Shown here piece after piece: positions 1 to 64,000 of a DNA stretch of 64,000 bases. Numbering within the stretch: position 1 is the first letter of the stretch; every line of letters starts with the position of its first letter. Both the position numbers and the translations under genes were made by a program. The notes under the pieces were generated by a model that saw only the letters and a list, made by a program, of their open reading frames with translations, was not told the DNA's origin and did not search any database. This stretch comes from Eledone cirrhosa (lineage: Eukaryota): the NCBI GenBank assembly GCA_964016885.1, contig OZ024740.1, positions 396,614,001 to 396,678,000 of the forward strand, read 5' to 3'.

Positions 1-620
1 GGAAATATTCTGTCAGAAAAAAAAAAAATTTCTGATCTCCTAAACCCGATCACAAAAGCATCTTCTGATGTATACGAGGTGCATCTGGGAGCGGTGACTA
101 ATCTCTCCAAGGCTGAGATCACAAGTGCAGTTAAAGGGCTCAAATGTGGCACAACCGCTAGGGAAGATGAAATCTGGCCCAAGATGTAAAAAGCCTTAAA
201 TAGAGAAGGTATTCTCTGGCTGACTCATGTGTACAGGGTGACCTGGATCTCTGGAACAGCACCTAAGCAATGGCAATCGGGAATGATAATCCCAATTTTC
301 AAAAAGGGAGACAAGAGAGACTGTTCCAATTATAGAAGGATCTCCTTGTTAAGCCTCCCCAGTAAAGTCTATGTTAAGTGTCTGACAAAGAGATGCAGGG
401 AGATTGTCGAGTCCAAGCTAGCTGATGAATAGTGTGGTTTCTAACCTGGATGTAGCATAGCCGACCAAATATTCACACTGTGGCAGGCTTTTGAAAAATC
501 GTGGGAGTATTGCTAAGAAGTATATTTTTGTTTTGTTGACCTTGAAAAAGCATATGGCCGTGTTCCTTGGGCCCTGCTGTGGAAGTTCTGTAGGAGTATG
601 GGATTGATGGTCATCAATTT
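1..620 (+). mobile_element. Decayed RTE-clade LINE reverse transcriptase fragment
   Basis: WQSGMIIPIFKKGDKRDCSNYRRISLLSLPSKVY and FVDLEKAYGRVP motifs, with stops. Confidence 0.8.
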
Positions 621-864
621 GGTGGAAGGGGAAAGTCAATTACATCAACCCCAGTACTTAACTTATGCTTTATTTTATTGACCCCAGAAAAATGAGAAGC
701 AAAGTTGTCATTAGTGGGGTTTGGAACCATAATGTAGAGGCCCATAATCAAATACTACAATGTATTTTATCCAATGCATTAATTCTGCTAATTCACTAAT
801 AAATGATAAAAATGTAACATAATAATTTCTAAGAGAGAAAGAAGGTATGTTTTTATCAACTCAC

Positions 865-987
865 GCATTTCCAGTGCCATTGTAAACCCATCGGTTGCTA
901 CCAATTCCTTCATAATCAGACACTGCATAGTAACCACATGTTTCAATGTGAATAAGGAATAACATGTAAGTCATTGTCTTGATAATT
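865..987 (-). CDS. CNGB: CNG channel beta subunit, 123-nt exon (S5 and turret)
   Basis: Encodes (R)IIKTMTYMLFLIHIETCGYYAVSDYEGIGSNRWVYNGTGN(A). Acceptor ttctattttcag, donor GC|gtgagt. Phase 2-2; the gene continues beyond the left edge. Confidence 0.93.
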
Positions 988-1860
988 CTGAAAATAGAAA
1001 ATTGAAAATACTTTTCTTCATATTTAAAGTAAAAAAATACTTTTGATCAATATTTTATTCTTCGACACTTTTTTTTTTATAAGACATGGAGTTTCAGGGA
1101 TAAGATAAAGAAAAACAAACTTTACTGTAAATTGTATACAATGTTCCATGACGGCCACACTGACATCTTGTGTAATTGATTATGCCATTAGCAGGGAGTT
1201 TGGAAATTATTATTTTATTTTAACAAATTTGAATATTTGTATTCTGTTATAGCAAAAGTTTACAATTGACTGTACATACCATTATTAACCATCTAATTGA
1301 GAAGCAGAAAATGTGGAACAAATGAAACAGTAAATTAAACCGAAGCCAACAGTGTTCTGCCTGTTGCCTAAAGGCACCTCACAATGTCTGCAGTAAGGTT
1401 TGGCCTTGTAAACATGTAGGTAATAGTTAACTCTTAGAATTGTATATTCCAAAGTGAACTAACTTTCAGGAAATTTCTAAAAAGGAGTAATTAATCATAT
1501 ATGTTTGAGTTAAGAAAGTAGCCAGGCATGAAAAGTATTAGTGAGCATGTGTGCATGTATATGCATGCATGCATGTGTGTGTGCAGAACAGATGACAATA
1601 TTTGTACAAACATGCAATATGAATGGATGCTATGTAGGACATTTAAAATAGCTGTTTGCTGAGAGTAGAATATATCTAGTGTAGGAGTAGGCTACAAGGC
1701 AGAACACATAATTTTAGGGTACATAATTGACATCACCAGGTACCACTGAAATAAGGAACATATTATCCACCATCTAATGAAACTGACAGTTGAGGTGTTT
1801 AACAATAACAAATGCATTCAGAAAGACAGTGGGTTGCATAATTACTGGCTCCAACATTTC

Positions 1861-2071
1861 TTAACCCTTTAGCATTTGCATTAATCTATATTTACTATTA
1901 TATTTTCATGGTCACATAATTATCTCACATAATATCGAATCTATGAGATTTTGATATCATTTATTAACAATACCTTAACATTAGTATGAGTGGCTGGTTA
2001 CAGCCGGTTTGAACAGAAAGAGGTGAGAGAATTCTGGCTGGATACAGCCAGTTTAAATGCTTAAGAGTTAA
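1861..2071. mobile_element. piggyBac-like MITE, family 1
   Basis: TTAA-CCCTTTAGCATTT ... AAATGCTTAAGAG-TTAA termini. Homologous copies at 11586, 19325 and 50226. Confidence 0.7.
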
Positions 2072-2144
2072 GCAAATATTGAGAATTTAAGAAAACAAGT
2101 TACTTAAACAAAGAAAAACAAAAACAAAATACATGCACAAATAC

Positions 2145-3485
2145 AGGTTGGGGTCCACCAGGGCTCTGTTCTTAGCCCCCTCCTGTTTATCATAGTCCTG
2201 TAGGCAATAACGGAGGAGTTTAAGACCGGATGCCCATGGGAACTCCTGTATGCTGATGACCTTGCACTTATAGCTGAATCTATGGTAGAACTAGAGAATA
2301 AATTCCAAACTTGGAAGCAGGGACTAGAAAGATAGGGTCTCAAAGTCAACATGACAAAGACTAAGGAACCCAGATCCCCTCAGGGAAATGGCCTTGCTCA
2401 GTATGTAGGAAAGGTGTAGGTAGGAACTCCATTCTCTGCCCCAAATGCAAACAATGGGTACACAAGAGATGTAGCGGGATCTCAGGAAGCTTAATTAAGA
2501 ATGTAGGCTTCACATGCAGCAGCTGTGCTGGGACAGCAAGCAGCAAAAACCTACAGGAAACAAGTACCACCAATCTCTGGGAGGGCTCTGTAGAAACAGT
2601 AGACAGCTTCTGCTACCTAGGTGACCGAATTAGCAGCGGAGGTGGGTGTTCAGAAAGTACAATAACTAGGGTAAGAACGGGATGGAAGAAGTTTAGGGAA
2701 CTACTACCACTGCTAGCTGCAAAAGGCTTCTCCCTCAGAATGAAAGGCAGACTGTATGATGCGTGTACCCGAACAGCGATGTTGCATGGTAGTGAGACCT
2801 GGGCGCTGAAGGTGGAAGACTTACGTAGATTAGAGAGAAACGAAGCCTGCATGCTCCGATGGATGTGTAACAGTAATATACGTGAACGACAAAGCATAAA
2901 TGAATTGAGAGAGAGACTGAGCATAAGAGGAATCAAATGCTGTGTGCAGGAGAGGCGGTTGCGCTGGTATGGATATGTGATGCGTATGAAGGATGACAGC
3001 TGCATAAAAAGGTGCAGAGCACTAGAAGTCGATGGAAACCGCGGAGTGGGGAGACCCAAGAAGACCTGGGATGAGGTGATAAAAGCCGACCTTACCCAAT
3101 TACACCTCTCAAAGGCAATGACACACGACCGTGACCTCTGGCGTCACGCAGTAATACAGAGTACCCGACCTCCCATGGGTACAAGCTGAAGCATATAGAC
3201 AATATGCCCCCACACCCCCTACCGCAAGGTGGTCGTGGAGGTGCCACGGCAAAAAAGCACCCAGCCCACACTGTAAAGTGGACGTGTAGGCGCCACGAAA
3301 AAGCACCCAGCACTCACTGTAAATAAGGTTGGTGTTAGGAAGGGCATCCAGCTGTAGAAATCAAGCCAGAATCAGTTCCTGTATGAGCAAGGCATGGTCA
3401 GCCAACCAGAGACTGCTCACAACAGGACAACTTGTCTAACCCATGCTAGCGTGGAAGAATGGACGTAAAACAGTGATGATGAAAT
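2145..3485 (+). mobile_element. 5'-truncated RTE LINE (RT 3' part, PHD-like finger, 3' UTR)
   Basis: VGVHQGSVLSP, LLYADDL, MLHGSETW, RRLRWYGYVMR and GRPKKTW motifs. 3' UTR shares GGTTGGTGTTAGGAAGGGCATCCAGC and has a (GAT)n-like tail. Confidence 0.9.
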
Positions 3486-3849
3486 GATGAACCCATACAC
3501 ATACACTAGACAGATATTAATCATGGTTACTACATATACATTCAATATACTCTATATACTTCTAATACAAGGATGAGTCAACAAAGACAACAAATAACAG
3601 TTAAATTTCCCTCAAATCAATCATGTCCTATTGTCTTAAAAAGAGAAGAAACTATTGAATAACGTAGTTCATCATATACAAAAAACAGGAGAATCCTGTT
3701 TGCAACACCTTTGGTTATAGGTCTACTGAAATAGGGCTGATCAGGGCTAAACAACAAGAATAACAATGAAAATGATGATTTGAACTGTGTTATGGCTTTG
3801 TGTGATAAAACAAACAAAAACAATATATATGTAATTTGAATATTTGTAA

Positions 3850-4770
3850 TGCAGGTGGGGCTCAGTCTGCAGGTGGGGGCTCACCAGGGCTCTGTCTGCA
3901 GATCACTTCTGTTTATCATTGTTCTACAGATTATAACAAAAGAGTTTAAGACTGGTATCCCATGGGAATTCCAGTATGCTGATGGCCTAATCCTTATAGA
4001 TGAATCCGTGGGAAAAAGTTAAATGCAAAATTTTAGATATGTAAAAAAAACTGAGAATCAACAGGCCTAAAAATAAAATTAATGAAGTCTAAAGTTTTAA
4101 TAAGTAGAAAAGAAGACAGACACCTTATATTATCAGGAAAGTGGCCTTGTTTGATATATCAAAAAGAAGTGGGTAGAAATTCCTTAAGAATATAGAGTTA
4201 TCTATGGATGCACAAGAGAAGTAGTGGTATTACAGGTAGGTAAACATAAATAGCACACAAAATAGATTGCCTGAATTGACTGGGAGGTTCCCTGGACATT
4301 GTTGACAGTTTTTGTTAGCTATGTGACCTAATTAGCAGTGGGGATGATGCTCTAAAAGTGTGGCAGCCAGAATAAAAACAGCATGGAAGAAGTTTAGAGA
4401 GCTAGTTCCTCTGCTCACAATAAAGAGCATCTCCCTCAGGGTGAAAGACAGACTGTATGATGCCTGCATGTAAACAGCATGCTATATAGCAGTGAGACAG
4501 GGGTCTTAACTGCAGAAGACTTGTAAAGGTTTGAAATAAAGGAATAAAGCAGCTGTGGCAAATGTGTAATGTTATGTGTAATGTTAGCTAAGAGACGAAA
4601 ATCTGTATAAGAGGGATCTGATGCAGTGTACAATGATATATGTGATGTGTATGGAAGATGAGAGCTGTATAAAGAAATGAAGAGAAATGTTTGTGGAGGA
4701 GACTCATAGAAGTGGTAGACATATGACGTCATAAGATTTAGTAGTGAAGACTAATCTTACATATCTCAAC
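3850..4770 (+). mobile_element. Older degenerate RTE LINE fragment
   Basis: Recognisable nucleotide similarity to the RT/PHD region of 2145-3190 and 45880-46870, with many stops. Confidence 0.75.
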
Positions 4771-5827
4771 TATTCTCTTCTTCCACATCACGACTTGAAC
4801 CTCACATACCTATCATAAACCCAAACATCAAACCTTTCACTCTCCCCACCTCTGGTCACTCATACTCTGCAAAAGAGGTTGGTGTTAAGAAGGACTTTCA
4901 ACCATAGAAACCCCCCCCCCCCCAGGATATGAAAACCCTCCAACCATGACACAAAAACCCCTCTACTGCTGGTGTTATGATAAATGCATCCAGTACACTC
5001 TGTAAGGAGGTTGCTGATCGGAAGGACATCCAAAAAGGGTCATGTAGAATCTTCATTTATGTCAAGGGAATGACACACTTTCTAGGGTTGGTGACCTACA
5101 TGATAAATGCACTTAGTACACTCTGTAAAGTGGTTGGAGGAATTAGCTGTTTCAAACTTCCCAAGAGCTGGTGTCACAATAAAATGTACCCGGTGTACTC
5201 AGTAGAGTGTGGTAATGTATGTAAGCAAGATGGGGACTCCAACCCATATGAAAGGGCACCATGAAAACACAATGCACTCACTAGAATGAAGGTATGTATG
5301 GAAGCAAAATGTGGGTCCTCAGCCCATCTGAGAAGTCAGTAGCTCTGTTTAAGTACTAACTTGATATTTGATGACCCACCTAACCCTTGCTAGCAGGGCA
5401 TGTGGATGTTAAATGATGATGATGATGATATATTTACACACACACACACACAATTTTTATTATACACACATGCACACACACAAAAGTGTGTAATAATTTG
5501 ATCTGTCAGTTCATCACTCCAGTCATCCACCCATCCATATATGTATATAAACACATTGCATATTACAAATAACAGACAGATGTCGGTATTAATCCACACT
5601 TTTAATACTGAATATCCAATTCATATAAAAGGATTGAGTACTGGAACAGGTACCACTTGTAGTAATTAGCATCGCTCCCCAACTGGCAGGCTGTATATAT
5701 ATATATATATAAAACATATGTTTATTGCTCTAGTCTTTTAGACTATGGAGCGCTTGCCAGCATGACTCGGAATTTGCGTTACATTTCGCTTTTTCTACCT
5801 GCCGAAATGCGATTCTCGCTGAATTTA

Positions 5828-5865
<38 letters not shown>

Positions 5866-5989
5866 AGCGTGCTTATACATTTTATATGCTTACTTAGCTA
5901 TACGAGACTAGAAGTTCCTTGCAAATGAAATTTCCTGTATTATTAAGTATAATATTTGTATCATTAACTGTAACTGTTTTCAACTTCAT

Positions 5990-6890
5990 AATAATGAATA
6001 ATAATAATAATAATAATAATAATGAAATTATTGTGTACAGTGCTCAGGTGCACTACAACTCATCAAAGGTACATGTATAATACATAGAATAATATACAAA
6101 TGTCAGGGAAGTGAATAGTGTATGAGTCATGATATACATGTGTGTGTATAGAGGGGGAATATCAGGTATAGCGTTGGCGAATCTCAGGAAGCATGGAAGT
6201 TTTAAAGGATGCAGTGTCTCGACAGCTAATAACTGATGCAGGTAGTTTGTTCCATGCTTCAGCAACTCTGAACGTGAAAAAATGTTTCCAAAAGTCATGG
6301 GCTGTGCTGTTTTCTGACTTAGTTGGCATGTCCACGTATGGAAATCAAAAAGGTACTCAGGGTTGTTGTTGGCAAGATGGTTAACAATTTGGTGGGTGTT
6401 TACCAAGTCCATTGCCAGACGTCGGAGCTTCAATGTATCCATGCCCAGGGAAGCAAGGCGTTCAGAGTATGGTAGATGCCTGATGGAGGGTATTCTCTTG
6501 GTTGCACATCTCTGAACAGTTTCCAGGCGGTCAATGTTCTGAGCAGGATAGGGGTTCCAGACTGATGATGCAAATTCTAAGTGTGGCCGCACCATAGCTA
6601 TATACAGCTTTCAATAGATATCTGGACAGCAGCTGACAAAGGTCTTTCTGAGTGATGCCAAGACACCCTCGGCCTCCTTGAAAATTTTAGAGATGTGCTT
6701 TGTCCAACGCAAATCGCTGCTGACAGTAATGCCCAGATCACATTCATAAGAAGACTTCTTGATATTAGCGTTGTGGAGGGAGTATGTGGACGCTGGGTTA
6801 TTCCTCTCAAAATGCATGGTGGTACACTTGTCCACAGCTAGCTTGAGTTGCATTGTGTTCAGGTCAGATTGCAGGAAAGATCTATATCAT
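5990..6890 (-). mobile_element. CR1-clade LINE 3' fragment with (ATT)n tail
   Basis: YECDLGITVSSDLRWTKHI and VRPHLEFASSVWNPY...LETVQRCATKRIP...YSERLASLGM..L..RRL motifs. (AAT)n tract at 5990-6023. Confidence 0.88.
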
Positions 6891-7117
6891 CACAAAAACT
6901 ATTATGGTGCAAGGGCATATGTTGAAGGTGTACTACTAATATACTTAGGCCTGACTTCTAACTATTTTTCATTTTTTACTCTATTTATAATAGCTGGAGA
7001 TGGCCAAACTGACACCAGATAACTAGTTTAAGGATTGATAGATATTGGGTTTTTGGCGGGAAAATTTGAAGTGTGAACATATATGTATATATATATATTT
7101 GGGATAGGAAAACTTAC

Positions 7118-7182
7118 CTCACAGCATGTGCTGACCGAGCTGCTTGATCACAACGCTCATAGAATTCCCAAAATGTTAGGAT
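7118..7182 (-). CDS. CNGB: CNG channel beta subunit, 65-nt exon (S4-S5 linker)
   Basis: Encodes ILTFWEFYERCDQAARSAHAV(R). Acceptor gatttcttcag, donor AG|gtaagt. Phase 0-2. Confidence 0.9.
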
Positions 7183-7229
7183 CTGAAGAAATCAATAGAA
7201 ATTTAATCAGACATTACAGGGATTAGAAA

Positions 7230-7230
<1 letters not shown>

Positions 7231-7279
<49 letters not shown>

Positions 7280-7414
7280 TACATATATATATACACACAC
7301 ACACATATATATATATACACACACATACATACATACATATATATATATATATACACACACACATACATACATATATATATATTTACACACACATACATAC
7401 ATATATATATACAT

Positions 7415-7463
<49 letters not shown>

Positions 7464-7466
7464 TTC

Positions 7467-7497
<31 letters not shown>

Positions 7498-7504
7498 TAT
7501 ATAT

Positions 7505-7597
<93 letters not shown>

Positions 7598-7655
7598 TAC
7601 ATACATATATCATCATCATCATCATCATCGTTTAACGTCCATCTTCCACGCTTCC

Positions 7656-7710
<55 letters not shown>
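7231..7710. repeat. Compound (TA)n/(CA)n/(CAT)n microsatellite
   Basis: Seen directly in the sequence. Confidence 0.95.
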
Positions 7711-7714
<4 letters not shown>

Positions 7715-7824
7715 GGTAAACGGAATAGAAAATGCTGACAAATTGTTCACAGTGAAAAATAGTTTAATTAGGAATAAGTGATAATTAGTAATAGTATTGG
7801 TTAGTATTAAGTTTTGGTTTTAAG

Positions 7825-7860
7825 TTTTACCGGTTGTGCATTTCTAATGCTTTTCAAAAA
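7825..7860 (-). ncRNA. Degenerate minimal hammerhead-like motif, inverted arm of element 1
   Basis: Minus strand reads TTT-TTGAAAA-GCATT.AGA.AATGC-ACAA-CCGGT-A-AAA. GAAA has become ACAA. Confidence 0.5.
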
Positions 7861-8224
7861 TAATTTTGAGATAGAGCGTACGTGATGTTTGCTCTGATCT
7901 GATTAGTTTGGGGAATTCTACCTCTTTTTATGTTAAAAAAGTGGCTCCAGCGGTATTAAAATAAGTTTTGCGCCAATTCGTGTTGCAAAAATTCTTGTGG
8001 TCAAAACAATTTTGATTGGTCGGTAGAGGTCATGTGAATGTAAAAAATTGATTTTGCGCCAAATGTAGGTTTGTGTCGGCTGACTGAGAGATAAGTCTTT
8101 CACAACAAATATGTGTGTGTGTGTGTGTGTGTAGTGGTAGTAAAGAGGTTCGTTGTTGTGATAATGGTCAGCAGGGATGTGTGTGCGAACCGCAGCCTGT
8201 TGACAGTTCAAATGCCTATTAAGA

Positions 8225-8285
<61 letters not shown>

Positions 8286-8399
8286 CAGAGTAATTCGTGG
8301 TAGAGGGATGGTCAGTAGGAATGTGTCTGTAAGTGTGTGGGGGATATTTTAACATGTTAAAAGATATTTTTTCAGCTCTTATCTTATACGGAGAAGTGT

Positions 8400-8459
<60 letters not shown>

Positions 8460-8615
8460 CTCTTTGTATGTTAGTGTGTCTGTAAGTGTGTGGGGGATAT
8501 TTTAACATGTTAAAAGATATTTTTTCAGCTCTTGTCTTATACGAAGAAGTGCGCGTGTGTGTGTGTGTGTGTATATGTCTCTTTGTATGTTAATGTACGC
8601 GTGTGTATGTGTGTG

Positions 8616-8663
<48 letters not shown>

Positions 8664-9865
8664 AGAATGTGTGTGTGTGTGTGTGTGTGTGGGTGGATCA
8701 GTATTTATTTCTGTTAAAATGGTGTACATTATTATATATTTTCAAAGAAGGACAACGTTTTATAGTAAAACACAATTTCACATGCGCATCAGAAAATCTA
8801 ATATATGTATTAACTTGCTCAGGTTGTCGAGAACAATACATAGGCCAGACCAAAAACAGCCCCCGCCAACGCATGACTGTCCATAGATCCCAAATTAAAA
8901 TACGGGAATGCAGGAAAATACCACTGAGTGAAGACATTGATACCTGTGCCGCCCAAAATCATCCCAACTTCAGAATCTTTCCCCTCTACAAATTTAAAGA
9001 TAATGCCACCCACACCCAGCGCATCAGCAATGAATCTCACTTTATTAACAAATACGGACCCGTCTAAACACTTCTCCCTAAGACGAACCCACAACATACA
9101 CACGTCAACATACATACCTACATCTCTACCCACATATAAACACAATGACATACGTAAACACACGTTCTATGGTGCAACACAAATAGACACAAATTTGCAT
9201 ACCTTTTGATGTCTATAGATATAAACGTGCCGACACACACACATACATAAATGCACACATGCATTGCACACTGATGGGCACATACATATTTGTGCACAGG
9301 TATTCCAATACGGCAAGGCCTAATGAATTCCCCTTGCAGTACGTACAATCTGGACACACTCCAGATACATATTTGTGCACAGGTATACAATTTCTGGACA
9401 CACTCCAGATACATGTGTACAATTTGTGCACAGGTATACAATTTGTGCACGGGTATACAAGTTCTGGACACACTCCAGATACATATTTGTGCACAGGTAT
9501 TCCAATACGACAGTACGTACAATCTGGACACACTCACACACACCTTGGTATTATGCCAATACTATATATCATTTCACACCTTTTATTATTAAGGTTTTTG
9601 ATGTTCTATTGAGAGAATCGATTTTACTGAAAATATCGAATAATGTACACCATTTTAACGGAAATAAATACTGACCCCCCCCACACACATTCTCTCTCTC
9701 ACACACACACATACACACATATATACACACACACATACACACGCGTACATTAACATACAAAGAGACATACACACACACTTCTCCGTATAAGATAAGAGCT
9801 GAAAAAATATCTTTTAACATGTTAAAATATCCCCACACACTTACAGACACACTAACATACAAAGA

Positions 9866-9936
<71 letters not shown>

Positions 9937-10427
9937 CTCCGTATAAGACAAGAGCTGAAAAAATATCTTTTAACATGTTAAAATATCCCCCACACACTTA
10001 CAGACACATTCCTACTGACCATCCCTCTACCACGAATTACTCTGCTACACACACACACACACACACACTTGTCTTAATAGGCATTTGAACTATCAACAGG
10101 CTGCGGTTCGCACACACATCCCTGCTGACCATTATCACAACAACGAACCTCTTTACTACCACTACACACACACACATATTTGTTGTGAAAGACTTATCTC
10201 TCAGTCAGCCGACACAAACCTACATTTGGCGCAAAATCAATTTTTTACATTCACATGACCTCTACCGACCAATCAAAATTGTTTTGACCACAAGAATTTT
10301 TGCAACACGAATTGGCGCAAAACTTATTTTAATACCGCTGGAGCCACTTTTTTAACATAAAAAGAGGTAGAATTCCCCAAACTAATCAGATCAGAGCAAA
10401 CATCACGTACGCTCTATCTCAAAATTA

Positions 10428-10463
10428 TTTTTGAAAAGCATTAGAAATGCGCAACCGGTAAAA
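10428..10463 (+). ncRNA. Variant minimal type I hammerhead-like motif (UUGAAAA core, GCAA in place of GAAA)
   Basis: TTT-TTGAAAA-GCATT.AGA.AATGC-GCAA-CCGGT-A-AAA. Same architecture and relative position as the motif in element 2. Confidence 0.6.
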
Positions 10464-10605
10464 CTTAAAACCAAAACTTAATACTAACCAATACTATTAC
10501 TAATTATCACTTATTCCTAATTAAACTATTTTTCACTGTGAACAATTTGTCAGCATTTTCTATTCCGTTTACTAATATATCATAACTTGTGTGTTACACC
10601 TCTAT

Positions 10606-10654
<49 letters not shown>

Positions 10655-11349
10655 TATATATACATATATATACATATATATATATACATATATATACACA
10701 TATATTGTATGTATATATATATATATTCTACAGCACTATTATTTAGGTAATACAGGGAAAAGAGGAGTTGTTTCCCTTCATATTTAGAAGCTGATGGTTA
10801 AGCTAACGATTTGATTTGCAGTTGTTCTTAATGTTGATGTTCTTAATGTTGATGATGATGTTGATAAGGTTAATGATGATTAGAAGGAAGATTGTATGTC
10901 GTCATCACAAGATTAGATGATGTTGATGCTGATAAATAGGGCTCTTAACAGCAGGGATAGGACACAAAGAAATCACTCACTGTTGATATTAGAGTCTAAC
11001 TTTGAAATATTTATAGTGTGATTTAATTGTTGTTCTTTAGAGTCAAGTCAACCCTGATTGAGCAAACCTATTATGAAAGGCATTGCAGCTGTAATCACCC
11101 ATCTTCTTGTTCCTCACATACAAGTACTGTATCTATGGAAAACATTATCCAATGTGTTATTTCCCCCCTTTTAAGGTGTCATTTGATAGACAACTGTCTG
11201 TTAATTCTAGTCAATAGATTGACCTAGTAGGGGATCCTGGAAAAGTAGTTGTTTGTGTACACTGGTCAGTAAATGATGTTATCTTGACAATGAGCATTGT
11301 TAGAGTACTCTGGTCAGTAATTATTCTGGCATCTTGTCAATGAGCACTG

Positions 11350-11589
11350 TTAACTCTTTCGATACTAACCTACCCCAAACCACCTCTATTTCTATGAAAG
11401 AAAACCACCGATTTTAAAGGATTCCTATTTGAATAAAAATATTCTAGCATAGTTTTATATAAGAACCATATATCAAATTACTATCTTAGTAATGAAATAA
11501 TTAATAATTTTAGTAAATCCCTCAAAAATCTTTATCAATTAAATAGAATAGAATGTGTTTCATTAGAAATACAGTTATGACAGGGTTAA
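11350..11589. mobile_element. TTAA-flanked MITE, family 2
   Basis: TTAA-CTCTTTCGATAC ... TATGACAGGG-TTAA. Homologous copy at about 25595-25806. Confidence 0.6.
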
Positions 11590-11608
11590 CCCTTTAGCAT
11601 TTACATCA

Positions 11609-11647
<39 letters not shown>

Positions 11648-11824
11648 ATATTTTCACAGTAAAGGCTTTACTTCACATAATATCAAATCTATGTGATTTT
11701 GATATTATTTATTTTGAGAACAATACCTTAACATCAGTATGAGCGGCCGGTTACAGCCAGTTTGAACAGAAAGAGGTGAGAGAATTCTGGCCAGATATGG
11801 CCAGTTTAAATGATAAAGGGTTAT
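11586..11824. mobile_element. piggyBac-like MITE, family 1
   Basis: TTAA-CCCTTTAGCATTT ... AAATGATAAAGGG-TTAT. Shares its left TTAA with the preceding MITE. Confidence 0.7.
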
Positions 11825-12186
11825 CTGACCAAAGATCTTATCAGTTATCTTATCAAAGATCAACATTAGTGTATATTGGTCAGTCATTGGTGAAAGCTCA
11901 CTGATAGTTTATACCTGCATCAGTTATTAGTTTGACGTCTTTTAAAAACCAATGATAGTGTATAGTGGTCAGTTATTGGTGTCATCTTGACAAAGAGTAA
12001 TGTTAGTGTATTGTTGTCACTTATATGACTGCCCTTCAGTGTAAGAATGCTATTTGTAATTGTTAGTGTTTAGCTCCAAAGTAACTTTGTTTCAGTAGAC
12101 CTATAATATAAGCTATTGTAGTCATGAACATCCTGTAATTTTTGTGGTAAGTAGAACTATATTATCTAATATGCCCCATCTTTATA

Positions 12187-12378
12187 TAATTGTTTCTACT
12201 TTTGGCACAAGGCCAGCAATTATCCCAATGCATTTCTGGTACTTTATTTTATCGACCCCGTAAGGATAAAAGGCAAAGTTAACCTCGGCGGGATTTGAAC
12301 TCAGACCATAAAGGGCCGTAACTCTTTGCTGCAAAGCATGGCATCAGACCCTCTACCGATACTGCCAATCCACTGCCC
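12187..12378 (-). mobile_element. tRNA-derived SINE, family B
   Basis: Reverse complement of the 35489-35678 copy, with A and B boxes. Confidence 0.85.
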
Positions 12379-12379
12379 C

Positions 12380-12965
12380 ATCTTTATATAATGAGTCGTG
12401 TCCTTATATAATGTGTCATGTATTTATGTAGTGTCAAGTCTTTATATAATGTGTCCTGTCCTTATATAATGTGTCTTATCCTTATATGATATGTCCTGTC
12501 TTTATATAATGTCATGTCTTTATATAATGTCTTGTCCTTATACAGCGTGTCATGCCATTATATAGTGTGTCCTGTCCTTATACAGTGTGTCTTATCCTTA
12601 TATAATGTGTACTGTCTTTATATAATGTTTCTTGTTTTTATATAACGAGCCTGACTTTATACAATATGGCCTATCCCTGTATAATGTATTCCTAGTCCTT
12701 ATACAATGTGTCCTGTCCTTATGTAATGTGACCTGTCCTTATGTAATATGACCTATCCTTATATAATGTGTCTTGTCTTTATATAGTGTGTCTTGTCTTT
12801 ATATAGTGTTCCTGTCCTGCCACATAATCTGTCATGTACTTATATAATGTCCTATCTTTATATAATGTCTCCAGTCCTTATATAATGTGTTGTATCCTTA
12901 TATAATGTGCCCTGTCCTTATATAACATGTCTTGTCCTTATATATTGTGTCCTTTTCTTATATAA
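12380..12965. repeat. Degenerate ~20-bp minisatellite (GTCCTTATATAATGTGTCCT-like)
   Basis: Roughly 28 diverged tandem units. Confidence 0.85.
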
Positions 12966-13589
12966 GTGATTTGAGGGAAATTCAGCAACTAAATCTACAG
13001 AAGAATCTTCATTGGCTCAAATAAAATCTGTTGAAGTAACTGGCCAATTGCCAAAGTTAGAAAGGATATGATTATATTTTTACAAAACATTTACCACCTG
13101 GTCTTTAAATACTATTAACAAAGTTCTTTCTTTTGAAATAATTTGAAATAACTTTTCCTACAGACATTGTTCTGTAGATACTTAGGTTGGATACTGACAA
13201 TATCAAATCTCACCAATCTCACTGGAAGTGGCAGCAAAGCTTACAGGGCACTGTTCCCTTTCCCTTGACTAACTTATACAATGTAAGATACAGATTCATT
13301 ATGAAAAGCAAAGTTGATGGTCTGTAATTTAGTCAAATATTATCGACTAGTATATATCAACATTGCTTTTGACAAAATAGCAGACACACTAACTAGTTGC
13401 TAACACACTAATGTTGCTCTTTAACAAAATAACTGGTCAGTAACTCAGTATAAACTAATATTAATCTTTGACAAGATGAAGATCAGTAATTGACCACTGT
13501 ACACTAGCATTGATCTTTGACAAGACAACAGTAAGTGACCAGTATATACTAATATTGCTCTTTGGCGAGATGGCAGGTAAGTACCTGAC

Positions 13590-16500
13590 CAGTACATACT
13601 AATGTTGCTCTTTGACGGGATGACAGTAAGTGACCATTACATACTAATGTTGCTCTTTGACAGGATGACAGTAAGTGACCAGTACATACTAATGTTGCTC
13701 TTTGACAGGATGACAGTAAGTGACCTGTACATACTAATATTGCTCTTTGACAGGATGACAGTAAGTGACCATAACATACTAATATTGCTCTTTGACAGGA
13801 TGACAGTAAGTGACATGTACATACTAATGTTGCTCTTTGACAGGATGACAGTAAGTGACCATTACATACTAATGTTGCTCTTTGACAGGATTACAGTAAG
13901 TGACCATAACATACTAATGTTGCTCTTTGACAGGATGACAGTAAGTGACCATAACATACTAATGTTGCTCTTTGACAGGATGACAGTAAGTGACCATAAC
14001 ATACTAATGTTGCTCTTTGACAGGATGACAGTAAGTGACCATAACATACTAATGTTGCTCTTTGACAGGATGACAGTAAGTGACCAGTACATACTAATAT
14101 TGCTCTTTGACAGGATGACAGTAAGTGACCATTACATACTAATGTTGCTCTTTGACAGGATGACAGTAAGTGACCATAACATACTAATGTTGCTCTTTGA
14201 CAGGATGACAGTAAGTGACCAGTACATACTAATGTTGCTCTTTGACAGGATGACAGTAAGTGACCAGACCATACTAATATTGCTCTTTGACAGGATGACA
14301 GTAAGTGACCAGTACATACTAATATTGCTCTTTGACAGGATGACAGTAAGTGACCAGTACATACTAATGTAGCCCTTTGACAGGATGACAGTAAGTGACC
14401 AGTACATACTAATGTAGCCCTTTGACAGGATGACAGTGAATGACCAGTACATACTAATGTTGCTCTTTGACAGGATGACAGTGAATGACCAGTACATACT
14501 AATGTAGCCCTTTGACAGGATGACAGTAAGTGACCTGTACATACTAATGTTGCTCTTTGACAGGATGACAGTGAATGACCAGTACACACTAATGTTGCTC
14601 TTTGACAGGATGACAGTGAATGACCAGTACATACTAATGTTGCTCTTTGACAGGATGACAGTAAGTGACCATAACATACTAATGTTGCTCTTTGACAGGG
14701 TGACAGTGAATGACCAGTACATACTAATGTTGCTCTTTGACAGGATGACAGTGAATGACCAGTACATACTAATGTTGCTCTTTCACAGGATGACAGTAAG
14801 TGACCAGTACATACTAATGTAGCCCTTTGACAGGATGACAGTGAATGACCAGTACACACTAATGTTGCTCTTTGACAGGATGACAGTGAATGACCAGTAC
14901 ATACTAATGTTGCTCTTTGACAGGATGACAGTGAATGACCAGTACACACTAATGTTGCTCTTTGACAGGATGACAGTAAGTGAACAGTACATACTAATGT
15001 TGCTCTTTGACAGGGTGACAGTGAATGACCAGTACATACTAATGTTGCTCTTTGACAGGATGACAGTAAGTGACCAGACCATACTAATATTGCTCTTTGA
15101 CAGGATGACAGTAAGTGACCAGTACATACTAATATTGCTCTTTGACAGGATGACAGTAAGTGACCAGTACATACTAATGTTGCTCTTTGACAGGATGACA
15201 GTAAGTGACCAGACCATACTAATGTTGCTCTTTGACAGGGTGACAGTAAGTGACCAGTAGATACTAATGTTGCTCTTTGATAGGATGACAGTGAATGACC
15301 AGTACACACTAATGTTGCTCTTTGACAGGGTGACAGTGAATGACCAGTACACACTAATGTTGCTCTTTGACAGGGTGACAGTGAATGACCAGTACATACT
15401 AATGTTGCTCTTTGACAGGGTGACAGTAAGTGACCAGTAGATACTAATGTTGCTCTTTGATAGGATGACAGTGAATGACCAGTACACACTAATGTTGCTC
15501 TTTGACAGGATGACAGTGAATGACCAGTACATACTAATGTTGCTCTTTGACAGGATGACAGTAAGTGACCATAACATACTAATGTTGCTCTTTGACAGGA
15601 TGACAGTGAATGACCAGTACACACTAGTGTTGCTCTTTGACAGGATGACAGTGAATGACCAGTACATACTAATGTTGCTCTTTGACAGGATGACAGTAAG
15701 TGACCAGTACATACTAATATTGCTCTTTGACAGGATGACAGTAAGTGACCATTACATACTAATGTTGCTCTTTGACAGGATGACAGTAAGTGACCATAAC
15801 ATACTAATATTGCTCTTTGACAGGATGACAGTAAGTGACCAGTACATACTAATATTGCTCTTTGACAGGATGACAGTAAGTGACCAGTACATACTAATGT
15901 TGCTCTTTGACAGGATGACAGTAAGTGACCAGACCATACTAATATTGCTCTTTGACAGGATGACAGTAAGTGACCAGTACATACTAATATTGCTCTTTGA
16001 CAGGATGACAGTAAGTGACCAGTACATACTAATGTAGCCCTTTGACAGGATGACAGTAAGTGACCAGTACATACTAATGTAGCCCTTTGACAGGATGACA
16101 GTGAATGACCAGTACATACTAATGTTGCTCTTTGACAGGATGACAGTGAATGACCAGTACATACTAATGTAGCCCTTTGACAGGATGACAGTAAGTGACC
16201 TGTACATACTAATGTTGCTCTTTGACAGGATGACAGTGAATGACCAGTACACACTAATGTTGCTCTTTGACAGGATGACAGTGAATGACCAGTACATACT
16301 AATGTTGCTCTTTGACAGGATGACAGTGAATGACCAGTACACACTAATGTTGCTCTTTGACAGGGTGACAGTGAATGACCAGTACATACTAATGTTGCTC
16401 TTTGACAGGATGACAGTGAATGACCAGTACATACTAATGTTGCTCTTTCACAGGATGACAGTAAGTGACCAGTACATACTAATGTAGCCCTTTGACAGGA

Positions 16501-17935
16501 TGACAGTGAATGACCAGTACACACTAATGTTGCTCTTTGACAGGATGACAGTGAATGACCAGTACATACTAATGTTGCTCTTTGACAGGATGACAGTGAA
16601 TGACCAGTACACACTAATGTTGCTCTTTGACAGGATGACAGTAAGTGAACAGTACATACTAATGTTGCTCTTTGACAGGGTGACAGTGAATGACCAGTAC
16701 ATACTAATGTTGCTCTTTGACAGGGTGACAGTGAATGACCAGTACACACTAATGTTGCTCTTTGACAGGGTGACAGTGAATGACCAGTACACACTAATGT
16801 TGCTCTGTGACAGGGTGACAGTGAATGACCAGTACACACTAATGTTGCTCTTTGACAGGGTGACAGTGAATGACCAGTACATGCTAATGTTGCTCTTTGA
16901 CAGGGTGACAGTAAGTGACCAGTAGATACTAATGTTGCTCTTTGATAGGATGACAGTGAATGACCAGTACACACTAATGTTGCTCTTTGACAGGGTGACA
17001 GTGAATGACCAGTACACACTAATGTTGCTCTTTGACAGGGTGACAGTGAATGACCAGTACATACTAATGTTGCTCTTTGACAGGGTGACAGTAAGTGACC
17101 AGTAGATACTAATGTTGCTCTTTGATAGGATGACAGTGAATGACCAGTACACACTAATGTTGCTCTTTGACAGGATGACAGTGAATGACCAGTACATACT
17201 AATGTTGCTCTTTGACAGGATGACAGTAAGTGACCATAACATACTAATGTTGCTCTTTGACAGGATGACAGTGAATGACCAGTACACACTAGTGTTGCTC
17301 TTTGACAGGATGACAGTGAATGACCAGTACACACTAATGTTGCTCTTTGACAGGATGACAGTGAATGACCAGTACACACTAATGTTGCTCTTTGAGAGGG
17401 TGACAGTGAATGACCAGTACACACTAATGTTGCTCTTTGACAGGATGACAGTGAATGACCAGTACACACTAAAGTTGCTCTTTGACAGGATGACAGTGAA
17501 TGACCAGTACACACTAATGTTGCTCTTTGACAAGATGACAGTGAATGGCCAGTACACACTAATGTTGCTCTTTGACAGGATGACAGTGAATGACCAGTAC
17601 ACACTAATGTTGCTCTTTGAGAGGGTGACAGTGAATGACCAGTACACACTAATGTTGCTCGTTGACAGGATGACAGTGAATGACCAGTACACACTAATGT
17701 TGCTCTTTGACAGGGTGACATTGAATGACCAGTACACACTAATGTTGCTCTTTGACAGGGTGACAGTGAATGACCAGTACATACTAATGTTGCTCTTTGA
17801 CAGGATGACAGTGAATGACCAGTACACACTAATGTTGCTCTTTGACAGGGTGACAGTCAATGACCAGTACATACTAATGTTGCTCTTTGACAGGATGACA
17901 GTGAATGACCAGTACATACTAATGTTGCTCCATGC
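13590..17935. repeat. 45-bp satellite array (about 96 units)
   Basis: Monomer GACCAGTACATACTAATGTTGCTCTTTGACAGGATGACAGTAAGT. Degenerate units at 13360-13590 and 17935-18005. Confidence 0.97.
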
Positions 17936-19324
17936 CAGGATGATAGGCACGCAACTGACCAGTGTACATTAACATTTATCTTTGACAATATGAGAGACAG
18001 ACCAGTAACTGTTGTTTTTTAATTTGAAAGCCTAAGTTGAATGAAACTCCCTAATAACTATTGACAGAGTGTTCTATATGTGTCTATTTTTCTTAATTTC
18101 TTTTAAATAATCAATTTGAACCACATTATTAAGCTGGTGATAGTAGATAGGCATTCTTTCATAACATTATTTTAGATTTAAAGATGAATATTCTAAAACT
18201 AGAGAGATGTCACCATAGGATTAAGGTAGTTTTTGGCAGGTTGGTATCAAAGGATTAATATTTTACAACCCTATTTTATCCAAGAATAAAAATTAAACTG
18301 AAAGAAAAGAAAATGTTCAATTTTACTGTTTTGTTTTATTTTACTTTATTATTTTGTAAGTTTGACAGACTAGAAATTATTGGATGGCCACCACCATTTA
18401 ATGTCTATTTTCCATGCTTGCAGGGTTAGACAGGCTGTTACATTATGAGGCTAGACAGGTCAGGTGATCACATCTTGCTCATATGATTCATTTTTAGCCT
18501 GGTTTGTTATGGTTGGATACCCTTCCTAACACCAGCTGTTTTACAGGGTGGACTTTATCGTGCCACCAATATGGCCATCTTACAGAATGGACTGGGTGCT
18601 TCTTGTCATCACACCAGCACTGGGGGCAAGCAAGTGCCGTATCTTGGTGGTGCATGTGTATATATATTTAATATTTAGTTATGTTAGTATGTGGTTGGAA
18701 TGTGAGAAGAGATTGGGAAAATCATCATCATCATCATTTAACGTTCATTTTCCATGCTAGCATGGGTTAGACGGGTTGTCCCATTGGAGCCAAGTTGTGT
18801 CAGGTGACTGTGTCTTGATTATATAGGACTGTTTCTGGCTAGGTTTCTATGGCAGGATGCCCTTCCTAATAAATAGAAGTATTCACTTCTTAAGAAAGAT
18901 TGTTTAACATAGGTTATAGAATAGTAGATTACACTACGGTTATGTAAAATGATATTTTGCTGTAATGGGGGTAAGAAAAAGTAGATTAGAGAAAAAAAGC
19001 AGATATTGTTGTAGCAATACTAAGACGACAGAAAAGGATCAGTTTTATAGTTGTTAAGTGTAAGAGACACTATACAATAATGTGTTTTCCAATCAAATAG
19101 ATGGTAATTTTTAAAATGTGTTTTGCTACTTAAATGATCAAATAAAGAGTACTATTCCAAATATGGTATCAGTATTCCATGGAAAAGAATCACAACTAAC
19201 TGAAGTAAAAGATTGTCAGGCTATAGGTTCCTCCATTACCATAAATTAACTTTCAATATCAATATCTAGAAGTATAGCCAACTGTTCTAACTGGTAGGTT
19301 ATTGTATAATTTACAAGTTTTTGT

Positions 19325-19553
19325 TTAACCCTTTAGCATTTAAACCAGCTGTATTTGGCCAGAATTCTCTCAACTCTTTCTGTTCAAACCAGCTGTAACT
19401 GGCCCCTTATACTGATGTTAAGGTATTGTTCTCAAAATAAATAATAACAAAATCTCATAGACTCAATATTATGTAAGATAATTATCTGAGGTAAAGCTTT
19501 TACCACGAAAATACAATATTAAATATAGAGTATTGTAAATGCTAAAGGGCTAA
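19325..19553. mobile_element. piggyBac-like MITE, family 1 (opposite orientation)
   Basis: TTAA-CCCTTTAGCATTT ... AAATGCTAAAGGG-CTAA. Confidence 0.7.
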
Positions 19554-20031
19554 CACATAGAGTTGATACAAAATCCTTCCATGTGCCAACAGAAAGCCAC
19601 AGGAAAACAGTCCAGTGTATTTTGTATTGAAGTTCTTAAGTGGTGGGATGAGTCTAAATTTAGAGAAGAATCCACAATTTGTAATTAGGATTCAGAAAAG
19701 GTCTAATTCCTTAATGGAGATATAACTCTATCTAAGGAGTGTGCTTTCCAGGAAAGGTCATTTGAGATGGGAATGTATATTTAAACAGATAGTTCAAATG
19801 GTATGCCATTTTAGGAAAAAATATTGTACATATTTTTAATGAAGGAAGAATAGATAGAGGGATATATATATACATACACACACACAGACATATATATATA
19901 CACACACATAGAGAAGCAGAGAAAAAATTTGGAGAAAGGGAAAGATAAATGCAATAATTCAAGAGATTTTTTCACACTTCATTGAAGAGCAATAAATAAA
20001 CTCTCTATGGGAGTTGTTGATAATGTCATAT

Positions 20032-20555
20032 ATCATCATCATCGTTTAACGTCCATATTCCACGCTTGCATGGGTTTGGACGGGAGTTTTCCCACTTGAG
20101 GCAAGAGTGGTTGTTTTGCTCGCATAGGACTGTCTGGCGGGTTTTCTACGGCTGGATGCCCTTCCTAATACCAACCACATTTACAGTGTGGAACTGGGAG
20201 GTTTTTACCGTGTTACCTACACGACCACATTACAGTGTGGACTGTGTGTTTTTTTGTCGTGACACCTACACGACCTCATTTGTTTCGGCCTGGATGTTGT
20301 GGTACCAACATAACTTTACATTGAAAGGGGCGGTGTGGATGGGGTGGGGGTAGTGGGACGGGGTGTATTTTGTTAGAGGTGCCTACTGACTGTAGTAGGT
20401 TTTACTTTGTATTTAGGTAAGGCGGGTCTTCTCTATTACTGAGTACCGCCAAAGATCTCGATCCAGTGACATTGTCTTGGAGAGGTGTAAGTGTGTGAGG
20501 TCGGAATTTATCAAGTCGTCCCAGGTTTTTCTGGGTCTGCCTACTCCGTGGCTAT
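20032..20555 (-). mobile_element. RTE LINE 3' end, closely related to 46800-47330
   Basis: SHGVGRPRKTWDDLINSDLTHLHLSKTMSLDRDLWRYSVIEKTRLT plus a matching 3' UTR and (GAT)n tail. Confidence 0.9.
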
Positions 20556-21772
20556 CTGTTAGATATTTCCTGTGATCTCTATTATTGTCATTTAGTTCCA
20601 AACCATCCCTATCTGAGGAGACCAATGATCAATAACATTCCAGGCATGACCATTTTGCCTTTTGTTTATCTAGGAATATGTGTCATTGTTTTTTTTAAAG
20701 TTAGTATGGTGGGAGATTTGGCTGCTATTTATCAGGTGTTGGTGTAAAGGCTCCCTTGCTGGCTTGGTATGATTTATGTTTAATATTGAAGTATTTTGTT
20801 GTGAGAAATTGCATGAACATCATAACAGTGATTTTGTTTTGTTGAAGAAGCTAATGTGGTATTCATTCTATTGTCTTCTTTCCTCATCTTCTTTCTGTTA
20901 TATCTCCGTTCACATCTGGATTGTTTTATTGAAATATTTAATTAACCATAGTACATGACTTGGATTTTTATCAATTCTGGAAAGGTGAAAGGCAAAGTTG
21001 ACCTCAACAGGATTTAAACTCAGCACCATAACTAAATACTCTACATGATTGCTTGACTTGCTAGAAATAGCAATCAAATCATCTTCAAATTTTACTGTAC
21101 AGTCTAAAAAAATAGGAAGGACACTGAATAACCTAGTCCTTGATATATAAAAAGTTGGGATGGTCATAATTGGAATGTTTTTTATCATATGTATGCTTAA
21201 TTAGAGCTGACATGGTGCTGGCTAAACAACAACAACGTTTATTACATTATTTTTTATTATGAAATGCTCACATTTGAAAGCAATAATTGAGTCTTGAAAT
21301 AATATATTATTCAAAATAAATACTAATTTTTTAAGATAAAATATTCTTTGAACTATAAATGTTTTTTTTTGTCTAATTCTATTTTATCCACTGCCCTGTA
21401 CCAGAAAATGCTGCAATGTGGTGAAGTTTATCCTGGATTTTAAGGCAAATAGTTGAGTAACATCTATTTCTGGATACGTGTTTAGTCTATTGCAAGTTTG
21501 ACATTACATAGGAAGATTTTAACTCAGCCCTGAAATAAATGAAGCATTATTCAATAATTTACTCACTATACCCATCTCCATCCTCTTGGCTTTGTGGTAC
21601 TTATTGAAAAGTAAAGTAATTTGAGAGCCATTGAGTGTTGTTTTTCTCTGGAAGACAGTGAAGCACTTACTTTTCACTTGAGAGCCTTCCGATGGTAGGA
21701 TTATAGCCTCTTAATTTGGCCAAGTAAAAAACCCCAAAAATTTAAATAATATAATAAAGAATTAACTGTTAC

Positions 21773-21865
21773 CTTCATCATTCTTGGTAGGCGTAGCCAG
21801 CTGTTGAAGTTGACGTGGGGCAGCAAATAAAATATGTCAAGTGGTAACAAAGAGGCCAAATCAGA
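21773..21865 (-). CDS. CNGB: CNG channel beta subunit, 93-nt exon (S3-S4)
   Basis: Encodes SDLASLLPLDIFYLLPHVNFNSWLRLPRMMK, with the D..S.LP.D S3 motif and LRLPR S4 motif. Acceptor ttttaccttccag, donor AAG|gtaaca. Confidence 0.93.
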
Positions 21866-24214
21866 CTGGAAGGTAAAAAAGAAATGAAAGACAAAGATGT
21901 ATTTGTGACTGAAATAAAACAAATTTATGTTGTTTTACATTTATGATTCTCTGGTATGTAACTACATAGTTCAGATTATTGGTGGCATAGCAGTAAAACA
22001 TTTAATGCTTATTATACAACCATACAAGCTTACTGGTTGAAAGACTTTATTGGAATTAAAGTAGTTAATGTTTTACATTGCTCTTGTTTCAAACAGATAA
22101 GTACATTTCAATGAGATTTTCATAGGTGAACAGTAAATATATATATGTTTCAGTTAGAAGCAAAACAAACAGACAAATGCATTAACTGAACAATATACAA
22201 ATGTATAAATAATAATAAATTGATAAATAGATGTATTAAAGGGCATACAAAAACTAATGAAAAGAGTAGTGGAACATTTGAACATTAATGGAAGTATTCA
22301 CAGAAGGAAGGAGAGTTGTAGCAGAACAAGGAAAAAATATTTGGCATAAAAAAAATGTTCAGTTCCCTTAAGAAATGGAATTGGATTGGCTTAGAAATGT
22401 GGGATGGAACTGGTAAAGCCTGGAAATATTTTCAGTAGAAATGTCAGATTTATAGTTGAAAGTGACAGGAAGCTTTGAATATAATAAAGGGGTGTTGTTA
22501 TAAATTCTTATTTAGGGTAAAATATTCTTTTATGATTTACATTACAATTCCTTCCTATCCCATTTCTGTTATTAATTGGGAGATTCAAGAGGAAAGGTAA
22601 ATGATAGGAAAACTTTGATTTTGAGAACACTTGATTAAGTATATTTAACTTTCTTAATTCTTATTGAATTAAGAACAACTTCAGTTGAAGTACCGACACC
22701 GAATTACATTTAATCCAAGCAAATAATTCTTTAAAAATATTTCCCCAATATTTCAGTAGTAATCATCAAAATCTTGGAGTTGTCTAAGACTTCTAGCATT
22801 GTTTTAAAACCATCCTGTCTATTTCTATTTTCTCACAGATTAAATCAGAGTGAATACCATGACCTTTATACCTGAAGCACTATAAAGAATGTATAGATAC
22901 TCAGTTTATATTTTCAAATTTTCTATTAAACAGACAAACTTATAAAAAAGTGTTTCAATATGTACATCCTTAATGCTACATCTTCTCACTCTCATCATAG
23001 CACTAGTGCCACAAGAATAAGCTCCTACATGGCATCTCAACCCACAAAAAATAGCATCCCAATTTCTCTCATATCACATCCTGTTGTCTTAAAAAAGAAG
23101 GAAAACTTACAAAAAGATTTGGTGTCAGAAAAGGCATCTGACCATGATGATGATAAGGATGAGGATGATAAATACATACATACAATCATACATACACACA
23201 TACAGTTTTCCTTTCTCCTCCACACATACAAACATCATTTCCTTCAAAGCAACAGAAAAGATGTCAGACGGTAAGGTGCATCCAATTCAAGGGAGATTTC
23301 GTTATTTTTATCAGGTCAAGTAACTTTGCTTGGTTTCATTTCCATTTTGTTATATTACAAAAAGGGATTCATCTTTTCAATTTGTTTGTCTGTTTCAGCC
23401 ATGTCACACTTTCCCCCTCCTGTTTCCGCCTTTGTTTCTCTCAATTTCTCTCTCTTTCCTCTACTTCTGCAATATATATATATATATATATACATATTAC
23501 AGAAAAATGTTGCTTATCTTAGTTGTTACGTTGTAACATCTAGAGGATAAGCCGTCCTAACGAACCAAAACAGTTCATGTCAGTAGTTTATCCTAGGTAG
23601 GTGATAATGAGTGATAGAGTATTAATTTATCAAATAATTGTTTCTACTTTTGGCACAAGGCCAGCAATTACCCAATGCATTACTGGTACTTTATCTTATT
23701 GACGCGGTAAGGATGAAAGGCAAAGTTAACCTCGGCGGGATTTGAACTCAGAATCTTAACTACCAAATAATGGTAGTTAAGATGGGATTAATTCACCATA
23801 ATTGTTTATTGCATTATATATATTTCTGTTACATGGTTATTCATGTGACTTCGTCAGATGCTTACGCAATCATAGGTGCAATGATGCAATCATTGAGATA
23901 TGCTGGTGGCCATGTAAAACTATCCAGGATGGTTCTTTAATTGTGGATTGTCAAAGCTCTTTCGTCACACGTTCTGTGACTTACTCTGTGACTTCCTCAG
24001 TGACTACCTTTGTTGTTATTTTATGTCTCTCCTTTGTTCTATCCTACATGATCTTGTTTGGTGAGCTGTGTACTTGGGCTGCATATGCATTATATCTGGG
24101 TTTGTGTGTGTGTGTTTGTGTTTTTTAAAAATTAATTAATTTATTTATATGTTTATTTACTCGTCTCTAGTTGGTTGCTTGACAACATACATACATGCAT
24201 GAGAATTGCAGCAT

Positions 24215-25020
24215 TGTCACAGATGATTGCCGTCTCTTATTGTTCCTTCATTGTCATCCCATCTGTGTCCATGACTTCGTAGATGACTTTTTAGACTAGC
24301 TACAGATCTGCATGGTTTATGACACAAGTGACAGAAGAGAGTTGTACTTTCCACAGGATTGGTGGGGTCATTTTGTGGGATACAATCCTTATGCCCCATA
24401 ATGTGTTTTTTTAGTCTGGAACTAGTTCTACATACTTTGTTGCATATCACACACGTTGTTTCACCAGGTCATTGTTGAGTGGTGTTGCAGGTGGTTGTTC
24501 TTTCATGTGACTTCAGGTGATTAACATAACCAGCTTTTGAGATAAGTACATGTTGACAGAATTTGCATTTCCAACTACTGATGTCTTCATCATGACTGTG
24601 AGCATAACCTTTCTAGAGCTGATGCTTCAGTTGCTTATGTTCTAGACGACATTCTTCAAATGTTTTGCAACTGCCTTTTATACACTTTCTCCACTCAGCC
24701 CTATTTACAGCAATCTCCTCCCAGTTGTCTATATCAAATGCCAGCTCTTTGACGTTGTTCTTGATGCTGTACTTGTGCCTCATTTTTGGTTTGTGTTGAG
24801 TCCTTTTTCAAAGATGGAGCTCACTGTAAAACAGTTGCTTTGGGATCCTGCTATCTTTCATGCAGGCCCTATATACTGTCCAGCACATTTAAGAAGATGC
24901 TTGGACATTCGGTTTTGACAAGGACATCAATGTCAGGAGTTCTGTCATGCCACTTGATGTTGATTATGCACCCTAGACATTTCTGGTGAAAGGTTTAAGC
25001 AATTTGATATGTTTCCATTC
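24215..25020 (-). mobile_element. RTE/BovB-like LINE C-terminal fragment with C2H2 zinc fingers
   Basis: FHQKCLGCIINIKWHD-like segment followed by three fingers (CKFC..H...H, CMICNKVC..LKKHIMGH, CHLCHKPC..LKSHLRSH). Confidence 0.7.
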
Positions 25021-26447
25021 ATACATGTAATTACACACTCACACATACACTCATACTTATAATGGTTTAGCCATCAGATAGTCAAGCTATGTTTAAGCTA
25101 ATAGCGAAAAGGGTAACAAAATGAAAATCTAAGTCAAATAGGTATGCAGCTAATGAAAAAGTTAGTCGAGCACCAATATTATTTTTTCTGCAGCAAGTAC
25201 AGTAGACATCTTCAGATGTGTTTCAATCTTGTGATTCTTTATATGAAACACAAACTCACCATAACTTACTGAAGCATTTAATGATTAAATTGCTGTGTAA
25301 ACATAACAAATAAATATAGATATCTATTGGTGCAGAATAAGAGACTTACTGAAAAATTAAATTATTCTGAGATGCCATCCACATAACTAAGCTAATGGCG
25401 GTAACTGATTAATGAAGGTTATAAGTTGAGTTAATTTGAAAGATTCATTCAAGTGCAAAATTAATGCTGACAGGATAGGTGAGACATATGGAAGTTTTTG
25501 AGAGATGTTAGGGAATATTTGAGGAAGTTTTAAGGAAATTAATGTGTTCTATGATACATATAGTAACAAATTCAACTCCCTCAATATAAATTAATTAACT
25601 CTTTTGATACCAAACCTCACAAAACCAGCTTTTACAGGGTCCCTGTTTAAATTAAAACTTTACAACATAATTTTATATAAGAACCATGTGTTAAATTGCT
25701 ACCTTAGCAAATACATTATTAATAATTTTAGCAAATCCTTCAAAATTCTTCATTAATTAATTGAAAAAGAGTATATTTCATTAGAAAAATCATTATGAAA
25801 TGGTTAGTTGTTGTCAGACTGTCTCAGCTGATTTGGGTAGATCTAGGAAATGAAGTCAGTTGATCAAAGTTCTAGCTATGATTATCCTGATTTTAGTGTA
25901 TTGATAGGTGTTGGTGGTTTTATGGTTGTATCATAATGTGTATTGATGGTTTTGTAGTTGTATCATAATGTGTATTGTTGGTTTTGTGATTGTGACATAT
26001 TGTATGCTGGTGGGTTTGTTATTGTAGAATAATGTGTGTTGGGTTTGTGGTTGTAACATTTAATGTATTGGTAGGATAGTATGTTGCTATGATAATGATG
26101 ATTATTCTCTGTCAGTTTCAACAATGAACATTCAGTTGGGCAATCAACTGAACTACCTACTCATTAAATTAACATGTAAGTGGCTGAGTATTCCACAGAT
26201 GAGTGTGCACTTGGTGAAACACTAAAGCTGAATCAGCATGAAACAATACATAACAAAGCAGGACCTTTGAATCACTGGCCCAATCTATTGAATTTTATTC
26301 TTAAAGCTTGGGTAGATACAAGGTAAACCTTGTGTTGTCCAAAATACTGCACAGAGGGACTGAACATGAGACCTACAGATTTCTAAATGTATGTTGGTGG
26401 GTTTGTAGTTGGAGAATATAGTATTGGTGAGGCAGATATTGTAGTAC

Positions 26448-26790
26448 ATAATTGTTTCTACTTTTGGCACAAGACCAGCAATTATCCCAGTGCATTACTG
26501 GTACTTTATTTTATCGGCCCTGTAAGGATGAAAGGCAAAGTTAACCTTGGCGGAATTTGAACTCAGACCATAAAGGGCCGTAACTCTTTGCTGCAAAGCA
26601 TGGCGTTCGATACTACCGATACTGCCAATGCACATAATTGTTTCTACTTTTGGCACAAGGCCATCAATTACCCAGTGCATTACTGGTACTTTATTTTATC
26701 GGCCCTGTAAGGATGAAAGGCAAAGTGAACCTCGGCGGGATTTGAACTCAGACCATAAAGGGACGTAACTATGTCTGCCAATGCACATAA
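26448..26790 (-). mobile_element. Two tandem family B SINE copies
   Basis: The block ATAATTGTTTCTACTTTTGGCACAAG...GATTTGAACTCAG occurs twice. Confidence 0.8.
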
Positions 26791-27417
26791 TGTGGGTAGG
26801 ATAGTGTTGTAGCACGTAGTGTGTAAGTGGGATAGTGATCACCAACACTAGGGAGGCTGTCATTTCCTTGACATAACTAAAGGGTCCTCTCAACCCTTTT
26901 AGGCATAATTTCTACAGTGAGGTGCCCTTTCTGTCACCAACCAGCCTTATGGAGTGTACCAGGTGTATCTTTGTGGTGCCATCAATAGAGATATTGTTGT
27001 TCATAGGCACAACTGTAGAGCCCTCTGAGTTCTAGAGAGGGGGCAATTGGGAAGAGGATAGGTATGCTTATAAGTGTATGTGGGGATTTGGCAGGGCAAT
27101 AGTTCCAGGGTAGGAGTGGCTGATTAGTATATGAAGAGAAGGGGGATATAATTGTGTGAGGGAGGGGGTCAATAGAGAGGGGGTTAAGGTGGAGAGATAG
27201 GTAAGGGGAGTAGTGACAGAGTAATAAGTGGTAGTGGGGGTGAACAAAGGGTAGAGAGAGTAGTTACTAGGGTGCAATTGTGAGAATATCTAAGGTTTTT
27301 AGAGGTGGAGTATGGGTTGTGGGTGCAGTAGTTGTGAGAACAGATGGTAGGATAGTTGTAAGGCTTAGTTTCTTAAGGTCACTTTTCACTACCTCACCCC
27401 ATGTCTTCCTGGATATA

Positions 27418-28315
27418 CGAGGTGTGTCAGAAAAGTTCCAGGACTGATGTCACAAAAGATTTATTTCAAACCCAAACTTCACACTAAGAGTTTTCTCCTT
27501 CAAAGTAATCCCCCTGGAGTATGTAACTGTAATCTTAGCTCTCTGCAGCGATCAAACTTTTTTCTTCATAATTTTATATACGTGTCTCCTCTGTTTCAGG
27601 TCGTCAAGCAATGAGCACAGAGCAACGAACAAACTTGAAAACTCCGTCAGAAGCACTGGGATTGCTGCAGCAAGTGTATGGAGATGAGACGATGTCACAC
27701 TCATATGTTTTTGAGTGGTGCAAGAGGTTTAAAGAAGGACGCAAGGACGTGGAAGATGACCCCAGGAGCGGAAGGCCCTCAACAACCAGGACTGAGGTCA
27801 ACGTTGAGCGCGTCAGGCAGATGGTGCGTAGCGATCGTCGGCTGACTGTTCGACTGATTTCAAATGAGCTGGGCATGAATCGGGACAGCGTCTGGAAGAT
27901 TCTCACTGACGATTTGGACATGCGGAAAACCTGCACGAAGATGGTGCCAAAACTGCTGAACGATGACCAGAAGGGTCGATGCATGCAAGTGTGCCAGGAC
28001 ATCCTCGAGTGTCTTGAAACCGAACCAGACTTGCTAGGGACAGTCATCACCAGTGATGAGTCATGGATCTTCGAGTATGACCTGGAGGGGGACCCATTTT
28101 GAAGATGTGGACGACATCAAAAAGGCTGTAACGATGGAACTGCGGAGGATCCCGAAAAAATCCTTCCAGGAGTGCATGCAAGCGTGGCAGAAAGGATGGA
28201 AAAGTGCATTAGACTCCAGGAGGATTACTTTGAAGGAGAAAACTCTTAGTGTGAAGTTTGGGTTTGAAATAAATCGTTTGTGACATCAGTCCTGGAACTT
28301 TTCTGACCCACCTCG
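27418..28315 (+). mobile_element. Internally deleted mariner with 103-bp inverted termini and TA target duplication
   Basis: Inverted repeats at 27418-27520 and 28213-28315, TA on both sides. Transposase motifs VFEW.KRFKEGR..VEDDPRSGRPST, KMVPKLL, ITSDESW and C-terminal DYFEG. Confidence 0.93.
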
Positions 28316-28410
28316 TACGTTTTTCTTGTCTTCCAGCTGCTAGGATTGCTCTGCATTTCGTTATGCAGCTGCTATCCTCCATATACATCACATGTCCATA
28401 CTAGCACAGT
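28316..28410 (-). mobile_element. RTE remnant interrupted by the mariner (other half at about 27370-27415)
   Basis: YGHVMYMEDSSCITKCRAI on the right continues as a PRKTWGEV-like sequence on the left of the mariner. Confidence 0.7.
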
Positions 28411-28509
28411 GTGGACTAAAAATAATTTACCCAGTGAGGGGAAAATTACTTTTAGTTCAAATATATGATACAATTAAGACTGAGCTCCATTTCCAGTCAT
28501 ACAACCAGT

Positions 28510-28820
28510 TGAGCATACCATGGTAAGTTAATAGGGTATTCAGCTCACAATTGTAAGGACATGAATTTGATTCCCAGATGAGGTGGCGTGTTGTGTCTTT
28601 GAGCAAGATGCTTTATTTCATGTTGCTTCAGTCCATTCAGCTGGCAAAAATGTGCCTCTAATAGCTTTGTCACATATTGTATCATGCTGAATCTGCCTGA
28701 GAACTATGTTAAGGGTGCATATGTTTTTGGAATACTCAATCACTTACAAGCTAATTTTATGAGCAGGCAGTTCAATTATTTGAATCATCTGGAGAACTCA
28801 TTGTTAGAAACGGTGGAGGT
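28510..28820 (+). mobile_element. Degenerate CORE-like SINE with a distinct 3' module
   Basis: Decayed tRNA head, then TGTGTCTTTGAGCAAGATGCTTTATTTCA core. Tail resembles the reverse complement of 26120-26290. Confidence 0.6.
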
Positions 28821-29903
28821 CCATCAACATCAAATATCAACTGCTTACAGTAGTGTACTTGACCACATTATTGTATCTATTTACAATGAGAAAGACTGAG
28901 CTAATGAAAGATAAGTGCTTTGGCCATAAACTCAATGCAGTGCCAGAGATAGGATATGAAGAAATAATTGGTCATCTTCATACCATTTTCATTCAGCTAT
29001 TTCAGGTTCTGTTTGTTCACAAGATTTATGTAGTCACATTGTATGTCAATAGATTTGTTTTTACATCACATTAAAAAAAAGAGGAAGAATCTATGTCATT
29101 GTGTGACAGGTGGATAAGGAAAAATGAAACATCTATGGTGTGAAAATGTCACCCTACATAAAGAACTAAAATGAAAATTAAGGAAATCAAAAATGCAGTC
29201 CAGCAAGTCAGGAAGATCACTGAATATTCAACTCAACATGGCTTCTTTTACTGAGATTAGCCTCAAATTTCTCTCTCCCTCTCTCTCTTACACACACATA
29301 ATATGATTTAAATTTTGAGCTTATTTTTACATACTATATTAAATACATTGTATATTTCTTCTTTCTCAATTGCTATGATCTTTTAGTGATCTTTCATCAA
29401 GGTTTCTCTGGCATTTCACATATCTTTTGGAAGATATTTCTAATCTACTCAGCAACATGATATAAAATAAAACAAAAGTGGCTATTTTCTTTTCTTCACT
29501 TCTCATATTCCTTGTAGTCTTTTACTAATATCTGTTACAACTTCAACCTCTGACATTTTCTTCTCCAAGATGCTTGCTTAGATGTTTTTACAACATCAAA
29601 ATATCAAAGTTCCGATACACAGACAACTAATAAAATTATCAATTAATTATATGCTCAATTCATTTGAGATTTAAAATGAATTTAATAAATAGAGTCTCTC
29701 TTTCTTCCCCTGTCTGTGTGTATGTGTTGATGATGTTGGTTGTTTGGGTTTATTGATAATTTGAATTTGCAATGTCTTCAAATGCTAGCAAGTTATGTAT
29801 TCTTTTACCTTACAAGGACAATCTGTAAATATAGAGAGAATTGAAGGAATTTGTTTGCACAGAGTATTAAACAACCAAATCCCCACACCAAATCTTTGGT
29901 ATT

Positions 29904-29904
29904 G

Positions 29905-29979
<75 letters not shown>

Positions 29980-29980
29980 A
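29904..29980. repeat. (CTA)n/(CTG)n microsatellite
   Basis: Seen directly in the sequence. Confidence 0.95.
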
Positions 29981-31188
29981 ACCCCTACTGCTGCTAATAA
30001 TGATATTTTCTAATTTAGGCAAAAGGCCAGCAATTTGGAGAGAGGGGAATGTGGATTATATTGACCTTGAAAGGATGAAAGGTAAAGTTGACTTCAATGA
30101 GATTTGAGCTCAGAGCACAGATAGCCAGAACAAATACTGCAAAACATTCTATCTGATGTTCTAATGACTGCCAATTTGCTGCCTACTAACATACTGAAGG
30201 TCAATCAAATTAACTAATTACTCTCCACTATATATGTGTTACTTTGTTGCAATTTAAATAATCATTTTTTGTTATTAGTAGTTGTGTAGGACATGGTTAC
30301 CAGCTGAGGTAGATAGAATGAACTCTTAGTCAAGTACAACAGTTGATATAATCAACTAAACTTTCCTCCAAAATTGACTGGCTTTTTGCCACTGTTAGAA
30401 ATCATTATTATTGTTAACAGTAACAGCAAAACAGTAGATTAGCAGAATTATTAGAGCATTGGATAAAATACTCTGCAGTATTTAGTTATGGCCTTTTACC
30501 ATGAGTTCAAATCCCACTAAGGTCAACTTTACCTTTCATCCTTTCAAGGTCGATAAATAAAGTACCAGTCCAGTACTAAAATCGATTCTTCCTCTATCTC
30601 CTTTTCTCATTTTCTCTCCATCACACGCTCTCCTCTGGAAGAAATCAGATGTACTTAGACCTGGAGAGGGATGGGCTCCAAGTTTAAAGTGTCCAAGAAA
30701 TGTCATCTTTATGTAACTCCTATGACTCCAGCATGAGTTATGGGTTAAAGAAATAAAATATTACTCATAACTTTTTTTTTACTGTACATTGAGGCAGGAG
30801 AGGCATAGTTAATCTTGATGGGATTTAAACTTAGAATGTAAAAGAACATAACTAGATGCTACAAAGCATTTTGTTTGGAGCTTTACCATTTGTGATAACC
30901 CAGCCCTAAAAATGATTTATAACACAAACATAATTTCACAAATTTTATGGGAGGAGTATAGTCAAATATATGAATCTTGAATACAAGAATATGATCATGA
31001 ATACAAGCAGCCAAAGTGAGGTTCCTTTGAAGGGTCTTTGGAGTAATGTTACTTGATAGAGTGCATAGCTTGGAGATCAGAGAGTTGCTCTAGGTAGAGG
31101 CATTACTTTTTTTAATTGAGAGATCACAGCTCCGATACATCCATGAGCTTGGCTGGTCTTGCTTGAGGCCTTTGCTTCACAATCCTCT

Positions 31189-31326
31189 CAAGAAGAAGAA
31201 AAAGAAGAAGAAGAAGAAGAAGAAGAAGAAGAAGAAGAAGAAGAAGAAGAAGAAGAAGAAGAAGAAGAAGAAGAAGAAGAAGAAGAAGAAGAAGAAGAAG
31301 AAGAAGAAGAAGAAGAAGAAGAAGAA
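31189..31326. repeat. (GAA)n tract of about 45 units
   Basis: Seen directly; one early interruption. Confidence 0.97.
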
Positions 31327-31534
31327 TCACAGGAAAATGAAAGCGAAGTTGATCATAGCAGGATCTGTACTCAGAACATAAAGAGCCAGAACAAATACTG
31401 CTAAGCATTTGTCCAATACTCTAATGACTCTGCCAATCCACTGCCCTAACAGTTCTAATAGTAGAAAAAAAAGATTCTTTGTTATTTTTCTTCTAAGAAT
31501 ATTATATTTAGAATAATTAATTGAAGAATCTTAC

Positions 31535-31585
31535 CTTAAACATTGGTCCCATAAAATATTTTTTGCGGATTATTTTTTTATTTGT
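31535..31585 (-). CDS. CNGB: CNG channel beta subunit, 51-nt exon (S2-S3 linker)
   Basis: Encodes TNKKIIRKKYFMGPMFK. Acceptor tttctttacag, donor AAG|gtaaga. Phase 0-0, fits between the neighbouring exons. Confidence 0.9.
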
Positions 31586-32749
31586 CTGTAAAGAAACAAC
31601 CAGACAAGAAATGTTAAACATTTATACCATAGGATAAGTTTTAGAAATATTATTTCAGTGCAAACAATTTTATAAATATTCATCTACATACACATCTGTT
31701 ATAAATCTGTCCTAATAAGGTTGTTGTATCTTGATTGAGCAGACAAATCCAGTGTATATTTAGAACTGCATTACACAATATGTCTTTCCAGCTTTTAAGA
31801 TTATATAGTATGGCTTGAGGGAGAATTGGCTGCTATTTCTAACAGTCCAAGCAACAGCATAGAAGCTCTCTTGGGTTATTCAAAATAATGTTTAATACTA
31901 AGCTATAATCTTACAGAGGATTGTTTTCATTTTTGATGTTCTTTGAGGCTGTTATATTTAAAGTTGAGTTGCAATCTGTGCAGTACATGGAGAGATATAG
32001 AGATAGAGTGACAAGTAGGCAGAAAGAGAGAGTGTGTGAGTAGAAAAGAGATAGAAAGAAAGGAACAATCATCTTTGTTTGCAATAAAGGTACATTGTGG
32101 CAACAAATCACATCTTTGTGATTCATTAGTTTAAGGAAGAAGGAAATACCCTTAGTGTTTTTTGGTACCTTCTGCATTATAGCATAGAGATAACTTTTAG
32201 TCCACTACACAAAGACTCAATAAAATGAGTGTGGTTAATATTCTGTGTGAACTATTAGAAGTTAGTTGTTGCAGTGTTACCCTCAAATTAGCTCTAATTG
32301 AGCAGACATGATAACAAATGTTCCAGGTATGACCCTGTGTTATATGTACTTAGTGCATCCAGGACCACATTATCCAACGTGCCCTTTCTTTTAAGATAAT
32401 AGAATGTGCTTTGTGGGAGATTTGGTTGCTATTTCTAGTAGGTTGAATTATCATATCGAGGCTCCCTCCTTGGTTTGTGTTAGAAGTTAATAATTGAAGA
32501 GAGTGACACTAAAATATGAAAGAAGGATTGACAAAGTGTTTAGAAATGTTTTGGTTGTGAGATAATGTGAGGATGATGGGTGGAATTATTCATCTATAGA
32601 AGACTGGTTTCTCAATTTCAATGTTGTAGTAGTTGTCAACATAATCAAATAGCTATGGCAGTTTAGTGTTTCACTTAAGAACTTTATTGCTACTTTTATG
32701 ATTAGCCTTGAAAATAGAATGTCAATATTTGAACTTAAAATTTTAATGT

Positions 32750-33330
32750 TTTTCAGCTGTCAAGGAAAATATTTTCTCATGTCATCTTGAACAAAGTCTT
32801 CTTGGTATAAGAAGCAACCTTCCAGAAGCACAGTGTAGATTACATCAGGAACTGATTTTTCCAGGCTGGTACATTCAAGAGAAGAGCTTAGAGCAAAATC
32901 TTGATCTATACACTGGGTTCATAGATTTAACCAAATCTTTTGGAATTATGAACAGAAAATATCTGTTACTTCTTATAACTATTATTTTTTTCGTTACAGG
33001 AGTGGACAAGAACTGTCAATCAACAAGCAATCTGTTCACCTTCTCTACTGTGTTGCACAAGACTGTATTTTAGCATTGCTCCTGTTTAACTTATTAAGAA
33101 TTTGAAAATTGAGTTCCCATTTGGTAATATCTGATGGAAAATAGATTTAACTTTATAACTGAGTGAACATAAAGGCAAAGACAGTCAACATCCTTGACAA
33201 AGAAATATTGGTAACAGCTAAATGTGTATTAATAGTTCTTGAGAATGAAAACCTACAAATTATCTGTGCTTCTGTTCAAAGCCTTTCAAGCAAGTTAAAA
33301 GTTTGAAATGACTGAAATGTTCTTCTTGTC
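32750..33330 (+). mobile_element. Highly decayed RTE/BovB-like RT fragment
   Basis: LPEAQC.. and FIDLTKSF-like remnants. Confidence 0.5.
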
Positions 33331-35214
33331 TATTCTCAATTCAGATGTAATTAACAGATTTATGTATCTGGAAATATTAATTTTCACTGATAATAATAAT
33401 GATTTCGAAGGCGGAAATTGAACAAGTAAGCCAGATAGTTAAGTGATTCAGAAAGGAGTGTTGTAATCAGTTGTAAAGTGATATTTAATACCACAGTGCT
33501 GTGATATTCAACCAGCTTTAGAGGTGTTAGACAAAGATTATCTACTGGCTGCACTCGAAGAAGCTGAAAAAGTTGTTTTAAAATGTTCTGTACTTTATTA
33601 TTAGAATGAAAGTGTAATAAAATTACCAACTTTGAGATCAGGTCAAATTATTTTACTTAGTGTTGGTTCTTGTAGAAAGATACATTGGTCTAGCTATTGT
33701 AGTGAAATTATACTTGGGTGCAATTTGCTATGGTAAGAAAATATTTCTTATCATATATCATATTTGTCAGTACTGACGAAAGTAACTATGATGACACCTA
33801 GATGTAAACTCTCTTGGCTCCTTGTTCACTCGGCAACAAACTTTGGCAATAGCAGTGGTGGCCATTGCAGTCAACAGCTAAGCTATTCCTGCAGGTTAGT
33901 CAATATACCAGAAGCCAAAGCTATACCTTTACTCTATAACATCTTTCTTTAATGCATCTTGCTTACAAGTTCCATTCCATCTAAATATGTGTACATTCCA
34001 AGAAAATACTTTCCTTTTCTGTGAACTCTATATTTTACTGATATGCTAATGAAAACATTATGTTGTTATTTCAAAGTGCTGCATATTCCTGTTGTGTCAT
34101 TATTCATCACATAGATTTGTTGTATTCAATGGCTAAGAATAAATATATTATTAGCAGTCTAGTTTCCTTGTTGTTCTATTCACTCAATACCAATGCTTTG
34201 GGGAAATCACTTTACCAACATGGATCACATCAACCACACAACCAATACATCGCATCACAACCAGCAAACATTTTCTGTTAAACTATTGTAACAAGATGGA
34301 AATCACTCATATCCCAAGAAACTGCTTTGAGGGAAATAGTTGTTTTTGGTTTGTTCTATATCAGCTCTGATTTAGCAGAGCTATAATCAAAGACCTTCCA
34401 GCTATGCTCGTTCATTTTTCCATGTAAAATGTATTTAGGACTAGATTATCGAATGTATCTTTCCTTTAATAAAGACAGTAGGGTGTGATTTAAGGGAAAT
34501 TTGGCTGTTATTTCTGGTATGTTGGACAGGCATGGAGGAAATATTGCCTTTGGTAAGTAGCTGCAGAAAACAAGTAAATCTATATAAGCATAATAAAGAT
34601 ACACTAAATGACAACTCCAAATAGATTGTTTATTCTATGATAGCAAATAATATGTCTCACAAGTGTGCAATATGTTATTAACATTAAGATGTATGAAAAT
34701 GGAAGCCACAAGTAAGCATACAAAGATTGAGGAAATTCCTAAAATAATAGCTATCTGTTTTCAGGAACAGAAGAGATCAGAACATGAAGTGGTTTTTCCT
34801 GAAATTAGTATGAATATATACAAGCATGTACATATATATAATGTGTTAATAGTAAATATATATGTTAATACAATCAGGTTTTGTTTTCAGTTATTATATA
34901 TACATATATACATATATATATGTATATATATTTAGATGTACATATGCATATATATGTATGATGATGATATATATACTCATCATCGTTTAACGTCTATCTT
35001 CCACGCTAGCATCATCATCATATATATATATATATATACGTATATATATATATATATATACACGCATATATATATTTATATATATATATAGAGAGAGAGA
35101 GAGAAAGATGTACATATGTATCATCATCATCATCATCATCATCACCGTTTTACGTCCGTTCTTCCACGCTAGCATGGGTTATATATATGTATGTATGTGT
35201 GTGTGTATATATAC

Positions 35215-35256
<42 letters not shown>

Positions 35257-35488
35257 TCATTGATTTTACATTTGTTTTTGCATGCTTATTTGCATGGATT
35301 ACTGAAGTCCTTTCCAGTACACCATCTCTCTACCTTTATCTTTCCTTTTCTATGTGTAGTTCCTTGAAATTAGTTTTGACCACCTTTGCCTATGTCTTAC
35401 TCTTTCTCAGACACTACCCTCTTGGAACTTCAGGCACTTTTTCATCCAGTGGTTATCATCCATGTGCATTATATGTCCATACCAATAA

Positions 35489-35678
35489 GGGCGGTGGATT
35501 GGCAGTATCGGTAGAGGGTCGGACGCCATGCTTTCTAGCATAGTTACGTCCCTTTACGATCTGAGTTCAAATCCCGCCGAGGTTGACTTTGCCTTTCATC
35601 CTTACGGGGTCGATAAAATAAAGTACCAGTAATGCACTGGGTAATTGCTGGCCTTGTGCCTAAAGTAGAAACAATTAT
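35489..35678 (+). mobile_element. tRNA-derived SINE, family B (well-preserved copy)
   Basis: A box TGGCAGTATCGG, B box GAGTTCAAATCC, body GCCGAGGTTGACTTTGCCTTTCATCCTTACGGGGTCGATAAAATAAAGTACCAG. Other copies near 650, 12187, 20950, 23635, 26448, 30010, 30430, 31330, 48855 and 60550. Confidence 0.85.
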
Positions 35679-36052
35679 ATGTCCATACCAATATTCTCTC
35701 GTGCATGTAACATCTGATTTCTCTTGTGCTCAGTTCCATGCTTCATCATTTATGCATATTAACAATACACATAAAATGGAACATAGTCAATTCATTTCTC
35801 TCTAACTTTCACACATCACCTGTATTCTCTGCCCTTTTCTGACTACCATGCAACAGCACACACCTTATGCATGCATCATATAATCTGTTCTTTGCTTAGA
35901 GAGACAACACCTTTGTTACGAACAGAAGTAGTACCTTACTTCCACCTTATATATATAAAGGTATTAATGGAAAATTTTTCTTCTTTCATAAAAAAACAAC
36001 ATATTTATTCTCTTACAATTGTTTTGAATGAGATTTGCCATATATATATATA

Positions 36053-36112
36053 TATACCTGATGATGTCACCAGATTCATACTGAACCCGGTCATTGAAAT
36101 GATCATAGTATA
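36053..36112 (+). ncRNA. Minimal type I hammerhead ribozyme with canonical core
   Basis: Stem I TATAC/GTATA; CTGATGA at 36058-36064; long imperfect stem II; GAAA at 36096-36099; palindromic stem III ATGATCAT; predicted cleavage after AUA at 36107; AATAAA follows. Confidence 0.72.
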
Positions 36113-36300
36113 ATAAACCTTTCAAGGAATTACACCGGTCCAGCCTCCTGTTATTTATAATAATTAACTCCATACTCGCACCACCAACACAAACGAAAAC
36201 TGGTGAGTTGCATTACCTCAAGTGCTCTCCATAATATTACATCGAGGTTAACCATACGGAATGACCAGTTCTATCCAGTGGTGAACCAACAAACCTAAAT
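36053..36300 (+). mobile_element. Probable solo Penelope pseudo-LTR or retrozyme-like unit
   Basis: About 250 bp of unique sequence between two (TA)n tracts, starting with the hammerhead and a poly(A) signal. Confidence 0.55.
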
Positions 36301-36323
36301 AAATATATATATATATATATATA

Positions 36324-36592
36324 TGTTTCCTTGAGCAAGACACTTTATTTCACATTGCTCCAGTTTACTCAGCTGTAGAAATGAAATGGTGGAATGATAG
36401 GGATCCCAGTCCTTATCATTCCACTGCAAAGTGGTCGCGTAGGTGCCACGGCAAAAAAAGCACCCAGCACTCACTGTAAATGAGGTTGGTGTTAGGAAGG
36501 GCATCCAGCTGTAAAAATCAAGCCAGAATCAGTTCCCGTCCCACCCTTGCAAGCAGGGAAAAGTGGATGTAAAATGAAATGAAATGAATGAA
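36324..36592 (+). mobile_element. SINE family A, headless copy
   Basis: Core, hairpin and RTE-like tail match 38883-39215. Confidence 0.8.
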
Positions 36593-37539
36593 TATATATA
36601 TATGGAGAGAGAGAGCAAGAGGGAGAGATTGGGTGATTCAGTTTTGTTTTTCATATATATATAAATAAATTATCATCATCACTACCATTTTACATCTATT
36701 TTCCATGCTCACATGGGTAAAATGGGTTGTTATGTTTTGAGGTCAGATAAGTCATATGAATGCAACTTCCTCATATATTTCATTTGGATGCTCTTTCTAA
36801 TGCTAGCCACTTCACAGCATGTCCTGGGTGTGTTTTATAATGGCACCAGCACTACCATGTTTCAGTGGGCTAGGTGCATATATCGTGGCACCTGTATTAC
36901 CACTTTACAATGTGAGCCAAGTGCATTTTATTGTAGAATATATATATATAGTTTACTCAGCTGTAGAAATGAGTTGCGACGTCACTGGTGCGAAGCTGTA
37001 TTGGCCATAGCCTTTCCATTGGACATCATCTGTGGCATAGAGAGGGGAGGCTGATATGCATGGGCGACTGCCAGTCTTCATCAAACAACCTTGCCCAGAC
37101 TTGTGCCTCCGAGGGAAACTTTCTAGGTGCAAATCACATGGTCATTCATGACTGAAGGGAGTCTTCTTCGATATATATATTTGGTGACATAACAAATATG
37201 CACCCAGTCCACCCTGTAAGGTAGTCGTGTTGGTGATATGATAACAAACACCTGGTCCATCCTGTAAGGTGATCCTGCTGGTAACACAAGTACACAGTCC
37301 AACGTGTCAATTTGTCATTTTAGTACCACAATAAAATGCACCCAGTCCACACTGTAAATGTGGTTGGTGTTAGGAAAGACATTCAGCTTTAGAAATCAAG
37401 TCAAAAACAGTTCTGTAGGAGCAAGACATGGTCATTTGAGCTGACTTGTCTCACAACAAGAGAACTCATTTAATCCATGCTAACATGGAAAATGGACATT
37501 AAACAGTGATGATGATATATATATATATAAATAAAAAGT

Positions 37540-38620
37540 ATGAAAAGAATGGTGGGAGCAAGGAACAATACCAGATAGTTAGAAGAGAAGCTAGATATCA
37601 GGTTTATTTAGCAAGGAGAGGTATGAGGTCTTCCAGATTGTAAAGCAGTGTATCAGTCTAAATCAGGACACCCTTGGTGAGATATGTGTATGTAATAATT
37701 GTGGTGGCCCTGTCTTTACTGATCTTAAGAAGAAAGAGACAAGAAAATGCTACTATGAGTGGTTGCTGAATGATAAGGTTATATGGGGAGAGAGAGAGAA
37801 AGAGAGGGAGGACTGCCTACCTCGTGTTGATCCAACAAAGGATCATCTATTGAAATTAACAGCTATACAGTTAAAATAGCCATTAAGAATATGAAAGCAG
37901 GGAAAGCAGCAGGACCATCAGGAATAGTTGAGATGCTGAAAATATCTGGCAAAGTAGAACATGCACTGGCCTCTTGCAATCATTCAATTAGTATAAGAAA
38001 GGGTAATTCCCAATAACTGGCACAGTAGTATCATCATCAACTGTTAAAAGGGCAAAGGAAACGCTCTAGAATGAAGCAGTCACACAGGATTTAACTAATG
38101 GATCAAGTTATGACAGTAACAGGAAGATTAGGAAAAGAATTAGCTTATATAAGATATAGTTCCTGTTTGTACAAGGATGGGGTACCATTGGTGCCCTCCT
38201 TCTAATGAGACAATTATAGGAAACATTCTTATCAAATAGGAAACCACTATATAAAGCATTCATTGGTCTGGAAAAAAGCCTTTGATAGGGTGCCACACTC
38301 TGTGAATTGCTTGTGAAAGCTTGAATGAGAGTAACTTTTAGGAAGTTTATTTACAAAGTGCAATGGTAGTGAAACATGGGCATGAATGATGGAATACAGA
38401 TGAGTTGAGAGAAAAACTGGGAATAAGAGTAATCAGATGTAGTGTGTAAGAGAAAAGATTGGACAGGTACATGTGATACATATGGAGAATGGCAGTTGAC
38501 TAAAGAAGTGCCAAGTGATCAAAGTGGAGCAACCCATGAAAGAGGAAGATCAAAGAAGAAATGGGAAAATTTGATGAAAACTGAACTCAAGCTGAACCTC
38601 AAAATGAGAGCAAACCATAA
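37540..38620 (+). mobile_element. Decayed RTE LINE with internal deletion
   Basis: AIKNMKAGKAAGPSGIVEML and FIGLEKAFDRVP-like remnants homologous to 44940-46870. Confidence 0.75.
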
Positions 38621-38882
38621 AATGGTGCTACTTCTGCTGTTGATGATGATGATATATTTAAATATATAGTTTTAGTTAAACAAATGACAGAAAGAGTACT
38701 CAATACGTGTTGTAGAGTATATTTATTTGTATGAAGTTGATGATTCAATCCATCATAACTCAGAGTTTCTTGCTCAAAGGGATCCTTCACATGACAATTT
38801 TTGTGGTCTGAAGGATCATATAGAGTGGCAAATTTTGAGTATGCCAGCATAGATCATTAACTTCATACAAATATATATGTAT

Positions 38883-39215
38883 GGAGGCACATGGCTTAGT
38901 GGTTAGAGCATTCGCCTTGCAATCGAAAGGTTGTGAGTTCAATTCTCAGACCGGGTGATGTGTTGTTTCCTTGAGCAAGACACTTTATTTCACATTACAC
39001 CAGTTTACTCAGCTGTAGAAATGAGATGATAGGGACTGGGTTCCCTATCATTCCACTGCAAAGTGGTCGTGGAGGTGTCACGACAAAAAAGCACCCAGCA
39101 CTCACTGTAAATGAGGTTGGTGTTAGGAAGGGCATCCAGCTGTAGAAATCAAGCCAAAATCAGTTCCTGTCCCATCCTTGCAAGCAGGGAAAAGCGGATG
39201 TAAAATGAAATGATG
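38883..39215 (+). mobile_element. SINE family A: tRNA head, CORE-like domain, hairpin, RTE-like 3' tail
   Basis: A box TGGCTTAGTGG, B box GAGTTCAATTC, core TCCTTGAGCAAGACACTT. Tail shared with the RTE 3' UTRs at 3230-3380 and 47160-47310. Confidence 0.88.
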
Positions 39216-39583
39216 ATGTATGTAGATGCGCAGGGGCATAGAAATAGTCGGGCTGGACACCCGATCGCGTGGTTAAACCACTGGGAGTAAAGGACTCCTA
39301 GCCTTTGTCAGGGCATTCTTCTAGGAGAAGGCAACTCAGGAAACTGGGATAACTCCGATATAAAACCTGCGGCTCAGTAGTTACCGATGATGTTGATCTT
39401 TTCTTCTTTTCGGGTTATAGCTACTGTCGCTCAGAGAGTGGGATTGGCTCAGTGCACAGTCTTTCATCACTTCAAAAAATATCTTCACGCACAGGCATTG
39501 TACGATAGAATTAATTAATAATTATTAATAATGTTATATGCCATACTCGATAACGAGGGGGCAGCCATCATCATCATCATGTA

Positions 39584-39627
<44 letters not shown>

Positions 39628-40469
39628 AAAGAAGCAGCAGGGAAGTAGGGAATGTAATTGGTTTATACTTTCTATATTTTAATGCAATATCCAACAAAAG
39701 TTGTATTATATGTTAAGATAAGAGACTATGTGTCTAAAACTTCATAAGTACTTAAAGAAAACCATTATTCAAAAGACTCAACATTATTCAATGCACTCAA
39801 CATGTCCTGCTTTCTGAAACAGACATGTTTCTTTCAAAATACATTCTTGGATGCTTTTTCTGATATTTGGGTAATAAAATTTATAGTTTTGCTATTCTTT
39901 AGTGATTCACTAAAAAATGAAAAAGCAAAAGATAATTTGTTTGAAGAATTTTCTAAAACAATACATTAATATTTTTCACATGAAAACATGATAAAACCAA
40001 TATTTATTTAAATTGTGATCTATTTGTTTGAGGATAAAATTCCTCCATTACAATTTCTGCCAATTTGGCTGTCTATTTTGAAGGTTTATTATTCTAAAGT
40101 ACCAGTAATGCACTGGGTAATTACTGGCCTTGTGCCAAAAGTAGAAACAATTATTCTTAAAACATTTTTCTGGGAAATTACTTTAGAATTGATTCTGTGC
40201 AAGTAAGAATAAGAAATATTAGTTATTCTAACTGTTATTTCTCACAGCAGTTCCTCAATAATCAAAACTATTTTATTTAATTGAGGTATGCCACTTTAAT
40301 TTTCATTGTGATGTAAATTGCCTTAATTTTTAGAGTGGAACATGTATGAGTGTAGACTATAGTTACTGTTTTAAGGTTTCTTTTCTTTATAAAATAGTCA
40401 TAAGATTCATATGATGTACGGTTGTCTAATGACACAAAGGTCACAGGAAGCACAATGGCTATATATATT

Positions 40470-40805
40470 CATTTCATTTCATTTTACGTCCGCTTTTCCC
40501 CTGCTTGCAAGGGTGGGACGGGAACTGATTCTGGCTTGATTTCTACAGCTGGATGCCCTTCCTAACACCAACCTCATTTACAGTGAGTACTGGGTGCTTT
40601 TTTGCCGTGGCACCTACACGCCCACTTTACAGTGGAATGATAGGGATCCCAGTCCCTATCATCTCATTTCTACAGGTGAGTAAACTGGAGCAATGTGAAA
40701 TAAAGTGTCTTGCTCAAGGAAACAGCACATCGCCCGGTCTGAGAATTGAACTCACAACCTTTCGATTGCAAGGCCAATGCTCTAACCACTAAGCCATGTG
40801 CCTCC
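40470..40805 (-). mobile_element. SINE family A, full copy
   Basis: Reverse complement of 38883-39215. Confidence 0.88.
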
Positions 40806-40978
<173 letters not shown>

Positions 40979-41104
40979 TGAGGTTTTTTTTACAAAATGA
41001 AAAATAACCGAGGTGTCCTACACGAGTGAAAGTATAAAGAAAAAGAGATGAAATCGAAAATGCAACTGGAGTCTTATTTTTTAAATATATATATTTATTT
41101 GGTT

Positions 41105-41142
41105 CCTTTACCGGTTTCGCAGTTCTTCTGCTTTTCAAAAGG
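41105..41142 (-). ncRNA. Minimal type I hammerhead ribozyme, U3-A8 core variant (sense arm of element 2)
   Basis: Minus strand reads CCTT-TTGAAAA-GCAG.AAGAA.CTGC-GAAA-CCGGT-A-AAGG, followed by AATAAA. Confidence 0.8.
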
Positions 41143-41658
41143 TGAGTTGAGATGGAGGGTCTGTGGTTTTTCTCACATCTGGTTGGTCTCTGAATATTAC
41201 TTGTTTTATATGGAAAAAGTGGCTCGAAATGCCAGGTTTTTCGAGAAGTAATTTGATTGGTTTGTCAATAATTATAATAAATTTCGCGCCAGTTCGCGTT
41301 ACAATATTTCTTCAAATAAGAGGGGGGGGGGGGTTGTCGCAGGTTGTTTTTTCATATATGAGTGTTTGAATTTCTTTTTACTTGAAAAAAGGAGGCTCAC
41401 GAAGGCTTTTTTTTGGTTGGTTATAAATGAAATTATGGCTGTCACGTGAACAAATTTTCATTAAATTTTTGTGCCCTTATTTGGAAATCCATTCTGTAGC
41501 CTTTTTAGAGAATTTTTTGATAAGTGAAAGATAATGGTCAAGAGAAAGGGATGGGAGAATTGTTCTGGTTCAGTGAATATGGTTAGTTCGCTGGGGTGTC
41601 AGAATTCAGATTTTCTATTGAATAAAGAAAGTAAAGATATGTGTGTTTATTTGTGTGC

Positions 41659-41705
<47 letters not shown>

Positions 41706-42512
41706 AATTTCTTTACTTTAAAAAAAGGTGGCTCACGAATGCTTTTTTTTAATAAACATGATTTGATTGGTTATAAATGAAATTTGGCTGTCACGTGAAC
41801 AAGTTTTCATTACATTTTTGCGCCCTTATTTGGAAAACTATTCTGTAGTCTTTATAGCGAATGTTATGACAATGGAAAGATAGTGGTCAAGAGAAATGGG
41901 ATGGGAGAATTGTTCTGGTTCAGTGAATATGCTTAGTTCGCTGGGGTGTCAGAGTTCAGATTTTCTATTGAAGTGAAGATATGTATGTTTATTTGTGTGC
42001 TTGTGTATGTGTGTGTGTGTGTATGTGTGTATTGGAAGATGATTCTATTAGTAGAGATGGGGGAGAGAGTTGTGTGTGTGTGTATATGGGTGTTATGTGT
42101 GTGTGTGTGCGAGTATGTTAAGATGGAGAGAATATATATTTTGTGTGTGTGTATATATATGTGTGTAGGAAAGTGGTTCTATTAGTAGAAATGGGGAGGG
42201 AGTTGTGGGTGTGGGGGTTGTTATGTGTGTGTATGGGTGTTATGTGTGTGGGAGTATGGTTAGCATGTTAAGATGAAGAGAATATATATATATATATATA
42301 TTGTGTGTGTGTGTATGTGTGTGTGTAGGAAAGTGATTCCTTTAGTAGGAATATTTTTGAATGAACATATTTTCCTTACTTATTCGTGTTTGCTGTTGTA
42401 TTGTCAGTGCAAACGTATGTTAAGGTTTATTTAGTTCGGGTTTTTATTTTCTAAAGTAGAAGGTGTTATGTGTGTGTGTGTATGTCATATTATGGTGTTG
42501 ACATAATGTATA

Positions 42513-43780
42513 TTAAACCATATTTAATGTTGGTCTATATTTTTGAATAAACATATTTTCCTTATTTATTCGCATTTGTTCTGTTGTATTGTTAGCGCAA
42601 AGGTAAAATGGGAAGACTTGGAATTTGGGTGTCTTATTACTTGCGCAAATGTCTAGATGTGCACTTAGTGGTATCTGTCTCGTGGTTGGATCTCGTAATT
42701 GTTGGCGATGAACTGTCATTCTGTTTCTGAGTGTGAGTTTAGTTTGTCCTATATAATCTTCATTGCATCCTTTACATTTAATGGCATAAATTAAATTTTT
42801 TGATGAGCAAGTGAAGTGATTTTTTACAGTAAAATTTTGTCCTGATTTAAATGTCTATGTGTTGCCTTCAATGAGGTGAGTGCAGGTTCCACAATTAGAG
42901 CGACCACATTTTTTGATACTTGGTTGTGGGTTTGTGGTAGGTAATTTGGCATTGGTGAGTAATGTTTTCAGTGATTTTGGTTGTCTTTTGCTTTTGATTA
43001 TTTTGTGTGTTTCAAGGGCTTTTTTCATTCTTGGGTTTTGTTTTAGTAGTGGGATGTTATTGTGAATAGTGTTGTAAGCTTCCGCATTTCTTGGGTTGTG
43101 TGTTGAGATATATGATAGAATATTGGACGTACCTTGAATTTGTTTCTGTTTCCGTAATTCATCAATGCCTATTGCTTTAGCCCTTTCTATTCCATTATTT
43201 ATTAGTAATAGTGGGTACTCTCTCTCGAGTAGAATTTCCTTTAATTCTTGAAGTCTTTTATTTCGCGTTTCATAATTGGAGACAATTGTGCAAATTTTTC
43301 TTGCTAGGTTAAAAGGAATGTTCGTCTTCGTGTGCTTTGGATGGTTGGAGGTGAATAGCAGATATTGTTTGGAATCTGTTGGTTTGTAGTGTATGTCAGT
43401 TTCGATATTTGTGTCTTTTTTTAAGATTAAGATGTCCAGAAATGGGAGTTGATCTTGGCTGTATTCCATTGTGAATTGGATGTGGTTATTGATGCCGTTT
43501 ATTAAGTTTTTGAAATCCTTCAGTTGGTCGAGTGTGTGGGACCAAAGAATGAGGCAATCATCCAAGTAGCATTTCCAATTCTCTGATAAATATTTGTGGA
43601 AGTTCAATCCGTATTTTGATTTGGACTGTTCATATATCTGGACTTCTAAGTATGCCATGACTAAGTTGGCATAAGTTGGAGCGGCTTTTGTACCCATCGC
43701 AGTCCCCGATATTTGCTTGTAAGTATTGCCATCGAAATCAAAAAAGTTGTTCTGTAGGATGAATTTTAATCCCTGTAATG
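42513..43780 (-). pseudogene. Penelope RT, Cys-rich linker and GIY-YIG endonuclease; one in-frame TAG at 42855-42857
   Basis: YKQISGTAMGTKAAPTYANLVM, YLDD, LPFLDI, HYKPTDSKQYL, KKCGRSNCGTC, LIYAIKCKGCNEDYIGQT, RMTVHR. Confidence 0.92.
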
Positions 43781-44423
43781 AAAACTTGTTCACGTGACAG
43801 CCAAATTTCATTTATAACCAATCAAATCACGTTTATTAAAAAAAAGCCTTCGTGAGCCACCTTTTTTTAAAGTAAAGAAATTCAAACACACACACACACA
43901 CACACACGCACACACAAATAAACACACATATCTTTACTTTCTTTATTCAATAGAAAATCTGAATTCTGACACCCCAGCGAACTAACCATATTCACTGAAC
44001 CAGAACAATTCTCCCATCCCTTTCTCTTGACCATTATCTTTCACTTATCAAAAAATTCTCTAAAAAGGCTACAGAATGGATTTCCAAATAAGGGCACAAA
44101 AATTTAATGAAAATTTGTTCACGTGACAGTCATAATTTCATTTATAACCAACCAAAAAAAAGCCTTCGTGAGCCTCCTTTTTTCAAGTAAAAAGAAATTC
44201 ATACACTCATATATGAAAAAACAACCTGCGACAACCCCCCCCCCTCTTATTTGAAGAACTATTGTAACGCGAACTGGCGCGAAAATTATTATAATTATTG
44301 ACAAAACAATCAAATTACTTCTCGAAAAACCTGGCATTTCGAGCCACTTTTTCCATATAAAACAAGTAACATTCAGAGACCAACCAGATGTGAGAAAAAC
44401 CACAGACCCTCCATCTCAACTCA

Positions 44424-44461
44424 CCTTTTGAAAAGCAGAAGAACTGCGAAACCGGTAAAGG
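44424..44461 (+). ncRNA. Minimal type I hammerhead ribozyme, U3-A8 core variant (inverted arm of element 2)
   Basis: Stem I CCTT/AAGG, core TTGAAAA at 44428-44434, stem II GCAG/CTGC, GAAA at 44448-44451, palindrome ACCGGT, GUA triplet at 44455-44457. Confidence 0.8.
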
Positions 44462-44531
44462 AACCAAATAAATATATATATTTAAAAAAAAAAATAAGAC
44501 TCCAGTTGCATTTTCGATTTCATCTCTTTTT

Positions 44532-44601
<70 letters not shown>

Positions 44602-44608
<7 letters not shown>

Positions 44609-47332
44609 GCACCTCCCAACATAGACTGATAGTTAGCGACCTAATAGTCAGGACGAGGCGTACTAGACAACAGAAGAGGACTATCCTCAGGAGAAAAATA
44701 TGGAAGCTAAAGGACCCCACAGCCAGAAATAAATTCAAAAGTATACCACTTGATGCTTTCGACAGTAAGGAAGAGCAATTAGAGTCGTACAATATAGAGG
44801 AGCAGTGGGAATTCCTGAAAGCAAACCCGCTGATGGCGGCAGACGAAGTCTGTGGCTGGAGCAGGCCTGTAGGCAGGAGGAGAGTAACATGGTGGTGGAA
44901 CAGTAAGGTGGAGGGGTCAATTAAGGCCAAAAAGCAGGCTTGGAAAGTATGGCGGGATGGGGGAAGCAGAGAAGACTATCAAGTGGCCAGGAGGGAAGCT
45001 AGGAGACAAGTGTACTTCGCAAGAAGGGAAGCAGAGGAAAGAAAGTTCAAGCATGTTCTACAACGCGAGGACCAAAAACGTGAGGTGTTCAGGATTGCTA
45101 GGCAATGTGTCAAGGAAAACCGTGATATTGTCGGGGAGAAGTGTGTCCTTAATGATGACGGCGTACTTGCCATCACCGACGCTGATAAGAAGGTAGCTTG
45201 GAAGTGTCACTATGAAAGGCTACTAAATGAGGAGAATAAATGGGAGAAAGACAGTCTCCCCCACATCGACCCAATAGAGGGACCAGCAGTGTTAGTCGAG
45301 GGTAGTATAAGGCAATCAAAGATATGAAGACGGGTAAGGCAGCTGGGCCTTCGGAAATAGTTGCCGAGATGCTGAAGGCATCTGGTACGGTGGGACACAC
45401 CATGGTCACCCGGATAGTTAACCAAGTCGTACAGAATGTGGTTGTTCCGAAGGACTGGCGTAGCAGCATCATCGTTAACTGTTATAAGGGTAAAGGAGAT
45501 GCCCTAGATAGGAGTAACTATAGAGGCATTAAATTAATCGACCAGGTCATGAAGGTCACGGAAAAAGTAATAGCGCAACTAATCAGAGAGAGAATTGATC
45601 TAGATGAAATGCAGTTCGGGTTTGTGTCAGGCAAAAGTACCACAGACGCTCTTTTCATTGTACGACAACTACAGGAGAAGTACCTAGCTAAAAGTAAACC
45701 CCTATACTTAGCTTTTGTCGACTTGGAGAAAGCCTTCGACAGAGTCCCCCGTTCCATTATCTGGTGGGCTCTTAGAAAACTAGGTGTTGACGAATGGCTT
45801 GTGAGAGCTATACAAGCCATGTATAAAGAAACAGTCAGCAAGGTTAGAATTAACAACGAATATAGTGAAGAGTTTAGCGTAAAAGTTGGCGTCCATCAGG
45901 GCTCTGTTCTCAGCCCCCTACTATTTATTATTGCCCTTCAGGCTATAACAGAGGAGTTCAAGACCGGTTGCCCATGGGAACTCCTATACGCAGATGACCT
46001 AACACTCATAGCTGAATCAATGGCCGAGCTAGAGAAGAAATTCCAAACATGGAAGCACGGTCTAGAATCAAAAGGCCTTAAAATTAACCTGGCTAAGACT
46101 AAAGTTCTAGTTTGTAAGAAAGAAAATAAGGCGGCGGTCCCTTCCGGGAAGTGGCCATGCTCAGTGTGTAGGAAAGGTGTAGGTAGAAACTCCATTTTGT
46201 GTCCCAAATGCAAAGTATGGGTGCATAAAAGATGTAGTGGGATCACAGGTAAGCTAACTAAGAACATAGATTTTATATGTGGCCGGTGCTCTGGTGCAAT
46301 AAGTAGCAGCAAGTGCCCACAAATACTAGCTCTTTCAATTGCGCAGAGGGTTCTATAGAAATAGTGGACAGCTTCCGTTACCTGAGTGACAAAATCAGCA
46401 GTAGGGGAGGGTGCTCTAAAAGTACAGTAGCTAGAGTCAGAACTGGATGGAAAAAGTTCAGAGAGCTTATACCACTATTAGCCGCTAAAGGGTTCTCCCT
46501 AAAAATGAAAGGCAGGTTATATGATGCCTGCATACGAACAGCAATGCTGCATGGCAGTGAGACCTGGGCATTGTGTGCAGAGGATATACACAGACTAGAG
46601 AGGAACGAAGCTTGCGTGCTCCGCTGGATGTGTAATAGTAATATACGTGAACGGCTAAGCATAAACGAACTAAGGAAAAAATTAGAAATAAGAGGGATCA
46701 GATGTTGTTTACTCGAGAGAAGGCTACGTTGGTATGGTCACGTGATGCGCATGAAAGACGACAGCTGTATAACAAAGTGCAGGGCAATAAATATAGACGG
46801 TAGCCACGGAGTAGGCAGACCCAGAAAAACCTGGGACGACATGATAAATTCCGACCTCACACGCTTACACCTCTCCAAGACAATGTCACTGGACCGAGAC
46901 CTTTGGCGGTACTCAGTAATAGAGAAGACCCGCCTTACCTAAATACAAAGTAAAACCTACTACAGTCAGTAGGTATCTCTAACAAAACACCCCCCATCCC
47001 ACCACCCCCACCCCATCCACACCGCCCCTTTCAATGTAAAGTTATGTTGGTGCCACAACATCCAGGCCAAAACAAATGAGATCGTGTAGGTGTCACGACA
47101 AAAACACACAGTCCACGCTGTAATGTGGCCGTGTAGGCAACACGGTAAAAACCTCCCAGCCCCACACTGTAAATGTGGTTGGTGTTAGGAAGGGCATCCA
47201 GCTGTAGAAAACCCGCCAGACAGTCCTATGCGAGCAAGACAATCACTCTTGCCTCAAGTGGGAAAACCCCCGTCCAAACCCATGCAAGCGTGGAACACGG
47301 ACGTTAAACGTTGATGATGATGATGATGATGA
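44602..47332 (+). mobile_element. 5'-truncated RTE LINE, young, two frameshifts
   Basis: ORF pieces at about 44608-45320, 45324-46358 and 46313-46942: end of endonuclease, full RT (YADD), PHD-like finger, C-terminus, 3' UTR and (GAT)n tail. Confidence 0.95.
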
Positions 47333-47349
47333 TATATATATATATGATC

Positions 47350-47525
47350 ATCATCATTTTACGTCCGCTTTTTCCTTGCTTGCAAGGGTGGGACGGGAAC
47401 TGATTCTGGCTTGATTTCTACAGCTGGATGCCCTTCCTAACACCAACCTCATTTACAGTGAGTGCTGGGTGCCTTTTTGCCGTGGCACCTCCACGACCAC
47501 TTTGCAGTGGAATGATAGGGACCCC
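47350..47525 (-). mobile_element. SINE family A, 3' fragment
   Basis: Tail sequence, truncated at the hairpin loop. Confidence 0.75.
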
Positions 47526-48029
47526 TGCAGACAGCATATATATGTGTAGGTATGTATATTCTCTCTGATAGTTTGTAAAATTTTTACATAGATCTATATG
47601 ATATACATACCAACACACACATATATATCCTAGAAACGATCGTAAAATGATGAATTTTTTAATATAAGGAACTGTTTCTTTGTTTTTATTCATTATTTTT
47701 ATTAATTTATCTTGACTCTGTTTTCCTGTGTTTTTCATTGAAAAAATGTTGAATACATCTTCTCTTTTCATGATATTTGGATTACATTGAGTTCTTCATA
47801 CGGATTGGAAACTACCTTATATTTTGGTAGATTTATCTCTCTCTCTCTCTATATATATATACCAATGGCTGTAACTTTGAAGTGGTTGGTTATTGACCAC
47901 ATGCTTGGAAGTTCAAATAATACTACAGCTATAACTCTGCTTGCTTCAGTTTGCCCAAACAGCCAAAAACATGGGCTCTACTCTTAATTTCATGAAGCAT
48001 ATTGATATTATAATCATATATATATATAC

Positions 48030-48560
48030 CATACCGACATCACCATCCATCCCACTGGTTTATACCTAACTAGAATACTTTAATACTTTTCCAAATACAA
48101 TAATTGGGAGACTTCAATATATTCGTCATATCCTGCTTTTCAAATAGTATAAATAATCATAAGCGGTAACATAAGAACATTACAACTAAACTCCTGTTAC
48201 ATCCCATTAACTCATACCAACACACATACATCAAGTAAACTACAACAACTCTTTTCAAGATATCACCTTCTGTCTTACAAAAACTTAGCAAACATTCACT
48301 CAACTTTCCTCAAACCGTCTAGATGTTATCACAGCACACTCACACATCAACAAAGAAAGCAAACAGAATTTAAAAAAAAAGAAGCCAAATGAAACTGAAC
48401 CCTGTTTTCCGGTATTCAAACCGCAATCACCAACATTGACACTGCCTTACATACATTTAACAAAATATTTATAGACACATCCAAAAAACATATCCTTCTA
48501 GGCAACAAAAAAGAACAATCCTAATTACACATCATAAATAGCCAACCTCATAATAACCAA
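48030..48560 (+). mobile_element. Possible highly decayed LINE endonuclease region
   Basis: NTIIGDFN-like motif at about 48095-48118 and a PDITF-like remnant; weak. Confidence 0.35.
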
Positions 48561-49329
48561 AGATTGTGGCGGGAAACCATCACATGACCAAGGATAAAGA
48601 GGAGGCACATTTTACCAATGGAGGCAGTGTTCTGGTACAATATATCATCTCGGTTGGGACAGGCCGAGGAATTGGTGCCACACAGGGTGATATGGCGACA
48701 TCCACACATGTTATTACAATGACCCAGAGAGAGAGAGAGAGAGCACATGTTCATGTGGGTGAGCAAGGAAGTCTGGGTCAAGCCGCCAAATGTGCGTTGC
48801 ACATTAAAAAGTTAAGTTTAGCTAAACTGTACAAATTTTACTTAAAGGTAAAAATAACTGTTTCTACTTTTGGCAGAAGGCCAGCAATTATCCCAGTGTA
48901 TTACTGGTACTTTATTTTATCAACCCCGTAAGGATGAAAGGCAAAGTTAACCTAGGCGGGATTTGAACTCAGTCCATAAAGGGACGTAACTGTGCTGCAA
49001 AGCATGGTGTCCGACCCTCTACCGATACTGCCAATCCAACATCAACAGATATCTTTACACATGCTGCCATGAGTCATTGACTTCCTTTCATTGCCCAGAC
49101 TATTGTTCCTGTCTATTTTTTTTAAAATTAAATTTTACATTAAAATTAGTTCCTTGTTTGTTTCAAGTTATTTGAAATGGATTATCAACAGCAGGTCTCA
49201 AAGACATGAAAGCTTTAAATGTATTCTTGTCTTTTAGTATCAATGCATATTCCTTATTTCAGCAGTTTAGTGACCTTATATCAAAATGCAGTTCCACAAA
49301 AGGTGTAATCCATATTCTTAAAGAGCATC

Positions 49330-51080
49330 TCATCATTGTTAGTAGTCCAATATTTTGCAAAAAGCAAACATTATCTTATGCTTTATATAAACTTGTGAAA
49401 TGTGTATTCAGTCACTTTTTACAGGAAGGAATTGTAACACCACTGGATTCTTCTGACTGGGCAACTCCTATTGTCACACCATTAAAAAATATTGCAGTCA
49501 CTCCGTGAGTGTGAAGCATTTCCCATACAACATTATGTAGGCATTTGCTCCAATGTACTATTGGGATACTAGAAGATTTTTTACATTGAAAGTATCATTT
49601 CATATTGAGAAATATGTGAAAAAATCAATCTATAGAAGGGCTTCTTATAAATTCTATTAGACAAGAAATCTAGTTTGTTGACCATTCAGATTGTTTTGGA
49701 ATAACATCTTACATACTGGATTATCTGTTTCTTCCATAATATTCCAATCTACCACCAATTTCATTATTGGTAAACTACCTTGTGTTGATGCTTACCAAGA
49801 TAATACACTTATTCATGCAATTGATAAGTCAACTTACGATAAATATTTGCTATAATTAATGTTTTCAAGAGTCAATTCTATATTTTGCTAATTCATTGCT
49901 TGAATTATGTTGTTAGTTCTAATGGCAACAAACCAGATACCAATCGATTGTAAGTTGTAATGAATTCTCCATCCCTTACTGACTTTAGCAGCTTGTGTTC
50001 CATGATTGGTGCTATACAGTTCTATTCCTGATTCATTCCAAAAATCAAATGATCAATGATATAAGATTTCACTTCAAAGTTTGTTGACCTTCCTGCTTTT
50101 CTCTGTAGTTATCCACTACAAAGGAAATCAATATTCGTTTCTGGCCTGTGGATCTCCAGCTGTTTGTCTAAAGCAGAACAAATTTATTCATAAATTGTCT
50201 TAGAGGCTAGTTGTTTATTGGGCTGTTAACTCTTTAGCTTTTAAGCCAGCTGTATCTGGCCAAAATTCTCTCGCCTCTTTCTGTCCAAACCGGCCATAAC
50301 CATCCACTCTTAAATAAATGATATCAAAATCTCATAGATTCAATATTATTTGAGATAAAGCCTATACCACGAAAATACAATGGTATATATAGAGTAATGT
50401 AAATGATAAAGGGTTAAACATTTGCATAAGTATTTATTCAATAGACGTTTCCTTATTGTAATGGAGCATAAAGCACTTCAATTTATCTATAGCCCTGAAG
50501 AATAAACTTAATATGTGATACATGACTTTATTTTAGATACACAATTCAATCCCTCAAATGTAGTAAGCAGAGATCATATTAATGTAAATTGCCTAACTAT
50601 TTCTCTATGTTTGAAGATATTTTGGTTACTCCAGACAGTGTTCTGTGTTATCATGATCACATTATCTTTCCCTTTACATTACAAAAAGCAAACTAAAATA
50701 AAGAAGCCCAACTCCTCCCACCAAAAACTCTGTAATACAAGATCTATATTCGTCCTGCATCAGATACTGTTTTGTGGCCTGAGCTTGACACTGATCTCAT
50801 TTAATTTGCCCCAAAATATGATCAGTGTGCTTGTAAAAAATTCACAATTTTGTTTCAAAATGGACTCTTTGGCTATTATCCCTAGTTGTTTGACAGTGTG
50901 TGTATACAGACGATTGTGGTCCTTTTATTGGCAAATATTAATCCTTATTGATTCATTCTCCAATTGGTCAGATGTAAATTTCACAACTTCATTGACAACT
51001 AATTTCACTATTAAGACCCAATGACAAACGTTCTGCCAAGGAGATATTCCAATGGTGTTAGTAACTGATAAATAATAAAC
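49330..51080 (+). mobile_element. Highly decayed Ty3/Gypsy pol remnant
   Basis: QEGIVTPLDSSDWATPIVTPLK (RT start), AYQDN.LI (YxDD-like), HKYLFNRRFL (RNase H-like), GPF..LILIDSFSNW.DV (integrase). Interrupted by a MITE. Confidence 0.7.
50226..50417. mobile_element. piggyBac-like MITE, family 1
   Basis: TTAA-CTCTTTAGC ... AAATGATAAAGGG-TTAA. Confidence 0.7.
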
Positions 51081-51994
51081 ATATTTTACTGATTCGATTT
51101 TTGTATTGTTAAGTGACTAAATGATACTGGAGGGTAACATCTACAGTCCAAAAGCCAAGTAGAAAGCTGTATTAATTCCTTCAAGTCCACAATCAGCTTT
51201 ATGTAACCAACAACCTTTCAAGAACATCTCCAATGTGTTTCTTTTACACAAATGAGGCTTCTGGCATTCAATTATGAAGGAAAGTTCAGCAATTTTATTT
51301 AAAAAGCGAGTCCAACAATCCAACATGCAATATTTTTATTCTCCAAAAGTACTATTCTTCTGAGGAATATGGTAACAACCCTAGCCATGGCATTGTGCTG
51401 AAACCTCACATGATTGAGATTCTAGACATAAGTGACAATTCCTGTATCATAATCAGCATGATGATAAGGTCAAATTTCACGTCAATGCAAAAACTTCCAA
51501 AACACAAAACAAAATATCTTTATTCTAAACTGAACAACTATTCAGGAATTCTGAAAAACAGTTATCCAACAAATATTTTACTCAACTAATGAAACAAGTA
51601 TTATTCCAAATGATACAACTACTAGTGGTTCCACTCCTTTGAGAAACAAAAATGAAAGTAATTCTATAGGCATAAGTATAACAGAAAGCACATAGCAATT
51701 AGTTATCTATTAGTATCACTAGGATTAATTTTCATCTGTCCATATGAACTTATATGATCTCATGCTTCTCATTTTTCCCTGTGTAACTTCACATAAATAT
51801 GTACTCTCTTACACAACAGTTGCCTTTGCCTGCTTGAACTCACACTATTCTATTATTCCAGCATGTTTTGTTTGTAATTGGGCATTACAAGTTCAATATA
51901 ATATAATTATATTAACTACAAATTCAAAACATACATTAAAAATTCTGATCGCTATATATATATATTTAAAACATGCTCATAAATATATATATAT

Positions 51995-52350
51995 CATCAT
52001 CATCATCATCATTTTATGTCCGCTTTTCCCTGCTTGCAAGGGTTGGACGGGTCCTATTCAGCACAGCATCTCTCCACTTATCACGGTCCTTCATCATCTC
52101 CTCAGTGAGTTTCAGCGATCTGAGGTCTGCTCTCACCACCTCCGCCCATGTTTTTTGTGGTCTACCTCTACTGCGTCTTCCCTCCACTCGACTTCCTGGC
52201 ACTTCTTCACCCAGCGGTCATCCTCAATGCACATCACATGTCCCTACCATCTCAGCCTTCTCTCCTGCACACCACAACTTATCCCTCTTATACCCAGTTT
52301 CTTTCTCAACTTGTCTATACTTGGTCGTTCACGCACATTGACATTGCACA
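51995..52350 (-). mobile_element. RTE LINE 3' fragment
   Basis: LRKKLGIRGISCGVQERRLRW and GRPQKTWAEVV motifs; (GAT)n tail. Confidence 0.85.
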
Positions 52351-52480
52351 TATATATGTTAGTTAAGTGTGTAGCAACAGTTTCAGGCGGCATGCTGTTT
52401 GAAGCACTCAATGCTGTTATGAGGTTCGTATTGTTTGGGTTGTATTCCAATGTTACGGCTGTAGTGTGTAGAGTGTAAAT

Positions 52481-52780
52481 AGATTTAAAAGAGTTGAAGT
52501 CAGTGCTGCAGTATAGGTACAAACTTTATTTGCATATTATAATTGTTTCGATATCGATCAGCTCAGGGTACAGTCAAGTTGACGGGGCCCCGACTCCTGT
52601 TCAACACCTCATGAGATATGCGAGCTTATATGTGCACAGACACATCTAAATGAGAGATGTTAAAAAAGAGTCGGGCTCCATCAGCTTCATTGTACCCTCA
52701 GCTAATCGATATCGAAACAATTGTAATATGCAAATATAGTTTGTACATATGCTGCATCACTGATTTCGGCTCTTAAATCT
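52481..52780. repeat. About 300-bp imperfect palindrome (foldback)
   Basis: Arms at about 52481-52610 and 52652-52780 are reverse complements, roughly 80% by eye. Confidence 0.85.
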
Positions 52781-52835
52781 CTCTCTCTCTCTATATATAT
52801 ATATATTATATATATATATACACACACATATATAT

Positions 52836-52902
<67 letters not shown>

Positions 52903-52907
52903 CATAT

Positions 52908-52940
<33 letters not shown>

Positions 52941-52973
52941 CATATACACACACACACACATACATATATATAT

Positions 52974-53010
<37 letters not shown>

Positions 53011-53115
53011 TACACATATATACACACACACATATACACACACATACACCCACCCACACACACATATATACACACATACACACACACACACCTACACACA
53101 CACATATACACACAT

Positions 53116-53151
<36 letters not shown>

Positions 53152-53570
53152 GGAGGCACATGGCTTAGTGGTTAGAGCATTGGCCTGGCAATCAAAAGGT
53201 TGTGAGTTCAATTCTCAGACCGGGTGATGTGTTGCTTCCTTGAGCAAGACACTTTATTTCACATTGCTTCAGTTTACTCAGCTGTAGAAATGAGATGCTT
53301 TTTTGGGTGCTTTTTTTGCTGGGTGCTTTTTTGCCGTGGCACCTCCACGACCACTTTACAGTGGAATGATAGGGACCCCAGTCCCTATCATTCCACTGCA
53401 AAGTGGTCGTGGAGGTGCCACGGCAAAAAAGCACCCAGCACTCACTGTAAATGAGGTTGGTGTTAGGAAGGGCATCCAGCTGTAGAAATCAAGCCAGAAT
53501 CAGTTCCCGCCCCACCCTTGCAAGCAGGGAAAAAGCGGACGTAAAAACGAAACGAATGAATGAAATGAAT
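53152..53570 (+). mobile_element. SINE family A with an extended 122-nt internal hairpin
   Basis: Head, core and tail as in 38883; inverted repeat at 53318-53439. Confidence 0.88.
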
Positions 53571-54088
53571 ACACACACACAAACATATACACACACACTT
53601 ATATACACACACACACATATATATATATACACACACATATATACATACATTCTCACATACACACATTTATATATAAATATCGACTATAGTGATTAGGCGA
53701 GGAGTTTACAGGGAAAGTCTGCGAAATTGGTTAAATAAATATCCAGAACAACAGTGTACTAGTTTAATCAATATGTTGTATTCAGTGTTAATTAAATGAG
53801 TTTATACTTATCATATACTTTGATATTGGTAATTTTCTGATTAAATTAATATTGGTAATGATTATTTTGATTGAAAGTGTTTTATAATAGAATAGGAAAC
53901 AACTAATTTGGGTGATGTGGTGTTGCTATGTTGAAATTATCTGCTGTTAGTGCTACTTACAATCTCAATCTCTTATATTTGGATTCCTTACCATTTATAT
54001 TTCATCAATAATATCTGAAGCCCTCTTTTTTGATTACGACATTACAATATGTCCTTTCTATTGCTGCTCATTAGCAAGGTGTTTCAAC

Positions 54089-54122
<34 letters not shown>

Positions 54123-57100
54123 TGTGTGTTTGTGTGTGTAAGCATAAGTATCAGCAACCTATACTATTGCTACCTCAATGATATATGTCTAAACAATGTG
54201 AGAGAACACTCCCTGAAGCCTGAGATATTTATATGTGTACACGTGTGTACACATATAAATATGAGAATGTTAACCTGGTGAAATCTTAACTTAGAACAGC
54301 AAAGTTCTAATTTAGTTAAAATTTTGCTTGTAAACATTTATGAAAGTAAGAATACCCAAGTTTTTATGCTTGCTTCAAACATGATCTGTTATTAAACTTA
54401 CTAACTTCAAGACAAACTCTCAAAAAATGAGGGCATATGAAGAAATCAACGAATGACATGTTTTTGGTGTGATTTTAGAGCATAGATTAAAAAGTTATAA
54501 ATTGTAATGTTTTACAGCATAGATTGCATCACCTTTGTCATATTTACTGTTCTGTTTAAATTAACTGACAATATGCCATACTACAGAAGATTTGTCTTTC
54601 CATGTGAACGAGATGAAATGCAAGCAGAGAGGTGTATTGACATTTTTAGGTCACCCTACCAATATGCTCTCTCCTTATCTACTCCCACCATTCTCATTCC
54701 TGATTCCTCCTTCTCCACCCATTCCATGCCCATATGGAAAGACGCATACACCTCCATAGTGCACTACTAGATGTTGTTTGCTCACTCCTTCTCTTCATGA
54801 CCACGCTTGTGACCCAATACTTACTCCCCTTCCCAATCATATCCCTGATTCCTCCTTCTTCAGTCAGCCATGCCAGCATGGAAAGATGTATGCACCCCTC
54901 AATGAATTGCTAGACATCACTCACTCTTCGCTCTTTTTAAGGCCACCTCTCTCTCTCTCTCATCTCTTTCCTTGGTAAGCTACATCTTGCTTTTCCCCTT
55001 TCTTCCCCCACACTCCTCACTTTCTTCCCAAATTGGCTGGGGATGACACAGTGAGCACCTTAGTATTGAAAAGTGGTAGTGCTGGGGCAACAATAAAATT
55101 CTTTTGGTTTGCACTATAAAGAGATAGTACCAGGATAAACTACACCTAGTATACTCTGTCATGTGGTAATGGCAGTGCCATGATGAAAAGCACCAGTCAC
55201 ATGCTATGAAGTGGTTGGTGTTAGAAAGGATAGTTAACAGTAGAAATCATGCCAGAATGGGACATGAGTGAAGTGTAGTCATCTGACTTATCTGAGAATG
55301 TAACAACTTGTCTAACCCATGCAAGCATAGAAAATAGATGTAAAACACTGATAATGATAAAGAAGATGATTATATAAAGTAAAATAGCTTTTACAAGCAA
55401 CCAAAATTATGTTATTAACTCAGCTTTCTGGGCACATATTGTGTTAAGGCACTTACTGTTAAGAGAGGGCTTTTACTAAAATACGTAACTGTATATTACA
55501 AGAGTTGAACAAATCAACTTTAAGCCTCCTCTTAAAAATGTCTCAAGTCAAAATCTAAGACAATAACGATACATTTTCAATGTTTATTCCACGTGCTCAA
55601 ATATAGAGGTTTATGTTTGCTGTAGGGATGGAATTAATTTCCCCTAACATATTTGGTCTTTGTGGCAAATAAAAATAGAGTTATGGCCCTTGACGTTCTG
55701 TGTTCAAATCCCGCCGAGGTTAACTGCCCCTCATCACCTTTCAGTTCTTTCTCCTCTTAAATCTTAGGTTTCATGCCTACTTGGAGAAGATAACAAGAAA
55801 TAAACCCTAAAAATGTTATCTTTGAGTTATACAGTACAATTACAAGCTACTCAAGGAAACTAAAATAGTTAAAAAAAAGATAAACACAAAAACGTTTAAT
55901 TAGAAGTAGTAGTTGTAATTATATTGACTTTTAACAAATCTTTTTCTTGCACGAAATTAGCATCACATCCACACAAACAATTTCTTTTTTCAACACAAAC
56001 TTCCTTTAATACATCTCTTTCTATATATATGATATCCACTTCCTAAACCTTTGCATTTAACCCTTTTCATATGTATAACTGAGTCACCATGACAAAGATT
56101 CCAGTGCATTATCATTGCCAAACCTTAATTACATGTCTGTTTTATGAGCATACACCATTATCATTTCTATCCATTCCATTTTCTGTCTCACTTTCCGACT
56201 CAAAATCACCAATATTTTGATAACCAAAACCAAATATATCTTCCTTGAGTAATCCATTACACACAGCTGACACATCTTCCATTTACAACTTACATGATTT
56301 TCAGTGATAATAACAACAAGAAAAGATTTGTTTCAAAACTTAAAAAAGTTTAGAGAAACAACTACTACCCATTGGAGCCAAGAAGGGAACTTCTACAAGA
56401 AATAAGTTTTGCTAGAAATAGCAATGAAATCTCTATTAAATAATATTCTGCCATCTTTAAAAAAATAGGAAGGATATATCATATAATGAAGTCCTAGCTA
56501 TATTACATTTGATTAAAGGCTGGAATATCTTTGATCATAGTTTTGTTGTAACAGAGCTGAACTGGAGCTACATCAACTACTTTTAGTTTTTTTGTTGTTG
56601 ATGGTGGATGGCTGGTGACAGCCTGTCATCAGACACATAGCATCCATGATGGTGTTTGTTAGTGTTAACATTGTTACTTCTTTGGTTGTAATCTGATTAT
56701 CACCTATCTAAAAATGTTCAGATTTTGTTTTTATAAAAATATGAGACGTTATTTTGTCTCAGAAAAAAAAAAGAAGCTATCAAGTACTTATAATATAAGT
56801 GTTATGGCTGGAGAAGTTTTATGAATAAAACATATATAATGTTAGAAAGATGTGTAGCAGCCACTAGTGTACATATATTTTCAAATTTTTGTTGGTAAAT
56901 AAGCCACCTTAGTTTAAAGAGTTCATTTCACATACACAGTATTGAATTTAAAGCTTAAAAGAATGCTTAATCTTTTATTTAACAAGTAAAATAAAATAAC
57001 TGTAGAAGGATCTGAAAAACAACACAGATGCTGGAATGTTATTTTCTAAAGTGGAAAACAACTAAACATCCAGATGTACCACACTTGTTATGTGCAAGGC

Positions 57101-57541
57101 ATGCAAGTGAAAATATATCTTCAATTATTAGAACCCACATCAAATATAAAACATTAAAAAATGATGGTGCAGTTTCATATTCTACATGAAAATTCTTAAT
57201 CCAATTCTTTATCTTTAATCTACTCAATCCTGAGATGCTTTCAATTGAATCTTAAAATACTTCTAAGGTAAGAAATGGTATTGATAAATGTTAGTTCAAC
57301 AATAAATTTGGAACACTATTCTGATGTGTTGATAAATAATAAATATTAACAAACAAAAAAGAAAGAATAGAGAAAAACTTATCAAATTATTATTTCATAG
57401 CTTTTGTGCAATGACACCTAATACATCTCAAGTGGTTGTTTCTTTATGATATCATATCAATTTTATTAATAAAACATTTTTTTATAGTTATTCTCCCACC
57501 TTGTTCATGTAATACGGAAAATTAACAAGTCATTATCTCAC

Positions 57542-57750
57542 CTCTAATAATCCTTCATTTACAAATTGCACTCTTGACTTGAAAATAATGATGTCAATTA
57601 AATAAACAAAGTCACACAGATAATCCATTGCCATCCAATAGTAGAAGTTCTCCTCTGTTTGGTAAGGGAACACACCACGCAGAGGTATCACGGTGCAGTT
57701 GTATAAAAAAGCCAGAGTAACTAACGCAAGCCAGGACATGTATAGTTTAC
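57542..57750 (-). CDS. CNGB: CNG channel beta subunit, internal exon (S1-S2), 209 nt
   Basis: Encodes (x)KLYMSWLALVTLAFLYNCTVIPLRGVFPYQTEENFYYWMAMDYLCDFVYLIDIIIFKSRVQFVNEGLLE, a CNGB-type S1-S2 segment. Acceptor ttttcttcctctag, donor GAG|gtgaga. Confidence 0.93.
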
Positions 57751-58104
57751 CTAGAGGAAGAAAAAAAGGAATATCATCATCATCATCATTATCATTTTCA
57801 ATCATCATCACCATCATTATTGATCATCATCATTATCAATCATCATCCTCATCATTAACCCCTCTCCCATCATCATTTAAAACCCCTCTTCCTCATTGTC
57901 ATCATTATAAGTAGCAACATCAACTGAAAGACCATACAAACATATGAAGGATGCTGTCTCTACTGTTTCTAATTAATTACAACCCATGCAACCCCTACAT
58001 CTTCATGTCCAACCACATATAAATGCATTAACAATACACATGAGCATTACAACAACATTATATTGAATTAGCTTCACCAGCTAAATCATCTAATGCAAAC
58101 ATTA

Positions 58105-59220
58105 TCATCATCCTCATCATCATTTTTATGTTCATTTTTCCATGCTTGCATGGGTTGGATGGGTCCATCTCCGCATATCATCTCTCCACTCGCTGTGTTT
58201 CTTTATCATCGCCTCTGTGAGTCTCAGCGATTTGAGGTCAGCTCTCACCACCTCTGTCCAGGTCTTTCTTGGTCTACCTTGACTGCAGCTTCCTTCCACT
58301 GGGATTTCATGGCACTTCTCCACCAATCGATCATCATCCATGCGCATCACATGTCCATACCAATGCAGTCTTCTCTTCTGCACACCACCTCAGATTCCTC
58401 TTAAACTCAACTTCTCTCTCAACTCGTCCAAGCTCTGCCTTTCTCTCACATTTACATTGCACATCCAACAAAGCATGGCTGCTTCATTTCTCCGCAGTCT
58501 AGGCATGTCTTCTGCAGTCACAGCTTATGTTTCACTACTATGTAGCATCACACTTTGCACACAGGCATCATACAGTCATCCTTTTTTATGTAGGGAGAAA
58601 CCTTTTGTTGTCAATAGTGGGAGTAGCTCTCTAAACTTCTTCCACCCTATATTTGTTCTAGCTATTATGCTCTCAGAGCACCCCCCCCTCTGCTGCTAAT
58701 TAAGTCACACAGCCTTGCAATGTGGAACACTTCATCTCTCTGGTCCGTACATCTCAAGACATTGGCAAACTTTCTTTTTTCAGCTTCTCTCCCAGCTGTG
58801 TATACCTGTCACCTAGCTTCTCTCTTATCTACCTGCTACTGGTCTCTGCTACCCCCATTTTCCCAGTCTTTTCATAACTGTCTCTTGGCTTTAATGACTC
58901 TACCCACTGTGCTGTTCCACTACCAGGTCACCCTCTGTCTGGCTGGTGTTCATCAGTAGTTTGCAAAAAATTGTCATGTAGGAATTTTCAGTTGCACCTA
59001 CCTTGTTACCCCTCTCATGTACTACATCTTACAGGGTCTTTATAAACCTATATTTAACTGAAAAGTCCCTTAGCTTCCAAATCCCCCGTCTCCATATTTT
59101 CCTGTATATCTTGTTCTGTATTTTGTTTATTTTGATGTTGCTAGTAACTAACTTGTGTTGGGTAGTGCATTCTTCCCCAGGGAAGGCCTTAGTGTTTATT
59201 ACAGTCTGTTTATCTTGTCT
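58105..59220 (-). mobile_element. RTE LINE remnant with a large internal deletion
   Basis: KAFPGEECTTQHKLV...IWKLRD (endonuclease end) joined almost directly to the C-terminal RRLHWYGHVMR...GRPRKTW; RT is missing. Confidence 0.8.
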
Positions 59221-60005
59221 TACAAGTAATAAGTACAAATACTTGGAATGATAATAATTTCATAGACAATATCTATTTCATTGGCTGTAATCAAATTTGG
59301 AGATAGATTGCCAGCTTGTCATAATAAAGTTTTGGTAATAGAGGATTCTAGAGACCAAATAAGCCATGCTGGATGTCTCTGCTGTAATCTAAATCTTTAA
59401 ATTAATCCACACTGGCAGAATATCAAATTGCATGTAACATGCATATATTTGCAAGCTATACATTGTACTACCAAATGCTGAATGATGCCTACTTATACAA
59501 CATGGTTCTTGAGGCTAAACCAGAATATATATGGTGTACTAAACCTATAGGTTGCTAACCAAGGGGCATGATAGGCTTAACTTAACTCTTAATATCCTGT
59601 ACCACATAAAACCACATAAGCATAACATTTTTGAATAGTATAAAACAGTACTATAAATGCATCACATGAAGAATTGAAATCTTCACTTAAATACTAGAGT
59701 ATTTCACAATGATATGTACACAAGTAAAGACAAATACTATAAGCATTTGAATTAACAAGTCTGTTTTGAAATATATTCTATTAATTCATTAAGAGTTAAT
59801 GCTACAATTCTGATTGAATAGTTACTTAGTATAAACAAGAAAACATTTTCACTAACAACCTCTGACTACTAACAGAAGAACCAATGAAAGAGCTTCAGTA
59901 TGGTGACATGACTTGCTAAACACAGCAGCCAATCTCCCTCAAATCACTCTGTCCTATGAAAAAAGGACATATTTAGCTAATGTAGTTGTTTAAATACAAA
60001 AAGAG

Positions 60006-60290
60006 TGGGGGCACGTGGCTTAGTGGTAAGAGTGTTGGACTTACAATCACAATGTCGTAGGTTCGATTCCTGGGCTGCGTGTTGTGTTCTTGAGCAAAAC
60101 ACTTCATTTCACGTTGCTCCAGTATACTCAGCTGAAAATGAGTACCAGCAATAGCTGGAGGTTTAACCCTGCGATGGACTGGCGTCCTGTCCAGGGGGGA
60201 GTCTTCTACTCTCAGTCGCTTCACGCCATGAAACCGGGATAAGCACCGGCCAAATGAGCCTTCTGGCTTAAGACAGACTTTAGACTTTAG
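60006..60290 (+). mobile_element. tRNA/CORE-like SINE with a different, non-RTE 3' module, inserted into an older repeat
   Basis: A box TGGCTTAGTGG, B box GGTTCGATTCC, core TTCTTGAGCAAAACACTT, then CCCTGCGATGGACTGGCGTCCTGTCCAGGGG and an (AGACTTT)n end. Confidence 0.8.
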
Positions 60291-61231
60291 AAATACAAAA
60301 AGGCAATATGGTTACAGCTGGAACACTTTTGATTACAGATCTACTTGATCAGGATTGACCTCTCTAAATAGCAATCAAATTTCCCTCAAACCACACTCTA
60401 CCATATGAAAAGAAGGAAGAACATATTTGGACCAAATAGTCATGGATATACAAAAAGACAGGATGGTTACAGTTGGAGTGCTGTTCATAAGATTGCTCAA
60501 CCTGGTTTGACATAGGCCTAAACAATACAACATCATATCGAATCTCTAGGACATGCTTTCCAGCATATTTAGGTCCCTTTACGATCTGAGTTTCCATCCT
60601 GCCGGGGTTAACTTTGCCTTTCATTCTTACGAGGTCGATAAAATAAAGTACCAGTAATGTACTGGGTAATTACTGGCCTTGTGTCAAAAGTAGAAACAAT
60701 TATTATTGACTACATGACTATTATCTCTCAACAAATATACCAAAATTACTATTCTAACCACAAAATAGTTTTGAAAGTGTTGGACTACCAATTACTTGGT
60801 CATAAGTTCCAATCCTATTACTATCATCATTAAAGTGGGTACTAAGATAATTCAATTAATTAAAATGATGCTCATAGCATGTAGAAAGAACTACTGTGTT
60901 AATAAGGAATTCTGGTTAAGAAGTGCAGAGGGACAATTCAAGAATTTAAATGAATTAAAAAATATGCAAGGGACCATGTAAATCTGATCTTTAGGATTAT
61001 GGGGAGAAATTTAAACATATTTCAGTATTATTAGACATGATTAGTGAAGCATAGTCTAACTGTTACTAACAGATCTTAGATGACTAAAGATGTATAGAGG
61101 ATATAATTGAATGATTGATGGTAGGAAGGGGATCAAGCCACAAAAACAATAACTATAACACAAAATTATTCCACCCATATAAACATGATAAAATAGATGT
61201 ATAAATAGCATGCACCTGCCAACAAAACAAA

Positions 61232-64000
61232 AACATTGGTAGCACATCATCATACAAAATACATTGGTAGCACATCATCATACAAAATACATTGGTAGCA
61301 CATCATCATACAAAATACATTGGTAGCACATCATCATACAAAATACATTGGTAGCACATTATCATACAAAATATACATTGGTAGTACATCATACAAAATA
61401 CATTGGTAGCACATTATCATACAAAATATACATTGGTAGTACATCATACAAAAAACATTGGTAGCACATCATCATACAAAATTTATATTGGTAGCACATC
61501 ATACAAAAAACATTGGTAGTACATCATACAAAAAAACCTTGGTAGTACATCATACAAAAAAACCTTGGTAGTACATCATACAAAAAAACCTTGGTAGTAC
61601 ATCATACAAAAAAACCTTGGTAGCACATCATACAAAAAACATTGGTAGTACATCATACAAAAAAACCTTGGTAGTACATCATACAAAGAAACCTTGGTAG
61701 CACATCATACAAAAATACATTGGTAGCACATCATCATACAAAATATACATTGGTAGTACATCATACAAAATACATTGGTAGCACATCATACAAAAATACA
61801 TTGGTAGCACATCATCATACAAAATACATTGGTAGCACATCATACAAAATACATTGGTAGCACATCATAATACAATATACATTGGTAGCACATCATCATA
61901 CAAAATACATTGGTAGCACATCATACAAAATACATTGGTAGTACATCATCATACAAAATACATTGGTAGCACATCATACAAAAATACATTGGTAGCACAT
62001 CATCATACAAAATACATTGGTAGCACATCATACAAAATACATTGGTAGCACATCATAATACAATATACATTGGTAGCACATCATCATACAAAATACATTG
62101 GTAGCACATCATACAAAATACATTGGTAGTACATCATCATACAAAATATAAATTGGTAGCACATCATCATACAAAATATAAATTGGTAGCACATCATCAT
62201 ACAAAATATAAATTGGTAGCACATCATCATACAAAATATAAATTGGTAGCACATCATCATACAAAATATAAATTGGTAGCACATCATCATACAAAATATA
62301 CATTGGTAGCACATCATATAAAAAACATTGGTAGCACATCATCATGCAAAATATACATTGGTAGCACATCATGCAAAATATACATTGGTAGCACATCATC
62401 TTACAAAATATACATTGGTAGCACATCATACAAAATACATTGGTAGCACATCATCATACAAAATACATTGGTAGCACATCATCATACAAAATACATTGGT
62501 AGCACATCATCATACAAAATACATTGGTAGCACATCATCATACAAAATACATTGGTAGCACATCATCATACAAAATACATTGGTAGCACATCATCATACA
62601 AAATACATTGGTAGCACATCATCATACAAAATATACATTGGCACATCATATAAAAAACATTGGTAGCACATTATCATACAAAATATACATTGGTAGTACA
62701 TCATACAAAATACATTGGTAGTACATCATCATACAAAATACATTGGTAGCACATCATCATACAAAATATACATTGGTAGTACATCATACAAAATACATTG
62801 GTAGTACATCATCATACAAAATACATTGGTAGCACATCATCATACAAAATATACATTGGCACATCATATAAAAAACATTGGTAGCACATTATCATACAAA
62901 ATATACATTGGTAGCACATCATCATACAAAATACATTGGTAGCACATCATCATACAAAATACATTGGTAGCACATCATCATACAAAATACATTGGTAGCA
63001 CATCATCATACAAAATATACATTGGCACATCATATAAAAAACATTGGTAGTACATCATCATACAAAATATACATTGGTAGTACATCATACAAAATACATT
63101 GGTAGTACATCATCATACAAAATACATTGGTAGCACATCATCATACAAAATATACATTGGCACATCATATAAAAAACATTGGTAGTACATCATCATACAA
63201 AATATACATTGGTAGTACATCATACAAAATACATTGGTAGTACATCATCATACAAAATACATTGGTAGCACATCATACAAAATACATTGGTAGCACATCA
63301 TCATACAAAATACATTGGTAGCACATCATACAATATACATTGGTAGCACATCATCATACAAAATACATTGGTAGTACATCATCATACAATATACATTGGT
63401 AGCACATCATACAAAATACATTGGTAGTACATCATCATACAAAATATACATTGGTAGCACATCATCATACAAAATACATTGGTAGCACATCATACAATAT
63501 ACATTGGTAGCACATCATCATACAAAATACATTGGTAGTACATCATCATACAATATACATTGGTAGCACATCATACAAACTACATTGGTAGTACATCATC
63601 ATACAAAATATACATTGGTAGCACATAATCATACAATATACATTGGTAGCACATCATACAAACTACATTGGTAGTACATCATACAAAATACATTGGTAGT
63701 ACATCATCATACAAAATACATTGGTAGCACATCATACAAAATACATTGGTAGCACATCATAATACAATATACATTGGTAGCACATCATCATACAAAATAT
63801 ACATTGGTAGCACATCATCATACAAAATATACATTGGTAGCACATCATACAAAATACATTGGTAGTACATCATCATACAAAATACATTGGTAGCACATCA
63901 TACAAAATACATTGGTAGCACATCATCATACAAAATACATTGGTAGCACATCATCATACAAAATACATTGGTAGCACATCATACAAAATACATTGGTAGC
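61232..64000. repeat. Tandem array of 25-30-bp units (ACAAAATACATTGGTAGCACATCATCAT), running off the window
   Basis: Seen directly; length variants arise from CAT and TA indels. Confidence 0.97.

Follow-up and report, generated by a model that had tools for sequence, protein, structure and literature searches.

A U3-A8 minimal hammerhead motif in Penelope-like elements of Eledone cirrhosa and a related family with a changed core base

Two copies of a minimal type I hammerhead motif with a U3-A8 core are present in the window, i.e., the whole 64,000-nucleotide stretch of Eledone cirrhosa DNA that was analysed. On sequence comparison, we consider it likely that they represent the U3-A8 minimal hammerhead of a Penelope-like element (PLE), which occurs twice through an inverted copy of the element's 3' end and which, in active elements, would cut slowly at best, as a dimer formed through ACCGGU and probably helped by a protein. 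The parts of this explanation differ in strength. That the motif is an inherited PLE hammerhead is close to certain. That family A, to which the pair belongs, would cleave slowly in active elements as a dimer with protein help, and so process some multimeric transcripts, could go either way. The U3-A8 swap is not new: PMC3088659 describes it in natural hammerheads and PMC4209133 in those of PLEs. An earlier, sequence-only reading of this DNA overstated its novelty, and the present case adds one more host.

The insertion that carries the pair is a 5'-truncated, dead PLE whose 3' end is repeated beside it in inverted orientation. Its coding part is a 5'-truncated frame (42516–43773, minus strand) in which a reverse transcriptase (RT) with YLDD is followed by a CX4CxxC linker and a GIY-YIG endonuclease (EN; PF01541, E 8.3e-8). 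The linker reads CGRSNCGTC, which fits CX2-5CxxC and is placed before the endonuclease, and the RVT_1 match (E 0.0013) is below the cut-off. The frame holds a single in-frame TAG (42855–42857) and is 94% identical to an uninterrupted copy (L047). The left arm (41033–41814, minus strand) is the 3' end of the element, comprising 3' UTR and pLTR, and aligns with the right arm (43774–44538, plus strand), an inverted, 5'-truncated copy of that end joined where the ORF is truncated; the arms show 9 mismatches in 760 aligned bases. A tail of ~58 nt (40975–41032, minus strand) occurs in the left arm only, and such a tail is described as a PLE signature in PMC8557442 and PMC11167929. The 3' UTR contains a ~330-nt tandem duplication of 85% identity (41359–42030, minus strand), and (TA)n target microsatellites flank the insertion on the left (40808–40928) and on the right (44535–44602).

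The traits of EN+ PLEs are thus present: RT followed by a C-terminal GIY-YIG, a pLTR, an inverted 5'-truncated copy, and a one-sided tail. PMC8557442 describes PLE insertions of this form, in which the 5' end bears the inverted, 5'-truncated copy and the tail is confined to one end. The domain layout points to a Neptune/Nematis-type C-terminal EN+ PLE, the linker being common to both clades. As in the account of such elements by Craig et al. (2021, PMC8557442), there is an RT, a CX2-5CxxC linker, and a GIY-YIG at the C terminus, together with an inverted 5'-truncated copy, a one-end tail, (TA)n targets, and an optional frameshifted ORF1; unlike here, the hammerhead searches described in that source used CUGANGA. 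In the window, the family A motif is placed in the pLTR, 3' of RT-GIY-YIG, and in long copies it lies 5' of ORF1. The long copies contain, in order, the motif, 162–177 nt, a 400-codon ORF1, and a 775-codon RT-EN in the −1 frame. Their tail region extends to the ORF1 start codon, 162–177 nt past the predicted cut. ORF1 overlaps the RT-EN frame in most intact copies (L162–L197 for the long family A copies, L051 for family B), and the overlap contains U UUU UUA in ORF1 phase, likely a programmed frameshift; a frameshifted ORF1 is mentioned for PLEs in PMC8557442.

The two 38-mers, at 41105–41142 (minus strand) and 44424–44461 (plus strand), are identical in sequence. The former belongs to the element's own sense 3' pLTR, with U3 at 41138 and the predicted cut after A17 at 41109; the latter lies in the 3'-end copy that sits inverted on the 5' side of the element, with U3 at 44428 and the predicted cut after 44457. 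The 38-mer parses as CCUU / UUGAAAA / GCAG-AAGAA-CUGC / GAAA / CCGG / UA / AAGG. Stem I has 4 bp (CCUU/AAGG), stem II has 4 bp with G-C first (GCAG/CUGC), and loop II has 5 nt (AAGAA). The core consists of the UUGAAAA and GAAA boxes with paired positions 3 and 8, A15.1-U16.1, and A17, which satisfies H17. In the computed fold, stem III is a short palindrome, ACCGGU, capable of dimer formation. On the plus strand, AATAAA follows 5 nt 3' of the motif (44467–44472). The identical 38-nt motifs, their minimal type I anatomy, and the following AAUAAA, all noted by the sequence-only reading, were confirmed by this parse and by a relaxed hammerhead descriptor, which found on both strands of the window the two motif sites and one AT-rich chance site at 1176. 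An Rfam search over the window gave 67 matches at E ≤ 5, none of them to a hammerhead family. Since the two 38-mers are the two arms of one inversion, their identity does not count as independent conservation. They also lie on opposite strands, so no cis dimer or double hammerhead can form within one transcript; the copies are antisense to each other, and the dimer action noted earlier for Penelope hammerheads does not apply to them as a pair.

Evidence that the motif goes beyond chance comes from the genome. The 29-nt core has 11,638 exact copies in the 3.0-Gb assembly versus none for a reversed control. The U3-A8 pattern has 42,119 matches versus 6,139 for its control, which bears out the expectation that a strict CUGANGA descriptor would miss the motif; in this genome, tens of thousands of motifs escape a search limited to CUGANGA. 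Among nine aligned motifs from five families and their subfamilies, U3, U4, G5, A6, A8, A9, A14, A15.1, CCGG, and U16.1 are invariant, and N7, N17, loop II, and stem II vary. Stem II reads GCAG/CUGC in family A, GCAU/AUGC in B, GAUG/CAUC in C, and GAUGG/CCAUC in E, and that of D begins with a U-U pair. The invariant core in all nine motifs and the covarying stem II speak against the lack of conservation that the sequence-only reading had named as its refutation. Families A, C, D, and E, with RT identity down to ~55–58%, retain G12-A13-A14, U16.1, and H17. Stem I is 1–4 bp long across 10 tabulated U3-A8 motifs and 1–3 bp in the relatives of family A, and its outer pair is lost in half of the family A copies. 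Family A copies differ at position 3 in 64 cases, at position 8 in 44, and at both in none, a pattern expected from post-insertion decay.

Between families, positions 3 and 8 switch jointly. In a tree of 20 RT-EN fragments, all from this genome, families A, B, D, and E group together with a support of 84/73, which is not firm; family G, with a CUGAAGA core, adjoins them, and the 18-row group is supported at 100/99. A distant PLE family has the canonical CUGANGA core, with 21,497 matches genome-wide. C3-G8 is thus found in family G and the distant PLE, and U3-A8 in A, B, D, and E, so the view of C3U and G8A as a compensatory pair is upheld. As a distant PLE family of the same genome has the canonical core, U3-A8 is a property of one PLE lineage and not of the host. 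Judged from these comparisons, it is a lineage trait, fixed in the four RT-linked families (A, B, D, and E). The earlier wording, a lineage trait rather than decay, holds in this respect, but the A13C of family B, as the loss of a consensus core base, tells against its second half.

Two candidate results were rejected. The apparent absence of canonical cores from the genome came from restricting stem III to NCGN: with this limit, the CUGANGA pattern gave 154 matches versus 99 for the control, with one diverged C3-G8 relative among the matches listed, and the 21,497 canonical matches belong to another PLE family. The distant RTs in L059 and L055, to which families C and D had seemed linked, proved to belong to nested insertions of other PLEs. 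Family D goes with a B-like RT (5 loci), and for family C no RT was linkable in 10 longer loci (L115–L123 and L058), so C was left out of the tree. At L055, L059, L016, L046, L094, and L116, PLE lineages are nested in one another's (TA)n tracts, and the assignment of a motif to an RT by proximity alone therefore gives false links.

Element 1 (7708–10580 of the window) belongs to family B. Its sense hammerhead-like motif (10431–10460, plus strand) contains UUGAAAA, stem II GCAU/AUGC, and GCAA as the second box (A13C), and its inverted copy (7828–7857, minus strand) has ACAA, i.e., A13C with a private G12A; stem I consists of 3 bp, all A-U. Element 1 had been said to share the core of the pair with a different stem II, which is correct for the UUGAAAA box and for GCAU/AUGC but not for the second box, GCAA or ACAA in place of GAAA. 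Genome-wide, the second box of family B is GCAA in 11,112 cases versus GAAA in 42, and among the first 100 of 4,195 pattern matches listed, 97 have GCAA, two ACAA, and one GAAA. In older mutagenesis, substitution of A13 is reported to lower hammerhead cleavage strongly. The core change of family B would likely stop cutting. A13 is a consensus core base of the hammerhead according to PMC3088659.

In the RT-EN tree, the sister of family B is family D (100/99). Like A and E, family D has GAAA; A13C is therefore derived. Among the family B loci examined (L048, L051, and L063–L065), L051 and L064 have long RT-EN frames and direct pLTRs. The long frames indicate that the family carried its own machinery and was autonomous. 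The running text of the papers searched reports no PLE family in which A13C is fixed; variant surveys beyond it may include A13 changes. The fixed A13C, and the fact that most copies read through the predicted cut (see below), may mean that cleavage is dispensable. The families can be read, tentatively and at somewhat less than even chances, as a natural knockout series of a PLE hammerhead, from C3-G8 in the sister group to U3-A8 with a shrinking stem I (A, D, and E) and finally to U3-A8 with A13C (B, in more than 11,000 copies). The need for hammerhead cleavage in PLE mobility is termed unclear in PMC8557442, and a successful autonomous PLE with a fixed core change offers a direct and cheap test of it. 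Should family B be unable to cleave, PLE retrotransposition in vivo can do without self-cleavage, and the conserved fold serves some non-catalytic purpose; should it cleave after all, the dimer or a protein context rescues a core base that is held to be invariant. Either outcome bears on what PLE hammerheads are for.

Folding gave ordinary values for family A. The minimum free energy of the monomer is −6.4 kcal/mol (z −0.94), which is not distinctive, and in the lowest-energy monomer and dimer folds U3 is paired with A17 instead of both being free. The computed double-hammerhead fold of two motifs has −18.9 kcal/mol, compared with twice −6.4 kcal/mol for monomers. The lowest-energy dimer (−20.3 kcal/mol) is a non-active form because of the U3-A17 pair. 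In pairwise mutagenesis of a type III hammerhead, as given in PMC9901934, only the C3G/G8C swap strongly rescued.

The genomic copies show how often the predicted cut site is crossed. All 11,638 family A core copies span it. A test of long copies covered 52 loci, of which 31 fall short of ORF1, four are cut within ORF1, and 17 were scored as reaching the ORF1 start. None of the 17 begins at the cut, one begins 2 nt after it, and five begin further downstream; the other 11 extend upstream of the cut, nine with the whole motif. Among the first 100 of 202 matches listed, 38 have a junction exactly at the cut by hand count (estimate ~77), compared with ~15–20 of the first 100 of 226 at −1 (34–45), 16 of the first 100 of 354 at −2 (~57), 23 of the first 100 of 225 at +2 (~52), and 12 of the first 100 of 169 at −14 (~20), all positions being blurred by A runs and TA microhomology. 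Junctions at the cut seem to be in modest excess over the four control positions, and all amount to <1% of copies.

A course of insertion can be proposed from published PLE work. Target-primed reverse transcription would start 75–135 nt 3' of the motif, at two 3' ends, and would copy straight through the motif, mostly from uncut RNA. A fold-back or template switch at 43774 would then give the inverted arm. The window copies would be passengers of a dead insertion, and a transcript of the locus would contain the motif once in sense and once in antisense, inside a 760-bp hairpin. Since most cDNAs cross the cut site, cutting would not be required for each insertion. The genomic copies are in agreement with the anole PLE, for which cleavage is reported to need the element's protein and catalytic mutants to be without effect on insertion in vitro (PMC11167929).

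The main rival, less likely than not, is that the hammerhead is no longer a ribozyme in this PLE lineage and persists in a structural or protein-binding role, e.g., for RT-EN binding, ACCGGU dimerisation, or control of ORF1 translation, with U3-A8 as the first step of relaxation, A13C as the second, and family B as the extreme case. The family B counts argue for it, as 42 GAAA against 11,112 GCAA is about the single-site decay rate of family A (64 and 44 against 11,638), and so does the derived state of A13C in a family that keeps long RT-EN frames and direct pLTRs. A stem I of only 1–4 bp, the crossing of the cut site by most cDNAs, and the in vitro result with the anole catalytic mutants (PMC11167929) point in the same direction. 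However, retention of G12-A13-A14, U16.1, and H17 in families A, C, D, and E at ~55–58% RT identity fits selection for catalysis, and junctions at the cut site are modestly commoner than at the four control positions. In addition, the effect expected of A13C on cleavage derives from older mutagenesis and from the consensus status of the base in PMC3088659.

It is improbable that the motif is an efficient ribozyme, with U3-A8 as a fully equivalent core, which defines the transposition template's 5' end or yields circular RNA. U3-A8 cores are reported to be active in vitro (PMC3088659), and junctions at the cut (38 of the first 100 of 202 matches listed) outnumber those 14 nt upstream (12 of the first 100 of 169); yet the neighbouring positions −2, −1, and +2 give similar estimates (~57, 34–45, and 52 versus 77), all below 1% of copies, no long copy of 17 starts at the cut and one starts 2 nt after it, and the minimal PLE hammerheads described in PMC4209133 are slow. 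A chance look-alike in an AT-rich UTR, multiplied by retrotransposition, would suit the ordinary fold energy (z −0.94), the lack of hammerhead families among the Rfam matches, and the origin of the two copies in one duplication, but it is hardly credible, being refuted by a core that is fixed across families while the stems covary, by a position shared with hammerheads in other PLEs, and by CUGAAGA at the same place in the sister group. The preferred reading thus remains an inherited U3-A8 PLE hammerhead that would cut slowly at best.

Besides the Neptune/Nematis-type PLEs, three published systems offer the closest comparison. Perreault et al. (2011, PMC3088659) described the covariation of C3/G8 to U3/A8 in several natural hammerheads and the activity of such cores in vitro, i.e., the same compensatory change as here; unlike the present motifs, those variants are not linked to PLEs in the section that describes them, and the running text of that paper names no A13 substitution. 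Cervera and De la Pena (2014, PMC4209133) reported the U3-A8 variant in the Cercyon PLEs of Schistosoma mansoni, with ~1,300 hits and opposite-strand pairs, and a PLE motif with UUGAAAA is given in the supplement (row S. mansoni (4)). According to the same paper, the monomer of a PLE minimal hammerhead showed no cleavage and dimers cleaved at a low level. Cercyon PLEs and family A have in common a minimal type I motif located in the pLTR, the U3-A8 pair, the UUGAAAA heptamer, a stem III that is palindromic, copies in the thousands of which most are truncated, and opposite-strand pairs (PMC4209133). Family A differs in its shorter, 4-bp stem II, the lack of a bulged base after A9, the CCGG insert in stem III, the host, and copies that are much more numerous and more alike (11,638 identical); moreover, a sister family with a fixed A13C is present here, and none was seen in the sections of PMC4209133 that were consulted. 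The Poseidon PLE of Anolis carolinensis (Frangieh et al. 2024, PMC11167929) is similar in that its hammerhead lies close to where the ORF begins, and in its tail produced from two RT start sites, AT-rich targets, and uncut RNA as the main template. As described there, it has a canonical C3-G8, belongs to the Poseidon clade, and its hammerhead overlaps the start codon, whereas the motif here lies ~170 nt upstream.

Several further features accompany the hammerheads of this genome. Family G (L031, L038, and L124–L126) has its CUGAAGA core without an ordinary stem II, and the ACCCUA of its loop II has a complement, UAGGGU, ~45 nt downstream, with which it may form a pseudoknot. At ~23954–24000 (minus strand), the window contains a hammerhead-like motif with a canonical core, CUGAGGA, which belongs to the distant PLE family (21,497 matches genome-wide) and has a duplication in loop II. 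In families A, B, C, and E, UCAA is located 3–10 nt 5' of the UUGA box (44415–44431 in the window, and relatives) and is able to pair with UUGA; the pairing extends to 6 bp in family B and could form an off-switch hairpin. Elsewhere in the genome (C1:348863541–348949596), a mini inverted-repeat insertion of family A recurs at intervals of ~9.6 kb within a tandem segmental array.

The window also includes an array of ~97 copies of a 45-nt unit (13451–17970) with long open frames on both strands, and the tRNA-like heads of a dispersed SINE-like repeat at 38892–38949, 40739–40796, and 53161–53218 (Rfam tRNA, 28–35 bits). Two plus-strand segments with RT and C-terminal motifs, at 44600–46942 and 2365–3189, we take to be fragments of RTE-like non-LTR retrotransposons, and the former directly adjoins the right (TA)n flank. 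The segment at 27572–28102 is presumably a mariner-like transposase fragment.
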